DNA of 64,000 bases. Source: Nitrososphaerota archaeon (lineage in GTDB: Archaea; Thermoproteota; Nitrososphaeria_A; Caldarchaeales; Caldarchaeaceae). Of this stretch, positions 1-64,000 are shown piece by piece. The position numbers and the translations under genes are program-made. The stretch is from NCBI GenBank assembly GCA_041641305.1, contig JBEPYN010000001.1, positions 640,001 to 704,000 of the forward strand, in the 5' to 3' direction. Under the pieces are notes generated by a model. The model was not told the DNA's origin, ran no database searches, and worked only from the letters and a program-made list of their open reading frames with translations. Each line of letters begins with the position of its first letter. The stretch's first letter is position 1.

Positions 1-105
1 GCCCGCGAGATTGTGGTGAAGAACTACCGGGACGAGGCGAGGCTGCGGGAGATAGTCAACTCCGTTAAATGGACGCTGGACACCATAGCATCCTCATATA
101 AGTAA
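1..105 (+). CDS. 3' end of a gene entering the window (unknown product)
   Basis: Frame +1 is open from base 1 (AREIVVKNYRDEARLREIVNSVKWTLDTIASSYK) to TAA at 103-105. Confidence 0.6.
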   Translation, partial: AREIVVKNYRDEARLREIVNSVKWTLDTIASSYK

Positions 106-171
106 AACCCATGGATATTTGAGAACCTTCGAAAAACATCAAAATATATGCTGGCTTGTAGGAAAGGGGCC

Positions 172-2907
172 ATGGCCAAACCAGGCCCTCTAAAGCCGAT
201 TCTTCTGACAGCTGCGCTGCTAGCATCATCCATACTTTTCTTCGCCTCGTTACCCGAGGCTCATGCAGTTACGGGTGTAACCATCAGGGTTCTCACCATG
301 GACACGAACCAGCCTCTGAGAGGGGCGCAGGTTAGTGTTAACGGCACATCCATAGGAACCACGAACTCAACGGGCCATGTTGATGTAAACGCTCTCAACA
401 GAAAAGCAAACGCCACGGTTACAGTGTTTTTCCGCGGCGTCAAAGTATATCATCATCCTGTCTTCAACGCGTCGAAGCTTAACCCATCAAACCCAGCCCT
501 AGTAACCATCAGAGTCAACGTCACGACCATGACGCTTTACGCGCGAACTCAGCTCGGCAACCCGGTCCCCAACGTCCGCCTCACCCTCACATACGGATCA
601 TACACAAACGTTACAACTACGGGGTCTGATGGACGCGCGTCACTCCCACTAATGCCAAACACAACTTACACGATTTCGGCAAGTTATCGTGGATATGATG
701 TGGGAACATTTACGCGTGACTATGGCGGCTCAGGGCTGACGATTGACCTCAACCTTTACAGCATAAGGGCTGTGGTCGAGGATCTGAACGGCAACCCCGT
801 TCCCTCGGCGACCGTGAAGATATGGTATGGTGTGAGGCAGTCGGGCAACACAACGGGGTTCGAGTCAGCCACCACCGACTCGAACGGCGTGACAATACTT
901 GACAGGCTGCCCGCGGGAAACTATCCCCTTGACGTCGAATATCGTGGGGAAAACGTTTACCAGACAACCTCAAACATAGCCGTCTCGAGCGGGCAGGTAG
1001 TCCACCGGGCTCGAACAGACCTCGTAAACTATCGTGTCCGCATCCTCGACTTCGACGGCGCCGATCAGATGACGGGGATAAGCCTCCAAGCCCAGCTTTT
1101 CCGCGACAGCAGCCCCTACGGCGACCCCGTGACAACCTCGACCGGTGAGTTCGCCTTCGGGTTGGTGAAGTCGAGGACCTACCGCCTCGTCGTCAAAATG
1201 GGTGATGCAGAGGTTTTCAACGGCGAAGTTAGAGCGCCGGACGATACATCTGTCGCAGGAAGGTTTTTCGATGTTTTCTTTAGGGTGGATGCGTCGGGAA
1301 CCCGTAGTGAGAGGCTTGTTTCAACGGTGGGGCTTAGGATACAGCTGGGGAGCTTTAGCAGCGAGAGGACAACGGTTAACGGGGCCACGGGTTTCCAAAA
1401 CATCCCAGCAGGCACATACAGATACGAGATTACCAGAGGACCATACCTTATCGGCACGGGAACAGTCACCATCAACGCGGACGAGCAGAGAATAACTCTT
1501 CAGCCAACCCTGTGGACGGTCAAGCTGCAGATAAACAACGACCAAGGCGAAGGCATAGCCGGCTCAGTCGAGCTCAAAACCTATGACGACGTATCTCTCG
1601 GAGTGTTTCAGGCCGAGGAAAACGGCGAGCTTACGGTCTCGGGGCTGCTCCCTATACTTTACCGAGGAGTGGTCAACTACCAAGGTGTAAAGGTGAATGA
1701 CGGCTTCGAGTTTACGCTTGACGCTGACCAGAAAGAAGTGGTTGTCGCGACAAGGGTTTTCAACGTTGTTTTCCGTGTCTTCGACGCCGACGGCGAAACA
1801 GCCCTTACCTCAGCACAGGTAAGGGTGTCCCTCGGAGAAATCTCCTCCGAAAACGTAACCGACACAAATGGCCGCGCACCGGTGAAAAACCTGCCAATCG
1901 GCAGCTACAGCATAGCCGTAAACTACCTCAACATAGGCGTGCATGAGGAAACCGTCAGGATTGACTCTAGCCGAGAAATCGTGGTGAAGGCGAAAAACGT
2001 GATAGATGTTACGGTTGAGGTGTTGGACGACGACGGCGTCCCCCTCGAGTCGGGTGATGTCGAGATTGTTCTCGGCGTGATACAGCGGTCCGGCGAGATT
2101 GAAAACGGTCAAGTAACCTTCAAAGATATTCCGGCGTCTGCCTACCGTCTCACCGCACGCTATAAAGGCGTAACGGTCTATGACCGTCAAACACTTTTCC
2201 GAGACGATGAAGAGCTCGTCCGTATTCAAGCAGCCGTTTACTACCTGAGGCTGACTGTTGATAGAATGGATAACACCGCGCTTCCAGCAGCGTATGTATC
2301 GGTTTTCCAGGGAGGCCGGAAAATCGGCGACGGCTTCACCGACCCCGCGGGCAGGCTGGAGCTTAAGCTTCCGAGAGGCGACTTCTTGGTGGAGGTAAAT
2401 TATCAGGACACGGTGGTTTTGTCGCAGTCCATCTCCCTCTCACAGACCACGGCCTTGACTTTACAGTCTAAGGTGTATCGTATAGATGTGCGTATCATAG
2501 ACCCGAGCGGTGAACCAGTTGCAGGGGCCGAGGTTTCCCTGAACCGCGGTGACAAGGTCGTAGAGAGGGCGGTTACAGATGACGAGGGAAAAGCAACCCT
2601 CTACGCTGCAGAGGGAGACTATACGTGGACGATGAAAATAGGGGAATACACCTATTCCTCCAGCTACTCTTCCCAAAGCAACAAGTCTCTCGCGATACTG
2701 CATGTTGTCGAGAACACTCAGATGCAGGGAGTTGTCTTAGCCGCGACAGCTGCTGTGTCAACTTCCTCGGTATTCGGTCTTCTGAGATGGGGAAAGCTGA
2801 GGCCCTCGGGTAGACAGCGAGGTGGGCAGAGGCCTCAGAGAGCGCCGCAGCCACGGGGAGTGGGAGAGGCTCAAACATTTAAGCGACTCAGGAGACCACG
2901 TGTTTAG
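172..2907 (+). CDS. Large cell-surface protein with tandem carboxypeptidase-regulatory-like (transthyretin-type beta-sandwich) repeats
   Basis: Signal peptide ending AHA. About 10 repeats of V.D..G.P...A.V...TD..G...L..LP.G.Y.L.V.Y.G. Many N-x-S/T sequons near the N-terminus. C-terminal TM helix plus basic tail. ATG 172 follows a purine-rich stretch. Confidence 0.8.
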   Translation: MAKPGPLKPILLTAALLASSILFFASLPEAHAVTGVTIRVLTMDTNQPLRGAQVSVNGTSIGTTNSTGHVDVNALNRKANATVTVFFRGVKVYHHPVFNASKLNPSNPALVTIRVNVTTMTLYARTQLGNPVPNVRLTLTYGSYTNVTTTGSDGRASLPLMPNTTYTISASYRGYDVGTFTRDYGGSGLTIDLNLYSIRAVVEDLNGNPVPSATVKIWYGVRQSGNTTGFESATTDSNGVTILDRLPAGNYPLDVEYRGENVYQTTSNIAVSSGQVVHRARTDLVNYRVRILDFDGADQMTGISLQAQLFRDSSPYGDPVTTSTGEFAFGLVKSRTYRLVVKMGDAEVFNGEVRAPDDTSVAGRFFDVFFRVDASGTRSERLVSTVGLRIQLGSFSSERTTVNGATGFQNIPAGTYRYEITRGPYLIGTGTVTINADEQRITLQPTLWTVKLQINNDQGEGIAGSVELKTYDDVSLGVFQAEENGELTVSGLLPILYRGVVNYQGVKVNDGFEFTLDADQKEVVVATRVFNVVFRVFDADGETALTSAQVRVSLGEISSENVTDTNGRAPVKNLPIGSYSIAVNYLNIGVHEETVRIDSSREIVVKAKNVIDVTVEVLDDDGVPLESGDVEIVLGVIQRSGEIENGQVTFKDIPASAYRLTARYKGVTVYDRQTLFRDDEELVRIQAAVYYLRLTVDRMDNTALPAAYVSVFQGGRKIGDGFTDPAGRLELKLPRGDFLVEVNYQDTVVLSQSISLSQTTALTLQSKVYRIDVRIIDPSGEPVAGAEVSLNRGDKVVERAVTDDEGKATLYAAEGDYTWTMKIGEYTYSSSYSSQSNKSLAILHVVENTQMQGVVLAATAAVSTSSVFGLLRWGKLRPSGRQRGGQRPQRAPQPRGVGEAQTFKRLRRPRV

Positions 2908-2910
2908 AAG

Positions 2911-3489
2911 ATGAGGAAGATTTTCAGAAACGTCGCCTACGCGGTTGTGCTCGGACTTGTGGCAACGTTGCTGGCATTATCTCTTCTCCACACAGCGTTT
3001 GGAGTCACTTTTCCGCTTCTGGTGGTAAAAAGCGGAAGCATGCGTCCGGTCATCGAAGTAGGCGACATCATAATTGTTTTACCCGTTAACCCCAACGATG
3101 TCAGAGCCGACCCCGTCAACGGCGACGTCATAGTTTTCTATAGGCCGGGTGAGAAAGGTGTTCCTGGCTCCATCATAGTTCACAGGGCTGTGGCACGTGT
3201 TTCCGGAGGCTTCATCACAAAAGGCGACGCCAACTCTGTGGCGGATTACTGGGGCCCCGTGCCCTTCGACCACATACTTGGAAAGTGGACCGGGTTAAGC
3301 ATACCTTCCTGGACAGGCATCGGATACATCAGCCTCTTTCTCCGAGGAGAAATTTTCTACCCAGCGGGGCCCCTACTCGTCCTACTGCTCATAGCCGTCA
3401 ACATAGTGTTAATTGTCAAAGACTTTGCGCGGAATAGAGGAGGTGGTGACGGTGGAGGAGAGCCCTCCGCCGACGCCAGCCAATCATGA
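2911..3489 (+). CDS. Signal peptidase I, archaeal/ER type (S26B, Sec11/SipW-like)
   Basis: Motifs VVKSGSMRP (Ser), GDIII, IIVHR (His), TKGDANSVAD. TM helices at both ends. Confidence 0.93.
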   Translation: MRKIFRNVAYAVVLGLVATLLALSLLHTAFGVTFPLLVVKSGSMRPVIEVGDIIIVLPVNPNDVRADPVNGDVIVFYRPGEKGVPGSIIVHRAVARVSGGFITKGDANSVADYWGPVPFDHILGKWTGLSIPSWTGIGYISLFLRGEIFYPAGPLLVLLLIAVNIVLIVKDFARNRGGGDGGGEPSADASQS

Positions 3490-3820
3490 AAAACACCGCC
3501 GACAAAACCGCGGTAAATATCGAGGCTTGCCAGAAGCCGGTTAGAAGGGTGAATAATGTGGCTGCTGCAAGTGCTGCGGATGGATAGAAGACGGGGCGGG
3601 CCAGTTTCTTCGCTTCCTGAAGATATTGGGGATGTTTTTGTCGGAGATGGATGGGATGACGGACGGCGGGCACGCAGACGGTTAAACACGCGTAGAGGCC
3701 TGCCGTCTCCTCGGCCCAGCTGACCTCTTCTCCGCAGATAGGGCACCTACCCGCCACGGGAAAGAATCCCTCGACACCGTATAAGAGTGTTTGCGCACTA
3801 CAAGCCGATGTAGTCTCCAA
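3416..3820 (-). CDS. Hypothetical membrane protein with putative Zn-binding N-terminus
   Basis: CPIC...HPIHLRQKH followed by two TM helices and a WRRRR basic patch. Fills the gap between genes. Alternative GTG start at 3757. Confidence 0.6.
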   Translation of the reverse strand: METTSACSAQTLLYGVEGFFPVAGRCPICGEEVSWAEETAGLYACLTVCVPAVRHPIHLRQKHPQYLQEAKKLARPVFYPSAALAAATLFTLLTGFWQASIFTAVLSAVFFMIGWRRRRALLHRHHLLYSAQSL

Positions 3821-3843
3821 ACGGTTAAATAAGCTTAACCCGG

Positions 3844-4758
3844 GTGGGGCCTCGGATGTTCAGGATTGACCCTGGCACATGTGTCGGATGGGTTGCTTTA
3901 ACTGTGTCAGACCTTAGCAAGTCCCTCGATTTCTACAAGAATGTGCTCGGGTTCGGTCAGGTTGGTGAATTGGATGGCGCCGTTGTTCTCGGCTCGGCTG
4001 ACAACGTTCCAATTCTGATTCTTCATGAGCAGAGGGGTGCAGAGCCACGTCCTCCCGATAGACGCGGACTCTACCACTACGCCATCCTTTATCCCTCGCG
4101 AAAAGACTTGGCCCGTGCCTTTACACGGGTTGCCCATAGCTGGAGCTTTGAAGGCTTCGCAGACCACATCGTCAGCGAGGCCCTTTACCTAAGCGACCCC
4201 GACGGCCACGGAATAGAACTCTACGCCGACAGGCCGAGAGAAAAATGGACACGCACCTCTTTAAACGAGCTAAAAATGGCTACCCTACCCCTAAACATCG
4301 ACTCGCTGCTTCAAGAGCTAAGGGGAGAAGGTTCTTCAAAGTCTCTCGACCCCGGCTACAGGCTGCCACCCGGCACACGTTTGGGACACATCCATCTCCA
4401 CGTCTCAAGCCTCGAGAAAGCCGAGCAATTCTACCACCACATACTCGGCTTCGACATCACCCTGAAAACCTATCCGGGCGCGTTGTTCCTGTCAGCGGGA
4501 GGATACCATCACCACATAGGAGCAAACATATGGGCAGGCTTGAACGCGCCACCGCCGTCGAACAACCATGTCCAGCTCAAATCTTTCTCACTCATTTTAC
4601 CGACGCGTAAAGCTTTCGAGATGCTGTTGACACAGCTCGCAGACCATAAAATAGAAATCGAACACAGCTTGATGCATAGGCTCGAGGGCTACGCGGGGTC
4701 TACGGTTACAGACTTTGACGGCAACCATGTGGAGCTGGCTGTGAGAGTAAATCATTAA
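3844..4758 (+). CDS. VOC/glyoxalase family protein, CatE-like (catechol 2,3-dioxygenase-like)
   Basis: GLYHYAIL, SEALYLSDPDGHGIELYADRP, LGHIHLHV, FLSAGGYHHHIGANIW. Confidence 0.88.
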   Translation: MGPRMFRIDPGTCVGWVALTVSDLSKSLDFYKNVLGFGQVGELDGAVVLGSADNVPILILHEQRGAEPRPPDRRGLYHYAILYPSRKDLARAFTRVAHSWSFEGFADHIVSEALYLSDPDGHGIELYADRPREKWTRTSLNELKMATLPLNIDSLLQELRGEGSSKSLDPGYRLPPGTRLGHIHLHVSSLEKAEQFYHHILGFDITLKTYPGALFLSAGGYHHHIGANIWAGLNAPPPSNNHVQLKSFSLILPTRKAFEMLLTQLADHKIEIEHSLMHRLEGYAGSTVTDFDGNHVELAVRVNH

Positions 4759-4775
4759 ATTCCGTCTGCATAGAG

Positions 4776-5624
4776 ATGGTCATGCTTCTGGGGGCGCATG
4801 TTTCTATCTCTGGCGCTATTCATTATGCGGTTGACAGGGCTTCTGAGCTGGGTTGCACAACTTTCCAGATATTTACTCGTAATCCACGGGGCTGGGCATA
4901 CACGAAGCTCAAGCAATCCGAGGTTGAGGAGTTTAGGCGGAAGTTCCGCGAAGCAGGCTACAAGGTGGCGATGGCGCACATGCCTTATCTCCCCAACATC
5001 GCTTCACCTAAAAGGCTGATTTATGAGAAGTCGGTGAAATCGCTTATCTCGGAGGTTGAGAGATGCGGTCTTCTTGGGATAGATTTGTTGGTTGTTCACA
5101 TAGGGAGCCACCTCGGGGCAGGCGTAGAAAAAGGGATAGAAAACGTGGCGAAAGCCGTTAACACAGCCCTCGACAAAGTCGAGAACAACGTGAAGATTTT
5201 GTTGGAGAACATGGCTGGGCAGCGTAACTCATGCGGCTCACGCTTCGAAGACATCGCGCAGATACTTTCAAAGGTCAAGAACAAGTCGAGGGTTGGTGTT
5301 TGCCTCGACACATGTCACCTCTATGCAGCGGGCTACGACATCAAAAGCCGTGCAGCCGTTGAAGCAACCCTCTCCAAATTCGATGAGATAGTTGGCCTCG
5401 AGAAGCTTTACGCCATCCATCTAAACGACTCTAAAGGGGGGCTTGGAAGCGGCCTCGACCGCCATGAACACATCGGCCGAGGATACATCGGTGACGAGGG
5501 CTTCAAAGCATTCATAAACCATCTAAGCATAAGGGACAAGCCCATGGTTATCGAGACGCCTGAAGACGAGGCAGGCGACTACTCAACAGATCTCAAAAAG
5601 CTGCGAAGCCTCTACCAAGCCTAG
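4776..5624 (+). CDS. nfo: Endonuclease IV (AP endonuclease 2)
   Basis: LGAHVSI, QIFTRNPR, HMPYLPN, LLENMAG, CLDTCH, HLNDSK, DRHEHIG, ETP. Confidence 0.96.
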   Translation: MVMLLGAHVSISGAIHYAVDRASELGCTTFQIFTRNPRGWAYTKLKQSEVEEFRRKFREAGYKVAMAHMPYLPNIASPKRLIYEKSVKSLISEVERCGLLGIDLLVVHIGSHLGAGVEKGIENVAKAVNTALDKVENNVKILLENMAGQRNSCGSRFEDIAQILSKVKNKSRVGVCLDTCHLYAAGYDIKSRAAVEATLSKFDEIVGLEKLYAIHLNDSKGGLGSGLDRHEHIGRGYIGDEGFKAFINHLSIRDKPMVIETPEDEAGDYSTDLKKLRSLYQA

Positions 5625-5634
5625 TAAAATTCAG

Positions 5635-6459
5635 GTGAAGTACTTGGGTTTCCGCGTAGCGGTCATACAGCCAAAGACGACAAACAGCTTTGAGAAAAAC
5701 CTCGAGAAGATCAAAGCTTTCTTGGAGAAAGTTTCCACGTTGGAGCCGGATCTTGTTGTGCTGCCTGAGGCATGGGAGCATTCTAACATTTTTTCAGCGG
5801 CTTATATGTTGGCTGAGCGTGAGAGGCATGTTATCGATGTTCTGGCCAAACATGCCGTGGAGATGGGTGCTGTGATTGTGGGCGGAGGATTGGTTGTTTA
5901 TAGACGTGATGGGCTGAGAATGGCCGCACCCATTATAGGGCCTGACGGCTCAGTCATGGGTTGGCAGGAGAAAATTCATCTTCACAGGTCTGAGCAGCAC
6001 TTGTTTAGAAGAGGGGAAAGGGTTGAAGTTTTTTGGCACAAGGGTATATGTTTCGGTGTCCAGATATGTGTTGACGTCGCTTTCCCCGAGCTTTCGCGGA
6101 TAATGGCGCTACGTGGTGCAGAGCTAATTGTAAATCCTTCACGTATGCCGTCCAGTGCTGTTAAACCATGGCATAACTACTTGCGTGCAAGGTGTCTCGA
6201 GAACCGTGTAGCCGCCGCTGGGGCGAATGTGTGGACGATTTCAGGCGGCTCGGTCATCATGGATCTCGTCAAAGTCGGTGGATCCATTTTCCATGTCAAG
6301 GAGCATGTTGCGCCAGATGGTGAAGTGGTTTTTGTGGAAGAATTGGAGCCGGAGAAACTTCGTACACCGCGTATGGAAAGGCTGTCTTCACGTATTCCCA
6401 CCCTCTACACAGAGCTTATTCATAGAGGGCAAACCATATTTTCCAGCGGAGAAGAGTGA
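5635..6459 (+). CDS. Carbon-nitrogen hydrolase (nitrilase superfamily)
   Basis: Glu-Lys-Cys triad motifs LPEA, EKIHL, ICVDVAFPE; RARCLEN. Confidence 0.9.
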   Translation: MKYLGFRVAVIQPKTTNSFEKNLEKIKAFLEKVSTLEPDLVVLPEAWEHSNIFSAAYMLAERERHVIDVLAKHAVEMGAVIVGGGLVVYRRDGLRMAAPIIGPDGSVMGWQEKIHLHRSEQHLFRRGERVEVFWHKGICFGVQICVDVAFPELSRIMALRGAELIVNPSRMPSSAVKPWHNYLRARCLENRVAAAGANVWTISGGSVIMDLVKVGGSIFHVKEHVAPDGEVVFVEELEPEKLRTPRMERLSSRIPTLYTELIHRGQTIFSSGEE

Positions 6460-7490
6460 GCCTCGGCATGAAGGCGGTTGTTGTCGAGCGTCAGGGTGGT
6501 CCCGAGGTTCTCCGCGTCAAGGAAGTCGTGGAGAAAAGCCCGGGACGGGGCGAGGTTTTGGTGAAGCTTGAAGCCTCTGGGATGAATAGGATAGACATCT
6601 GGGTGCGGAGCGGTGTTTACAAGGTTCCGCTTCCGCGTATAATTGGAGTCGATGGAGCGGGTTTGGTGGAGGAGGTTGGGGAAGAGGTTACAGGAATTGC
6701 TAAAGGTGATAGAGTGTTGATCAATCCAGCCCTCACCTGCGGCACATGCCGTTTCTGCCAACGCGGATGGGACTCGCTATGCGAAAACCACAGATTCCTC
6801 GGACACGGAGCAGATGGTACCTACGCCGAGAAAATAACGCTGCCCGCGGGCAACCTCTACAAAATACCTGAAGAGCTGAGCACGACGCAGGCTGGATGCA
6901 TAATGGTCACCTATGCGACTGCTTGGCATGCCCTCGTGACAAGGTCCGGTGTACTACCGGGCTCAACGGTCCTGGTCATAGGCGGAGGTAGCGGCGTCGG
7001 AATATCCGCCATACAGATATGCAAGCTCCTCGGCTGCACGGTCATAACAACCGTGGGAGAGGATTGGAAGGTGGAAAAAGCCTACAGACTTGGCGCGGAC
7101 TACGTGGTTAACCGTCGTAAACAGAGTGTCAGCGGGGCTGTGATGGAGTTTACACGCGGCCTGGGTGTGGACGTGGTGCTGGAGCACGCGGGACAGGCTG
7201 TTTGGGAGGAGGCTGTTAAAAGCCTCGCACCGGGCGGGAAAATGGTTTACCTCGGCGCCACATCAGGCGAAAACGCGTCGGTCAACATACGCTACACATA
7301 CAGGCGGCAGATAAGCCTGCTCGGCAGCTACGGATGGAACAAACACGAAATACCCCAGGTTCTCCGGCTCTTCGAGACAGGGAAACTCCGGCCCGTGATA
7401 CATACAACCTTCCCCCTCACCGAAGCCCAGGAAGCCCACAAACTCATGGAATCAGACAACTTCTTCGGAAAAATAGTCCTACTACCTTGA
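6456..7490 (+). CDS. Zn-binding MDR dehydrogenase / NADPH:quinone oxidoreductase-like
   Basis: GGPEVL, NRID (Asn in place of the catalytic-Zn Cys), structural Zn CGTCRFC..C, GGGSGVG, FGKIVL. Confidence 0.9.
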   Translation: MSLGMKAVVVERQGGPEVLRVKEVVEKSPGRGEVLVKLEASGMNRIDIWVRSGVYKVPLPRIIGVDGAGLVEEVGEEVTGIAKGDRVLINPALTCGTCRFCQRGWDSLCENHRFLGHGADGTYAEKITLPAGNLYKIPEELSTTQAGCIMVTYATAWHALVTRSGVLPGSTVLVIGGGSGVGISAIQICKLLGCTVITTVGEDWKVEKAYRLGADYVVNRRKQSVSGAVMEFTRGLGVDVVLEHAGQAVWEEAVKSLAPGGKMVYLGATSGENASVNIRYTYRRQISLLGSYGWNKHEIPQVLRLFETGKLRPVIHTTFPLTEAQEAHKLMESDNFFGKIVLLP

Positions 7491-8311
7491 AGACATTAGA
7501 ACTCGTAGAAGCTCTGAAGAAGGAGAGACAGAAAGGCTCAACAGCCCTCGCAGAAACCGTCCTCAACATTTACAGAACACTCGCCAAAGAGAGCAGCAAC
7601 CTCTCCGAGGACCTTCCAAAATACGCGGCGATAATCGAGGCCGCGAGACCAGCCATGCCTCTCGTTAAACGGTTTAGCCGCGAAGTTCTCCGCAGGATAA
7701 GCAGCCCCTCCACAGACGAGGTTTTGAAAGCTGTTGAAGATGTTGAGAAAACCTATCGCGAAATGTTAAACAGTCTCGTCGAACAAGCTGTCAAAAAACT
7801 CTCAGACATAGGCTCGGTCACAACGATGAGCCACAGCGGAACCGTCCGCTCAATTTTGTCGAGGCTGGAGGGCCTGCGTAGGGTGAACGTGCTCGAGTCG
7901 AGGCCTCTCCGCGAAGGGGTTTTGATGGCTAAGGTTCTTGGAGAGGTTTGCGAGGTTCGGGTTTATGTCGACGCAGCGGCGGCGTATGCGCTTGAACGTT
8001 CTGATGCCGTGGTTGTGGGCGCCGACGCCCTGTACTCCGACGGCTCCTTCTCTGCGAAGGTTGGTGTGAAGCCGCTCGCCGCATCCGCCAAGCTCTTGGG
8101 AAAACCTTTCCATGTCGCAGCCGACTCGTGGAAGCTCGCCGAAGAGTTTGTCAACGAGGAAGGGCCCTCAGCCGACGTTGATGATCAGCTGCCTGCCGAA
8201 AACCCTATTTTCGAGAAAGTTCCGCCAGATCTTGTGGACACTTATCTGACAGACTTGGGTGTGCTCACGTCATCCGAGTTGGTGGAGTGCTTGTTGCAGT
8301 CTGGGAATTGA
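7487..8311 (+). CDS. eIF-2B alpha/beta/delta family protein (ribose-1,5-bisphosphate isomerase-like fold)
   Basis: ARPAM, LESRPLREG, VVVGADA, AKVG, ENPIFEKVP..YLTDLG. TTG 7487 overlaps the upstream stop; the longer ORF-track start is unlikely. Confidence 0.82.
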   Translation: MKTLELVEALKKERQKGSTALAETVLNIYRTLAKESSNLSEDLPKYAAIIEAARPAMPLVKRFSREVLRRISSPSTDEVLKAVEDVEKTYREMLNSLVEQAVKKLSDIGSVTTMSHSGTVRSILSRLEGLRRVNVLESRPLREGVLMAKVLGEVCEVRVYVDAAAAYALERSDAVVVGADALYSDGSFSAKVGVKPLAASAKLLGKPFHVAADSWKLAEEFVNEEGPSADVDDQLPAENPIFEKVPPDLVDTYLTDLGVLTSSELVECLLQSGN

Positions 8312-8355
8312 TCGGGAAAACCATTAATAGGCCGCTAAAGTGGGTGAAAACAAGC

Positions 8356-9192
8356 ATGGCGGCTGTTGAGCATGAGGAACATCATCACGAGGGCAGTCTA
8401 TGGCCTGCGGTAATCGGCATCTCAACAATAATCCTGATCGCCGGCCTCGTCATTATCCTGAAGAACATCAACTTCGTGCTGGGGGCTGGGCTGGTACTGG
8501 TATTCATCGCTGTTTTAACCGCCTTCGTCGCGAAAGAGGTCAAGTCATGGCCCAACGTGATTGCGAGCTTTTTCGCAAGGCTCAGGGGCACGGCCATACC
8601 GGCTGAGCCTGAGAAAGTGGGCGGCGTCGGCTTCCCCACAGCCGTCTTCCTCTTCACAGAGGTCGCGCTATTCGCAGCAGGCTTCAGCAGCTACTTCGTC
8701 ATAAGACTATCGTTCCCGGTGTGGCCTCCGCCCGGCACCCCACATCTCGACGACTTCATACCACGTCTCCAAACCTTCATGCTCCTCTTCAGCAGCCTCG
8801 CCATCGAATACGCGGTCTACTCTGTTAAAAGAGACCGGCTCGGCGCTGTTCTCGGCGGAGTAGTGGCCACAGCCCTTTTCGGCTTAGGTTTTCTCGTGCT
8901 AAAGCTGGGTGTCGAGTGGCCACATCTACTGTTCGACGTAGGCTTTACACCTGACACAGGGATTTACGCGTCCATGTTCTACATTCTTCTCGGTGCACAT
9001 GGGGCACATGTGCTGGGCGGTGTTCTCGCCCTCGGCGTAGTGGCGTGGCGGGCCAAGCTCCGCCAATTCAGCTCCACAAGCTACGGTCTTCTCGAAAGCG
9101 TCAGCATCTATTGGCACTTCGTCCACCTCGTCTGGCTCCTACTCTTCGCATTCATATACGAGGGCGCCCTAACGTGGGCGGTGCATACATGA
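8356..9192 (+). CDS. Heme-copper (cytochrome c/quinol) oxidase subunit III
   Basis: SLWP, FLFTEVALF, LLFSS, GIYASMFYILLGAHGAHVLGG, YWHFVHLVW. Confidence 0.9.
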   Translation: MAAVEHEEHHHEGSLWPAVIGISTIILIAGLVIILKNINFVLGAGLVLVFIAVLTAFVAKEVKSWPNVIASFFARLRGTAIPAEPEKVGGVGFPTAVFLFTEVALFAAGFSSYFVIRLSFPVWPPPGTPHLDDFIPRLQTFMLLFSSLAIEYAVYSVKRDRLGAVLGGVVATALFGLGFLVLKLGVEWPHLLFDVGFTPDTGIYASMFYILLGAHGAHVLGGVLALGVVAWRAKLRQFSSTSYGLLESVSIYWHFVHLVWLLLFAFIYEGALTWAVHT

Positions 9193-9201
9193 GGTGAGAG
9201 C

Positions 9202-9708
9202 ATGAGCCGGTTGACCTCAACACATTTCGGCGTCTTCGTTATCTTCGCAGCCATATACGCGGCGGGGACGCTTGCGTTGGGCAACCTCCCCCTCGGCCAG
9301 CTGCAGGTCAAGACCGGGGAGATCATGACACCCCTCGTGGCCTTGTTCGGCTTAGCCTCTGTGCTGGGCCTCGCCTTCGGACAATTCATCGCCAACATGG
9401 CCTCTCCACTCGGCCCCCTCGACCTAATCACCCCAGCCATATCACTCGGCGCCCTTCTCGTCCTCCGCACATTGGCTAAGAGGTCAATACTCCTCGGAGT
9501 AGCCGCCTACTACCTGATCTCATCCATCTGGCTGAGCCTACTCACCTCTATTGTCACGGGAAGAAGCGACGCATTCATCACATCTTTCGCGAGACAGGGC
9601 ATCGCCATGATCATCGGCCTCGCAATATACTACGTTGTCAGAAGCAGGATGCCGCCGCAGACAGCGAAGCTGGAGCAGGCTCAGACAACCGAGGCCTCCA
9701 GCAGCTAG
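9202..9708 (+). CDS. QueT-like transporter (queuosine/archaeosine precursor uptake family)
   Basis: Small 5-TM protein with AAIY...G.LQVK.GE, GLAFGQFIANMASPLGPLD. Confidence 0.72.
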   Translation: MSRLTSTHFGVFVIFAAIYAAGTLALGNLPLGQLQVKTGEIMTPLVALFGLASVLGLAFGQFIANMASPLGPLDLITPAISLGALLVLRTLAKRSILLGVAAYYLISSIWLSLLTSIVTGRSDAFITSFARQGIAMIIGLAIYYVVRSRMPPQTAKLEQAQTTEASSS

Positions 9709-9747
9709 GGGACACAGCTTTATTATTCATCAGGTTCACCGGCCTGC

Positions 9748-10344
9748 ATGGAGGCCGAGGTCTTTCTGGAGCTTCTCAAGGCTATAGTGTCTCTGTTCAT
9801 CATAGTTGACCCGGTAGGTGTCCTGCCGTTTGTCGTCTCGCTGACCGGCGGCCTCTCAACCCATGAGAGGAGGAGGCTGGTCGACCGCTCTGTTGTCGCT
9901 GGAACTTTTCTGCTTCTGGTTTTCTCCATAGGGGGACAGGGTCTGCTCTGGGTTCTCGGCATAGAGTTGCCGAGCTTCACGGTGGCCGGCGGACTTTTGC
10001 TGCTTATTCTCGCTTTGCGCATTCTTGTTCAGGGTGGAGAGGGATGGGGTACACAGGGGAAGACATCGGGCGTGTTTCCGATCGCTTTCCCGCTTCTCGC
10101 GGGGCCCGGCGCCATAACTACGGTCATCTTCTCCATCAACTCCCTCGGCATCCTCTTCTCGGTAATAACCGTCCTCATCGTCATGGGACTGACCTGGCTA
10201 ATTCTCCGCAGCATAGAGCCAGTGCTCAGGGCGATTGGGGAAAGCGGCGCCGACGCCGTAGCCCGCATAATGTCCGTCTTCGTGGCGGCTATTGGTGTTC
10301 AGTACATCGTCTCAGGTCTCGCTGAGATGTCTTCACTCTTTTAG
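9748..10344 (+). CDS. MarC family membrane protein
   Basis: LFIIVDPVG, SFTVAGGLLL, PIAFPLLAGPGAIT, RIMSVFVAAIGVQ. Confidence 0.93.
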   Translation: MEAEVFLELLKAIVSLFIIVDPVGVLPFVVSLTGGLSTHERRRLVDRSVVAGTFLLLVFSIGGQGLLWVLGIELPSFTVAGGLLLLILALRILVQGGEGWGTQGKTSGVFPIAFPLLAGPGAITTVIFSINSLGILFSVITVLIVMGLTWLILRSIEPVLRAIGESGADAVARIMSVFVAAIGVQYIVSGLAEMSSLF

Positions 10345-10809
10345 CAGCACGCAGAGTGCTTCTCCGCCTTTCTGAATTTTTTCAACGAGTTTGAACCCCT
10401 GTGTGGCCAGTAGTTTATCCAGCTCGGTTTCCTGAAGTCCTCGCCGCCTCAGGAAGCTTCTGACACGTGTGACCACCACGAGTTTTCCGCCCTGTCTGAG
10501 CAGCCGTCTCGCCTCGGTCATGAAAGCACGCTTGTTCAAAGCCTTCTCGAGACTGTGGAGAGCGAGGACCGTGTCAAAGCTTGTGGAGGGCAGCTCGACC
10601 AACCGCTCGATAACCCGTGTGTAAACAGGTGTGATTTTGACGCCGGCGCTGTTTGTCGCGAGTTTTTGGAGAGCTTGGCTGTCGTCATCCGCTACATGTG
10701 CCTCGGAAAGACCCAGCCATTTAACGAGGTCCGCGGCCATGCCTGCTCCGCCGATTATCAATACTTTTCCGCCGACACCTGTTTTTGCCAGAGCCTCGAC
10801 GAGGGTCAT
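10333..10809 (-). CDS. Class I SAM methyltransferase-like protein (degenerate motif I)
   Basis: KVLIIGGAG, LPSTSFDTVL, EARRLLRQGGKLVV. Confidence 0.65.
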   Translation of the reverse strand: MTLVEALAKTGVGGKVLIIGGAGMAADLVKWLGLSEAHVADDDSQALQKLATNSAGVKITPVYTRVIERLVELPSTSFDTVLALHSLEKALNKRAFMTEARRLLRQGGKLVVVTRVRSFLRRRGLQETELDKLLATQGFKLVEKIQKGGEALCVLLKE

Positions 10810-12305
10810 TCTCCCAGCACCAGCCTATAATACGGCCTCATAGAGCCTTGCTGGGCGTCGACGTAAACGCCTTTGGGCTCGAGGTAGTGTTCTATGGCGA
10901 GGACCGTGTTGTTTCGTCCGATGCCCGACTGTTTGAACCCTCCCCAAGGCATTTCTGCGGGAAGAGTGTAGTAGGTGTTTATCCACACGGCGCCAGCCTT
11001 CACCCTAGATGCAACTCTCATAGCCCGGCCGGGGTCGCTGCTCCACACACCGGCCGCGAGACCGTAGATTGTGGCGTTGGCTTGTTCCACAGCCTCGTCC
11101 TCGTTACTGAACTCGGTCACCGTCAAAACTGGTCCGAAGATCTCCTCTTGAAAGAGCCTGCTCTCCGGCGGCGTGTCATCTATCACAGTCGGCTGCATAT
11201 AGTTTCCATTAGCGTAGAAGCCTTCGGCCAACCTTTCACCGCCGTGAACAATTTTCAGCCCCTCTGAAGCCGCTGCGCCAACGTATTCGAGAACAGTTTC
11301 GAGCTGGCCCCTGCTCACCAAGGGCCCCATGTCACTCCGCTCATCCAGCTGGTAGCCGACGCGCATCCGCTTCACACGTTCAACAACCATCTGCACAAAC
11401 TGTTTCTTAACCTTGCTGTGAACAAGTAGACGTGAACCCGCTGCACAAGACTCGCCGTTGTTGGCGTAAGCACCGTACACCACGGCGTTGGCAGCTCTCT
11501 CAAGGTCTGCGTCATCAAAAACTATGTTCGGGTTCTTTCCACCCAATTCTAGAACAACTCTCTTGAGATGAGAGGATGCTTTCTGCATAATGTTCTTTCC
11601 CACAGATGTTGAGCCGGTGAAGTTCACCAAGTCAACCTTCTCACTCTTCAAAAGCTTATCACCCACCGTCTCCCCTCCTCCGGTGACAACGTTGAAAACA
11701 CCTTTCGGTGCCCCGGCTTTGTCCAATATCTTGGCCAGCTCAAGGGCTGTGGCTGGTGTGAGAGATGATGGTTTCGCGACTACGGTGCAGCCTACGGCGA
11801 GTGCGGGCGCCACCTGCCTACACAGTATGACGAGTGGGAAGTTCCACGGCACGATTGCGGCGACGACTCCGACCGGTTGCTTAACTATGGAGACGATGTC
11901 CCCTGTTCTAAGTATCTGGCTTGTTCCGAGAACTTTGTCAGCCAATCCGGCGTAGTATTCGAGGAGCTCCGCGGCTCTCGGAATGTCGCTCATCCGGCTT
12001 GTGCGTATTGTTTTTCCGACGAAGAGGCTTTCCATCCTTGCGAGGTTGTCGAGGCTCTGACGTAGAAGCTCAGCCGCCTTCAACAGGACACGCATCCTCA
12101 TCCTATAGTCGGACACCCATCCTCCAACATCTCTGTCAAAGGCCCTACGAGCCGCGTCAACAGCCGCACCAACATCCTCAACCCCGTCGGCGACAAGCCC
12201 TATGACGTTAGACTCGTCACCCGGGTCACGTCGCTCCAAATATTTCCCCGAAGAGGGCGGCACCTCCTCACCGTCAACAAACAGGTTTATCTTCAAGACA
12301 AGCAT
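10806..12305 (-). CDS. Aldehyde dehydrogenase family protein
   Basis: PWNFP, KPSSLTP, FTGSTSVG, LELGGK, GESCAAGSR, EEIFGPV. Start set at ATG 12305 to avoid overlap with thiI. Confidence 0.95.
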   Translation of the reverse strand: MLVLKINLFVDGEEVPPSSGKYLERRDPGDESNVIGLVADGVEDVGAAVDAARRAFDRDVGGWVSDYRMRMRVLLKAAELLRQSLDNLARMESLFVGKTIRTSRMSDIPRAAELLEYYAGLADKVLGTSQILRTGDIVSIVKQPVGVVAAIVPWNFPLVILCRQVAPALAVGCTVVAKPSSLTPATALELAKILDKAGAPKGVFNVVTGGGETVGDKLLKSEKVDLVNFTGSTSVGKNIMQKASSHLKRVVLELGGKNPNIVFDDADLERAANAVVYGAYANNGESCAAGSRLLVHSKVKKQFVQMVVERVKRMRVGYQLDERSDMGPLVSRGQLETVLEYVGAAASEGLKIVHGGERLAEGFYANGNYMQPTVIDDTPPESRLFQEEIFGPVLTVTEFSNEDEAVEQANATIYGLAAGVWSSDPGRAMRVASRVKAGAVWINTYYTLPAEMPWGGFKQSGIGRNNTVLAIEHYLEPKGVYVDAQQGSMRPYYRLVLGE

Positions 12306-12362
12306 GAGAAGAGGACGGCGGGCTTTATGGTTTTTTAAAATGTGGGAAGCATGTTTAACGGG

Positions 12363-13565
12363 ATGGAGGCCGCCATCGTAATCCATCATTCTGAAATAGC
12401 TTTGAAGGGTAGGAAACGCGGATATTTTGAGACAAAGCTAGTGGATAACATCAAGTATGTGCTTGGACGGGGGACGCCTGTTTTCAGGGATGAGAATAGG
12501 CTCGTAATCATGCCTTTCACGGGAGACGGCGGAGAAACTGTTGAGAAGCTGCGGAAAATCTTCGGGATACACAACGTCGGAGTAGGTGTCAGGGTGGAGC
12601 CTACGGTGGATGAGATAGAGAAGGCTGTCCACCATGTTGTTGAGAAGGAGCAGCTGACATCGCTCTGGCTGGAGGTCAAAAGGTCATACAAAGGCCATCC
12701 CTTCACATCACAGGAACTGCACAAGACACTTGTCTCTAACTTGGTTCAGCACGGTCTTCAGATATCAAAGAACTCTGGACACATGATGCGGGTTGAGGTC
12801 ACCGAGAAAAACGCCTATGTCTATGCACATATCGTCAAGGGCTTCGGGGGCCTGCCTGTCGACAGCAGCGGCAGAGTGCTCGCTCTGCTGTCGGGCGGAG
12901 TGGATTCGGCGGTTGCCTCGCTTCTACTCATGAAACGCGGCTGCCGCGTCGATTTCCTCCACCTACACAGCTACAGAACATCAGATGAGGCGGTAAAAGA
13001 GAAGATAGGCGCGGTCGTTGAGAAACTCACGGAATACAACCTCAAATCCATCCTATACACAGCGAGCTTCACACCCTTCTACAAACATGTCTGGGATAAG
13101 AAGACAAGGCAGGAAATTGTTCTTTTCCGTCGCTATCTCCTAAGAGTCGCCGAAGAAATCGCGTTGTCCCATGGATACCGGGCGCTGGTGCTTGGCGATA
13201 GCCTCGCACAAGTGGCTTCACAAACCCTCCCAAACATATCCGCCGTCGGTCAGCCGCGAATACCGATATTCAGGCCACTCATAGGACTTGACAAGGCAGA
13301 GATAATCGAGTTGGCGGAGAAATATGGCATCTTCGAGACGGTGTCAAAACCATACAAGGACTGCTGCTCAATCATAGCACGTCATCCAGCCACCAAGACA
13401 GACAGCCGCCGCGTCGAAAAGGAGTGGCAGCTTTTTGGATTGGATGCGGCTGTTGAGCAGACCCTTCAAGAGATAGAGGTTTACAGATGCACATTAAGAG
13501 CAGGGCTTCACAAACTTTCTCCACAGCCCGTAAAGGATGTGGTTACGGAAAACCATAACCCATAA
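12363..13565 (+). CDS. thiI: tRNA 4-thiouridine synthase ThiI (THUMP + PP-loop, no rhodanese domain)
   Basis: EIALKG, GGLPVDSSG, LLSGGVDS, GDSLAQVASQTL, RPLIGLDK, DCC. Confidence 0.93.
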   Translation: MEAAIVIHHSEIALKGRKRGYFETKLVDNIKYVLGRGTPVFRDENRLVIMPFTGDGGETVEKLRKIFGIHNVGVGVRVEPTVDEIEKAVHHVVEKEQLTSLWLEVKRSYKGHPFTSQELHKTLVSNLVQHGLQISKNSGHMMRVEVTEKNAYVYAHIVKGFGGLPVDSSGRVLALLSGGVDSAVASLLLMKRGCRVDFLHLHSYRTSDEAVKEKIGAVVEKLTEYNLKSILYTASFTPFYKHVWDKKTRQEIVLFRRYLLRVAEEIALSHGYRALVLGDSLAQVASQTLPNISAVGQPRIPIFRPLIGLDKAEIIELAEKYGIFETVSKPYKDCCSIIARHPATKTDSRRVEKEWQLFGLDAAVEQTLQEIEVYRCTLRAGLHKLSPQPVKDVVTENHNP

Positions 13566-13589
13566 TTTTCCCCCATCGGTTTAGAGCCT

Positions 13590-15119
13590 GTGAAAAACAT
13601 CGAAATAACCGAGGCCATCAACTACCACGAATCCACGAAACACAGCTACGTCAGCGTCAGAACAGGCGGCCACGTGCTTGACTGGGACAACAAGCCCCAT
13701 TCCTTCAAAATCTATGAAGACCTTCCGAAAACACCTCTGCCCAAAGACATACCGTTGCCCATGAAACCCGTCTTCGCATCATACACATCTAAGCCGTCGT
13801 CGGAGAAAAGCCTCGACCTCAAAACCCTCGCCTCAATACTCTACTTCACAGGAGGCATTACACGGGTCGTCGAATACGGCTGGGAAACGGTCTACTTTCG
13901 AGCAGCCCCTGCCACGGGCGCCCTCTACCCAATTGAGCTATATCTCGTCGCCGGAGATGTTGAGGGGATTGAGCCGGGCGTATACCACTTTGACGCCCGA
14001 ACCTTTTGCCTCACAGAGCTGAGGCGAGGAGACTTCAGAGGATTCCTCGCAAAATACTCAGACCATTCCGTTGCTAATTGTTCGGCGGCGGTTGTCTTCA
14101 CATCGATTGGGTGGCGGAATGCATGGAAATATCGTGAAAGGTCTTACAGGCACTGGTTCTGGGACTCGGGCGTTATGGCGGCTAACGTGCTGCTTACATG
14201 TAATTCTTTCGACCTCCGTTGCAGGTTGCTGACTGGTTTTGTTGACAGTGAGGTGAATATGCTGCTTGGTGTAGATGGTGTGAGAGAGGCCGCTGTCATC
14301 GTGGCCCCTCTTGGCTACAGCGAAAAACCCCCTGGCGAAACGAGGCCGGATGTGATTGAGCCGAAGACAAGGCCCTTGTCAAGACATGAGAAACGCTATC
14401 CACTTATCGAGAGAATTCATGAGGCATCGTGCCTGCATAGCGTCGCGGAGCTTCGAGACTGGTTGGCGGCAGCAGCCGAGCCAACATCTCTTCCCAAGCC
14501 TCGTGAACATGGAAAAGAACTCAACCCATCGGCCGAGGATGGCCCCCCGCTGTGGGAGACCATTCTCCGACGCGGGTCAACGAGAAAATTCAGCAGAACA
14601 CCGATAATCTATGACGCGTTGTCAACAATTGTGAAGAAAGCCTCTGTCCAGGTTCCAACGGATTACCGCGGCCCGGTTGTCTCACTTTTCGCGATTATCA
14701 ACTCTGTTGAGGGGGTGGAGCCTGGGGCCTACATAGTTTCCGATGAAAAACTCGTCGTTGTCAAGAAGGGTGAGTTTAGGAGGGTGAGCGGCTACCTATG
14801 TCTTGAACAGAGGCTTGGCGAGGATGCGGCCGTTGTGTTCTTCCCCATGGCGCCTCTCATGAACCTTCTGCATAGGATGGGTAACCGAGGATACCGCGTC
14901 GCCCAGCTAGAAGGCGGGATAAGAGCTGGCCTCATATATCTCGCCTCATACGGACTTGGAATAGGCGCTACAGGCCTGACCTTCTACGACGACGACGTAA
15001 AACAATTCTTCACACCATTCTCCGAGGAACTCGAGAACATCATAGTGGTGGCCGCCGGAAACCCGGCGTACCGCGCCAAAAGCGGCAAACTCATCCTCGG
15101 TGTAGAAAATTGTCTATAA
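13590..15119 (+). CDS. SagB/ThcOx-family FMN dehydrogenase (tandem nitroreductase domains)
   Basis: YHESTKH, RAAPATGALYPIELY, WKYRERSYR..DSG; second domain RRGSTRKF, RGYRVAQLEGG, GATGLTFYDD. Confidence 0.88.
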   Translation: MKNIEITEAINYHESTKHSYVSVRTGGHVLDWDNKPHSFKIYEDLPKTPLPKDIPLPMKPVFASYTSKPSSEKSLDLKTLASILYFTGGITRVVEYGWETVYFRAAPATGALYPIELYLVAGDVEGIEPGVYHFDARTFCLTELRRGDFRGFLAKYSDHSVANCSAAVVFTSIGWRNAWKYRERSYRHWFWDSGVMAANVLLTCNSFDLRCRLLTGFVDSEVNMLLGVDGVREAAVIVAPLGYSEKPPGETRPDVIEPKTRPLSRHEKRYPLIERIHEASCLHSVAELRDWLAAAAEPTSLPKPREHGKELNPSAEDGPPLWETILRRGSTRKFSRTPIIYDALSTIVKKASVQVPTDYRGPVVSLFAIINSVEGVEPGAYIVSDEKLVVVKKGEFRRVSGYLCLEQRLGEDAAVVFFPMAPLMNLLHRMGNRGYRVAQLEGGIRAGLIYLASYGLGIGATGLTFYDDDVKQFFTPFSEELENIIVVAAGNPAYRAKSGKLILGVENCL

Positions 15120-15212
15120 ACATGCTAATGCTCATTATTATAATTTACGTGTATGTATTTTCTTACGAAATGATGAAATATATTTATGATAGTGTTTTGA
15201 AAAAACCCTGAA

Positions 15213-16253
15213 ATGCCGTACGTAAGAAGAGTCCAGAGAGTTGGCTCGGGCACGCTGACGGTCTCGCTTCCACGAAAATGGGTGGAGAGGTCGGGGCTCA
15301 AGCCAGGTGACCCGGTGTCTATAATCGAGCTGTCCGACGCCGCACTGAAGCTGGAGACCAAGATTGAGCGCACGCCTCAGCACACCGTCTTCACCCTCGA
15401 CGCCTCAAAGATAAGAGACAAAGCTCTTCTAAGCAGGCTTGTGATAGGCGCTTATCTGCAGGGCTTCGAGGAGATAAACATCATCTCAGGTGAAGGGGTA
15501 TCCGAAGAGGTTCAAGCCGCCATAGCCTCGACAATCGATATGCTGCCGGGTGTGGAGATCGTTGAGCAGTCGACGAGAAGGGTTATCATACAGTCTTTCC
15601 TAGACCCCAGCAAGTTCCCGGTCCAGGGCATAATCAAGCGGATGCAGGTTATGCTTACCATGGGGATAAACAACTTGATAGAGGCGCTCAAGGAAGGTAA
15701 GAAGGATGCTTTAAGCGACATCGCAAAGATGGAGACCAAGGTGGATGAGCTCTATTTTCTCTGCATTAGACAGATTTTCTTCAGCGTGAAGAGGGAGGTG
15801 TGGGGTGAGGAGGTCTCAGACCCATACATAGCCGCCATAGGTGACAGGCTTGTGGTCCGCGCCCTCGAAGAAGTCGCTGACTCACTGAAGCTAACAGCTG
15901 CAGAAGTTCAGAAGCTCCTAAACACAAAGCTTTCTCCCTCGATGGTGAACAAGCTCGCCAAACTACTCGAATCCATTCAGGTGCTTTTTGGAAAAACGAT
16001 GAAGGCCTTTCTCTCCCTCGACATCAACCTCGCCAACGAAGTGATTGAGGTCACAACCAAGCAATACGGTGAAGAGATGGCGTTCAACGACATTTTTTCA
16101 CATGGTGTCAACGACTTGGCGACGGCTGTCAGCCTCCGCAACTTTGTGTATAACATCATCAGCATTGCGAGGAACTGTAAAATCATAGCCGAAGTGACGA
16201 TGAACAGGTTTGTGAGAACTCCGTCTAAGCTTGTGACGGTGGAGAGTGTTTAG
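15213..16253 (+). CDS. AbrB/SpoVT-PhoU domain regulator (phosphate uptake regulator family)
   Basis: RRVQRVGSGTLTVSLPRKW (AbrB), AYLQGFEEI, G.EIVEQ, ETKVDELYFL, PhoU helical repeats. Confidence 0.9.
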   Translation: MPYVRRVQRVGSGTLTVSLPRKWVERSGLKPGDPVSIIELSDAALKLETKIERTPQHTVFTLDASKIRDKALLSRLVIGAYLQGFEEINIISGEGVSEEVQAAIASTIDMLPGVEIVEQSTRRVIIQSFLDPSKFPVQGIIKRMQVMLTMGINNLIEALKEGKKDALSDIAKMETKVDELYFLCIRQIFFSVKREVWGEEVSDPYIAAIGDRLVVRALEEVADSLKLTAAEVQKLLNTKLSPSMVNKLAKLLESIQVLFGKTMKAFLSLDINLANEVIEVTTKQYGEEMAFNDIFSHGVNDLATAVSLRNFVYNIISIARNCKIIAEVTMNRFVRTPSKLVTVESV

Positions 16254-17350
16254 GGTCTCTGAGCGAGAAAAGCACCTACCAGCATGGATAGAGTGAAGAA
16301 GAGAAGAACAGCTGGGAAGCCGTAGAAGTCGGCGAGGAAACCGGCTACCACCGGTCCGACGAGAAAACAACTTCCTATCAACGCCTCGAAAACACCTATC
16401 AGAAACACGGAGCTTGAGCTCTCTCCGCCGGAGACGAGGTAGAGGGTGTATACGTATGCGATTGAGACCGTCGCGCCGACGGGAATCATCAGAGGAGTGT
16501 AGGCAGCTGTCGATGGCGGAAGATAGATGAGTGCAAGTGCCCAGAGCGCTGTTACGACACTTAGAGCTGTGAGAAGAATCTTGACAGATGAGGGGTTGAG
16601 GCGTGATAAAAGATAGGACGTAAGAACCCGTGCACCAATCAAGATGAAAAAGAGAAACCCTACATCAAGCTCCGTCAACCCTTGGAGAACCAGGTATCCG
16701 GGCAAAACGGCGTATGTTGAGGCTAGAACTATGAAGTAGGGTGCTGAGTAGATTATTGGTGCGAAGCTTTTGAGTGGCTGTTTGTTGCTGGCGATGGTGA
16801 TCTCTGGTTTCGAGGGGTTTGCTTTGGCGAAAACAGCTGCAGAGGCTGCTGATACAGCCGCAGATATGAGGAAAAGGTTTCGCAGCCCGAGGATGTTTGC
16901 CAACGCGCCTGAGACGAGGGTGCCTACTAGGAAACCCATGCTAACCGCTGAAAGGAAGAGGCTGAATGCGCGAAGCCTCTCACCCTTTGGGAAGCTGTTC
17001 GCGACAATTGATTCGCCGCATGGAAAAAACAGAAACATCGCAACACCCATCACGAGCTGTGAGAAGAAGACCATGTCAAGGCCGTTAGCGAGCCACATCA
17101 ACAAGTTTGAAAGCATCATAAAAAGCGCTGAAAACGGCAGTAGAAGGCTCCACCTTACCCTGAGCAGCACAGACGCCGTAAACACGGAGATGAGGACGTA
17201 GGGAAGGTTTCTGATAAACCCCATCAGAAAACCTACTTCAGTAAAAGATGCCTCAAGTGCTACGGCGAAGATGGGCGCATTCTGCATCATCGCCATGAGA
17301 GCGAAACCCATCAGGAGAGAGCCTGTCCACAGCGCTCTTAGGTTCGGCAA
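16250..17350 (-). CDS. MFS transporter
   Basis: About 12 hydrophobic helices; GPVVAGFLAD. Confidence 0.85.
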   Translation of the reverse strand: MPNLRALWTGSLLMGFALMAMMQNAPIFAVALEASFTEVGFLMGFIRNLPYVLISVFTASVLLRVRWSLLLPFSALFMMLSNLLMWLANGLDMVFFSQLVMGVAMFLFFPCGESIVANSFPKGERLRAFSLFLSAVSMGFLVGTLVSGALANILGLRNLFLISAAVSAASAAVFAKANPSKPEITIASNKQPLKSFAPIIYSAPYFIVLASTYAVLPGYLVLQGLTELDVGFLFFILIGARVLTSYLLSRLNPSSVKILLTALSVVTALWALALIYLPPSTAAYTPLMIPVGATVSIAYVYTLYLVSGGESSSSVFLIGVFEALIGSCFLVGPVVAGFLADFYGFPAVLLFFTLSMLVGAFLAQRP

Positions 17351-18472
17351 CTACTGCACCAGCTTCATCTGCTCCATCGACTTGTGACCCAGCCCCGTGA
17401 GAATAACCAAGACTCTTTGCGGCGAAGACACTATCTCATCAAGCCGTTTTCTCACAGCTGCGTAGGCCGCGGCTGAGGAGAGCTCGGCGTAGAAACCCGC
17501 CCAAGCCAGCTGCTTATGTGCCTTGATTATGTCTTCGTCGGAGACAACCTCGACATCGCCGCCGAAAACCTCGAGCATGTCAACCATCTGCCGCAGCCTC
17601 GGAGGATTAGTTTGTGTCAGAGCATCTGCTATGCTTCCCCCAACCAAGTAAGGAGCGGGGTTCTGTTTTTTGTAAGCTGCGTAGAGTGGCGCGTTTAGCT
17701 GAGGCTGGACAGCTACAATTTGGGGGATTTTCTCGATGACACCTGCTTCAACCATGTCTCTGAAGCCTTTGTAGAGGCCGATCAAGAGTGTTCCCGCTGA
17801 AACTGGGAGATATATTATGTCGGGCGGGTTCCAGCCTGTTTGTTCAGCGACTTCGTAGGCGACGGTCTTCATGCCCTCTATGAAGTAGGGGTTCCACGTG
17901 TGCCCGACGTAGATGAGCCCGTTTTTCTCGGCATGTTTTACAGCTTCTTCCTCTACTTTCTGACGAGGGCCATCAACCAGCCTCAGATCGGCTCCATACA
18001 TCCTCACCTGCAGCACCTTCTCACTCACCATCGACCCGCCTCCAAATATTACACAGTTTAGGCCCAAGAACGCGCAGTAAGCTGCCACCGACGCTCCAGC
18101 GTTTCCCGACGAGTCTTCACACACCCCCTGCACGTTTCCCAAAATGTTTCTTAGGCTTGTCATCATAGCTGCTGTTCCACGGTCTTTGAACGAGCCTGTC
18201 GGGTTGAGGTACTCAAGTTTGAAGTAAATGTTTGGGGTTGGCGCTTGGACGAGCGGTGTGTATCCCTCGCCGAGCGTGACAGGGGTTTTGCGCATGCTCG
18301 GGGGGAGAAACTCTCTATACCTCCACATGTTTTTCTCATTTTGCCTGATTTTCGAGACCATGAATTCGCGGCCGTATGCGACGACGCCGGGTCCACCGCA
18401 CCGGCTGCACCTCCACTCGTCAAACGGCTTCAAAACCTCTCCACAGTTGTAGCAGACAATCTGCTCCTCCAA
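17351..18472 (-). CDS. thrC: Threonine synthase-like PLP enzyme with N-terminal Zn ribbon
   Basis: CYNC..CSRC, TLGEGYTP, NPTGSFKDRG, SSGNAGAS, EGMKTVAYE, LTGLGHK. Confidence 0.85.
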   Translation of the reverse strand: MEEQIVCYNCGEVLKPFDEWRCSRCGGPGVVAYGREFMVSKIRQNEKNMWRYREFLPPSMRKTPVTLGEGYTPLVQAPTPNIYFKLEYLNPTGSFKDRGTAAMMTSLRNILGNVQGVCEDSSGNAGASVAAYCAFLGLNCVIFGGGSMVSEKVLQVRMYGADLRLVDGPRQKVEEEAVKHAEKNGLIYVGHTWNPYFIEGMKTVAYEVAEQTGWNPPDIIYLPVSAGTLLIGLYKGFRDMVEAGVIEKIPQIVAVQPQLNAPLYAAYKKQNPAPYLVGGSIADALTQTNPPRLRQMVDMLEVFGGDVEVVSDEDIIKAHKQLAWAGFYAELSSAAAYAAVRKRLDEIVSSPQRVLVILTGLGHKSMEQMKLVQ

Positions 18473-18559
18473 CTTATCCCCGGAAAAAGATGTAAACCAT
18501 TATTTTTCCTATTCCATCGCCTGTTTTGGTTTAAATCGCCGTGGGAACGCATCACTTGT

Positions 18560-19636
18560 ATGAAGAGGCCCTCGGCCACACAGTTGGCCGTCGCGGCAGC
18601 AGTTATCTCATGGCTGATAAGCTTCTACATTCATCACCCCCTGGTCGAGGGCAGCATATACAGCGATGTTGCATCGTTCTGGTGGCGTGAGGAAAACCTG
18701 CAGCGTGGAGAGGCTCCATGCATACAGTATTTCTTCGAGTACCCGCCGACGGCCTGCCTCATGATATACGCCTCGCGTCTGCTGGGCGGCGCCTCTCAAA
18801 CAGGATACTATGTTGTGTATTCGCTGCTCAGCTTACCCGCTTTCATAGTCTTAGCAGTTTGCCTGTCGAGGTTAGCTGGGCTGCCCGGCTCTTTTTTCAT
18901 CCTTGCACCGAGCATGGTCGTCTACGGTGTATACAATTTTGACCATTTTTTCACCGCGTTTCTGGCTGCGGCGTTGCTTATGCAGGCCAGGGGTAGATGG
19001 CGTGCAGCTGCGGTGTTGCTTGGCGTAAGTTTCTCGGTCAAGCTTTTCACGGTTCTTCTTCTTCCACTGTTGATGTTGGAGGCCGGTGGCAGGAGAAAGG
19101 CTGCTGCGACTGTGTTGTTTTTCGCGGTTGGAGCTTTACCGACTTGGGTGCCGGTGGTTTTACTTAATCCCGGCTGGCTGTCCGAGTTCATTCGTTTTCA
19201 TTCTTTATGGGGGCTTGAGAATTCATGGCTCGTCTGGCTTTCCAACGACCCCTTCTCGCAGTCCGCCAAACTCGTCGCCTACCTCACAGCCCTCCTGCTC
19301 ATCATCCGCGCCTACACATTAACAGCGTCCTTCGCCGCGAGAGGCTTCCTCACACTCGCAGGTTTTCTGATTGGTTCGCCGACCTTCACACCTCAGATGA
19401 CGCTTTGGCTTCTCCCATTCACAGCCGCTTTCACAAAACTGTGGATATGGCTGCCCCTGTTTGAGTCAGCAAATGTCGCAATCATATTCACATGGTTTCT
19501 AACGGACACTCCTACTCTGCCGTGGACCCCTCCCCAGACGATGGCTCTCCTCCGCGTTACCGCGCTCGCAGCTATGTGGGCAACAGTATATAGAGCGCCC
19601 GCGTTAGCCGACTTTAGGAAAGTGAACAGCAGTTGA
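18560..19636 (+). CDS. GT-C fold polyprenyl-phospho-sugar glycosyltransferase (GT87-like) membrane protein
   Basis: YSDV, FEYPP, NFD, SVKLF, FTPQMTLWLLP; multi-TM. ATG 18560 avoids overlap with thrC. Confidence 0.75.
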   Translation: MKRPSATQLAVAAAVISWLISFYIHHPLVEGSIYSDVASFWWREENLQRGEAPCIQYFFEYPPTACLMIYASRLLGGASQTGYYVVYSLLSLPAFIVLAVCLSRLAGLPGSFFILAPSMVVYGVYNFDHFFTAFLAAALLMQARGRWRAAAVLLGVSFSVKLFTVLLLPLLMLEAGGRRKAAATVLFFAVGALPTWVPVVLLNPGWLSEFIRFHSLWGLENSWLVWLSNDPFSQSAKLVAYLTALLLIIRAYTLTASFAARGFLTLAGFLIGSPTFTPQMTLWLLPFTAAFTKLWIWLPLFESANVAIIFTWFLTDTPTLPWTPPQTMALLRVTALAAMWATVYRAPALADFRKVNSS

Positions 19637-20799
19637 TCAACAGAGACAAGCCGCTTCTGTGGACAGCCATTTTTACCTCCATGTTTTCGGCGCAGATGGT
19701 GCTTCCTGTCATCGGTCTCTACGCTGCAATCGAGCTGGGGGCTGACGCGTTGACTGTTGGCGCCATATATGGAACATCTGCTTTGACAGCTTTTGTGTTG
19801 AGGATACCGGCGGCGATGCTAAGCCCGAGAATTGGCACCCGTGAGATAATGGTGTGCGGTATGGCGGCTTCGGCCGCTGGCTCTATTCTTTATGGGTTTG
19901 CCGCGGAGCCTCTGCACATGATCGTGGGAAGTCTTCTTAGAGGCCTTGGGTCGGCTTTCTTCTTCCCAGCGGCTTTGACATCCTTGTATGAAGAGGCTGG
20001 AAACGGTGAAGGAGACCCCAGAAGCCTCGGCTACATGTTAACGGGCCCAGCACTCGGCATGGCCCTCGGCCCAGTATTTGGAGCCGCTTCACTCACCCTT
20101 CTCGGATACCGGCCAACATTCTACACCGCTGGCGCGATATCGGTTGTCGGCCTCGCAGCCATATCCGCCACAAGAATTCATATGCCGGAGGGGCAGACCG
20201 CGTCGCTCAAGTCACTTCTCGAGAAAAGGTTCACGAGCCTTCTCATATCACGGTTTCTCGTCAACTACGTAACAGGCACAATCGCCGCTTTCCTACCCTT
20301 GATGGCGAATCTTCTCCTCGGCTACGACGAGGCCGTGGTATTGCTGTTGTTTACAGCAGCTGCTTTCACAAACCTTTTCTCACGCGTTTTCATGGGCACC
20401 GCAGCCAAGAAACTCGGTGCACAAAATTATGTTGCGTTGGGTTCTTTGACCGTGGCCTTGTCTTCTCTCATGTTTGCTCTGGGCCTCGACATCAGCATCT
20501 GGCTGGGTGCGTTTGTCTACGGCCTTGGTATGGGGATTTTTGTCCTCGGCAGCGTTTACATGACGGGGCTGCTTGTCCCACCTGCTCTGCGGACGATGGG
20601 CTTCGCTTTGATGACGCTTATGATAGACATGGGCAACTCCGTCGGCAACTTTGTTTCAGGTGTGTTGCTGAGTGTGGGAGGGTTTGTGGAGGTTTTCGCC
20701 GTAGCATCTGCGGTTGGTGCGACAGGGCTTTTCGTGGACCTTATGAGCAGACGATGGCCCTTGCCCTATGAAAAACAGAGTCAATCATCCGCTGAGTGA
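19633..20799 (+). CDS. MFS transporter
   Basis: 12 TM; LRGLGSAFFFPA, GMALGPVFG. Confidence 0.87.
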   Translation: MINRDKPLLWTAIFTSMFSAQMVLPVIGLYAAIELGADALTVGAIYGTSALTAFVLRIPAAMLSPRIGTREIMVCGMAASAAGSILYGFAAEPLHMIVGSLLRGLGSAFFFPAALTSLYEEAGNGEGDPRSLGYMLTGPALGMALGPVFGAASLTLLGYRPTFYTAGAISVVGLAAISATRIHMPEGQTASLKSLLEKRFTSLLISRFLVNYVTGTIAAFLPLMANLLLGYDEAVVLLLFTAAAFTNLFSRVFMGTAAKKLGAQNYVALGSLTVALSSLMFALGLDISIWLGAFVYGLGMGIFVLGSVYMTGLLVPPALRTMGFALMTLMIDMGNSVGNFVSGVLLSVGGFVEVFAVASAVGATGLFVDLMSRRWPLPYEKQSQSSAE

Positions 20800-21436
20800 G
20801 ACGACCTGTGTTCGTGTTCTGTCTCGAGGGATGGTAGGAGGCTATGACCGTGGGCAAGGGCCTGCCGTTGAATGAGCCCTTTAGACGGTATACGGCGCCG
20901 TGGCGGAAACGCGGCATACGTCCTGTGTAGGCGTTCATGCGGCGCATCAGTCGGAAAAACGTCTCAAACGCAATTCTTCCCAAAGCCACAACCACCACAA
21001 CGTTCTCCAGCATTCTCAGCTCTTCGATGAGATAGGGTAAACAGTTCTCCACCTCCTGTTTGGCTGGCTTGTTATCCGGAGGCGCGCAGCGAACAACAGC
21101 GGTTACATAGACATCTTTCAGCACAAGTCCATCATCCCTCGAGACACTTCGGTCCATGTTGGCGAAACCGGCTCTGTGCAGTGCCTTGACTAGGGTGTCG
21201 CCGCTCGAATCACCCGTAAACATTCTACCCGTCCTGTTTCCGCCGTGAGCGGCTGGAGCCAAACCCAGAACAAGCACACGCCCCTTAACATCCCCGAACC
21301 CCGGCAAAGGCTTGGCCCAATAAGCCTGGCCCCTGAAACGCTTGGGCGGGTTCCGTGCAACCGCTTCCCTATACTTTGCAAGCCGTGGACAGAGTTTGCA
21401 GGAGATGATGCGGTAGTTCAGCTCCTCTATGCTCAT
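20741..21436 (-). CDS. udgB: Uracil-DNA glycosylase family 5 (UdgB, Fe-S)
   Basis: CKLCPRL, GLAPAAHGGNRTGRMFTGD, RCAPPDNKP, YHPSRQNTNTGRL. Confidence 0.93.
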   Translation of the reverse strand: MSIEELNYRIISCKLCPRLAKYREAVARNPPKRFRGQAYWAKPLPGFGDVKGRVLVLGLAPAAHGGNRTGRMFTGDSSGDTLVKALHRAGFANMDRSVSRDDGLVLKDVYVTAVVRCAPPDNKPAKQEVENCLPYLIEELRMLENVVVVVALGRIAFETFFRLMRRMNAYTGRMPRFRHGAVYRLKGSFNGRPLPTVIASYHPSRQNTNTGRLTQRMIDSVFHRARAIVCS

Positions 21437-22089
21437 CGTCTGCGGCGCAGAATGCCTTCTTCACCCACGAACGGATTATGTTTTTTCTCCCACCCTATCG
21501 TTGTCTCGGGGCCGTGGCCGGGATACACTTTGACATCATCGGGTAGTTTGAAGACTTTTTCGAGGATGGAGTGGGTTAGCTGTTCTGCGCTTCCGCCTGG
21601 GGCGTCTGTGCGGCCCACGCTTCCCATAAACAGGAGGTCGCCGCTGAACAGCATCCCTCCCCCGTAAAAGCAGACGCTTCCCGGCGAATGGCCCGGTGTG
21701 TGGATCACCCTAAGTGTTTCGCCGCCTACCTGTATTGTCTGCCCGTCCTCGAGGTAGCCGTCGGGCGAGGGCGGATCTCCTACATCGATGCCGAGAAACC
21801 TTCTCGTCATCTCCCGCGCCATGGAGAGAACCTCGAGGTCGAGCCGATGTATGTAGAACGGGATTTTCAGGGCTTGCTTAAGGTCGTCAACCGCCATCAC
21901 ATGGTCAAAGTGCCCATGGGTCGCGTAGACGGCGTTAAGCTTCAGCCTTCTCTCCTGCAACGTCTCGAGTATAAGCCATGCATCATCCCCCGCGTCTATG
22001 ACAACCGCCTCACGAGTCCCATCGTCGTAAACTATGTATGAGTTGCTCCTGAGCGGACCTACTTCATGTGCAACGACTCTCAGCGTCAA
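21433..22089 (-). CDS. MBL-fold metallo-hydrolase (glyoxalase II-like)
   Basis: THGHFDH, HTPGHSPG, SGDLLF, GRTD, PGHGP. Confidence 0.93.
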   Translation of the reverse strand: MTLRVVAHEVGPLRSNSYIVYDDGTREAVVIDAGDDAWLILETLQERRLKLNAVYATHGHFDHVMAVDDLKQALKIPFYIHRLDLEVLSMAREMTRRFLGIDVGDPPSPDGYLEDGQTIQVGGETLRVIHTPGHSPGSVCFYGGGMLFSGDLLFMGSVGRTDAPGGSAEQLTHSILEKVFKLPDDVKVYPGHGPETTIGWEKKHNPFVGEEGILRRRR

Positions 22090-22179
22090 CCGAGATAGTT
22101 TATGAGATATAGCTCTATATATGTTGAGACGGCGCTTAACTGCTTATATACAGGCGATGAACCGTTATAGCGAGGAGAA

Positions 22180-22413
22180 ATGCCTTCTGCGTTTGTGTTG
22201 ATTAACACAGAGATTGGCGCCGAGGAGGAGGTTGTTAATGAGCTGAAGAAGATTTCCTACATCAAGGAGGCCTATGTCGTCTACGGTGTCTATGACATCG
22301 TGGCTAAGGTTGAGGCGGACACGATGGAGAAGCTTAAGGAAGTCGTTTCATGGAGCATCCGCCGACTTGAAAAGGTGCGGTCCACCCTGACGATGCTCGT
22401 CGTCGGCTCATAA
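22180..22413 (+). CDS. Stand-alone Lrp/AsnC ligand-binding (RAM) domain protein
   Basis: AFVLINTEIG, VYGVYDIVAKVEA, VRSTLT; GAGGAG SD before ATG; no HTH. Confidence 0.9.
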   Translation: MPSAFVLINTEIGAEEEVVNELKKISYIKEAYVVYGVYDIVAKVEADTMEKLKEVVSWSIRRLEKVRSTLTMLVVGS

Positions 22414-22418
22414 AAAAA

Positions 22419-23096
22419 TTAAGTGGACTTGTTTTTGCCGTTGAGGGTTTCTCTTCTGAAGAAGGGGCTGTCCAGCGAGACGTAGCCAACCTGTATGGTT
22501 GGCTCAGGGTTACCTGTTCTCTCCACAACCGATGTAATCAGGTTCAGGGCTTCGCCGAGGCTCATGTCGGGCCTGTACTCGTTCTCCAACATGTCGATGG
22601 CTTTGTCTGAGTTGACTCCAAGGGCGAAGGCGTCGCCGTTGAAGGCTGTTCCGCTTGGATCCACTTGGTAAAGCTGCACTCCGAGCTTGTCGACACCTGC
22701 TATGATGACCGCCACGCCTTGGGGCCTCACAGGGTAGAGGGTGTAGCCGTGGAAGTAGCCGCTCACCGAGTCCACCAAAGTCCCCACATCTACGGCGGCG
22801 TCGAAGAGCAGCCTATGCCGCTGCGCCTCTATACGCATGTGGTCCACTATTCGGTAAAGGTCGCTGATGTATCCCGAACCCGTTACGCCCACATGGTCGT
22901 CGACGACGAAGACTTTGTCGCTTGGCTTCATCAGTTTACGGGTTGGCTTAACCATGCTCGCGAGCACGGCGTAGCGTGGGAACCGTAGTCCGATGCTTAT
23001 CGCACCCCTCATCACAGCCTCGAGAGCCCGGTCGACGAGCGTCATCCGACCCTCGGGGCCATAGAACATCTGGAAACGCGAAGGATCCATCGCCAA
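22419..23096 (-). CDS. psmA: Proteasome alpha-subunit paralog (divergent)
   Basis: F.GPEGR..V..A.EAV.RG, KVFVVDDHVG..SG..SD, R.EAQ.HRL, YTLYPVRPQGV..IIAGVD, LYQVDPSG, ALG. TTG 23096 or ATG 23090 lies just after the beta stop with a GAGGTG SD. Confidence 0.88.
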   Translation of the reverse strand: MAMDPSRFQMFYGPEGRMTLVDRALEAVMRGAISIGLRFPRYAVLASMVKPTRKLMKPSDKVFVVDDHVGVTGSGYISDLYRIVDHMRIEAQRHRLLFDAAVDVGTLVDSVSGYFHGYTLYPVRPQGVAVIIAGVDKLGVQLYQVDPSGTAFNGDAFALGVNSDKAIDMLENEYRPDMSLGEALNLITSVVERTGNPEPTIQVGYVSLDSPFFRRETLNGKNKST

Positions 23097-23097
23097 T

Positions 23098-23661
23098 TTA
23101 TCCACCTCTCACAGGAATTGCTAAAACGTCTACGCCGTTTCCCGAGCCGGGGTCACGCTGCATAGCCGCTTCAACAGCCTTCACCGCAATAGCTCTTGCC
23201 TCCTCCAGCTTAAGGCCTGGTGAATAGAGGCTCTCTAAGACGCCGTAGGCGACTGGGGACCCGGAGCCTGATGAGACAAACTCTTCAGCCACCATGGAGC
23301 CGCTCATGTCGCTGCTGAACACATGCGGGCCCTCGTCGTCTACCCCAGCCACTATCAGCTCCGCGTAGTATGGTATGTAGCTGCGTAGGCCGCTGTAGAA
23401 GAGGTTGGATATCAGCTTGCTTGACTCGGCGACCGACAACGGGTAGCCGCGTCTCAGGGCGATTAGTTTGCGCTCGGCTCTCACTACGTTGACGAGATAC
23501 ACGGCGTCGGATAATAGGCCTGCGACCGCAATAGCCAGGCTGTCGTCGACTTTCATTATTTTCTGCGTGGTTTTCGAAGCGATGAAGAAGCCTTTGCTCG
23601 CTCTTCTGTCGGATGCAAGGACAACTCCGTCAACCGCTTTCAAACCAACTATTGTTGTCAC
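23098..23661 (-). CDS. psmB: Proteasome beta-subunit paralog without propeptide
   Basis: GTG-TTIVG with Thr1/Asp17/Lys33 in exact register, AG(47), SGSGS, RDPGSG. In-frame TAA 12 codons upstream with no earlier ATG/GTG/TTG. Confidence 0.92.
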   Translation of the reverse strand: MTTIVGLKAVDGVVLASDRRASKGFFIASKTTQKIMKVDDSLAIAVAGLLSDAVYLVNVVRAERKLIALRRGYPLSVAESSKLISNLFYSGLRSYIPYYAELIVAGVDDEGPHVFSSDMSGSMVAEEFVSSGSGSPVAYGVLESLYSPGLKLEEARAIAVKAVEAAMQRDPGSGNGVDVLAIPVRGG

Positions 23662-23727
23662 GTTTCCTCGGAAGATAATGTGTTTGAGAGATGTTTAGCG
23701 ACTATGTTGCCTCGCAGTTGGTCACGG

Positions 23728-24333
23728 CTACGCCGCTATGCTGAATATTCCTGTTGGCAGGGTTTTGAGGTTGGAGAAGTCGTCTATCAAGGCGAGTTCG
23801 TAGGCTTTGTGTAGTATGGCTAGGGCGGCGCGGACGGCGCGGCGCTCGTTTCGGTTGCTCATGATGGTTAGGCGTCCATTTTTTAGGCGGAGGGTTATCT
23901 GCATTTCTCCGTCCTGGGATATCCAGCGGAGAACCTGTGCATCGTTTTCGACGCTGTAGCCGAGCCACCTCATCTCATCGACCCATCTCCCATGCAGGGC
24001 TGTGACACCGGCTAAAACCAGCCCCATATCCTCAACCCTCGTGTCAACAATCACGTAACCGTCTACATGCCCGTGTTCGCCCACCAGCTTCCGCGCCTTA
24101 CGGCTCAGCCTGTATCCCCTATCCCCTCTATCCACAAGCCCATGTTTCTCAAGCCTCCGAAGGATGCGGGAAAGTTTCTCCTGATGCATGCCAAGAGCCC
24201 TACGCATTCCCGCGAAGCTGACCTCGCCATCGGAGGCCGTTGATAAAGCCTTCAAAACAGCCTCCTCATCCTCCCTGAAGTCAAACCCTCCTTCATGAGC
24301 CATATGAACCCTGTCTTTGTTCGAGGCATCCAT
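23728..24333 (-). CDS. Winged helix-turn-helix protein with C-terminal alpha/beta domain
   Basis: SFAGMRRALGMHQEKLSRILRRLEKHGLVDR..GYRLS. Confidence 0.8.
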   Translation of the reverse strand: MDASNKDRVHMAHEGGFDFREDEEAVLKALSTASDGEVSFAGMRRALGMHQEKLSRILRRLEKHGLVDRGDRGYRLSRKARKLVGEHGHVDGYVIVDTRVEDMGLVLAGVTALHGRWVDEMRWLGYSVENDAQVLRWISQDGEMQITLRLKNGRLTIMSNRNERRAVRAALAILHKAYELALIDDFSNLKTLPTGIFSIAA

Positions 24334-24404
24334 GTTTTAAGGGTGTTCTCTATACACGTGGCTGGCATGTTCTTAAATTTAGGCAGGCTCTAAAATTTGT
24401 TTGC

Positions 24405-24953
24405 ATGGAGAGTGTCCGGTTTCTACGGTTTTCGGCGCTTGTGCTGGGGATACCGTTCATAGTATTGGCAGGTTCGTTTCTGCATTTTACCTATGAGTTA
24501 TCAGGTGGCAACATGGCTGTGGCCCTCTTTTCCGCGGTCAACGAAAGCGTGTGGGAGCATCTCAAACTCGCGTTTTTCCCCGATCTCTTCCTATCCGTGC
24601 CACAATACATGCTCCTCCGCAGACATTATCCAAACTTCTTTCTCGGAAAAATGGTTGGCATGCTTGTCACACCTCTCACAATAGTCGCAGGTTTCTACGG
24701 CTATGAACTGGTTTTCCACAGCTCCAACATTGTCTACGACATCGGCCTCTTCATAGCCGCTGTGATAATGGGCCAGCTTGTCAGCTATAACCTCATCCAG
24801 AAACATGGAGGCAACCGGTTTAACCCGCTTCCTCCCACGATACTTTTTCTCTTCGCAGCGGCGTTCTTCGTCTTTACCTATATGCCGCCGGAGTTGGAGT
24901 TGTTCAGAGACCCTGTGACAGGTGGATATGGGCTGACCTCACACACGCTCTGA
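24405..24953 (+). CDS. Uncharacterised membrane protein (DUF6512-like)
   Basis: LHFTYELSG, FSAVNESVWEHLKLAFFP, FTYMPP..LFRDP. Confidence 0.72.
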   Translation: MESVRFLRFSALVLGIPFIVLAGSFLHFTYELSGGNMAVALFSAVNESVWEHLKLAFFPDLFLSVPQYMLLRRHYPNFFLGKMVGMLVTPLTIVAGFYGYELVFHSSNIVYDIGLFIAAVIMGQLVSYNLIQKHGGNRFNPLPPTILFLFAAAFFVFTYMPPELELFRDPVTGGYGLTSHTL

Positions 24954-26072
24954 GTGGAAGACGTAGCTGCTCAGGTCTCCCAGCAAAACCTTTCTGAAGC
25001 ATAGCGGTGTGTAGCCTGATTTTTCGAGGGCGCGGAGAACCGTGACAGGCTTGTTCACTATGACTGTTAGTGATGCGTTTGGGCAGGCTTGCGCGATTGC
25101 TGCGAAGGCTTCTGTGTAGAATTTTTCAGGCTCTCTCAGCCGCAGTCTTACGCCGAAGGGCGGGTTGCAGACGACCTTGTCAACCTCTCGGTCGACATGT
25201 TCCACGAGTCTGAAGACATCGCCTTGGACAAACCTCACACCCTTTTCTCTGCCGAGCGCCTCAAGGCTGTCGAAAGCAAGTTTGAGTGATTTGGGGGATA
25301 TGTCTATTCCGATGACCTCCACCGTGCCGGGGTCCTCTGCCTCCATCAATTCTTCACGTATTCTATCGGTGTCGATTCCTCTGAAGACCGGTATTTTCTC
25401 GAGGCTGAGGTGTTGCCTCCGTGCTCCGGGGCTGATTCTGAGGCCATAAAGAGCTGTTTCGAGTGGGATGGTGCCGCTTCCGGTGAATGGGTCGAGGAGG
25501 ACCATGTTTCTTCTCCACCCAGAGAAACGCACTAGGGTGTTTGCGACGGCCGGGGACAAGGCTGCTCTGTGAAACCCTCTTCGGTAAAAGCGTCTGTGCA
25601 GCGACTCGCCCGTGGTGTTGAGGCCGAGCAGAAGCTCCGAGTTTCTCAAAATAGCGTAAACCTCTACGTCGGGGTTGTTGAGGTCAACCCTCAGCCTCAC
25701 CCCGGTTCCGGCCTTGTAGGAGTCTATCACCGCCTTTCCAACCGCCGCCGCTATGTCGAGGCTCGTGAAGCCATGCACACCGACTCTCTCAGCCCTTACC
25801 GCGAAACTCTGCTCCCTGCCGATGAATTCTCGGTAGTCAACCGAGGCACATAGACGCTCTACATCCGTCAACGTCTCCGCATGCTCTCTCAATAGAAGTA
25901 GGAAGACCCTGTTTACTGTTTGCGCGGCGTAGTTGACTTTAACACATTCCTCGAGCGAGGCTGTGAAGAGGACTTTACCCACATCGGCTTCTGCTTCGCC
26001 GCTTAGGAGGCTTGACAGCTCCGCGGCCGCTATGTCCTCGAGCCCCGAGAATGTTGTTGCGAAAAATCTCAT
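24939..26072 (-). CDS. trm14: tRNA (guanine-6-N2)-methyltransferase Trm14 (THUMP + MTase)
   Basis: TTFSGLEDIA, THUMP SFAVRAERVG.H.FTS, SLHRR, LDPFTGSGTIPLE, NPPFG. Confidence 0.88.
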   Translation of the reverse strand: MRFFATTFSGLEDIAAAELSSLLSGEAEADVGKVLFTASLEECVKVNYAAQTVNRVFLLLLREHAETLTDVERLCASVDYREFIGREQSFAVRAERVGVHGFTSLDIAAAVGKAVIDSYKAGTGVRLRVDLNNPDVEVYAILRNSELLLGLNTTGESLHRRFYRRGFHRAALSPAVANTLVRFSGWRRNMVLLDPFTGSGTIPLETALYGLRISPGARRQHLSLEKIPVFRGIDTDRIREELMEAEDPGTVEVIGIDISPKSLKLAFDSLEALGREKGVRFVQGDVFRLVEHVDREVDKVVCNPPFGVRLRLREPEKFYTEAFAAIAQACPNASLTVIVNKPVTVLRALEKSGYTPLCFRKVLLGDLSSYVFHSERV

Positions 26073-26106
26073 CCAAACAAGGATTTAGATGTGGGTTGGT
26101 AAAAAT

Positions 26107-27678
26107 CTACTGAAGATATTCGTAGGCGATTGGGGGTGTGAACTCGATGAACTCGGGGGCGAGAACTGTTTTGCGAAGTATCTCGGCTGCCTGCTCAAAC
26201 TTTGTCTCTTGGTAGGCTGGCCCTGTTTCTTCACGGAGTTTCTGCAACACTTTCCCCAATTCCTCCTCGAATACCTGCGGCGTCACCACACGGCCGTCGG
26301 CGAGTCTCGCTCCATGCCGTATCCACTGCCATATCAGGGCCCGTGCTATCTCGAATGTCGCCGCATCCTCCATCAGGAAGTTTATCGCCACGCATCCGTT
26401 TCCGCGGAGCCATGACTCGAGGTAACGTAGCCCGACCTCCATGTTGGCCCTCATCCCCTCCGCGGTCCGCTCTCCTTCGGGGACTTTGAGCAGGTCCTCG
26501 GCTGTGATGATGAGGTTTTCATGCTTTACGTGGAGCTGGTTGGGGGTCTTGAGGTTCTCCACGAATAGGCTCTTCACCAGCGGCACGAGGTCCGGATGCG
26601 CCACCCACGCGCCGTCAAATCCCTGCGAAATCTCCCGCAGCTTATCCTCCCGGACCTTGGCGAAGGCACGTTGCTGAGCCTCGGGATTGCCTCTAATCGG
26701 CACCTGAGCCGCCATGCCTCCGATGGCGTATGCACCGCGTCGGTGACAGGTTTTCACCATAAGCAGCGCCGCTGACTTGAGGAAATGCTTGTCCATGGTT
26801 AGGAGACTTCTGTCGGGCATGAGATAACGTGGGTCATGTCCAAGTCTCTTGATGAAGCTGAAGATGTAGTCCCAGCGGCCGAGGTTCAACGCCGTCACAT
26901 AGTCACGCAGCTCATAGAGGATCTCATCCATCTGGAAAGCCGCGGTAATGGTCTCTATCAAGACGCTGCACTTTATCGTCCCATGTGGAAGGTTGAGGGT
27001 TTTCTCTGCGTCGGCGAAAACGTTTGCCCACCATCTTGCCTCGAGGTAGTGCTCGAGCTTGGGGATGTAGAAGTATGGTCCGGTGCCTCTCCGCCTCAGC
27101 TCAGAAGAGTTGTGGAAAAGGTATAGCCCGAAGTCGAAAAGCGCCGCCGGGACAGGGGACCCGTTTATCCGCATGTTTTTCTCAACAAGGTGGAGACCGC
27201 GGGGCCGCACCACGAGCGTCGCGGTCTTTTCTGCGAGAGTGTAAAGTTTTCCGTCGGGGCTTCTGTATTCGATGGTTTTTCTAACAGCATCCATGAGGTT
27301 GACCTGCCCCGCAAGAGTTTGCTGCCACACAGGCGAAAAAGAGTCCTCGAAATCAGCCATGTAAACATCCGCGCCCGAGTTCAACGCATTAATCATCATC
27401 TTCCTGTCCACAGGACCAGTAATCTCAACATGTCTAACGGAGAGATCGGCCGGAATATCTGAAACACTCCAGCCAGAGGATCTTATGTCAGCCGTCTCCG
27501 GGGGAAAATCAAGCTTGGCGCCCCTCCTAAGCGCTGCGGCTGTCTCCTCCCTTTTAGCAAGCAGTCGCCGTAGCCCGGGGCCATGGTTCTCGACGAGATG
27601 CTGCAGAAAATCAACAGCTTCCTTGTCTAATACGGTGAGAAGTTGTTTGTCAACTTCCTTGATCTGTATTGATGACAG
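26107..27678 (-). CDS. aceB: Malate synthase A
   Basis: VEITGP, ADFEDS, VRPRG, YFYIPKLE, LIETI, LNLGRWDYIFS, GFDGAWVAHP, MEDAATFEI. The frame stays open 89 codons above the ORF-track GTG (27411), to a CTG at 27678 preceded by a GGTGA SD. Confidence 0.93.
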   Translation of the reverse strand: MSSIQIKEVDKQLLTVLDKEAVDFLQHLVENHGPGLRRLLAKREETAAALRRGAKLDFPPETADIRSSGWSVSDIPADLSVRHVEITGPVDRKMMINALNSGADVYMADFEDSFSPVWQQTLAGQVNLMDAVRKTIEYRSPDGKLYTLAEKTATLVVRPRGLHLVEKNMRINGSPVPAALFDFGLYLFHNSSELRRRGTGPYFYIPKLEHYLEARWWANVFADAEKTLNLPHGTIKCSVLIETITAAFQMDEILYELRDYVTALNLGRWDYIFSFIKRLGHDPRYLMPDRSLLTMDKHFLKSAALLMVKTCHRRGAYAIGGMAAQVPIRGNPEAQQRAFAKVREDKLREISQGFDGAWVAHPDLVPLVKSLFVENLKTPNQLHVKHENLIITAEDLLKVPEGERTAEGMRANMEVGLRYLESWLRGNGCVAINFLMEDAATFEIARALIWQWIRHGARLADGRVVTPQVFEEELGKVLQKLREETGPAYQETKFEQAAEILRKTVLAPEFIEFTPPIAYEYLQ

Positions 27679-27691
27679 GCTTATTCACCGT

Positions 27692-28981
27692 TTACTTGAA
27701 CTGGTGGTTCTCGGTTGATTCGGCGAGGGCGGAGACCGCTTCCTTTCCCTCTATAGCCATCAAGACCTCGTCGTAGTAGTGGACGCCGACGAAGCGTTGA
27801 TGCTTGAAGGCTCTGTATCCCGTTTTCTCCAGCTCCGTCTCATGTGCCTGGAAGTTGGCGTAGGCCACCATGCCTTCTTCGGCGAGCTTCTTCGCCAGCT
27901 CATACATCGATGCGTTAAGCGTGTGGAAACCGGCAAGGGTTATGAACTGGAACTTGTAGCCCATCTGGCCGAGCTTTTTGTTGAACTCACGCAGCGTGTC
28001 GCCGTCGACAACCTTTAGCCAGTTGAACGAGGGGGACATGTTGTAGGCGAGGAGTTTGCCGGGATATTTTCGGTGAATTGCGTCAGCGAATTTTTTAGCT
28101 TCTTCTAGAGAGGGCTTCGATGTCTCGAACCACAGCATGTCGGCGTAGGGTGCGTAGGCGAGGCCACGCTGTATAGCCATGTCTAGGGCCGTGCCTGGCT
28201 TGAGCTCGAAGTATCCTTCGCTGGTGCGGCTGCCTGTCAGAAACTCTCTGTCAACTGGGTCTGCGTCGCTTGTGATAAACTGTGCGCCTATCGAGTCGGT
28301 TCTCGCTATAATGATTGATGGAACTCCTAAGACGTCGGCCGCCAGACGCGCTGCCGAGAGAATACTTATGAAGCGTTTGGTGGGGATGAGGACTTTTCCG
28401 CCTAGGTGTCCGCATCTCCTCTCGCTGGGGGACTGGTCCTCGAAATGTACTCCTGCTGCGCCGGCCTCTATCATGGCTTTCATCAGCTCGTAGGCGTGGA
28501 GTGGCCCTCCGAACCCTGCTTCTCCGTCGGCGACTATAGGTGCCATGTAGTCGATTTTGCTGGGCCTGTTTTCGAGATGCTGTATTTGGTCCGCCCTCTG
28601 TAGTGCTTTGACGATTTTTCTGACGAGGTCGGGTGTGCTGCTGGAGGGGTAGAGGCCGAGGTCTGGATACATGTTGCCGCTCTGGTTGTTGTCCGCCGCG
28701 ACCTGCCAGCCGCTGACATAGATGGCTTTGATGCCTGCTTCAACCAGCTGTATGGCTTGGTTGCCTGTCAGAGCTCCGGCGGTGAAGATGTAGTCTGAGG
28801 TGTGCAGCATTTGCCAAAACTTTTCCGACGTGACACGGGCATAGGTGCAGTCGAGTTTCCATGTTCCACGCAGCTTCAACACATCCTCCGCGGAGTATTT
28901 CCGCGTCACACCGCTCCATCGCTGGGTCCTCCAAACCTTCTCCAGCTCCTCAGGTGTATCAGCCATCAGTAACGGGTTCAT
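27692..28981 (-). CDS. aceA: Isocitrate lyase
   Basis: YVSGWQVAAD, MYPD, DGEAGFGG, HFEDQ..(RR)CGHLGGKVL, ARTD, LWFET, YNMSPSFNW, QFITLAGFH. Confidence 0.96.
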   Translation of the reverse strand: MNPLLMADTPEELEKVWRTQRWSGVTRKYSAEDVLKLRGTWKLDCTYARVTSEKFWQMLHTSDYIFTAGALTGNQAIQLVEAGIKAIYVSGWQVAADNNQSGNMYPDLGLYPSSSTPDLVRKIVKALQRADQIQHLENRPSKIDYMAPIVADGEAGFGGPLHAYELMKAMIEAGAAGVHFEDQSPSERRCGHLGGKVLIPTKRFISILSAARLAADVLGVPSIIIARTDSIGAQFITSDADPVDREFLTGSRTSEGYFELKPGTALDMAIQRGLAYAPYADMLWFETSKPSLEEAKKFADAIHRKYPGKLLAYNMSPSFNWLKVVDGDTLREFNKKLGQMGYKFQFITLAGFHTLNASMYELAKKLAEEGMVAYANFQAHETELEKTGYRAFKHQRFVGVHYYDEVLMAIEGKEAVSALAESTENHQFK

Positions 28982-29095
28982 GTCTGGGTTTGTTTTAGCA
29001 GCATGTGGGTTATTTATACATATCTCACGTAAAAAGCGGTTAGATAACTATACATAATGCATAAATTACGAAGGATATGTTTACTATGCATGTTT

Positions 29096-30082
29096 ATGCG
29101 TACGATTCAGAAGACGGCCGGGGGGACTTACACTGTCTCTCTTCCTAAGCAGATGGTCAAGTCTCTTGGGTTGGATAAGAAGCATGTTGTGCGGGTTACG
29201 GTTGAGGATGATAGGATTGTTTTGACGCCTGCCACTATCCGGCAGACTGTTCAGAGTAGGAGGATTAATACGGAGGAGCTGCGGGACCCGAAGCTGCTGG
29301 GCCTCGCTATAGTCAACAGCTACATCATGGGCCATGATGTTGCAGAGGTTGTGTCGGAGGGGAAGATGCACCCCCTCATGAAGAAAGCTGTCCGCGAGGC
29401 TGTGGAGAACATGATTGGGGTTGAGATTGTGGAGGATTATGCAGACCGTGTGGTGCTTCAGACTTTCCTAGATCCCACCAAGTTCGAGCTGGATAAGCTT
29501 CTGGATAAGTTTACACAGTTTTCACGTGCGGTTATGCGTGATGCGGCCAAAGCCCTCAGCCTCGGCGACAAAACATTAGCCCATGACGCGTATGAGCGTG
29601 GTGTTGAGTTGACGAAGCATTATAGGCTGTTGATGCGTGTGTGTTTTCAGGCGCTGCATAGCACGGTTGTCCGCGAGGCTGTTAAGGTCCGTGACACATC
29701 GAGCCTCGTGGTCAGGATTATTGCTGTGAGGGAGCTGGGGCGTGTGGCATATTACTGTATGCGGATGGCTGAGAGGGTTGAGGAGATTGGAAGGGTTGAG
29801 GGCGAGTTGGCGGCGACGGTTGAGGAGATGGTTGCGCTGGTGGATAAGATGCTCGACGATGCTTTGACAGCTTTGCTGAGGCATGACCTAACACTCGCAA
29901 GCGAGGTCATCGACAGAATGGAGAACGTCCGCACACTATACACAAAAGCATTCAAGCAAATCATTAGAAAACCCGAGAAAGAGGCCAACATCCTCGGCCT
30001 CATTATAAGGGCCGTGAGAGCGATAGCCGGATACGGCGTAGCTTTGGCGGATGACGCCATCCTTGAAATCTTCTCCCGCTGA
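29096..30082 (+). CDS. AbrB/SpoVT-PhoU domain regulator
   Basis: RTIQKTAGGTYTVSLPK (AbrB), SYIMGHD, GVEIVED, PhoU-like helical repeats. Confidence 0.87.
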   Translation: MRTIQKTAGGTYTVSLPKQMVKSLGLDKKHVVRVTVEDDRIVLTPATIRQTVQSRRINTEELRDPKLLGLAIVNSYIMGHDVAEVVSEGKMHPLMKKAVREAVENMIGVEIVEDYADRVVLQTFLDPTKFELDKLLDKFTQFSRAVMRDAAKALSLGDKTLAHDAYERGVELTKHYRLLMRVCFQALHSTVVREAVKVRDTSSLVVRIIAVRELGRVAYYCMRMAERVEEIGRVEGELAATVEEMVALVDKMLDDALTALLRHDLTLASEVIDRMENVRTLYTKAFKQIIRKPEKEANILGLIIRAVRAIAGYGVALADDAILEIFSR

Positions 30083-30131
30083 AGTATCATGAGAAAGCTT
30101 ATTTGCAAGTCAACGCCTATTTGATCAAGAA

Positions 30132-30938
30132 TTGACCCAGACAATTGTACAAAAGCCATTTGATTCGCCGCGTGTAATATACTGCGGCGACCGCGAGCTC
30201 TACCTTTTCTCGGTTGAGCTCGTGGACAGGCCCGGCGCGTTGGCTGAAGCTGTGGCGATTTTCTCCACATACGGCATAAACATAGTAAGCGTATACACCA
30301 CTGAAACCAATTATCGGGAGGATCGTCCAACAGTTGAGGTGAATATAGTGGTGGATCTTACCGGGAAAAACGTTTCCGCTGAGCAGCTGGCCAAAAGCCT
30401 CAACTTGCTAACCTCAGTTAAACGAGTGACCATAGTTTCCAAGCAGCTTCCCAACATTTTGGTGGATGAGCTTCATTTTCCGCTCCATGTTGCGGGGGAC
30501 AGAGCCGTCATCTACAGGGATGGCGCATATGGGGAAATGATCCAAGCCCTTCGCCGCCAGCTTGGTGCGGCGGGTGAAGCGCTACTATACCACGTGGGGT
30601 TAAACATAGGAAAAGGCGCTTGGAAGAAAATCAAGGAAATCTGCGGAGAAAAACTGCATCTCCTACCCAAATATATTCAGTATTGGAATCTCATTCACAG
30701 CGCCGCACGCATAACACATATCGAAATCGACTTTGAGAAAAAAGATTTCCTCATACGGGCTGAGTCTGTTTACGAGTGTGAGATTGGACGGGGCCATGGC
30801 AAACCGTTTAGCAACATTTTCCGCGGCAGCCTCGCGGGCATGCTACAGGAGACTCTGGGCGTAGAGACTGTTGTGGAGACCAAGTGTATCGCGGCGGGCG
30901 ACCCCTACTGCGAGTTTGTTCCGGCGAAGAAATCTTAG
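30132..30938 (+). CDS. ACT + V4R domain protein
   Basis: DRPGALAE..F..GINI (ACT); YECE, RGSLAG, VETKCIAAGDPYCEF (V4R). Confidence 0.88.
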   Translation: MTQTIVQKPFDSPRVIYCGDRELYLFSVELVDRPGALAEAVAIFSTYGINIVSVYTTETNYREDRPTVEVNIVVDLTGKNVSAEQLAKSLNLLTSVKRVTIVSKQLPNILVDELHFPLHVAGDRAVIYRDGAYGEMIQALRRQLGAAGEALLYHVGLNIGKGAWKKIKEICGEKLHLLPKYIQYWNLIHSAARITHIEIDFEKKDFLIRAESVYECEIGRGHGKPFSNIFRGSLAGMLQETLGVETVVETKCIAAGDPYCEFVPAKKS

Positions 30939-32197
30939 CTGCGGAGGCTGAGCGGCCTGGTCAAGTGTCGCCTGGCTGATACAGCGGCCTCGTAGACGCC
31001 TACGGAGAGCCGGCGGGGGACAACAGTTTTTACACTGGCCTCTGGAGGAAGCTTCTCACCACATCTCTCACATCTATAGCCCTTGTTCCTCCCCAGCGAC
31101 TCCATTCTCCTGCCACATCTTGGACAATTCGGCGGCCTCGTGACCATTTGTTCTGCGAGGCTTCTCACCTCTATTTTCTCGATGTTAAGCGTCAGCCCCT
31201 CCGGCTTCTCCTTCACAGCCCCCATAACCCTCACAACATCACCTTCGACAAGCTGCTGAACAACTTGTCTAAGCCCGCCTGTTGGCCGGTAAGCCGCGCA
31301 AACGATTTCACCACCCTCGTCAGCAACTCTGAAGAAAACATGCCCACCCTGTTTCACAAACGGCCTCCCCACAACCGTCCCCTCAACAACCACGTTTTGA
31401 TACGGCTTGAGCAACGGTATCCGCGACGGTATGTAATGCATGTCAGTGGCCTGGTTGGTCGCGAAGACCGTGAAAAACTCGATTTCCTCGTGGAACCTCA
31501 CCATCGAGAGACCTTTCAAAGCGTTTTCTGGAACGGTGGCCCTGACGCCTGCAAGGACAGGGCATGGTGTATGGGGAGTTATCCTGATTTCACCTGTCTC
31601 CGGGTCGTAGCTGTCGAAGGTGAGGCCGCTTCGGTGGAGCTCGATGACCGATGATGGGTCGAGGCGTCGCATGGTTCCCCAGTTGCTTGGAACACGGTAA
31701 GCGATGGCTTCGTAGGTCGGGTTCTCGAGCGGTAGGCCGATGGCTGCCAAGGCACCGATAACTCCCCTCCCGCCGTTGAACCTGTAAACCTCTGCTCCAT
31801 GTTTCTCGGCGAGCTCAACCGCTTCATCCAACCCAACAATCTCCCGCACAGCCCTCATCCCAAACATTTTCCACTCCTCAGGAACCTCCACACCTCTGTA
31901 AACAACCACACCCGGCTGCGTCTCCGCAAACCCCTTCTCATAAAACTCCTCAACAGTCTGGAGAACGGTTTCCACAGCCTTGTCCACCATGGTTTCGGAG
32001 ACTTTGAAGTGGAGGGAGACGGCGGCGTTTCCACGTGTTTTGAACGGGCAGTTGGGGTTAAGACGTATGAGACGGCTCAGCTCATGCTTCTCACACCCCT
32101 GCGCCAAAAGCCTCCGCTCAGCAACCGCCGCCACATACGTCGTGCACATCCCCCTAACCGAGTCCGTGTCATCGACACCTATCCAAAGCAGCGCCAC
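30935..32197 (-). CDS. tiaS: tRNA(Ile2) 2-agmatinylcytidine synthetase
   Basis: IGVDDTDS.GMCTTY, LIRLNPN.PFKTRGNAA, GRGVIGALAAIG, TPHTPCPVL, TNQATD, Zn ribbon CPRC..CERC. Start uncertain (ATG 32245 possible). Confidence 0.95.
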   Translation of the reverse strand: MALLWIGVDDTDSVRGMCTTYVAAVAERRLLAQGCEKHELSRLIRLNPNCPFKTRGNAAVSLHFKVSETMVDKAVETVLQTVEEFYEKGFAETQPGVVVYRGVEVPEEWKMFGMRAVREIVGLDEAVELAEKHGAEVYRFNGGRGVIGALAAIGLPLENPTYEAIAYRVPSNWGTMRRLDPSSVIELHRSGLTFDSYDPETGEIRITPHTPCPVLAGVRATVPENALKGLSMVRFHEEIEFFTVFATNQATDMHYIPSRIPLLKPYQNVVVEGTVVGRPFVKQGGHVFFRVADEGGEIVCAAYRPTGGLRQVVQQLVEGDVVRVMGAVKEKPEGLTLNIEKIEVRSLAEQMVTRPPNCPRCGRRMESLGRNKGYRCERCGEKLPPEASVKTVVPRRLSVGVYEAAVSARRHLTRPLSLRS

Positions 32198-32263
32198 AAC
32201 CACAACAACAGAATCCCCGCAAATAGATGTTGCGCGGTGAAGCATTAAATAACGCCGTTTTGA

Positions 32264-33433
32264 TTGTGTTGGTTGAAGGTGAGAGCCCTAATCACGGAAA
32301 CTGTTTCACTGTCTTTTGAGGAGATTAAGAGGTATGGACGGCACCTCATAATCCCAGAGGTGGGTATGGCGGGTCAGAAGAAGCTGAAGAGCGCTAAAGT
32401 GCTTGTTGTCGGCGCCGGAGGCCTCGGCTCACCCATCTCGCTCTACCTCGCCGCCGCCGGAGTAGGCAAAATAGGGCTGGTCGACTTCGACCTCGTCGAC
32501 GAAAGCAACCTCCAGCGACAGGTTCTCTACACAGCCAAGGACGTTAAGAGGCCCAAACTCGAGGTGGCGAAGGAAAGGCTGACGGCCTTGAACCCCCACA
32601 TCGAGGTCGAGACATATGAGACGAGGCTGACCTCGGAAAACGCCTTGGACATCATAAAGGAGTATGACATCGTCGTCGACGGCACGGACAACTTTCCGAC
32701 GCGGTATCTCGTGAACGATGCATGCGTCCTCCTCGGAAAACCAAACGTCTACGGCAGCATTTTCAGGTTTGATGGACAGGTCTCTGTTTTTGATGCGCGG
32801 AGAGGCCCGTGCTACAGGTGTCTTTACCCCGAGCCGCCGCCGCCTGGTCTTGTTCCAAGCTGTGCCGAGGGGGGTGTGCTGGGTGTTTTGCCGGGCGTCA
32901 TAGGCGCATTACAAGCCATGGAGACGATTAAGCTGATCATCGGCATCGGCGAGCCGTTGATAGGGAGGCTTCTTCTCTTCGACGGCCTCCACATGTCCTT
33001 CACGGAGCTGAAGCTGCGAAAAGACCCCAACTGCGTCATCTGCGGCCCCAACCCGCGGATACACGAGCTGATAGACTATGAGGCCTTCTGCGGCGTAACA
33101 CCTTCAACCGACACAGGCATGCACATAACGCCCGAGGAGCTTCACCAGAAGCTGCAGAGAGGTGAGAAGGTGTTTCTCCTCGACGTCCGCGAACCCGTCG
33201 AATACGAGATATGCCATCTCGAGAACGCCGTCCTCATACCGTTGTCCAAGCTACCCGAGCACGTCAACAAGCTCAGCCTAACCGATGAAATCGTCGCCTA
33301 CTGCCACACAGGTGTGCGCAGCAGCATGGCCGTCAAGCTCCTCCGCGACCTCGGGTTCACCCGTGTGAAAAACCTCGCAGGCGGAATAGATGCATGGGCC
33401 GAGCGCGTAGATCCAAGCATGCCTAGGTACTAG
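32264..33433 (+). CDS. moeB: E1-like adenylyltransferase with C-terminal rhodanese (MoeB/MoeZ/UbaA type)
   Basis: RYGRHL, GAGGLG, SNLQRQ, DGTDNF, PCYRCL, SCAEGGV, CVIC, rhodanese YCHTGVRS, LAGGIDAW. Confidence 0.92.
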   Translation: MCWLKVRALITETVSLSFEEIKRYGRHLIIPEVGMAGQKKLKSAKVLVVGAGGLGSPISLYLAAAGVGKIGLVDFDLVDESNLQRQVLYTAKDVKRPKLEVAKERLTALNPHIEVETYETRLTSENALDIIKEYDIVVDGTDNFPTRYLVNDACVLLGKPNVYGSIFRFDGQVSVFDARRGPCYRCLYPEPPPPGLVPSCAEGGVLGVLPGVIGALQAMETIKLIIGIGEPLIGRLLLFDGLHMSFTELKLRKDPNCVICGPNPRIHELIDYEAFCGVTPSTDTGMHITPEELHQKLQRGEKVFLLDVREPVEYEICHLENAVLIPLSKLPEHVNKLSLTDEIVAYCHTGVRSSMAVKLLRDLGFTRVKNLAGGIDAWAERVDPSMPRY

Positions 33434-34532
33434 GCGGCGGAGGCGGAGGAGGAAGAGCAGGCGGAGAGCGCCACATTCTTCTCCTCGACAAACCATATGA
33501 AAACGCTGCAACAACTGCGGCGAGAATGAGGAAAGCCTCCGCGTAGGCGATGTTTCGGTGCAGTAGGTTTTCGTCGCTTAGCATGCTGTAGCGGAGACGG
33601 AGGTCGGCGAGCTCCCTGCTTCTCTCATCGAGCTGAGACTGCAGGTAGCCTATCTGCTGCTTAGCAGACTCGTGCCGCGTAACCAACACATCATAGAGCT
33701 CGTGTAGCTGGTTGAAAGAAGCCTGCAACATGCTATATTCCTTGGTGAGGTTACGATAATCGTGGAGAAGCTGTTGATAGCTTGCGGAGAGCGCCTCGTT
33801 TTCTCTGCTCAGCATCTCGTAGCTGGCCTGTAACGCTTTCAACTCACCAACAGTGGCCACATACCTATCATTCAGCCGCCGGTATTCATCCGACATGGTT
33901 TGGATACGTTGCTCAAGCCGCTGAATCTCCTCCATGGAGCTGTTCAGACGTGTCGTGAGCGTTGCCGCAGTGTTGAGAGCCTCTTCGAGACGGTTCCTGA
34001 GCATGTTTATTTCTGTTTCAAGGTTTTGGATGGTTGCGCGCAGCTGGTTTATCTGCTGTTGTGCGTTGTTGAGCTCGTTTAACAGGTCTTGGTATGTTCG
34101 CGTGCTGACTGTTGCGATGTGCCATGTATGTGTTAGTGGCTGGTATGTTGTTTCGCGTGTGTAGTTGGCGAAGAACGTTGCTGTGACCACGGGGTCACGT
34201 CGCTGCACGTTGGGCACGCAGATGCTGTAGGTTTTGACGATGTTGCCGCCCGAGGAATATAGTGTCGGCGTGGAGACAACGTTGTCCACCAGGAGCGTGG
34301 TTGTCCCGGCTTCTGACGTGTAGCTCACCTTCAACCACATCCTTTCCACGTCAACATCCCCCAGAAAAGTAACCTGAAAAACCAAGGTGAAGCAATCCCC
34401 TACACGCAGCTCAACCGGATAACTCAACACAACCTTAAGCCTCGCATCGTCAACAAGCGAGGAAAAACCATCCGCCCCCGCCAACGGCAACAACAAAACC
34501 AACACCAAAAACGATAGAACAAAGAGCCTCAT
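33423..34532 (-). CDS. Membrane-anchored surface protein: signal peptide, beta-rich head, long coiled coil, TM, polyproline tail
   Basis: MRLFVLSFLVLVLLLPLAGA signal; long heptad region; TM AFLILAAVVAAFSYGL; tail RRRMWRSPPALPPPPPPPST. Confidence 0.8.
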   Translation of the reverse strand: MRLFVLSFLVLVLLLPLAGADGFSSLVDDARLKVVLSYPVELRVGDCFTLVFQVTFLGDVDVERMWLKVSYTSEAGTTTLLVDNVVSTPTLYSSGGNIVKTYSICVPNVQRRDPVVTATFFANYTRETTYQPLTHTWHIATVSTRTYQDLLNELNNAQQQINQLRATIQNLETEINMLRNRLEEALNTAATLTTRLNSSMEEIQRLEQRIQTMSDEYRRLNDRYVATVGELKALQASYEMLSRENEALSASYQQLLHDYRNLTKEYSMLQASFNQLHELYDVLVTRHESAKQQIGYLQSQLDERSRELADLRLRYSMLSDENLLHRNIAYAEAFLILAAVVAAFSYGLSRRRMWRSPPALPPPPPPPST

Positions 34533-34607
34533 ACAAAAAGGCTCTACACGGCGGCCTATAAGCTCTGTCAAAAAATTGTTTAAAAACAGGAGACGCATCT
34601 CGTTTTT

Positions 34608-35429
34608 GTGCAGAGAAGCGTTCTCGAGGAGCTGCTGGACATCGACTATGACGAGACCGCCTCCGCTATTCAGGGGTTTATCGCGGAGAGGCTGCGGCTA
34701 AGCGGTGCTTCGGGGCTTGTTCTCGGTCTCAGCGGCGGAGTTGACTCGAGTGTCGTGGCGGCGTTGTGTACACGGGCTGTTCCGCGGGAGAAGATTCTGG
34801 GACTAATCATGCCGACCGGTTTCACACCTGATCAGGATGTCGCCGACGCACTAGCTCTCGCAGAAAAACTCGGCATATCCACGCGATACATATCAATCGA
34901 CCCTATTGTTCAAAGCTACGCTGAGCGTCTTGGCGTTGGAGTTGATGAGCCTGGTGCGAGAATGGCTTATGCAAACCTAAGGGCCAGAATAAGGATGACG
35001 CTCCTCTATTTCCAAGCAAACCTCCACAACATGCTCGTGGTGGGGACGGGTGATAGGAGCGAGCTTCTCCTCGGATACTACACCAAGTATGGAGACGGCG
35101 GGGTTGACATTCTACCGATAGCTGGACTGTATAAGACACAGGTCAGAAGGCTCGGCCAAGCTCTTGGCTTACCAGAGCAGATAGTGAATAAGCCCAGCAG
35201 CCCCCAGCTCTACCCCGGACACAGAGCAATAGACGAGTTGCCCGGCGACTACACCATCCTCGACCCCATACTCTACCTACTCTTCGACAAAAAACATTCA
35301 CCGCAACAGGTTGTCGAGAAAGGATTTGAGAAACGGGTTGTGGACGCGGTTTTGGCAAGGTATGAGGGCAGTTTTCACAAACGGGAGATGCCTCCCACAG
35401 GACCTAGACCGGTTCCCGTCACTCGATAA
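34608..35429 (+). CDS. nadE: NH3-dependent NAD+ synthetase
   Basis: GLSGGVDS, NLRARIRM, GTGDRSE, GYYTKYGDG, LYKTQV, KPSSP. Confidence 0.96.
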   Translation: MQRSVLEELLDIDYDETASAIQGFIAERLRLSGASGLVLGLSGGVDSSVVAALCTRAVPREKILGLIMPTGFTPDQDVADALALAEKLGISTRYISIDPIVQSYAERLGVGVDEPGARMAYANLRARIRMTLLYFQANLHNMLVVGTGDRSELLLGYYTKYGDGGVDILPIAGLYKTQVRRLGQALGLPEQIVNKPSSPQLYPGHRAIDELPGDYTILDPILYLLFDKKHSPQQVVEKGFEKRVVDAVLARYEGSFHKREMPPTGPRPVPVTR

Positions 35430-36639
35430 ACTCGCGGCCGATGACTTCACGGGCCACTATCAGCTTCAGGATGTTCTCGGCGCCCTCTGCTCCGACGACG
35501 TAGCTGAAGGCCGCGAGCCAAGCCCTGAAAATCGGTGTTTCCTTGAAGTAGGATGCGCCGCCATAGATTTTCATCACTTCCTCGCCTATGTCGACGGAGA
35601 GTGATGCGCATCGGAGCTTTGCCATGGCTCCGAGTTTGGCGACGTCCCCGAGTGTGCCTACACCGTCTCTGTAGTATCGGTCGGCTGTCCACGCAGCCTT
35701 GTAGCTCAGTAGTTTGGCCGCCTCTAGTGCTGAGGCGAATTCGGCTATTTTGAGGCTGATGCCTTGGTAGGCTGCTATCGGTTTTCCAAACACTTTTCTC
35801 GTCCTAACCCATTCAACGGCCCTCTCCATCAGCCACTCGGCGCATCCAACACACACCGCTCCAATCATGGTTCTCGCAAGGTTGAAGCCCTCCATCGCGA
35901 TCTTGAAGCCACCGTTCACCTCACCCACTCTATAGACATCATCCACCTCCACATTCTCAAACGTAAGCACAGATGTGTCGAGACCTCTTCGCGCAAACTC
36001 TGTCCACGGCTTGTAGCGGATACCTTTCGTCAACACACCGTTCTTCTTCATCAACAGCAGGAAGTCTGTTATCGTGCGGTGTTTGAGGCCGGGGTCGCCG
36101 CTTCTCGCTATCAGAAACCAGCCGCCGCCCCACGGCATCTTCTCAATAACCGTGGGAAGCGAGACCATCGACTTCTCACCCGATATCAGCCATTTTCCAT
36201 CACCTCTCCTCTCGGCCCTGACCTGCACAGACGCGACATCGCTTCCACCATGGGCCTCCGTGCTAGCTATTCCTATGGCGGCTTCGCCCGCCGCAACACG
36301 TGGAAGAACCTCCTGCTTCGCCTCCTCCAAACCATATCTCTGAATGATGTAGGGCCATGAACACTGTAGAAGATACATGACAGCAATCGATAATGCGGGG
36401 CCGTGGTAAGCGAGCTGCTCGGCGGCGATCGCCGCCTCTAGAAAAGACCCATCCTGTCCACCGTATTCGGATGAGATGGTCATCCCCATCAACCCGACCT
36501 CAGCCATCTTCTCGATAATCTCCCTGTCTATCTCACCCTTGTCATCCACCTCAATCCACCTAGGCTCGATAACTCTTTTGCAGAACTCTGAAACCTTGTC
36601 ACGGAGAAGCTGCTGCTCACTATTTAGACGGAAATCCAT
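35419..36639 (-). CDS. Acyl-CoA dehydrogenase family protein
   Basis: MDFRL..EQ, EYGG, STEAHGGSD, GEK, GEVNGGFKIAM, RKVFGKPI, GGASY, EGAENILK. Confidence 0.93.
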   Translation of the reverse strand: MDFRLNSEQQLLRDKVSEFCKRVIEPRWIEVDDKGEIDREIIEKMAEVGLMGMTISSEYGGQDGSFLEAAIAAEQLAYHGPALSIAVMYLLQCSWPYIIQRYGLEEAKQEVLPRVAAGEAAIGIASTEAHGGSDVASVQVRAERRGDGKWLISGEKSMVSLPTVIEKMPWGGGWFLIARSGDPGLKHRTITDFLLLMKKNGVLTKGIRYKPWTEFARRGLDTSVLTFENVEVDDVYRVGEVNGGFKIAMEGFNLARTMIGAVCVGCAEWLMERAVEWVRTRKVFGKPIAAYQGISLKIAEFASALEAAKLLSYKAAWTADRYYRDGVGTLGDVAKLGAMAKLRCASLSVDIGEEVMKIYGGASYFKETPIFRAWLAAFSYVVGAEGAENILKLIVAREVIGREFIE

Positions 36640-36671
36640 GAAAATATGGTTTAGGCAGCACTATTTTTGGT

Positions 36672-36956
36672 TCATGGCCTCTCCACAACTATTTTCATGT
36701 AGCTGATGCGGCGGGTTTTGCCGTTGACCACAAACTCCTCGCTCCATGTGGAGATATCCTTTATCCGCAGGTTTTGGTGAAATGATTTGCGTAAAAGCTC
36801 GACGGTGTCCACACAGAGTGGGATGTTTTTTCCGCGTGCAACAAGCTCAACCTCCTTACTTCCCCTGTTGAAAAGCACAATCGAAGCGGTAACATACCTA
36901 AACACAGGCTTCTTCCCCACTATGACTAGACGCGGACGCTGGGCGCCGGACGCCAT
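36672..36956 (-). CDS. albA: Alba (Sac10b) chromatin/RNA-binding protein
   Basis: VGKKPVFRYV, ARG.NI..VDTVE, SEEF, ISYMKI. Confidence 0.88.
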   Translation of the reverse strand: MASGAQRPRLVIVGKKPVFRYVTASIVLFNRGSKEVELVARGKNIPLCVDTVELLRKSFHQNLRIKDISTWSEEFVVNGKTRRISYMKIVVERP

Positions 36957-37072
36957 TACATCAATTAACTGAACTACGCTATTTAAGCTATCGGCATACA
37001 CCATGAAGGCCGCTTTTCAAGGCGTTTTCCACTAACACTTATATCCGGGTCAGCGAGCTGGGTTTGACTCAA

Positions 37073-37330
37073 ATGGATGAAGAAAAGCGGTTTTCGAAAA
37101 AAGGTTGGCTGAGCCAGACGCCTGAGGGTGATTTGCTTCTTGTCAACGAGGACGGAGAAGCCTACAAGGTTAACGAAGCTGTGATAGCTGTGTGGAACCT
37201 GTTTGAGAACAAGACTGTTTCCGATGTTGTGGGCGAGGTTGCGGAGCAGGTGAACCGCGACCCAGCCGAGTTGAAGGAAGCAATTGAGCAGCTTGCCGCG
37301 AAGCTTGTCGAAGCAGGGCTTATAGGCTAA
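37073..37330 (+). CDS. PqqD-like / RiPP recognition element small protein
   Basis: Three strands (GDLLLVNEDGEAYKVNE) then AVWNLF..KTV..V..VAE, then L...L.EAGLI: the beta3-alpha3 PqqD pattern. Confidence 0.72.
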   Translation: MDEEKRFSKKGWLSQTPEGDLLLVNEDGEAYKVNEAVIAVWNLFENKTVSDVVGEVAEQVNRDPAELKEAIEQLAAKLVEAGLIG

Positions 37331-37332
37331 GG

Positions 37333-39090
37333 CTATAGAAGAAGCGTCGCCAACATGATCGACAGCAACGGTACGGCGAGGGCGGCTACCCTGTAGACTC
37401 TCACCCCGAATGAGACCGCCTGCGACACCACGTCGAGGAAATCGCTGAAAACTTTCACGTTTTCCAGCGTGACTGTTTTGTGGGCTGCGGCGGCGTCTGC
37501 GAGGTCTTCGGCCGCCCGTTTATGCAGCTCGTCGAAAAGGGTGGCGAGTTTCTCGGGGGGGATAGCTTCGCCGAGTGGATGGTATCCTCTGCCGCCGAGG
37601 GAGACCGCGTTGACCATGTGTGTGTCGGTTGTGCACAGCTCGGTGTCCACGCATCCGTTTTCGCTCGCGACCTGCTGTAGAACATTCCTAACCCAAGGCA
37701 TGGCGTTGTTGGCGTCGGCCACAACCAGCGAGGTTTTCACACCATTCACCTCGAACAAGATGCATGATATCCCGCCTGCACCCACTCCATCGCTTGGCCC
37801 AATATCCGATGGAACCGCGCGAGCGTATCCGATGCGTATTTTTGACAAGGGGCTTGGACTCTGTTCAGAGGAATTTGTGAGAAACGTTCTTATTTTTTCT
37901 ATTGTTGTGTTGTCGAGGTTTTTCAGGTTGTCGCTGAAGCTGTTGTGCGAGTCGACGACTATTTTTTTGCTTGTGTGATGAGGTGGGAGCACTTCGGGTG
38001 GCAGGTCCTCCATCGGCTGTGGATGGAGTGTGAGGATTACCATCTCTTTGTCGGCGATGTTGACGGTGAGGCTGCTGACGCCGTCGAAGTTTGTGCGCCA
38101 CAGTCCACTGGCTTCCGTGAAGTATGCGCCGTTTTTCTCAAGCCGCTTGGCTTCTTCGGCGATTGTCTCGGCAACCTTCTCCGAAAGCTCTATGTTTGCG
38201 AGGTTTTTCTCATGGCTCGACAATCCCTTCAACACGATTGGCTGAAACCCTTTTTCTGCCAGCTTGTTCTGCAGAATTGCGGGAAACATGCTTGAGCCAA
38301 CCGCTCTAAACGGTCCCGGATGAATGTCCGAGACGACGAGTGCTACAGAAGGTTTCCCCACACGCCTCAACACGAACAACTCGCATCCGACACGGTCCTC
38401 GTTTCCCAGCCTCATCATCAACTCCTCAAGCTCTCTCGAGTGGCCCGAGAGAAGGCTTGCGAGAAATGCTTGAAGAAGCCTGAAGGGCCTGATGCCCTGA
38501 ATAGGCTTGGACAGGTCTATCAGGTGGCGGACAATTTCGAGAGAAACCACGCCTACTAAGAAGCTTGTAAGAGATATTTGGATGGCTTTGGACCAGTTGG
38601 CGAGAAAGGCCTGAAGCGTTAGCAGGTTGAGCAGCATGGGCGGTGTCGACAGCAGAGCGGCCAGAAGCGGAGTTATTCTGAAGCCGATGGCTCTTCTAAC
38701 CGAGTAGCTGAGGAAAACCGAGGAGGCCGCCGATGCGGCGAGGACCGCGACAGCTGCGGCAAGGTTGACCCATCTCAGGGGAGCGGATAACAGTATGCCC
38801 GCGAAAACGACACCCGTCTCCACGACCGAGAGCGAGTCGAGGCGGCGGCTCGTGTAGTTTGGGGATTTTCTTCCCAAGAATGCGGCTACAACCCTGTTTA
38901 GAAGAAGCGTCGAGGCGAGAACAGCTGCGAAAAATGCTGCAGAGATGAAAACATCCGCCGAATAAAGGTAGATTATCACAGTTGAGATGCTGGCCATGAC
39001 AAGCAGAGCCTCCAGCGAGGCTGCGCCCCCGTAAAACCCTTTGATGAGCCTGTATCTCTCGGCTATGTTACCTGCGGCGCTGCTCACCAT
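37333..39090 (-). CDS. DUF2070 family membrane protein
   Basis: N-terminal TM block; IHPGPF..VGSS, H..N, EDLP, VDSHNS, DANN, TTDTH. Confidence 0.85.
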   Translation of the reverse strand: MVSSAAGNIAERYRLIKGFYGGAASLEALLVMASISTVIIYLYSADVFISAAFFAAVLASTLLLNRVVAAFLGRKSPNYTSRRLDSLSVVETGVVFAGILLSAPLRWVNLAAAVAVLAASAASSVFLSYSVRRAIGFRITPLLAALLSTPPMLLNLLTLQAFLANWSKAIQISLTSFLVGVVSLEIVRHLIDLSKPIQGIRPFRLLQAFLASLLSGHSRELEELMMRLGNEDRVGCELFVLRRVGKPSVALVVSDIHPGPFRAVGSSMFPAILQNKLAEKGFQPIVLKGLSSHEKNLANIELSEKVAETIAEEAKRLEKNGAYFTEASGLWRTNFDGVSSLTVNIADKEMVILTLHPQPMEDLPPEVLPPHHTSKKIVVDSHNSFSDNLKNLDNTTIEKIRTFLTNSSEQSPSPLSKIRIGYARAVPSDIGPSDGVGAGGISCILFEVNGVKTSLVVADANNAMPWVRNVLQQVASENGCVDTELCTTDTHMVNAVSLGGRGYHPLGEAIPPEKLATLFDELHKRAAEDLADAAAAHKTVTLENVKVFSDFLDVVSQAVSFGVRVYRVAALAVPLLSIMLATLLL

Positions 39091-39163
39091 CTTAGCCCAT
39101 GTGCCGTAAACTAGTTAAAAGAGTTAGTGCGCAGGCTTATATGCAGGGTTTTGGTTTTCTGGG

Positions 39164-40120
39164 TTGTTGCTTCGGCCGGGGAGAGACGGCGGAGTTGTGC
39201 TGTCTGTCAACGGGTTTTCGGCGGCTTTCGACACTCGTCCTCAGAAAGGCCTCGGCTTTGTTTCGCACGCTCACTCGGATCACGTGGCCACCGGCCGAAA
39301 CATCATCGCGACCCGTGAAACTATATCTCTGATTAGGAAAGTCTGGCAGATACCTGCGGGCTACAGACCCATACGCTACCGCGAAGCCATCCGCCTAAGC
39401 GACTCGGTCTCTGTTCAGGCGTTTAACTCGGGTCACGTGCTTGGGTCGGCCATGTTCAGGCTCGACGTCGGCGGCGAAACTCTCGTCTACACAGGGGACA
39501 TAAACACCGTCCAAACCCTGACCACCATTCCCGCAGAACCGGTTGACGCCGACATACTCGTCATCGAGACAACCTACGGCCACCCCGACTACGTTTTTCC
39601 GCCGAGACACGAGACCATGGCATGGATATTGAAATGGGTCTCCAAAACACTTGCGGAAGGCGATTTACCCGCTTTCAAGGCCTATTCCATCGGCAAGTCA
39701 CAGGAGCTTATCAAGCTCTTCAACACCTACACAAGCTTGCCCGTAGTGGTTGGAAAAACCGTGGCAAACGCTTCAAATACCTATGTAGAAAACGGTGTCA
39801 AGCTGGATTTCATGCGTTCGGGGACAAGGGAGGCGGTGGAGGTGCTTGGCGGAGGAGAAGCGGTTTACATAGATAGTCAGGCGAGGGGCGTGCCCGTGCA
39901 CAGACGGGTCAGGTGGGCTACAGTTACCGGCTGGGCTGTCAGGGGATGCCCCGAAGGGTTTGACGCAGCTTTTCCGCTCAGCAGCCACGCCGACTACCGA
40001 GGCCTCCTAAACTACGTCGAAGAAAACAGGCCCAAGAAAGTTTACACCATCCACGGCTTCTCCCAACTCTTTGCGAACATGCTGCGGCGACAAGGATTCG
40101 ACGCGACACCTTTCACATGA
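39164..40120 (+). CDS. MBL-fold/beta-CASP nuclease-like protein
   Basis: SHAHSDH, SGHVLGS, YTGD, ETTYG.P, YSIGKSQE, LSSHAD, TIHG. Confidence 0.88.
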   Translation: MLLRPGRDGGVVLSVNGFSAAFDTRPQKGLGFVSHAHSDHVATGRNIIATRETISLIRKVWQIPAGYRPIRYREAIRLSDSVSVQAFNSGHVLGSAMFRLDVGGETLVYTGDINTVQTLTTIPAEPVDADILVIETTYGHPDYVFPPRHETMAWILKWVSKTLAEGDLPAFKAYSIGKSQELIKLFNTYTSLPVVVGKTVANASNTYVENGVKLDFMRSGTREAVEVLGGGEAVYIDSQARGVPVHRRVRWATVTGWAVRGCPEGFDAAFPLSSHADYRGLLNYVEENRPKKVYTIHGFSQLFANMLRRQGFDATPFT

Positions 40121-40150
40121 TGAAAACTTAAAATCAGCCAATCATCTTCT

Positions 40151-40330
40151 ATGGCTGGGTTGAGCTCAAAGAAACGTAAGGAGGCCCCTATGCCGGCCAC
40201 CGCCGCGGGGCTGCTGCGGTTTTTCGAAGACGAGTCGACGGGGGTTAAGGTGAGGCCCGAGATTGTTTTGGGCGCCTCGGCCGCGTTGATAGCCGCGGTG
40301 CTGATACTGAGGGCCCTGTTCCCGATTTAG
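40151..40330 (+). CDS. secG: Preprotein translocase subunit Sec61beta (SecG)
   Basis: 59-aa ORF absent from the track: MAGLSSKKRKEAPMPATAAGLLRFFEDESTGVKVRPEIV + one TM. Confidence 0.9.
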   Translation: MAGLSSKKRKEAPMPATAAGLLRFFEDESTGVKVRPEIVLGASAALIAAVLILRALFPI

Positions 40331-40593
40331 CCCACAGCCTCCTCTATCGACGCCTGCCCAACGCCCGTAAGCCTCCACCGAACACCACGGCCTCTGCCCC
40401 TTTTCTCAACAACCCTGTCACGCCTAAGCCTCTTGAGATGATGGCGGACAACATGCAGCGGAAGACCTGTTTTTCTACTGATTTCCATGGTTGAGCATTC
40501 GCCTTCCTCGAGGGCTGTTATAATTTTCGACCGTGCCTCAAGTCCTTTTCTCACGTTCTTGACCGATGTGAGATAGGCGCGAGGGTTTATCAT
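40327..40593 (-). CDS. ArsR-like winged-helix protein
   Basis: RSKIITAL...STMEISRKTGL..HVVRHHLKRL...VV...WRLT. Confidence 0.8.
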   Translation of the reverse strand: MINPRAYLTSVKNVRKGLEARSKIITALEEGECSTMEISRKTGLPLHVVRHHLKRLRRDRVVEKRGRGRGVRWRLTGVGQASIEEAVG

Positions 40594-40595
40594 AT

Positions 40596-43500
40596 CTACT
40601 CAGCTGCGAAGGCTTCGAGCCTCGTCTGGACAGCTTTCTCCACGGGCTTCTTCGTGGGTGTGAAGAGGTCGACGACGTTCTCCACCGCCGAGAGCGTTCT
40701 TTCGATGAGGTATGTGTTTCTGATGTTTTTCTCCGCCATCTGCTTCGCGAGTTCGATGTATTTCTCGACGTTTCCGCGGAAAACAGTCAGCGACAAATCG
40801 GTTTGACAGCTTGGACACTTCCCCGTCAAAGGCAGCCGCCGGAATTTTTTGTTACATTTCTTGCAGCGGAAACTCTGAACCATGAAGGCTTTCACGTTTC
40901 CCAGGATGTCGGGGAGAATGTGTGAGGATACTATGCTGTCGACGAGGCCCGCGTCACGCACACCGTCGAGGCTATCCATCAAGGCAAGCTGCCCCGCAAT
41001 CTTCTCAAACATGGATTCGAGTGATTTGTATGCTGAGACGATGTCGGGAACGGTTAACATGGTCTGTGGATGGGTGTACATGGTCCCTGTTCCTCCATAG
41101 CCTGCGGCGAGGTCGTCCCCCAGGATACGAACAAGCGGCCTGTATTCGCTTCCCTTGGCTCTGCGTAGAGACAGCTGATAAAACTCGACGGGGATGCTGC
41201 TCCACACGTCGACGTTGTGCGCCTGCTCGTCAACATCCTCTGGATACACTATCCGTGTCACGAGAAGAGGTGTATCCATTTTTCCTCCTATGCGGTCAGG
41301 TATGTAGAAGCGTGAAAAGTTCATCAAAACATCTGCGAGCAGCATTATGCTGTCCTCGTCTCCGTCGCAGTCGCGGCGTTTGGCTGCGTGGAAAACCGGG
41401 TGAGCGAAGTTGAGGTCCGCGTCCAGCATCCCTATCACACGTGCTACGACTCCTACGTATGTGTGTGGCGAAAGGCCTACAACAAGTTGTCCTATGAGGT
41501 CTCCGACGTCCCGTAGGTTGTAGAGTTTTTCGAGGCCTGCGTGTTTGAGGAGGTCGTCGATGTAGCGTGAAACTTTGACAAGATGCTCGGCAGCTTTTCT
41601 GCTGAGGATGATGTCTTGAGGCTTCAGCTCGAGGACCTGTTCATCGGATGCGAGCGGGTTTCCAAACACGTCATGGAGATAGCCGAGGCTGCGCAGCCTC
41701 TCTACAGAGACACCTATCTGGCGAGGCGTGAAATGGGTCAGCGGCGCGTTGGTCGCGTCAAACCTTACGGTGCCATCCTTGTACACGTAGAGACCGTACC
41801 GCGCCCGCAGCAAACCCTTCAAGAAGCTTTCAGGAGCCTTCACACGGCTCGTCAACCCCTTCACACCGCTCAGCCGAGGAGGCGCAGACTCGCCGATTAT
41901 CTGCAGAGCCGAGGAAAGCTCAGCCCGAAGATCCACCTGCTGCTTAGCCGAGAAAACGACTTCTCCCCCGCATTTGTCGCAGCTGTCCACCAGCTCGGTG
42001 AACTGTTTTCTACATGTTCTGCATACGCCGTAGAGGGTGGTGTATGAGCCGCATTCGCCGCATGTTTCTCTCCAGCCTATTTTGCCGCAGTTTATGCAGA
42101 TGCGTGTGACGAGCTCGACCGTGACGATGCTGGTTTTGGCGGAAACTATGTCTCGTGTGGCTCCGCCCGCGAGACCGATTGGGAAGAGGAAGTGGACGGC
42201 GGGGCTTGTTTTACGTGGCCCTGCTTTCTCAGGCCTCCCCATCCTCGCAGTCAGGCTCGACCCCCGTTTATCACGCACCTCCACACCCGATATTCTGCGG
42301 ATAAACATCAGCGGGTCCTCGTCAGCTGAGGGCTCAAACTCTTCATCGGGCCTTAGCAGCGTGGTCAGGACAAGGTGGTCGTCCTCGGAGATGATGATTT
42401 TTCCATCGATTATCCGGTGCTCTAGGAGGATGGCTTCGAGTATCTGTTTTATTTCTGGGCTGAGGCTGTAGATGTGGTGTTGGTTGCCTGTTTTTAGCCA
42501 TGTTCTCAGCTGGTTGATTTGCTGTGTTGTGATGTTTGTCCAGAAGTGTAGGTGGCTTGGGTGTAGTGGGACGCCTGTGTTGACGCTTAATGCGAGCGCT
42601 TCATTGGCTGTTGGCTTGGCAGTGAAGGGGTTTCCGGCAAAAAGTTTGAGACGCTTCAGCGGTATGCCTGTTTTCTCAGCGACCTTCTCCAACCCATGCG
42701 AAGCAACCATGTTGAGATAATCTTTCTGCCACCATTCTTCACAGTAGCCCGCGGGCCTCAGCTCAACGTTGTTCTCTACACAGTCGCCCACCGAGACAAG
42801 GATGTCGCCGAGGAAAAGCACCCTATCAATCGAGTCGGCTACTTTTCTGTAGGTTTCCTCGGATGTTAGCTTGACCACGTCTCCGCCACGTGTCCTGACG
42901 ACGGGGGGCTCGATGACGTCGACTGGTGTGACTATTCCCCCTTTTCCGGGAAAGTCAGTCTTGAGCTGGGTGCCTGTCACGATGTATCCTTTTAGGACCC
43001 GCATCGTCAGCGGATGTATGCCGTATGCGGCCATTCCTGTGGCGAAGGCGCGGCCATACCTTATCCTGAAGCCCCCGAACCTGTCAGCCAAGGAAAGAAC
43101 AGGTCTCCCACCTATTACTTCGAGGGAGCCCTCCTCACCGTTTTCCTCTTTCTTGACAGATGCTTTGGCCAGCTCCTCTATCCAGTCCCATCCCGACATC
43201 TTCATCGAGCGGACTGTGTTCAAAACCTTCTTGGCTCGGCCGACTATGCCGTCGTTTACAACTCTGAGAGCGCCGCCGCGTAGATAATTTGTCTCGATGC
43301 GTTCAAGGTCGCGGAAAGAGGGGACAGGTATCTCATCCGTTGCTACGCCGCTTATCTCGACAGGTGTCATCCGGTAAGCGTAGGCAATCAGCTTATCGGG
43401 CACGCTGTACTGGAACCTGCCAACATGTCTTATGTAGGTGCGGAGCTCTTCCACAAATCGTTTAACCTCTTCCTCACGGGCCTTGAACCTGTCAAGCCCC

Positions 43501-43994
43501 AGCAGCCTACGCACATAGTCGGCGAGCACGACGACGCTGGCGAGCTCTGTGCCGCCCGCTGCTCTAATCGGGCCAGCGAAATAGACTGCGAGATAACGTG
43601 TTCCGTCGTCGTTTTCCTTTATGCGTACGTGTGAAATTCCCTCGGAGGGGGCTGCGGTGATGCATGGAGGAGTTAGGACCGCGAGGGCTGTGCAGACGGC
43701 TTGGTGGATGACTTTTTCCTCCGACTCTGCTCCGAGGCTTGAGTACACGATTTCTTCGCAGAGTTTAAACGCTAGCTCTATTCCCGAGAGCTTCTCCCTA
43801 AGCCGTCTAATTTTCTCAGCCACACCACTTGGCCCCACCAAGAGCTCAACACGTTCCTCCATCCTGTCCGCGAAAACCGTCTCAACAAAAGGCAGAGGAG
43901 CGTGCGTCTTCTCCCTGTAAGCCGAGGCAACCCCGTAAACACGCTCAACCTCTCTCAGAATAGCGCTCCTATACTCCTCTAAACCCGGGTCCAA
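40596..43994 (-). CDS. polC: DNA polymerase D large subunit (DP2)
   Basis: YFAGPIRAAGGT, GGFRIRYGR, RMGRPEKA, KDGTVRFD, HAAKRRDCDGDED, C-terminal CKKC..CPSC; no intein evident. Confidence 0.96.
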   Translation of the reverse strand: MDPGLEEYRSAILREVERVYGVASAYREKTHAPLPFVETVFADRMEERVELLVGPSGVAEKIRRLREKLSGIELAFKLCEEIVYSSLGAESEEKVIHQAVCTALAVLTPPCITAAPSEGISHVRIKENDDGTRYLAVYFAGPIRAAGGTELASVVVLADYVRRLLGLDRFKAREEEVKRFVEELRTYIRHVGRFQYSVPDKLIAYAYRMTPVEISGVATDEIPVPSFRDLERIETNYLRGGALRVVNDGIVGRAKKVLNTVRSMKMSGWDWIEELAKASVKKEENGEEGSLEVIGGRPVLSLADRFGGFRIRYGRAFATGMAAYGIHPLTMRVLKGYIVTGTQLKTDFPGKGGIVTPVDVIEPPVVRTRGGDVVKLTSEETYRKVADSIDRVLFLGDILVSVGDCVENNVELRPAGYCEEWWQKDYLNMVASHGLEKVAEKTGIPLKRLKLFAGNPFTAKPTANEALALSVNTGVPLHPSHLHFWTNITTQQINQLRTWLKTGNQHHIYSLSPEIKQILEAILLEHRIIDGKIIISEDDHLVLTTLLRPDEEFEPSADEDPLMFIRRISGVEVRDKRGSSLTARMGRPEKAGPRKTSPAVHFLFPIGLAGGATRDIVSAKTSIVTVELVTRICINCGKIGWRETCGECGSYTTLYGVCRTCRKQFTELVDSCDKCGGEVVFSAKQQVDLRAELSSALQIIGESAPPRLSGVKGLTSRVKAPESFLKGLLRARYGLYVYKDGTVRFDATNAPLTHFTPRQIGVSVERLRSLGYLHDVFGNPLASDEQVLELKPQDIILSRKAAEHLVKVSRYIDDLLKHAGLEKLYNLRDVGDLIGQLVVGLSPHTYVGVVARVIGMLDADLNFAHPVFHAAKRRDCDGDEDSIMLLADVLMNFSRFYIPDRIGGKMDTPLLVTRIVYPEDVDEQAHNVDVWSSIPVEFYQLSLRRAKGSEYRPLVRILGDDLAAGYGGTGTMYTHPQTMLTVPDIVSAYKSLESMFEKIAGQLALMDSLDGVRDAGLVDSIVSSHILPDILGNVKAFMVQSFRCKKCNKKFRRLPLTGKCPSCQTDLSLTVFRGNVEKYIELAKQMAEKNIRNTYLIERTLSAVENVVDLFTPTKKPVEKAVQTRLEAFAAE

Positions 43995-44033
43995 CCCTGT
44001 GGAGGCTTATGGCCTACGCGGCTTAAAAAGAGT

Positions 44034-44807
44034 TTAGATATCGGCCAAAGTTTTACCAACGCTCGGCTGCGTCTGGAGAGACCTGAGGTATTCGTCGAAG
44101 GGCTGCCGTATCACGATGCCTTTCTCAGGCTCTATGGTGAATACATACATGGTGGAGTCCATGCTGCTCCACCTCATTTTCCTCACGTAGATTGTGCGGA
44201 CGAGGCTGCCGCCAATCTGCTTCACGCCGAGCACTATGACCCCCGATGCGAGAAACTCCTCCAGCATGAACCTGCTCATTTTCTTGGAGCCCGTGGGTAT
44301 GTCTGTCGTCATCAGAGTTGTGACGCCGAACCTCTCCTCAATCATGGTGATGATTTCGCGTAGGTATTCTCGGACGTAGAACTCGTCCTTGGCTCCCTGA
44401 GCGAGGGCTGAGACGGGGTCGAGAACAAGCCTCGTGAATCTGCGGCCCCTTGTCGCGTTGTAGATGGCGTCGACGAATGCTCTGCTCTCTTTGCCGTATT
44501 TCCGTGCCTCGGCGGCGTAGAGCCTCAGCTCAAGCGGTATGAAGCGCCCAGCCTCCATGAAGGCCCAGAAATTCCAGCCAAGCGACTCCGCTCCACGCAA
44601 AACTCCTTCAACCCTCTCGTCGATGGTGACATAGACGCATGTCTCGTTTTGCGTCAGCCCGTTGAGGAGAAACTGCAGAGAGAGAATGGTTTTCCCTACT
44701 CCCGTTTCACCCGTTACCAGATATGTTCTACCACGTATGAGGCCTCCGCCGAGCATCTTGTCAAGCCGTGGGTTGCCCGTCGAAAGCCTCTCATCAAGCT
44801 CAGCCAT
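44034..44807 (-). CDS. KaiC-like single-domain RecA-superfamily ATPase (RAD55 type)
   Basis: STGNPRLD.MLGGG, GETGVGKT, RLVLDPV, EEFLASGVI, VRKMRWS. Confidence 0.9.
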   Translation of the reverse strand: MAELDERLSTGNPRLDKMLGGGLIRGRTYLVTGETGVGKTILSLQFLLNGLTQNETCVYVTIDERVEGVLRGAESLGWNFWAFMEAGRFIPLELRLYAAEARKYGKESRAFVDAIYNATRGRRFTRLVLDPVSALAQGAKDEFYVREYLREIITMIEERFGVTTLMTTDIPTGSKKMSRFMLEEFLASGVIVLGVKQIGGSLVRTIYVRKMRWSSMDSTMYVFTIEPEKGIVIRQPFDEYLRSLQTQPSVGKTLADI

Positions 44808-44864
44808 GTAAAACATCCATCAACACCCTCATATATATCTGCAAAGTCGCACACAGGCTTTACA

Positions 44865-45794
44865 TTATTCGAGCACAACCCCTCGCGCCAAAAGCGCGGC
44901 AACAGCCTCTACAGCAGCTATTCCCAGCCCATCTACGCCCAGTTTTTCACGTCCATAGGATGGGTCTACACAGCCTGCCCCAAAGAGTGCCTTGGCCGCT
45001 TGGCGGAATTTTTGGAATGCTTGTCGGTAGGCTTGAGCGTCTGCGAGGACCATGGCTCCGTAGAATCCGAGGTCTGATATTGATGCGACAACGAGGTGTG
45101 TGGCCGTTGTCGAGGATGCTATGCCTCCGTTGCAAGGGCAACTGCAAACCGCTCCATGTGGAACATGCGTCTCGACAGCGTCTCTTATCAATCCCATGCC
45201 AGCCTCGTTGCCGCCATCGCCAAAAGCTATGAAGGTTCTGCCCGAGTTGCTGAGTTTCTCGAAAAACTTGTCAAGAGGCGCCGTGTAGGATGTGATGTTT
45301 TCTCCTACGCTGTTATGATATTGGCCGTGTTTGTTTGCACCGGGCCTCTCCACGGCGACCAATATGTCGGCCCCGGTCTCCTCAACAAGCCGCGTCACAG
45401 CTTCTTCTCCGACGTCATGTGGCACACTTTTTACCATCGACAACCTTGCCCCAGCGGCCCTCAGCCCCGTCTCCGCAACAGTCTCAAATCCCTCATCCAC
45501 GAGAAGCACAGCCTGTCCACCTCTCTCCTCAACCCATCTCCCGAAAATCACCGAAGACAAGAGGCCGTCGGATTCCGGTGCCCCGCCAAACCTGAGAATT
45601 GGAAACCCCGCAGCAACAACGGCAACCCTCGCATCACTCAAAAGCTCAGCAGCCCTTCCACACAGAGGCTCATCCACCAATTTTCTCGCAGCCGCATACA
45701 GGCTCTTCACCACCCCTCTTCCAACATAGTCAACCGTCACAACCCTGTCAACAAACTCCGCCGCATCCAACCCATAAATCACACCAACACCCAC
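44865..45794 (-). CDS. DUF4392 / D-glutamate cyclase-like domain protein
   Basis: AGFP...ESDG, VAVERPG.N..G.YHN..G, GDGGNEAGMG, CSCPCNGG, SISDLG. Confidence 0.8.
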   Translation of the reverse strand: MGVGVIYGLDAAEFVDRVVTVDYVGRGVVKSLYAAARKLVDEPLCGRAAELLSDARVAVVAAGFPILRFGGAPESDGLLSSVIFGRWVEERGGQAVLLVDEGFETVAETGLRAAGARLSMVKSVPHDVGEEAVTRLVEETGADILVAVERPGANKHGQYHNSVGENITSYTAPLDKFFEKLSNSGRTFIAFGDGGNEAGMGLIRDAVETHVPHGAVCSCPCNGGIASSTTATHLVVASISDLGFYGAMVLADAQAYRQAFQKFRQAAKALFGAGCVDPSYGREKLGVDGLGIAAVEAVAALLARGVVLE

Positions 45795-45803
45795 CCCATA
45801 TGA

Positions 45804-46541
45804 ATGTTCCAGCTATACGCCGGCGTGGACATTCTCGAGGGGAAGGTGGCGCGGCTAATCAGAGGCCGTGTAGAGGATGCCGTGTTTTACCCGGGGTCGC
45901 CTACCGAGTATGTGAGGAGGTGGCTGGATGATGGGGCTGACTGGGTTCACGTGGTTGACCTTGACGCCGCCCTCGAGAGAGGGGACAACACAGCTCTCCT
46001 GCGGCAGGTCGCCGAGGCCGCGTTAGGCCGTGTCCAAGCAGGCGGCGGAGTAAGATCCGTAGCCAAGGCCCTCGACCTCGTCGACGCAGGCGTCTCGAGA
46101 ATCGTCATATCAAGCCTCTACTTCAGCAGGCGCGAAGATGCTTTGATGCTTCTCGGAAGCCTCGGCGCTGAGAAGCTGTGTGTAGCCCTTGATTTTGACG
46201 AGGTGGGGATGGTTGTTACACGTGGGTGGCGGGAGCGGACGCGGCTGCGTCTCCAAGATGCTGTGGAGCAGGTTTTGTCGGACGGGTTTAGACATGTTTT
46301 GGCCACGGACGTCGCGGCCGATGGAACACTCGCGGGGACAAACCTCACAGTCCTCGCAACAGTCGACGAGGAGCTGAGACATCACATGGTTGTGGGCGGC
46401 GGCGTATCATCGGTCAGAGACCTTCTCCTCCTTAGGGACAGCGGCTTCGCGGGAGCTGTTGTGGGCAAAGCACTTTACGAGAACCGTCTCAGCCTAAGAG
46501 AAGCCGTGGATACTTTAAAGCATCGACAGACTGGTAGGTGA
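45804..46541 (+). CDS. hisA: ProFAR isomerase HisA
   Basis: VDILEGKVARL, HVVDLDAA, QAGGGVRS, TRGW, TDVAADGTLAG, GGGVSS, VGKALY. Confidence 0.93.
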   Translation: MFQLYAGVDILEGKVARLIRGRVEDAVFYPGSPTEYVRRWLDDGADWVHVVDLDAALERGDNTALLRQVAEAALGRVQAGGGVRSVAKALDLVDAGVSRIVISSLYFSRREDALMLLGSLGAEKLCVALDFDEVGMVVTRGWRERTRLRLQDAVEQVLSDGFRHVLATDVAADGTLAGTNLTVLATVDEELRHHMVVGGGVSSVRDLLLLRDSGFAGAVVGKALYENRLSLREAVDTLKHRQTGR

Positions 46542-46548
46542 GCTGGAG

Positions 46549-47313
46549 TTGGTGGCTAAGCGGATAATTCCATGCCTCGACGTCGACAACGGCAGAGTGG
46601 TGAAGGGGCGGAGGTTTGTCGACCTCCGCGAAGCCGGCGACCCCGCGAAACTGGCCGCAAGCTATTCCGAGCAAGGAGCTGATGAGCTTGTCTTCCTCGA
46701 CATCTCAGCATCGCGGCAGAACCGCGACATACTTGTCAACGTGGTGCGAAGCGTGGCCGAGGTGATAAACATTCCCTTCACCGTCGGAGGCGGAATAAGA
46801 ACCATATCAGACGCAGACACAGTCCTCCGCAACGGAGCCGACAAAGTCTCCATAAACACCGCAGCCGTCAAAGACAACACCCTCATCAAAAGACTCTCCG
46901 AAACATATGGCGCCCAGTGCGTCGTCGTCGCCATCGACGCAAAAAAGAGCAACATGATGCCGAGCGGGTATGAGGTCTACATCTATGGCGGCACGTCTCC
47001 CACGGGGTTGGATGCTGTCGAATGGGCTAGGAAGGCTTCTGAGCTTGGGGCGGGTGAGATTCTTTTGACGAGCATCGACATGGATGGGACGGAGAACGGC
47101 TACGACATCGAGTTGACGAAGAGGGTTGCCGAGGCGGTTGATGTCCCTGTTATAGCGAGCGGCGGCGCAGGCTCTCCCGCGCATATCTACAGGGTTTTAT
47201 CCGAGGCGGGTGCTGACGCGGCCCTCGCAGCCTCGATTTTCCACTTCGGCGTATACACGGTTGCTGATGTTAAGAGGTTTCTGCGAGAACGTGGTGTTGA
47301 GGTGAGGCTATGA
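46549..47313 (+). CDS. hisF: Imidazole glycerol phosphate synthase cyclase subunit
   Basis: [55 protein letters not shown]. Confidence 0.97.
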
Positions 47314-47630
47314 ACATAGTGGATGTCAGGTTTGACGCAGGAGGGCTTGTGCCTGTTGTTGTGCAGGATGTGGATTCGGGGGAGGTTTTGATGGTGGCTT
47401 ACGCCAACGCCGAGGCCCTGCGCCTAACTTTTGAGACAGGGTTTGCGCATTTCTGGAGCAGAAGCAGGCAGAGGCTGTGGAAAAAGGGGGAGGAGAGCGG
47501 AAACGTCATGCACGTGGTTGAGGTGCGGGTTGACTGCGACGGCGACACACTCCTCTACATCGTCAAGCCAACAGGCCCCGCATGCCACACAGGCAACAAA
47601 ACATGCTTCTACCGAAAACTCAACCCCTAA
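47310..47630 (+). CDS. hisI: Phosphoribosyl-AMP cyclohydrolase
   Basis: [37 protein letters not shown]. Confidence 0.96.
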
Positions 47631-48222
47631 CAATTTTGACAAAGTTGCGCAGTATCCTCTCACCTGCCGCAGCGCTTTTCTCAGGATGAAACTGTGTCCC
47701 ATAAACTGTTCCCGAGCCGACGACCGCTGGGAAGTCTATGCCATGGCTTGCCTCTGCGAGAACCAGCTGGGGATTGGATGGCTGTGGGTGGTAGCTGTGG
47801 TTGAAATAGACCCACGCGTTGTCAACGTTCTCCAGCAGAGGCGACTCACGCCTCATGTGCAGCATGCTCCAGCCCATGTGCGGCCTTTTAACGCTTGGCG
47901 GAAGCATGACAACCCTCCCCCCGAAGACCCCGAGCCCACGTCCAGGCCCCTCCTCACTCCCCTCAAAAAACAACTGCATGCCTAGACAGATTCCGAGAGT
48001 GGGGACTCCCTCCCTAACCATCTCGACAAGCTCGTTTCGCATGGGCGCAATTTTCTCAGCCGCGGCCGAGAAGCTTCCCACACCGGGCAAAACCATGCAG
48101 TCAACATCTTTTACAGGCTTCTCCGAGACAACCACCTCCAGCCCAAGCCGTTTCAAGGCATGGGAGACACTAAACACGTTGCCCACACCATAGTGGAGAA
48201 CCAGCGCCCTCAACCCCACCAC
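47620..48222 (-). CDS. hisH: Imidazole glycerol phosphate synthase glutaminase subunit
   Basis: [38 protein letters not shown]. Confidence 0.96.
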
Positions 48223-48452
48223 AGCATATGCAGGAGATAAAAAGTATTATGCGCAGCCTTATCGGTACTTTTTCATGGTTTCGTTCGGAGAGCATCCTTC
48301 TCGGCATCTTGTGCATATCCCGTCCCGGTCTACAGAAGTGTTGGAGAACAATTCTTCTCAGGAAGCCTAAACTTCGAGAGCTATCTGAAGGTTATGGTCT
48401 CTAAGCGGAGCGGCCGTGATTCATGGACACATTATGGATTGTGCCGGAAATG

Positions 48453-48471
48453 AAAATAGAAACTCTATTTT
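48453..48471 (-). terminator. Hairpin/T-tract immediately after the vapC stop
   Basis: AAAATAGA-AAC-TCTATTTT 8-bp inverted repeat; minus strand reads TTTCTATTTT after TAA. Confidence 0.4.
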
Positions 48472-48884
48472 TATCCTATGAAGGTCACGTCTTCCAATCC
48501 TCTAAAGTGTGGGTCTCCCGTAACTATTTTTGGCGCGTTTTCCTTTGCTGTTGCGTATATTATTGAGTCGGCTATTGGCCAGCCTTTGATTCTCTTTTTC
48601 ATCAGGAAGTCTATCTCACCAGCCTTGGTCGCTAGATTAATGTCTAGTGGTAGAACCTCTGTGGTAAGCTCTATGAAGGACGTGACTTGTCGCATCTCCT
48701 GCTCCTTCCTACGTCCGGTTTCTATCTCGCGTAGGAACCACTTAAGCAGCTCGGTTAATACAATTGATGGCGTAATTGCATTTCCACCCTCTATGTATTG
48801 CCTCGTCCTGGCGCCCGCCTCGGAGCCGATGAGATACTCAACCCATGCATATGTATCTATGACATATCTACCTCTACGGGATAT
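48471..48884 (-). CDS. vapC: VapC PIN-domain toxin (no canonical start codon; possibly a pseudogene)
   Basis: Frame open 63 codons above ATG 48695, reading YVIDTYAWVEYL...IVLTE. C-terminal half has IADSIIYATA, TGDPHF. Only ATA 48884 is available as a start. Confidence 0.8.
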   Translation of the reverse strand: MSRRGRYVIDTYAWVEYLIGSEAGARTRQYIEGGNAITPSIVLTELLKWFLREIETGRRKEQEMRQVTSFIELTTEVLPLDINLATKAGEIDFLMKKRIKGWPIADSIIYATAKENAPKIVTGDPHFRGLEDVTFIG

Positions 48885-49071
48885 GCTCCTCCTCTATCTT
48901 TCTCGTGAAGGGAATGGAGCCTCTGCACGAGCCGAAGAGCGAATCTGGAACGCCAGCCCTCCTCCTCGCAAGCCGCCTGATGACCTCGTCGTAGCTGGAG
49001 ACGCCCATCTCACGCTTCAGCCTGTCAAGAAGTCGCCGAGTGTCATCCCTAACCTGAACCGTAGTAGGCAC
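48874..49071 (-). CDS. vapB: VapB-type antitoxin (RHH/CopG-like)
   Basis: TTVQV.DDTRRLL..LK..G..SYDEVI..L, SLFGS; directly upstream of the PIN gene. Confidence 0.85.
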   Translation of the reverse strand: MPTTVQVRDDTRRLLDRLKREMGVSSYDEVIRRLARRRAGVPDSLFGSCRGSIPFTRKIEEEHIP

Positions 49072-49081
49072 ACATTAAGTC

Positions 49082-49100
49082 TATAGCTATAATCCTATAA
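49082..49100 (-). promoter_or_regulatory. vapBC promoter: TATA-like box and palindromic operator candidate
   Basis: Minus strand TTTATA about 25-30 nt above the GTG; perfect palindrome TATAGCTATA at 49082-49091. Confidence 0.45.
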
Positions 49101-49182
49101 ACATTTCCGCACTAATGCCTTGTGGCCCTAATTCCCTTAGTTCTATGCCCTCTACCCCTGCTGGTCCTCATGTGTCTTGGGT

Positions 49183-49457
49183 TTATGCTGCGTTCAGGAG
49201 AGGCTGTATGTTAATGCCTTCTGGACCTCCTGTATGCTAATCCATATAGGCTTGCTGGATAGTAGATGCTCGCCGAGTATCGATACCGTCGTCTTCAGCC
49301 ATCCTCCACCATAACTCGTATCCAATGTACTTTATCATTCTTGCAGCGGACCTTCTGGACGGAGGCCCCTGTCATTCCTAGCACTCTTTCTAGGCCTGAT
49401 TACAGGCTCTATATCCATGCACTCCAGACACCTGTATAGCAGGCGATAATCATCTGA
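49183..49457 (-). pseudogene. Decayed IS5-family DDE transposase C-terminal fragment
   Basis: Frameshifted pieces: LYRCLECMDIEPVIRPRKSARNDRG / PPSRRSAARMIKYIGYELWWRM / LGEHLLSSKPIWI..KALTY / LLNAA*. Confidence 0.62.
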
Positions 49458-49643
49458 TGGCTGGGGAGGAGTTGGCTGAGGTTGTGGCATACATTAGCGC
49501 GGACAAAGGGTTCTACCAAACATCAGGATACTTTTCAAATTCGAAGGAAAGGGAAAGGTTGTTAGCCTGCAGCCAACAATCCTTTCTTTTCTAAAAACCT
49601 TCGCGCGCAAACCTAAAAACAGGCGGAGAAGAAGTGGAGACAC

Positions 49644-50654
49644 TTGCCGGTCATAAAGTTCGCTGTCCCGAAAGGTTCTCTCGAAGCGGCTACGCAGGAG
49701 TTTCTCGCCAAGGCCATGCTGAGGCTGCGGGGTGTGGAGCGGACATACAGGCCCGTCGTAGACGACAAGGACATCGAGGTCAAGATACTTAGGCCTCAGG
49801 AGATTCCTGTTTTTGTGGCGGGCGGCGCATATGATATCGGGATAACCGGCGTCGACTGGGTGCGGGAAACGGGTGCGGACGTTCTTCAGCTTCTCGACCT
49901 CGAATACGGCTACGTCAAACTCGTCATCGCGGCTCCGAAAAACTCTCCATACAAAACCCTCGACCAATACATCGAGGAATACGCACGGGCCAAGAAACCG
50001 CTCAAAATATCAACCGAGTACCTCAACACAGCGGCTTCATACATAGCCTCGAAGCCCAGTTACAGGAAACACTATGGAGACCAGCAGCCCATGATCATCA
50101 CGCCGTGGTGGAGAAAGGGTGAGAACAACATGGTGAAGGTTTATCTCAGCTTCGGAGCAACTGAGGCGAAGCCCCCCGAGGAGGCTGACATCATAGTAGA
50201 CGCCTCGGCGACAGGCATAACCCTCGAGCAGAACAACCTCACACCCATAGAGACAATATCCGAGTCAACCGCAACACTCATAGCCAACAAACAATCCTTC
50301 AACGACCCTGTCAAACGCGAGAAAATCCTCGACATCCTCACTCTGTTGAAAGGCGTGGTGGAAAGCGGGAAAAAGCTCCACATCTTCGTCAACGTTCATG
50401 AAGAGAATTTGGAGAAGCTTCTCACATCTCTGCCTGCTTTGAAAAGCCCGACCATCAGCCAGCTCTCCAACAAGGGCTGGTACGCCATCAACACCGTCAT
50501 CCCCAAAAACGAGTTCCTCAAAATCCTGCCAACCCTCCGCAAACTCGCCCAAGGCCTAGTCATCCACGAACCCAACCTCATACTCCCCCTCGAAGAAATC
50601 ATGAACACACAGGGAGCCCAGACAGAAAATGACCAGAACAGGAAAAGCCTTTAG
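49644..50654 (+). CDS. hisG: ATP phosphoribosyltransferase (long form)
   Basis: AVPKGSL, RPQEIP.FV, DIGITG.D, GATEAKP, IVD...TG.TL..N.L, C-terminal SPTIS regulatory domain. Confidence 0.95.
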   Translation: MPVIKFAVPKGSLEAATQEFLAKAMLRLRGVERTYRPVVDDKDIEVKILRPQEIPVFVAGGAYDIGITGVDWVRETGADVLQLLDLEYGYVKLVIAAPKNSPYKTLDQYIEEYARAKKPLKISTEYLNTAASYIASKPSYRKHYGDQQPMIITPWWRKGENNMVKVYLSFGATEAKPPEEADIIVDASATGITLEQNNLTPIETISESTATLIANKQSFNDPVKREKILDILTLLKGVVESGKKLHIFVNVHEENLEKLLTSLPALKSPTISQLSNKGWYAINTVIPKNEFLKILPTLRKLAQGLVIHEPNLILPLEEIMNTQGAQTENDQNRKSL

Positions 50655-51207
50655 AGAAACAAGGGAAACACGGGTCTCCGCCGAGGTAGCTCTCGACGGC
50701 ACAGGCGCCTGCAGAACATCGACGGGCTACAAGTTCCTCGACCACATGATAACAACCCTGGCCAAACACAGCTTGGTGGACATCACGGTGCAGGCGGAGG
50801 GAGATATGCGGCACCACGTCGTCGAGGACACGGCCATCGTACTTGGACAGGCTTTCGACAAAGCTCTGGGAGACCGCGTCGGCATCAAACGCTTCGGCCA
50901 CGCCATAGTCCCGATGGATGAGGCCCTGGCCCTCGCCGCTGTGGACCTCGTAAAAAGACCCAAACCAGTCATCAAGCTCAAAACCATGTTGGACACCGTC
51001 GAGGACATCCCAGTCTCCGAGATAACCCACTTCCTCGAAAGCTTCACAACCTCGCTAAACGCATCAATCCACATCCGGGTCCTGACAGGCATGGACGACC
51101 ACCACAAAGTAGAAGCAGCCTTCAAAGCACTCGCCCAAGCCCTCAAACAAGCAATCGAACAAGAGCCAAGGACAAGAGAACCACCATCAACAAAAGGAAC
51201 CATGTAA
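50629..51207 (+). CDS. hisB: Imidazoleglycerol-phosphate dehydratase
   Basis: RETRET, FLDHM, HHVVED, PMDEAL, DHHKVEAAFKA. Confidence 0.96.
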   Translation: MTRTGKAFRETRETRVSAEVALDGTGACRTSTGYKFLDHMITTLAKHSLVDITVQAEGDMRHHVVEDTAIVLGQAFDKALGDRVGIKRFGHAIVPMDEALALAAVDLVKRPKPVIKLKTMLDTVEDIPVSEITHFLESFTTSLNASIHIRVLTGMDDHHKVEAAFKALAQALKQAIEQEPRTREPPSTKGTM

Positions 51208-51346
51208 TTGTGTATATTCTTTGCTACGTGGACTTCGGCGTAGATTACATCGTGTGCTTTGATTTAGGATAAATCTTATCTATGTAGCGACACTCAGTTG
51301 GTCATGAATTTACGTGCGATTGTGGCGCACCGGCTAAGAAAAACCA

Positions 51347-51952
51347 TTGGTAATTAGGTTGCTTCAGCGTGTACAACACTACATCCAAGCCGTAGAGCCT
51401 AGAAACCTCGCGCTATCTCTCGCAATACAGCTTGGGTTAGCAGCATTCCATGGTTATGACTTTAGAGTGGGCTACGTTGCTGGCAGAAATGTTGCGCTGG
51501 GTCTTGCTCTCTTCACCATGCTCTATATTCAAAACATTTACCCGCTCGACATAGCTGTAGGATACCTCAGCAGGGCCCAGTCAGCAGGCTATGCCGAGGA
51601 CATGGCTAGCTACGTTAGGCAGGCGCTCCATCACATACCTAAGGAAGGAAACCCTGTCTGGATTTTCCCCACCACGAGAACAGACTTCACCTTAATCAAC
51701 AAAGACCTAAGCACCATAGTTGATAGACTTTTAACAGTAGCCACCCTGCCAAGAGACTCATCGGCCTACTCCCAAGCCCTCAACGACATCAGAGAAAGAT
51801 TATCAGTGATTGTCGACAACGTAAGTGAAGCGATGCCGTACATCATGCTCTCACCCACCAACCTAACAATAATTCTACTATGGCTCTTCTCTCTCCCAGC
51901 GTTTAACAGGTTCCCGAGGAAATCCAAGATGAAAAAGCAAACAGCCCTATGA
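51347..51952 (+). CDS. Hypothetical membrane protein
   Basis: 201-aa ORF with N- and C-terminal hydrophobic helices around a helical domain (GNPVWIFPT); lower GC than neighbours. Confidence 0.62.
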   Translation: MVIRLLQRVQHYIQAVEPRNLALSLAIQLGLAAFHGYDFRVGYVAGRNVALGLALFTMLYIQNIYPLDIAVGYLSRAQSAGYAEDMASYVRQALHHIPKEGNPVWIFPTTRTDFTLINKDLSTIVDRLLTVATLPRDSSAYSQALNDIRERLSVIVDNVSEAMPYIMLSPTNLTIILLWLFSLPAFNRFPRKSKMKKQTAL

Positions 51953-51968
51953 CAATAGACACATAGCA

Positions 51969-52096
51969 TGGTGCGGGGGGTGGGATTCGAACCCACGAAC
52001 CCCTTCGGGAGCGGGTTTCTACTCATGTGATCTTAAGCCCGCCGCTTTCACGGCCCCTGTTGATGGGCCTCTTTGACCAGACTTGGCTACCCCCGC
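51969..52096 (-). tRNA. trnL: tRNA-Leu(TAA) with two introns (52046-52070 in the D-arm, 52017-52031 at 37/38), CCA encoded
   Basis: Acceptor GCGGGGG/CCCCCGC-A-CCA; T-arm GTGGG-TTCGAAT-CCCAC; long variable arm CCCGAAGGG; anticodon stem GCGGG-CTTAAGA-CCCGC after removing 15 nt. Mature length 88 nt. Confidence 0.92.
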
Positions 52097-52135
52097 CCTT
52101 CTACTTGATGTGTTTGGGTGTTTTTATGGCTGTTG

Positions 52136-52303
52136 TCAGCGTTTCTTGGGGTTGAGCCAGTTGTAGCTTCTCCACTTTGGTGACGGGTATCCGCAGTATG
52201 CGCATCTCTTTTTCGACTTGTGGAAGCTTCGGCGTCCGCATCTTCTGCAGCGTATGTGCTGGGGCTTGTTGTATTTGCCCATCGAGGGTGTTCCCTTAAC
52301 CAT
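52136..52303 (-). CDS. rpl37e: 50S ribosomal protein L37e
   Basis: 55-aa ORF absent from the track: [32 protein letters not shown]...RSYNW. Confidence 0.96.
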
Positions 52304-52351
52304 CCTCTATCCCACCTACGTTCACATAGCCATGATTAATAGCTTGACGCC

Positions 52352-52576
52352 TCAGGGCGGGGAGATCATTACGATGCTGTCTCCTCTTACAACGATTGTT
52401 CCGAGCTTGTTCTGGGTGTTTTCGTCGACGAGCTCGTCGGTGTCTTCGAGGACGATGTTCATGTGCTGGTCGTAGCCTTTGAGCAATCCGCGTAGCACTT
52501 TGCCGTTGCGCAGCCTCACCAAGACTGTGGAGCCGACGCTTTTTGAGAGGATTTTGAGGGAGACATCCGATGACAA
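52352..52576 (-). CDS. Sm-like archaeal protein (SmAP/Lsm)
   Basis: V.VRLRNG..LRG.L.GYDQHMNIVL, LG.IVVRGDS; upstream of rpl37e as usual. Confidence 0.95.
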   Translation of the reverse strand: MSSDVSLKILSKSVGSTVLVRLRNGKVLRGLLKGYDQHMNIVLEDTDELVDENTQNKLGTIVVRGDSIVMISPP

Positions 52577-52612
52577 GGTCGCTTGTTTTGTTTGCGTAGT
52601 TGTTTATATGGG

Positions 52613-54529
52613 TTATGTGACGGGGACTATTGTCTCAAGGTTGTGTGGGGTGAATATGCTGGCCGGGGTTATCCGTGTGAGGGCTGAGGCGAGGCTCTCC
52701 ACAGCGTTTTCCTCGCCGTGGACGAGGATGATGTTACGTGGTTTGGGTGTGATTCTTTTCACATAGTTTATCAGCTGCTGTCTGCTGCTGTGGCCCGAGA
52801 AGCCGTCCACCTTCTCCACCTGCATCTTAACGTTTAGAACCTCGGGCTTTCCTTCACCGTTCCTCAGCAACACCTCTCGCACACCCTTCAACAACGTCCT
52901 GCCCAAGGTGCCTTCAACCTGGTAGCTCACAAACAGCAGGAGATTGTTCTCGTCGCCGCCGAATGCTTTCAAGTACTTGAGCACAGGCCCTCCCTCGAGC
53001 ATGCCCGAAGTCGAGATGACAACCATCGGCTCACGCATCTCGAGGATCTCCTGCCTCTGGGACTCGCCTTTGACGGGTGTGAAGTATTCGGAGAGGAAGA
53101 TATTGTCGCCTTCGCGGAGTCTTTGCTGCAGCTCTGCCGTGAAGTAGTCGGGGAAGCCCGTGTGTATGGCCGTCGCCTCTATGACCAGGCCGTCTAGAAA
53201 AACAGGTGTCTCGACGAGCTTTTTCTCCCTGAAGAGCTTGTTGAGGACGAGCATGATTTCCTGTGCGCGTCCTATGGCTGGCACAGGTATGATGACCTTG
53301 CCTCCGCTGTTGATGGTCGCGGTTATCTTCTCGGCGAGGAGTGCTTCACTCTGCTCAAGCGTATAGGGGACGGGTGTGGCGCCATAGGTGCTCTCCATTA
53401 TCAGCGTCTCGACGCGTGGAAACTTTGAGACGCAGGGGTCGAGGGCCGTTGACCTCTCATACTTGAAGTCGCCTGTGTAGACGATGTTATGGAGGCCCTC
53501 GCCTATGTGGAGGTGGACGGCGGAGCTTCCGAGGATGTGGCCTGCGTTGTAGAAGATTAGGCGGATGTCTGGCGTGATGTTTGTCACTACCCCATATCGG
53601 AGGGGGAAGCTGTGCTGGAGTGCGAGCCTTATGTCTGATTCGCCGTATGGCGCGAAGGCGCCTTCTTTGCCCGCTACGGAGACGTAGTCGGATACCTCGA
53701 GGGCCATGAGGGGCAGGGTGGGTTCGACGGCGTAGACGGGGCCTCTGTATCCGTATTTGAAGAGGTAGGGGACGAGGCCGACGTGGTCGAGGTGGGCGTG
53801 TGAGAGGACGACTGCGTCCAGCTCTTCGACGAGGTTGGGGATAGCGTCGAATCGTGGGTAGAAGCTGAGGCTTGTGGAAGCGCCGGCGGAGAGGCCGCAG
53901 TCAAGCATCACGGTGGATTCGCTTGTCTGCACGAGAATACATGATCTACCAACCTGCCGACCAGCGCCCAGCACCGTTATCCTCACATCCCTCGACTCGA
54001 AGGTCATGGTCCTGAAAACACGTTCACCTACTCTCCTGAGTATGTCAAGCTTCTCCTCGGTGTCCCAGTAGAGGTAGCGTTTGATACGTTCGATGGTTTT
54101 CGACGGCATGAGGGGGTCGCGGTTTATTCGTATGACCCAGCCAGTCTCCTCGATTAGCTGATTCAACACCTCTGTACGGTCGATGTTTGTTATGCGTGGG
54201 TCGCTGGATTCGACAACTATTTCCCCAAGAGGCTCGTCGACGATGAGGCGGAAACCGTTTCCCAGCACTTGCTTAATTATCTCCTCAGCCTCCTCCCGAG
54301 GCCTTCTCAGCTCAACATCAGGCCTTATCACCACTCTCTTCTTGATGAGCGTGACAAGCTCACGCGCAATCTTGTCCCTCTCGCGGAAAACTTCTCGGCT
54401 GTTGGTGTAGACGGCTATCCTCGGCCCCTCGTACTCAATCCTCGACACCGGCTGCTCCCTGGTCTCAAGAGACGAGAAGTACCGTAGCAGCTCCGTCCGA
54501 ACCCTCTCAACCGAAGCCAATTCTCTCAC
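52613..54529 (-). CDS. fttA: beta-CASP ribonuclease aCPSF1 / transcription termination factor FttA (KH-KH-MBL)
   Basis: EYEGP, QVGRSC, SHAHLDH, AGHILGS, YTGD, MESTYG, GRAQE, SGMLEGG, GFSGHS, VHGE. Confidence 0.95.
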   Translation of the reverse strand: MRELASVERVRTELLRYFSSLETREQPVSRIEYEGPRIAVYTNSREVFRERDKIARELVTLIKKRVVIRPDVELRRPREEAEEIIKQVLGNGFRLIVDEPLGEIVVESSDPRITNIDRTEVLNQLIEETGWVIRINRDPLMPSKTIERIKRYLYWDTEEKLDILRRVGERVFRTMTFESRDVRITVLGAGRQVGRSCILVQTSESTVMLDCGLSAGASTSLSFYPRFDAIPNLVEELDAVVLSHAHLDHVGLVPYLFKYGYRGPVYAVEPTLPLMALEVSDYVSVAGKEGAFAPYGESDIRLALQHSFPLRYGVVTNITPDIRLIFYNAGHILGSSAVHLHIGEGLHNIVYTGDFKYERSTALDPCVSKFPRVETLIMESTYGATPVPYTLEQSEALLAEKITATINSGGKVIIPVPAIGRAQEIMLVLNKLFREKKLVETPVFLDGLVIEATAIHTGFPDYFTAELQQRLREGDNIFLSEYFTPVKGESQRQEILEMREPMVVISTSGMLEGGPVLKYLKAFGGDENNLLLFVSYQVEGTLGRTLLKGVREVLLRNGEGKPEVLNVKMQVEKVDGFSGHSSRQQLINYVKRITPKPRNIILVHGEENAVESLASALTRITPASIFTPHNLETIVPVT

Positions 54530-54530
54530 A

Positions 54531-55202
54531 CTACGTTATTGGAAGATAGTTGAAGTATTTCCTGTATAGGGGTGCTTTCTCGTCGAGCGAAAGCTCCCCG
54601 TAACCTTTATCCCTTAAAACATAGGCGACGTCGACGCTGTCGCCGCTTCCCGCATCACGTCTAATAGCGGCCGAAACCGCTTGAAACGCGAGCTCAACCG
54701 CTTCGTCGAAGCTCATGTCCTCGCGATAGTTTGGCTCGAGTACGCCGTAGGCAACCGGGCTGCCTGAACCTGTGGAGATGAGCTTCTCCTCTGTGACGGA
54801 GCCGAAGGGGTCGAGGTTGTAGAGATGTGGGCCCTCGTTATCAACGCCTGCGAGGATCAACTGTGCGTAGAAGGGGAAGAAGCGTGAGCTGAACATGATG
54901 CTTGAGGTTAGTCGCGCGACCGCGGGCAGCGACATGGTCTGCCCCCGCATAATCTGGTAGTAGTTGATGTTTGCCTTAAGCAAGTCTATGAGGCTCTGAG
55001 CGTCGGCCACACGGCCGGCTATTGTGATGGCAACATGAGGAGCTAATGGGAAGACTTTCTTGCCTCTTCTATGGGCTACGAAGAAACCCGCTGTTACACG
55101 GGTGTCTGTTGCCACTACTACCGCGTCTTTAACCACCATGCCAACGGTGGTGGTCCCTGTCGTCAAAGCCTTGGGCTTGTCAACCGGATACAAATGCAGC
55201 AC
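54531..55202 (-). CDS. psmB: Proteasome beta subunit (canonical, with propeptide)
   Basis: Propeptide ...LTTG/TTTVG, Asp17, Lys33, STGSGS, RDAGSG; conserved position upstream of fttA. Confidence 0.96.
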   Translation of the reverse strand: MLHLYPVDKPKALTTGTTTVGMVVKDAVVVATDTRVTAGFFVAHRRGKKVFPLAPHVAITIAGRVADAQSLIDLLKANINYYQIMRGQTMSLPAVARLTSSIMFSSRFFPFYAQLILAGVDNEGPHLYNLDPFGSVTEEKLISTGSGSPVAYGVLEPNYREDMSFDEAVELAFQAVSAAIRRDAGSGDSVDVAYVLRDKGYGELSLDEKAPLYRKYFNYLPIT

Positions 55203-55321
55203 CTTGATATTTTACAGGCGTTGATGAAATGCTGTCAGCACCTTAAAAACCTTCCCACACCATCGCAAAGCCGCCGATACTCTGCTTGCGTTTAAATAAA
55301 ACGTTTGAGGTGTTGAGTGGG

Positions 55322-56038
55322 ATGGCGGAGGAAAAGGCTTCAAAGAGTCAGCAGCTGGCCGTCGAGCCCAACTCCTATGTCTTGGTTGATTACACCATCA
55401 GGGTCAAAGAGACAGGCGAGCTCGTGGACACGACCGTCGAAGAGGAGGCGGTGAAAGCAGGTGTCCGCGACGCCTCGAAGGTCTATGAGCCAAAGCTTGT
55501 GATCGTGGGGAAGGGATTTCTGCTCAAAGCAATCGAAGACGAGATGATTGGGCTGAAGCCCTCTGAGAAGAAGTCATTCGAGATTGCGCCTGAGAAGGCT
55601 TTTGGACAGCGTGATCCCGCGAACGTGAAGACTATTCCGTTGAAGAGGTTTAGGGACTCTGACACGCCGCCGAGGGTGGGTGCGGTGGTTAACGTGGATG
55701 GCAGGCAGGGAGTTATCAGGGCTGTTGGCTCCGGACGTGTGCAGGTGGATTTCAACCACTACCTCGCGGGGAAAACGCTTGTCTGCGACCTCGAAATAAA
55801 ATCGATTCTGACCGATGAACTTGACAAGGTCCGAAACCTAATACACATGCATTTCCCCGACGTCCCCCTCGAGAAGTTTGAGGTAAACTTGGCACCACCT
55901 CTCCTACGCGTCAAAATCCCCGAGGAGGCTTTCCTCGCACCCGGCATCCAGTTGGCGAAACGTGCGCTGGCCAGGGAGTTTAAGGAGGCTGTGAAGGGCC
56001 TCGAGAAAGTCGTCTTCGAAGAAGAATATAGCGGATAA
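55322..56038 (+). CDS. FKBP-type peptidyl-prolyl isomerase (long archaeal SlyD type)
   Basis: VDYT...GELVDTT, YEP..VG, PEKAFGQRD, VDFNHYLAGK. Confidence 0.92.
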   Translation: MAEEKASKSQQLAVEPNSYVLVDYTIRVKETGELVDTTVEEEAVKAGVRDASKVYEPKLVIVGKGFLLKAIEDEMIGLKPSEKKSFEIAPEKAFGQRDPANVKTIPLKRFRDSDTPPRVGAVVNVDGRQGVIRAVGSGRVQVDFNHYLAGKTLVCDLEIKSILTDELDKVRNLIHMHFPDVPLEKFEVNLAPPLLRVKIPEEAFLAPGIQLAKRALAREFKEAVKGLEKVVFEEEYSG

Positions 56039-56387
56039 AGGCTGCGACGTAGACGATTTGGAGCAGGTTGCCGACGAGGAAAATGCCTGATTCAAGCGCT
56101 CGGCCTGATGTTAGGAAAAATATGTGGGCGGGGGCTGGGAGAGAGATGGACAGAACCGTGATGGCGAGAACCATTCCAAGCCAGTATCCCGCTGCCCTGT
56201 CGAGAAAAGCCAACACCGTCGCGGCGACAAACCCTGTGAACCCTATGAGAAGCATGGAGAGAAGCCATGGAGGAACAATCCGCCACGCCGTGGCTATAAA
56301 CACCACACCCAAAACGCTGGTGGCCGCGAGGAGGATGCGGAGTAGCTTCATGTATTTCTTTGTGTATGCTGCGGGATTTATAGGCAT
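55980..56387 (-). CDS. Hypothetical 4-TM membrane protein
   Basis: Four hydrophobic helices, basic tail; follows nusA by 5 nt. Confidence 0.7.
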   Translation of the reverse strand: MPINPAAYTKKYMKLLRILLAATSVLGVVFIATAWRIVPPWLLSMLLIGFTGFVAATVLAFLDRAAGYWLGMVLAITVLSISLPAPAHIFFLTSGRALESGIFLVGNLLQIVYVAAFIRYILLRRRLSRGPSQPP

Positions 56388-56392
56388 CCGGT

Positions 56393-56827
56393 TTACTGGA
56401 TTGCCACGTGGTCTATGTTGAAGTGTCGTTTGACGAGGAGGCGGGCAAGGTTGATGTTTTTCCCGTCCTTGCCGATTGCCACGCCCTTGTCACGCGGGTT
56501 AACGTTGACCACCGCGATTTTCCTGCCGTCGGGTTTCTCAGACACCCTGACCGGTTCGATGACCTCCGCGGGATAGAGAAGGTTCTTTATGAAGACCGTG
56601 GCATCTGTGGAATATTCGACAACCTTGATACGTTTCCGAAATATGCGGACAAGCTCTTTTATTTTTGCGCCGTGTCCCATCAACGCTTTTTTCAAATCAC
56701 CCTGCCTCACCACAAAAGTTATGATATCCTCTTCGTCGACGCAGTCTACAACAGCCGCGCCGGTGACTGCTTCAAACATCTGAATGTACTTGATTTCTTT
56801 TTCGGTGAGTTTCACTCCTTCGCCCAA
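56393..56827 (-). CDS. nusA: Archaeal NusA (KH-KH)
   Basis: FE.VTGA...DC, IKVVEYS, KGVAIGKDGKNI. Confidence 0.95.
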   Translation of the reverse strand: MGEGVKLTEKEIKYIQMFEAVTGAAVVDCVDEEDIITFVVRQGDLKKALMGHGAKIKELVRIFRKRIKVVEYSTDATVFIKNLLYPAEVIEPVRVSEKPDGRKIAVVNVNPRDKGVAIGKDGKNINLARLLVKRHFNIDHVAIQ

Positions 56828-57132
56828 GCGGTTTCACTCCGGACGTGGTCGAGGATGTCAGAGCTGCCGGCGTCGAGGACGGCTATGAAAGAGGTTGAGA
56901 AAGGCTTACGCAGAGCAAGACCCAGCTCTGCAGGCGTGAGCTCGGTAACAATGACGGGCACATCGAAGGCCTTTGCGACTATTCGTAGTCTCGCGAGGAG
57001 CTCTGGGCTGGAATGTGTCGAGGCCACAACGGCAACCGCCTTTTTCTGCATCACTTTACGCATCGTTTCACGGTAGCCAACGACGAGAGAACCTGTCCGG
57101 GTGATTACCTGCAGCGACTGCCGCAAATCCAT
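56812..57132 (-). CDS. rpl30e: 50S ribosomal protein L30e
   Basis: TG.LVVGYRET, ELGLAL.KPF, LDAGSSDI; located between rpo1 and nusA. Confidence 0.93.
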   Translation of the reverse strand: MDLRQSLQVITRTGSLVVGYRETMRKVMQKKAVAVVASTHSSPELLARLRIVAKAFDVPVIVTELTPAELGLALRKPFSTSFIAVLDAGSSDILDHVRSETAWAKE

Positions 57133-57134
57133 CT

Positions 57135-60100
57135 CTACTCACCTCTCTCGTGGCTCATCAACAGGTTTACCATACCTGTTCCCACCTGTATTTCACGTCC
57201 AATAAGAATTCTTTCGACGTTGCCCTTCAGGTTATCGACCTCGCCGCGTGCAGCCGCCTCGAGAAGGGTCTGGACACTAATCTCATATGCGGCTCTCGCC
57301 AACACGCTGCTCTTCAGCTTCACGACACCGTGTCTGCCGATTTGTTTGACGCTGCCGCTGACGGTCATCATGTCAGCGAGAAGGAGTAGGTGTCTCAGGT
57401 CGACGTCGAGGCCCTGGTCCTCGAGAACGGCCTTGGCCTCTTCTACTATCGCGTTGCGGGCGGCTTCTATCCCGAAAACCTCCGCTATCTCGTAGATGTC
57501 GTTGGTTTTTATTCTTCTCCAGTCGACGCCGGGGACCTCCATTACCTCCCGTAGGTTGGAGCCCTCTGTTCTGATGACGTATTCATCGTTTTCCTTGAAC
57601 ACCGTGGCCTTCTTAATCTTGCGTATACCCTTAACCTTGATGGCTGAAATTCTCTCCCTTACACCTGATATATCCGTCAAGCTCTCCTCATCCAGCTTAA
57701 CCGAGATAACGTGTCTCTCCTCGTCATATTCTGCTCCATGACCCTTCAAAGCCTTATCAATGTCCTTCTTTGTCACACCATGTTCTTCAAGGCTTTTATC
57801 GTCGAGGCGAACCTCCAAGGCTCCACGCTTATAGTTGACAAGAACCTCTGAAATCAAGTCTCCAATTGTAGTGTGCTGTATCTGCTTAGCAAGCTTCCTC
57901 GCCTTAGCGAGGTTGTTCGCATACTCCGGTGCCAACGGTATGTACATTATGGGTGTTGTGGGTGTACGACGTGCGTCAACTATCTCGATGAGCCTCGGCA
58001 ACCCCTTGAGAATGCTCTGCTCACCGACACCTGCGAAGTGGAAGGTTCGAAGCGTAAGCTGGGTGCCCGGCTCACCGATAGACTGGGCCGTCACCACTCC
58101 TACAGCGTCCCCAGGTTCCGCTAAGGAGTTGCTGAACTTTGAAACTGTTTCCTCAACTATTTTGTCGACCGCCGCTGTTGGTGGTTTTGTTTTCTCCAGC
58201 TCCATCCGCAGCTCGTCTATGATTTTCTTGTTGAGTCTGTCGGCAGCCTGTTGTAGTTTCTGCTCTATGTATTCGGGGGTGGCGGGTTTTCCGGATGGCG
58301 CTGACGCGAGGACCGTGTTGACGATGTTTGAGACGGTTACGGCTTTACCATGGTCTGACTTCGCTGGGTCGACACCATCCTCTCCATAGGCGAACTGGAT
58401 AATTCTGCCCTCGTCCGCTGTTCTCACCGTGCCGTCGTAGTCGATGTATAGAGACTCCAACGCGTTTATGAGACGGCGCTGCATGTATCCGCTCTGCTGT
58501 GTCCTGACAGCTGTGTCGACAAGTCCGTCGCGTCCGCCGACGGCGTGGAAGAAGAACTCCAGCGGGTCAAGTCCTGAGATAAAGGAGTTGTAAACGAATC
58601 CTCGGGCGCGTGGCGAGACATCGTTCGGCTTGAAGAAGCTTAGCACACGTTTGCGGTATCCTCTGTGGATACGTTCTCTTCTGACAGACTGCTGGCCAAC
58701 GACGGCTATCATCTGGTCAAGGTTGAGCATCGTGCCTCTCGCTCCTGTTTTAGCCATTATGAAGGCCGAGCTATTCTGCGACACCCTTGACCTTATGAGT
58801 TTTCCAGCTGAGTCTCGTGCCTCGCTCAGTATTTTGAGGACATCTGCTTCGAAGGCCTGCTCAGCCGTCATCCCTGGCGGAATCTCCACTTCACCCGCCT
58901 GATACAGTGCAAGGAGTTTGGAGAACTCTGTCTCCGATTTCTTGAATATCTGCTGTATTTCGCTGTGTATCTGGTCAGGCACGTAGAGATCGTCGACGGA
59001 GAAGGTGAAGCCTTTCAACTCGATGAAGGTGTTGGCCAGCCGCACCACGTTGTCCAGGAACTGGCGCGCAACCTCTGGGCCGTAGTCGCGGGCAAGCCTG
59101 TGCAAAATGCTGTTGGCTTTCTCCACCCCAACCGAGCCCTTGTCTATCACTCCGGAGACGAGCTGCCCGTTTTTGACCACGACCTCGGTGTTGGTGAAGG
59201 AGGATTTGGTGACGTGGTTGAAGTCTTTGGGCAGTAAGAGGCTGAAGACCTGTTTACCTGTCCACATGGGCTCAGGATCTTTGGTCGCTGGCGGAGGCAG
59301 GGGACCCTTATATTTTATCGCCGCCAGCAACATGGATAGCTCGGATTTGTTGAGCCGTGTTTCATCCCGTGTAAGCAGGTAGAGTGAGGTGAGGAAGTCT
59401 CTAATTACTCCGATGATCGGAGCCCCGTATCTTGGTGAGATGATGTTGTTTTCGACGACGAGGATTTCGCGGGCCTCTGTCTGGGCTTCCTCGCTCTGGG
59501 GCACGTGGAGGTTCATTTCGTCGCCGTCGAAGTCGGCGTTGTATGGTGTGCAGACAGCGGGGTTGAGGCGGAGCGTCTTGTATGGAAGAACACGGACGTA
59601 ATGCGCCATTATGGACATCCTGTGCAGAGAAGGCTGCCGGTTGAAGAGCACTATATCACCATCCTGCAGATGTCTCTCGACGACGTAGCCGGGTTCAAGA
59701 GCCGTGGCAATCTCTTCGAGGTTGGCCACAAACTTTAGCCTAACCCGTTTCCCGTCGGGCCTTATGATGTATTTTGCGCCCGGGTATTTGTCGGAGCCGT
59801 TGCGGACAAGCATCCGCATTTTCTCGAGGTTCCAGGGTGTCACTCTCTCGGCTACAGTAAGCTGCATAGCCACCTCAAGCGGGACACCGACCTCGTTGAT
59901 GCGGATGTTTGGATCGGGTGAGATGACTGTCCGCGCCGAGAAGTCGACGCGTTTACCTGAGAGGTTAAGCCTGAACCTGCCCTCCTTACCCTTGAGACGC
60001 TGAGCCAAAGTCTTCAACACTCTGCCAGACCTATGCTTCGCCGGAACCACGCCGACAGCCTCGTTGTTGAAATACGTGGTCACATGGTATTGGAGAAGGT

Positions 60101-60899
60101 CTGAAAGCTCCTCTATGACGGGGGACGGTGAGCCGGCTCGGATGTTTTCGCGGAGACGCTGCGTAACCCTGAGGATGTCGACGAGCTTGTGTGTGAGGTC
60201 GTCCTCGGACCTGTAGCCAGATTCGAGGGTTATGCTCGGCCTCACGTAGACAGGTGGAACAGGGAGAACGGTAAGCACCATCCACTCGGGCCGCGAGGTC
60301 TGCGGGTTGATGTCCAAGAGTATGAGGTCTGAGTCGGATATTCTCTCGAGCCTCGCTCTCACCGTGCTCGGGTTGAGTTTTGTGGACCCGCTTTCAGACA
60401 TCTCGGAGAAAGATGTAGGCTTCTCAAGCTCCAGCCTTAGCTGTTTCTCGCCACAGTGTGGGCAGACCTGCGTATTCATCGCCTTCTGCTTAATTCTGTA
60501 GATGAGGTTTTTGAAAGGCAGGTTGTTGGCTTTGAGACGCTCCAGCTCCTGGTGATATTTCTTGACCTCGTCTTCTGGAAGCAGTATTCTTCCGCAGGAG
60601 CGGCATGTGGATTTGAGAAGTTCGTAGATGGTTTTTGCGAAGCCGACGTGTATAACGGGGACGGGGAGCTCGATGCGGCCGAAGTGTCCGGGGCAGCCAA
60701 GGTAGGTGTTTCCACATGTTTTGCACCTTTGCCCGGGCTCGAGGGTTCCGAGCCTCGGGTCCATGACGCTTGTGGGTATGGGTAGGCCGTCTTCGTCGTA
60801 GGTGTCTGGGCTGATTATCTCGGCTACGCTCATCTTTCTTATCAGGTCTGGCGAAAGGATGCCGAACCTTATGCCGGCGACAGATGCTGCGGTGCTCAT
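57135..60899 (-). CDS. rpo1: RNA polymerase subunit Rpo1 (A' and A'' in one ORF)
   Basis: CPGHFG, GKRVDFSAR, NRQPSLH, NADFDGDEMN, DTAVRTQQSGY, then A'' motifs AQSIGEPGTQLTLRTFH and RHLLLLADMM in the same frame. Confidence 0.97.
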   Translation of the reverse strand: MSTAASVAGIRFGILSPDLIRKMSVAEIISPDTYDEDGLPIPTSVMDPRLGTLEPGQRCKTCGNTYLGCPGHFGRIELPVPVIHVGFAKTIYELLKSTCRSCGRILLPEDEVKKYHQELERLKANNLPFKNLIYRIKQKAMNTQVCPHCGEKQLRLELEKPTSFSEMSESGSTKLNPSTVRARLERISDSDLILLDINPQTSRPEWMVLTVLPVPPVYVRPSITLESGYRSEDDLTHKLVDILRVTQRLRENIRAGSPSPVIEELSDLLQYHVTTYFNNEAVGVVPAKHRSGRVLKTLAQRLKGKEGRFRLNLSGKRVDFSARTVISPDPNIRINEVGVPLEVAMQLTVAERVTPWNLEKMRMLVRNGSDKYPGAKYIIRPDGKRVRLKFVANLEEIATALEPGYVVERHLQDGDIVLFNRQPSLHRMSIMAHYVRVLPYKTLRLNPAVCTPYNADFDGDEMNLHVPQSEEAQTEAREILVVENNIISPRYGAPIIGVIRDFLTSLYLLTRDETRLNKSELSMLLAAIKYKGPLPPPATKDPEPMWTGKQVFSLLLPKDFNHVTKSSFTNTEVVVKNGQLVSGVIDKGSVGVEKANSILHRLARDYGPEVARQFLDNVVRLANTFIELKGFTFSVDDLYVPDQIHSEIQQIFKKSETEFSKLLALYQAGEVEIPPGMTAEQAFEADVLKILSEARDSAGKLIRSRVSQNSSAFIMAKTGARGTMLNLDQMIAVVGQQSVRRERIHRGYRKRVLSFFKPNDVSPRARGFVYNSFISGLDPLEFFFHAVGGRDGLVDTAVRTQQSGYMQRRLINALESLYIDYDGTVRTADEGRIIQFAYGEDGVDPAKSDHGKAVTVSNIVNTVLASAPSGKPATPEYIEQKLQQAADRLNKKIIDELRMELEKTKPPTAAVDKIVEETVSKFSNSLAEPGDAVGVVTAQSIGEPGTQLTLRTFHFAGVGEQSILKGLPRLIEIVDARRTPTTPIMYIPLAPEYANNLAKARKLAKQIQHTTIGDLISEVLVNYKRGALEVRLDDKSLEEHGVTKKDIDKALKGHGAEYDEERHVISVKLDEESLTDISGVRERISAIKVKGIRKIKKATVFKENDEYVIRTEGSNLREVMEVPGVDWRRIKTNDIYEIAEVFGIEAARNAIVEEAKAVLEDQGLDVDLRHLLLLADMMTVSGSVKQIGRHGVVKLKSSVLARAAYEISVQTLLEAAARGEVDNLKGNVERILIGREIQVGTGMVNLLMSHERGE

Positions 60900-63800
60900 A
60901 TCTCGGGCTCCTCCAACAAAATTCTTGGATGTATGCACATGCTCATCATCTCATTGAGAAGCAGGTAGAATGCGTATGACATCGAGACAGCCTTGACACG
61001 CACATCTTTCCCGTCAACAGGGCAGACAAACCTTTCCTGCTTAAGGTCATAGTAGCATGGCATGCCGCATTTCTCGCAGAAGTAGGCGGTGTATTTGTCG
61101 CTCTGCTCGAGAAGCCTGTCTAGAAGCAGGTAGGATGCGCCGTAGGCTATCAAGCAGTCTCTCTCCATTTCGCCGAACTTGAGGCCTCCGCCTCTTGACC
61201 TTCCCTCGGTAGGCTGACGGGTGAGCATCTGGACCTGTCCGCGGGAACGTGCGTGGATTTTGTCTCGTACAAGGTGGTGGAGACGCTGGTAGTAGACTAC
61301 TCCTATGAAGACCTCGGCCTCGAGAGCTTTTCCCGTGGCCCCGTTGTAGAGAAGCTCTCTTCCGCTGCTCTTGAACCCGAGGGCCTCCAGCTCCGTCCTA
61401 AGCTCCTCAAGTGATTTGCCGAGGAACGGTGTGCCGTCCACAATCTCGGCTTTGACGCTTCCCAGCTTACCCGCCAAGCTCTCAATCAGCTGCCCAATCG
61501 TCATACGTGATGGAAAGGCATGTGGGTTGATGAGAAGATCGGGAACAAGCCCGTCCTTGGTGTATGGCATATCCTCCTGAGGAATAAGCATACCGACCAC
61601 ACCCTTCTGCCCATGTCTGGAGGAAAACTTGTCACCAATCTCGGTGAAGCATGTGGAGCGTACCTTTGCCTTGACGAGAAGGTTTCCCTCAGCGTTTATG
61701 GTGATGAAGATACTTTCCACGTTGCCTGTTTCGCTTGGCTGCACAGCCTCCGAAGAATCTCTCCAAACCATTTCACGGGTAGGGACACGCTGGTATTCCT
61801 CGAGGAAACGCGGCGGACTCATCATACCGACTATGACCGTGCCGCCTGAGACGTCTGACTCGATGTGCGCGAACCCGTCTTTATCAAGCACTCTGTAAAA
61901 CTGCTCACCTCTGTATCCGCGCACCGAGGGCTCAGGTATGCCGAACTTGTCTCTCTGGCCGCCCGGCGTCTGCCGCGCCTCAACCTCGTAAACTCTCCAG
62001 CTAAGCGAAAGCCCGAGGCCTCTCTCCACAGACGACCTGTTCAGCACCACGGCGTCCTCCATGTTGTATCCCCGACCTGTCAAAATCGCCACAACCATGT
62101 TCTGCCCCGAAGGCCGCGTATCCATCCCAATCAAGTCAGAAGTCCTCGTATTGACAACCGGTTTCTGCGGATAAACAAGGAGATGACTGCGGGAATCTGT
62201 TCGCAGAGAATAGTTGGATGCAAAGACGCCTAGTGCCTGTTTGGCCATGGCTCCCTCGTAGACGTTGCGCGGAGACTGGTTATGTTCCGCATATGGTATC
62301 AGAGAGGCCGCTACACCCAGCATGGTGAAGGGCGATATCTCGAGATGTGTGTGCTCGTTGGTGACTTTGTCCGGTGAAATGGCGACGTATGCGTTCTCTT
62401 CCTCCTCGGCGTCGAGATACTCTATGATGCCGAGGCTCACCAAATCCCTGAACTTGGAGGTCTTTCTCCTTATGAGCTCGACATGCTGTTTCTGGAGAAG
62501 AGGCTGACCGTTCTGCACAACTATCAGAGGCCTCCGTATCCTGCCCTCATCCGTGTTTATCACAACCTCCTGAACATGGCCGTAGCTGTAAAACGCCACG
62601 TTGATGTTTTGGCTGATTATCCCCTCTCTCCGCAGCCGCCTCAGCTCGTTAACCAGCAGCGAGCCGTTGCTGTGATAACCCTCAAGCACACCGTCTACAA
62701 ACACCTTCACATTCGGCGGCGTCTTCCTCTTCGCTATAATCTCGTTAAGCGGAATAACGTTTAGCTGGAAAAGCTTATCGAACAACTCTTTCTTGTTGGC
62801 CTGGAAAGATACCTCGGCCGATAGGGCGAGGTTCTTCACAAGCCCGGCGTTGCTGCCCTCGGGCGTCTCACATGGGCAGAGACGGCCCCAGTGTGTGCCG
62901 TGGAGGTCACGGGCCTCGAAGTGCGGCTGGCCTCTGCTAAGCGGCGACTGCACCCTACGCAGGTGGCTTAGGGTGGCGAGGTAGTTTGTTCTGTTGAGGA
63001 GCTGGGTTACACCTACTCTTCCACCGGGCCAGTTGCCCGTGGCCATGGCGTGTTTGACAAATTCTGAGACTATTCCATGGCGGACGTATGTGGAGATTGA
63101 TATGGGCTGCCGTGTTGGAATTATTCTCTCCAGCTGATAGCGGAGATCGCGCAATAGCTTGACGAAAGCCATGCGGTACAGCTCGGTCAAAAGAGCTGAC
63201 TCGAGCTTGAGCCGTTTGTTGGCGTAGTGATCTCTGTCATCAGGCTCCCTCAGTCCGAGGCTAGTCTCGAGAACGCGGCCAATCATCTCGCAGAGATGCA
63301 CCGCCTTCTTCATGCGCGCGGCCTTTGTTGTCCCGAGATGAAGCATGAACATCGTGTCCACGATCTGCTCTGCCTTCTCGAGCCTATACTCCTCCGCATA
63401 GCCAAACGCTATCCTGCTTCCGATATAGTCGAGAGCCTGCTCAACAGTCTCCACACCCTCTGCCTCGCGGAAACTCGGCTCAAGAAGCTCCTGCACCTCC
63501 TTAAGCGGCGAAATAAGGTTCGCAATCTCCTGATCCTTGGTTAACCCGAGAGCTCTAAGCATGATGATGGCTGGCACTCCTTTGTAGATTCGTGAGAAAT
63601 ACACCTTTATCGGCGAGTCTTTACGGTAGTTGACCTCAACCCTCACTTGTCGGCCATGTGCGGCCGAAAGAATTACGGCGGAGTACTGTGGTTTGCTGTC
63701 TCCCTCTTTTTTGGTGACTATGATGCGGTTGGGCGAGAGGTCTTCTATGCCTACTATGACTCTCTCGGAACCGTTTATGATGAAGTAGCCGCCGGGGTCT

Positions 63801-64000
63801 TGTGGGTCTTCGCCGTGTGCGAGAAGCTCGTCATGCGTCATCTTGGAGAGTGGGCAGATGTCGCTCTTCACCATGACGGGGATGTTTCCGACCCAGACGT
63901 TCTCGGGAGGCGCGATGGGTTTTCCGTCAAAGTAGATGCTCATCTTGATGTAGATAGGTGCCTCGTATGTGAGGTTGCGTAACCTCGCCTCCCATGGATA
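60896..64000 (-). CDS. rpo2: RNA polymerase subunit Rpo2 (B, unsplit); 5' end lies outside the window
   Basis: GGYFIINGSERV, ETPEG, GDKFSSRHGQKG, NPHAFPSRMT, RQPTEGRS..GG.KFGEMERD. Frame open to base 64000 (YPWEARLRNLTYEAPIY). Confidence 0.97.
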   Translation of the reverse strand, partial: YPWEARLRNLTYEAPIYIKMSIYFDGKPIAPPENVWVGNIPVMVKSDICPLSKMTHDELLAHGEDPQDPGGYFIINGSERVIVGIEDLSPNRIIVTKKEGDSKPQYSAVILSAAHGRQVRVEVNYRKDSPIKVYFSRIYKGVPAIIMLRALGLTKDQEIANLISPLKEVQELLEPSFREAEGVETVEQALDYIGSRIAFGYAEEYRLEKAEQIVDTMFMLHLGTTKAARMKKAVHLCEMIGRVLETSLGLREPDDRDHYANKRLKLESALLTELYRMAFVKLLRDLRYQLERIIPTRQPISISTYVRHGIVSEFVKHAMATGNWPGGRVGVTQLLNRTNYLATLSHLRRVQSPLSRGQPHFEARDLHGTHWGRLCPCETPEGSNAGLVKNLALSAEVSFQANKKELFDKLFQLNVIPLNEIIAKRKTPPNVKVFVDGVLEGYHSNGSLLVNELRRLRREGIISQNINVAFYSYGHVQEVVINTDEGRIRRPLIVVQNGQPLLQKQHVELIRRKTSKFRDLVSLGIIEYLDAEEEENAYVAISPDKVTNEHTHLEISPFTMLGVAASLIPYAEHNQSPRNVYEGAMAKQALGVFASNYSLRTDSRSHLLVYPQKPVVNTRTSDLIGMDTRPSGQNMVVAILTGRGYNMEDAVVLNRSSVERGLGLSLSWRVYEVEARQTPGGQRDKFGIPEPSVRGYRGEQFYRVLDKDGFAHIESDVSGGTVIVGMMSPPRFLEEYQRVPTREMVWRDSSEAVQPSETGNVESIFITINAEGNLLVKAKVRSTCFTEIGDKFSSRHGQKGVVGMLIPQEDMPYTKDGLVPDLLINPHAFPSRMTIGQLIESLAGKLGSVKAEIVDGTPFLGKSLEELRTELEALGFKSSGRELLYNGATGKALEAEVFIGVVYYQRLHHLVRDKIHARSRGQVQMLTRQPTEGRSRGGGLKFGEMERDCLIAYGASYLLLDRLLEQSDKYTAYFCEKCGMPCYYDLKQERFVCPVDGKDVRVKAVSMSYAFYLLLNEMMSMCIHPRILLEEPEI

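Follow-up and report, generated by a model that had tools for sequence, protein, structure and literature searches.

In textbooks, the archaeal 20S proteasome serves as the minimal proteasome: one alpha and one or two beta subunits, autocleavage of a propeptide, and a YDR gate that HbYX ATPases open. To our knowledge, little is known about the control of archaeal proteasome genes. In the genome of a Ca. Caldiarchaeum-like hot-spring archaeon, a 64,000-nt stretch (here called the window) carries, besides a canonical psmB at about 54.5-55.2 kb, an adjacent pair of beta-type and alpha-type genes with a winged helix-turn-helix (wHTH) gene upstream. Does this locus encode a second proteasome, and is that proteasome separately controlled? 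The order wHTH-beta-alpha was confirmed, with all three genes on the minus strand: the wHTH regulator gene (24333-23728; 201 aa; ortholog of CSUB_C1146), the gene for a beta-type catalytic subunit, beta3 (23661-23098; 187 aa; PF00227), and the gene for an alpha-type subunit, alpha2 (23096-22419; 225 aa from a TTG at 23096; PF00227). The genome has five PF00227 genes, namely a canonical YDR psmA in an exosome/SBDS neighborhood, two psmB genes with propeptides and the beta3/alpha2 pair, and this three-plus-two pattern is repeated in five other genomes. The pair is thus extra to the canonical set, as the initial annotation had supposed; indeed, its statements about the sequence of the beta, the alpha and their neighbors were all correct on re-reading. 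One component that it had placed at the flank of the module falls outside: the RAM-only Lrp gene (22180-22413, plus strand) neighbors the cassette and is conserved in the aigarchaeal branch only.

The beta3 reading frame opens with GTG ACA ACA ATA GTT GGT (GTG-TTIVG), so that the start codon is immediately 5' of the catalytic Thr1. An in-frame TAA lies 12 codons 5' of this start, and none of the 11 intervening codons is ATG, GTG or TTG. Alignment with the mature A. fulgidus beta (1J2Q_H) places Thr1 at residue 2 of the ORF and brings Asp17, Arg19, Lys33, Gly47, the SGSGS loop (128-130), Asp166 and Ser169 into register; beta3 also aligns from Thr1 with the mature T. acidophilum beta. The ORF, the upstream TAA and the 1J2Q_H alignment together confirm a beta subunit that lacks a propeptide and has the full catalytic set. 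Moreover, judging by start codons and upstream stops, the propeptide expected of an archaeal PsmB is absent from beta3 and from every ortholog examined: all have the M-TT start, often with a stop 2-12 codons 5', and Thr1, Asp/Glu17, Lys33, Gly47, Ser129, Asp166 and Ser169 are invariant in alignment A3. Removal of the initiator Met alone would expose Thr1, and since this would suffice, no autocatalytic propeptide step should be needed. The likeness to HslV and Anbu that had been drawn holds for this manner of Thr1 exposure but not for the sequence, which is that of a 20S beta. It matches PF00227 at 167.3 bits (residues 2-180), its best PDB match is an archaeal 20S subunit (A. fulgidus beta, E 2e-39), and it is 38-42% identical to the host's canonical betas, with a TIGR03634 score of 212.5 bits, under the equivalog cut-off of 224. 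The HslV profiles TIGR03692 and NF003964 gave 19.8 and 20.8 bits, far under their cut-offs of 157.75 and 137 and over residues 1-66 only, and assignment of beta3 to HslV was rejected.

The TTG start of alpha2 (23096) is 1 nt past the beta3 TAA and is preceded by the Shine-Dalgarno-like GAGGTGGA. It gives a product of 225 aa that begins MAMDPSRF and equals the C. subterraneum ortholog E6N313 in length; an ATG at 23090 and a GTG at 23105 are alternative starts. Alpha2 has the proteasome fold without the catalytic Thr1 (PF00227, 125 bits) and aligns to archaeal 20S alphas over residues 8-213 (best PDB match, E 3e-32). It shares 31% identity with the genome's own canonical alpha and scores 150.6 bits against TIGR03633, far under the cut-off of 287.35, and 162 bits against NF003075 (cut-off 219). 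The N terminus reads R-F-Q-M-F-Y-G-P-E-G-R. Pro and Ser replace Tyr8 and Asp9, Arg replaces Tyr26, and of the PF10584-type signature (YDR...SP.GR..Q.EYA) Pro17 and Arg10 alone survive. A search with PF10584, the alpha N-terminal signature, found no match in alpha2, whereas the genome's canonical alpha scores 49.8 bits. The equivalent of Lys66 in the HbYX activator pocket is common to alpha2 and the canonical alpha (K59 of the 223-aa form) and is invariant in alignment A2, and alpha2 would thus retain the docking pocket; its gate may be altered.

How general is this degenerate gate? Tyr8, Asp9 and Tyr26 are missing from all aigarchaeal and thaumarchaeal alpha2 orthologs, in which a conserved aromatic motif, R-[FY]-x-x-[FY]-Y-G-P, may substitute for this open-gate cluster. 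The Methanomethylicia orthologs, however, keep YDR or YGR together with Tyr26 and match PF10584 at 28.7-39.6 bits. The degeneration is therefore secondary within the clade and the altered gate does not define the module; the initial reading stands for the aigarchaeal and thaumarchaeal branch and fails as a general trait. Decay confined to one strain, the reading that had been set against it, is contradicted by the universal M-TT start and the branch-wide loss of Tyr8, Asp9 and Tyr26.

In a phylum sample of 400 genomes, beta3 is present in 42, with alpha2 adjacent wherever the contig permits; six genomes that the alpha query did not match nonetheless have wHTH-beta-alpha. The adjacent pair occurs in Caldarchaeum, in the soil ammonia oxidizers (AOA) Nitrososphaera, Nitrosocosmicus and Nitrosotalea, and in Methanosuratincola, and in most lineages the regulator gene is near beta3 and co-directional with it. 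The wHTH-beta-alpha synteny is thus conserved across lineages and, because dozens of genomes repeat the same gene order, the arrangement is not due to chance. Alpha2 and beta3 each form a clade of their own (FastTree support 98 and 99; IQ-TREE SH-aLRT 99 and 99), that of alpha2 lying outside the canonical Thermoproteota alphas. The sequences nearest to the alpha2 clade in the tree (P0205, P0218, P0224, P0226 and P0316) are ordinary alphas with canonical GYDR or GYDK N termini and were set aside. Both trees have the same internal split, between Methanomethylicia and the aigarchaea plus AOA, and the pair has therefore been co-inherited. All three genes are under purifying selection, with dN/dS of 0.015-0.05 for beta3, 0.05-0.12 for alpha2 and 0.15 for the regulator. 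Together, wHTH, beta3 and alpha2 constitute an ancient, conserved module.

The patchy distribution might suggest that the pair is a redundant or decaying copy of the housekeeping genes without a role of its own: it was not found in most Caldarchaeales families, nor in 52 of the 56 sampled genomes of Nitrosotalea's family. However, the ORFs are intact with a complete catalytic set, dN/dS is 0.015-0.12 for the two subunits, clade-specific motifs are kept across three classes, and a dedicated regulator and a promoter element are present. We strongly disfavor this explanation and regard it as very improbable.

The regulator combines an N-terminal MarR-like wHTH with a C-terminal beta-alpha-beta4-alpha domain that contains an invariant GRW...LRWLG motif. 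Its Pfam scores are just below the cut-offs (PF12802, 26.8 bits against 27; PF01047, 22.2 bits against 24.6), HVO_A0261_N likewise matches slightly below its own, and orthologs bear precomputed matches to PF01047, PF12802 and PF25213. In an AF2 model (pLDDT 79; 83 for the C-terminal domain alone), the wHTH superimposes on the MarR-family structures 3NRV, 3OOP, 5H3R and 3S2W with Z scores of 11.8-12.3 and an rmsd of 1.6-2.4 A over 71-81 residues (VIA-align). A fold search with the C-terminal domain turned up no solved structure that is clearly homologous (best Z 7.9; none by Foldseek at E <= 1e-3); the Roco COR-B, KA1 and TBP-like folds, in the noise band at Z <= 7.9, were rejected. This domain has one copy per genome and occurs only where the pair is present or, in the case of Bathyarchaeia, beside HtrA.

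Closer inspection of the beta3 promoter revealed an operator-like palindrome, GTGACC-N16-AGTCG (23725-23699, minus strand; 27 bp), that begins 64 nt 5' of the beta3 start and 2 nt past the regulator stop codon, with an A/T-rich, TATA-like stretch (CTAAAC) directly 3' of it. A bipartite site, summarized as GTGACY-N15-17-RGTCR and more loosely as (G/T)TGACY-N15-17-NGTCR, with an adjoining TATA-like box, is found 55-67 nt 5' of beta3 in all lineages that were inspected, namely Caldarchaeum spp., the sister genus g2, another aigarchaeon, Nitrososphaera, Nitrosotalea, Nitrosocosmicus, two further AOA genomes and Methanomethylicia. The half-sites are conserved and the spacer is variable. The site persists at beta3 also where the regulator gene is convergent or located elsewhere, and the Bathyarchaeia have a regulator of this family, together with the same palindrome, in front of a gene for an HtrA-type protease. 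A genome-wide search (G000) gave 6 matches against 8 for the reversed control, which shows no enrichment and gives no ground to claim a wider regulon; the case for the palindrome is therefore one of positional conservation, not of rarity. A second inverted repeat, TTTTAGG-N5-CCTAAAA, 5' of the Caldarchaeum regulator gene is not claimed as an operator, because it may be two divergent TATA boxes in a promoter shared with DUF6512.

Because of the promoter palindrome, the co-distribution of the C-terminal domain and the HtrA pairing in Bathyarchaeia, we take the wHTH protein to be, most likely, a regulator dedicated to protease genes, and the earlier suggestion of conditional expression through it gains support from the conserved operator-like site in the beta promoter. 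Might the protein instead be a physical partner of the protease, as an assembly chaperone, cap, adaptor or substrate, or both regulator and substrate in an Rpn4-like feedback loop? Its private C-terminal domain, without a solved homolog and strictly co-distributed with protease genes, would suit such a role, as would the placement of its gene near beta3 in the same direction in most lineages. However, in Nitrosotalea and Nitrosocosmicus the gene is convergent to the pair and forms a separate transcription unit, although it is still linked to it, and the wHTH is a standard domain for reading DNA. Moreover, the Bathyarchaeia family member pairs with the structurally unrelated HtrA and the same palindrome, which shared regulation fits better. 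Complex prediction for alpha2 and beta3 with the wHTH protein as a partner gave a score of 0.00 both times, a result that speaks neither for nor against binding. We consider either version, physical partner or feedback substrate, improbable. For a transcriptional regulator, the favored role, we infer DNA binding, an inducing signal and the sign of regulation.

We propose a bicistronic operon of beta3 and alpha2, with translational coupling, that encodes a second 20S-type Ntn-protease. The wHTH protein, a putative transcription factor with a C-terminal domain private to its family, would bind as a dimer to the 27-bp palindrome, which has half-sites about two helical turns apart and would abut the BRE/TATA region in the promoter of beta3-alpha2. 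With the regulator bound there, the second protease would be produced only upon a signal. RNA data are thin and do not establish transcription, strand or induction: four of the eight listed metatranscriptome runs contained small shares of the stretch, four runs yielded three identical, short contigs (152-298 nt; 22304-22601 and 23845-24036) at a depth of about 3, for which DNA carry-over is possible, and two raw-read runs gave zero reads in a 3% sample. A search of the genome for PAN found none (best score 331 bits, cut-off 500). The genome has two Cdc48 genes; none of the unfoldases tracks the distribution of the module, and cassette-free Caldarchaeales also hold two or three Cdc48 genes.

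The most likely product would be a separate alpha2(7)-beta3(7)-beta3(7)-alpha2(7) particle, which might serve stress or quality-control proteolysis alongside the housekeeping 20S. Alternatively, induced alpha2 and beta3 could join rings with the canonical PsmA and PsmB, giving mixed 20S subtypes of altered gating or specificity. Both subunits are clearly 20S-type (best PDB matches to archaeal 20S, E 2e-39 and 3e-32) and retain the general ring-forming core, and paralogs mix in archaea, Rhodococcus and eukaryotes; the alpha1/alpha2 subtypes of Haloferax, the changes in beta1/beta2 ratio of Pyrococcus and the immunoproteasome are examples. Swapping one subunit, however, would need less than is found here, where alpha and beta are always inherited, lost and coupled jointly, with congruent trees. 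Identity to the host's canonical subunits is also low (31% for the alpha, 38-42% for the beta), and the alpha2 and beta3 clades stay apart across hosts whose canonical subunits track the species tree. We consider mixed rings rather unlikely. Assembly of alpha2 and beta3 into a particle of their own is the reading we prefer, and the whole explanation, a three-gene module that gives a regulated, separate second 20S-type particle, appears somewhat likelier to be right than wrong. In short, the cassette probably gives rise to a second particle for protein degradation, with a switch of its own.

A bolder version of this proposal is a self-contained, activator-independent "emergency" proteasome with a re-engineered gate, silenced by a new family of stress-sensing regulators that is re-used for HtrA in Bathyarchaeia. 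Such a particle would be active upon assembly, with no propeptide checkpoint and with a gate independent of YDR and Tyr26; the regulator's private C-terminal domain would act as the sensor of proteotoxic stress, perhaps as a substrate of the very protease under its control, and the whole would amount to an undescribed type of archaeal protein-quality-control regulon. We think this version unlikely. If a second, separately regulated alpha/beta set without the propeptide and, in most carriers, without the gate cluster does exist, archaea too would split their proteasomes into housekeeping and conditional forms, and the cassette would offer a natural test case for the purpose of the propeptide and the YDR cluster, as well as an archaeal family of protease-linked transcription factors with a defined operator. 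C. subterraneum proteins already serve in vitro studies of the archaeal ubiquitin system. This work, together with the cultured carriers Nitrososphaera, Nitrosocosmicus and Nitrosotalea, makes the hypotheses directly testable. At the level of sequence, what is new here is the conserved promoter palindrome, the single-copy, co-distributed C-terminal domain of the regulator and the HtrA pairing in Bathyarchaeia. A literature search of incomplete coverage found no description of the pair, so its unpublished status is unproven.

How does the cassette compare with known systems? Like the canonical archaeal 20S PsmA/PsmB (T. acidophilum 1PMA, A. fulgidus 1J2Q/6HE5), the pair belongs to PF00227 and has the beta catalytic residues, and like the canonical alpha, alpha2 is without Thr1 and has Pro17 and the Lys66 pocket. 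In contrast to the canonical genes, those of the cassette are adjacent, are coupled from beta to alpha and come in addition to the canonical set; the beta lacks a propeptide, in aigarchaea and AOA, alpha2 has neither the PF10584 signature nor Tyr8/Asp9 and Tyr26, both subunits fall below the NCBIfam equivalog cut-offs, and a regulator and putative operator of their own are present. Rhodococcus erythropolis, with its two prcB-prcA operons, has, as here, a second 20S set beside the first and a beta-alpha operon; mixing of the two sets of subunits has been reported. Haloferax volcanii has alpha1/alpha2 (PsmA/PsmC) subtypes and, unlike the cassette, duplicates the alpha alone. The betas of both organisms have long propeptides required for assembly, whereas beta3 has none, and we know of no adjacent dedicated transcription factor with a conserved operator described for either set. 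Inducible proteasome variants and regulators include the immunoproteasome, yeast Rpn4 and the actinobacterial PafBC wHTH regulators beside proteasome genes. These share with the cassette the logic of alternative or extra proteasome capacity turned on by a dedicated transcription factor, encoded adjacently in prokaryotes. The cassette regulator differs from PafBC and Rpn4 in its unrelated family, private C-terminal domain, archaeal host, new putative operator and HtrA-linked relatives. Anbu is described as propeptide-less and dependent on methionine aminopeptidase (Fuchs et al. 2017, PMC5666114; Fuchs et al. 2021, PMC8665760), and the pair is not among the 22 new families of the latter study. 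In HslV, Anbu and BPH, as in beta3, the catalytic Thr comes right after the initiator Met; those enzymes are homo-oligomers without an alpha partner, whereas beta3 has a dedicated alpha.

Three adjacent genes on the minus strand of the window form a cassette: a 201-aa winged helix-turn-helix (wHTH) regulator (24333-23728), a 187-aa proteasome beta-type subunit (beta3; 23661-23098) 66 nt beyond it, and an alpha-type subunit (alpha2; 23096-22419) that begins 1 nt past the beta TAA. The alpha start is a TTG preceded by GAGGTGGA, with an ATG at 23090 and a GTG at 23105 as other possible starts. The beta opens GTG-Thr-Thr-Ile-Val-Gly. Twelve codons before it the frame is closed by a TAA, and the intervening codons include no start. 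On alignment to the mature A. fulgidus beta, Thr1 is residue 2 of the open reading frame, and Asp17, Arg19, Lys33, Gly47, the SGSGS loop, Asp166 and Ser169 fall at matching positions. The alpha retains Pro17 and the Lys66 equivalent and lacks Tyr8, Asp9 and Tyr26. The initial annotation had thus read the locus correctly in every detail. In profile searches, the alpha had no match to the Pfam alpha N-terminal signature, and both proteins scored below the NCBI equivalog cut-offs for archaeal PsmB (beta, 212.5 versus 224) and PsmA (alpha, 150.6 versus 287). The alpha shares 96% identity with a Candidatus Caldiarchaeum subterraneum protein, and the regulator is the ortholog of CSUB_C1146, annotated "hypothetical".

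The 1.66-Mb genome has five PF00227 genes, two of which are the cassette alpha and beta. The others are a canonical psmA of the YDR type (L003:28-2145, on contig C1 of this genome, G000, at ~177-179 kb), directly adjoining SBDS-like and Rrp4-like genes, and two canonical betas whose propeptides span ~10 and ~16 residues; one of these betas is in the window, at ~54.5-55.2 kb. This setting of psmA is the classical archaeal exosome/proteasome superoperon layout; the cassette pair has no such neighbours. Since a canonical alpha and two propeptide-bearing betas are present, the pair is additional, and the proposal of a second module does not founder on its alpha being the sole psmA. No PAN was found in this genome. 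It encodes two Cdc48 paralogs (G000:C1:566850-568973 and G000:C2:219285-221408; loci L082 and L083), whose C-termini end ...MAYIG and ...LMMIG, neither of them the textbook hydrophobic-Tyr-X tail.

Among 75 Caldarchaeales genomes, the alpha occurs in Caldarchaeum and one sister genus only; the other families carry the canonical set of one alpha and two betas alone. Of 400 Thermoproteota genomes sampled evenly, 42 carry the beta: 11 of the 16 from the window's family (Caldarchaeum and its sister genus, the window's own genome counted), 4 of 56 from the family holding Nitrosotalea, two Nitrososphaeraceae and 25 of 32 Methanomethylicaceae. The alpha query matched 36 of the 42. One of the six carriers it missed (G002) has only an alpha fragment at a contig end; when the regions of the other five were examined together with that of G284, five of the six showed wHTH, beta and alpha in order, and the sixth contig stops after the beta. 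In G284, a member of the Methanomethylicaceae, the cassette alpha seems reduced to a C-terminal open frame of 165 residues (L089, G284:C7:8400-11400); a frameshift, faulty assembly or a truly broken gene could account for this. Alpha homologs with the same altered N-terminus are plentiful among Nitrososphaera-type metagenome proteins, at ~50% identity, and the wHTH-beta-alpha order recurs on long contigs of one Nitrososphaera and a second aigarchaeon. Nitrosotalea and Nitrosocosmicus carry the regulator gene beyond the alpha instead, downstream and in convergent orientation; its linkage therefore outlasts rearrangement.

Joint alpha and beta trees (FastTree, 146 rows; then IQ-TREE, 78 rows) place the cassette alphas in one clade and the cassette betas in another, with alpha/beta support of 98/99 in FastTree and 99/99 in IQ-TREE. 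Both clades branch alike, Methanomethylicia first and then aigarchaea with ammonia oxidisers, and canonical subunits from the same genomes sit elsewhere, grouped by lineage. The pair is therefore old, paralogous and co-inherited, not recently duplicated. Comparisons of Caldarchaeum species give dN/dS values of 0.015-0.05 for the beta, 0.05-0.12 for the alpha and ~0.15 for the regulator, which shows purifying selection on each of the three. The pair is intact, selected and co-inherited, with a complete active site, and the module is almost certainly real and functional. The canonical three genes accompany the cassette pair in all five carriers checked in full. The main rival reading, in which cassette subunits mix into canonical rings, we consider less likely beside the pair's separate, matching clades; we lean modestly towards a cassette particle distinct from the canonical one. 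Among the alpha's distant matches was a 495-aa protein (P0194) made of two near-identical canonical alphas in tandem, probably an assembly or gene-call artefact.

The initial annotation had ascribed to this particle both a different maturation and a different gate. The first feature is not strain-specific: all beta orthologs start M-T-T-[IV]-[VI]-[GA], in several cases with a stop preceding it by two or three codons, and this start is predicted to expose Thr1 by Met removal alone. Gate degeneration holds for the aigarchaeal and ammonia-oxidising archaeal (AOA) alphas, which share the motif R-[FY]-x-x-[FY]-Y-G-P-[EQ]-G-R, with Arg or Ser in place of Tyr26, but not for Methanomethylicia: there the alphas retain YDR or YGR together with Tyr26 and still match PF10584. 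The alpha N-terminus is rebuilt in most carriers, and the propeptide-less beta start defines the module and the degenerate gate does not. PAN is found in Methanosuratincola (569 bits), whereas none scored above cut-off in the aigarchaeal and AOA carriers examined; its presence tracks gate type, as a correlation only.

The regulator's AlphaFold2 model (pLDDT 79) has a MarR-like wHTH (Z ~12, rmsd 1.6-2.4 Å) followed by a beta-alpha-beta4-alpha domain. Modelled alone, this C-terminal domain reached pLDDT 83, and structure searches with the model returned no clear solved relative. With its profile, each carrier genome yields a single copy, always adjoining the pair; close relatives that lack the pair yield none. 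In the 400-genome sample it matches all 42 carriers plus 15 Bathyarchaeia, of which the five checked have canonical proteasome genes only. At four bathyarchaeial loci from three genera (L096:2970-4440, L098:3580-5224, L099:2521-4171 and L100:3270-4921, in genomes G332, G142, G342 and G257), the regulator gene immediately precedes, in the same orientation, the gene for an HtrA-type Trypsin_2+PDZ protease; the Bathyarchaeum copy has genes for a Csp-like protein and an M3 oligopeptidase nearby. The HtrA units have the look of a separate protease-linked regulator family. A stand-alone RAM (Lrp/AsnC ligand-binding) protein (22180-22413, plus strand), noted earlier as flanking the genes, is encoded convergently to the alpha. 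Caldarchaeum species and the sister genus keep it 0-1.3 kb from the cassette, and ammonia oxidisers and Methanomethylicia do not; it is a lineage-specific neighbour outside the module.

Between regulator and beta lies a 27-bp palindrome, GTGACC-N16-AGTCG (23725-23699), which begins 2 bases past the regulator stop and 64 nt before the beta start. The same two-part element, (G/T)TGACY-N15-17-NGTCR, its spacer variable between lineages, occurs 55-67 nt before the beta start in all lineages examined, including both genera whose regulator gene is not upstream; in most, a TATA-like A/T-rich box (TTAAT, TAAAT, TAATAT or CTAAAC) follows directly. It also precedes the regulator gene in three lineages, and in the bathyarchaeial units it lies, as GTGACT-N16/17-AGTCA, between regulator and HtrA, 40-73 nt before the HtrA start. 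The pattern matched 38 of 100 loci compared, all of them cassette or bathyarchaeial regulator loci (many overlapping) save one canonical-alpha locus. Genome-wide it is not enriched (6 occurrences versus 8 for a reversed control), so the operator case rests on positional conservation, which indicates a dedicated, locally acting regulator. Roughly two helical turns separate the half-sites, and the right-hand one occupies the place of a BRE, a placement that fits TFB/TBP occlusion or recruitment alike. The 71-nt divergent promoter region (24334-24404) that the regulator gene shares with a DUF6512 membrane-protein gene holds an inverted repeat (TTTTAGG-N5-CCTAAAA in sister species). This repeat overlaps TATA-like boxes rich in A/T and could be either a second operator or a back-to-back pair of TATA boxes.

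The module has a regulator of its own and, in the promoter, a conserved palindrome; the wHTH protein is probably its transcription factor. We propose that this protein recognises the palindrome and controls transcription of a bicistronic beta-alpha message, whose products would build their own 28-mer and mature without an assembly-coupled autocleavage checkpoint; in aigarchaea and AOA, the pore would open or close without the Tyr8/Asp9/Tyr26 cluster. That this regulator family is also paired with HtrA suggests a role in protein quality control or stress. For this chain as a whole our confidence is only a little better than even.

By sequence the cassette proteins are 20S subunits, not HslV, and the beta resembles HslV and Anbu only in its mode of Thr1 exposure. 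The pair is not among the 22 distant proteasome-like families of Fuchs, Alva and Lupas (2021; PMC8665760), who noted propeptides in "most" betas. It is not mentioned in the C. subterraneum genome and ubiquitin-system papers, nor was any account of it found in the ammonia-oxidiser genomics literature searched. Rhodococcus has two prcB-prcA operons, Haloferax has an alpha2, and eukaryotes have inducible proteasome variants with their own regulators; these are the closest analogues of the cassette.
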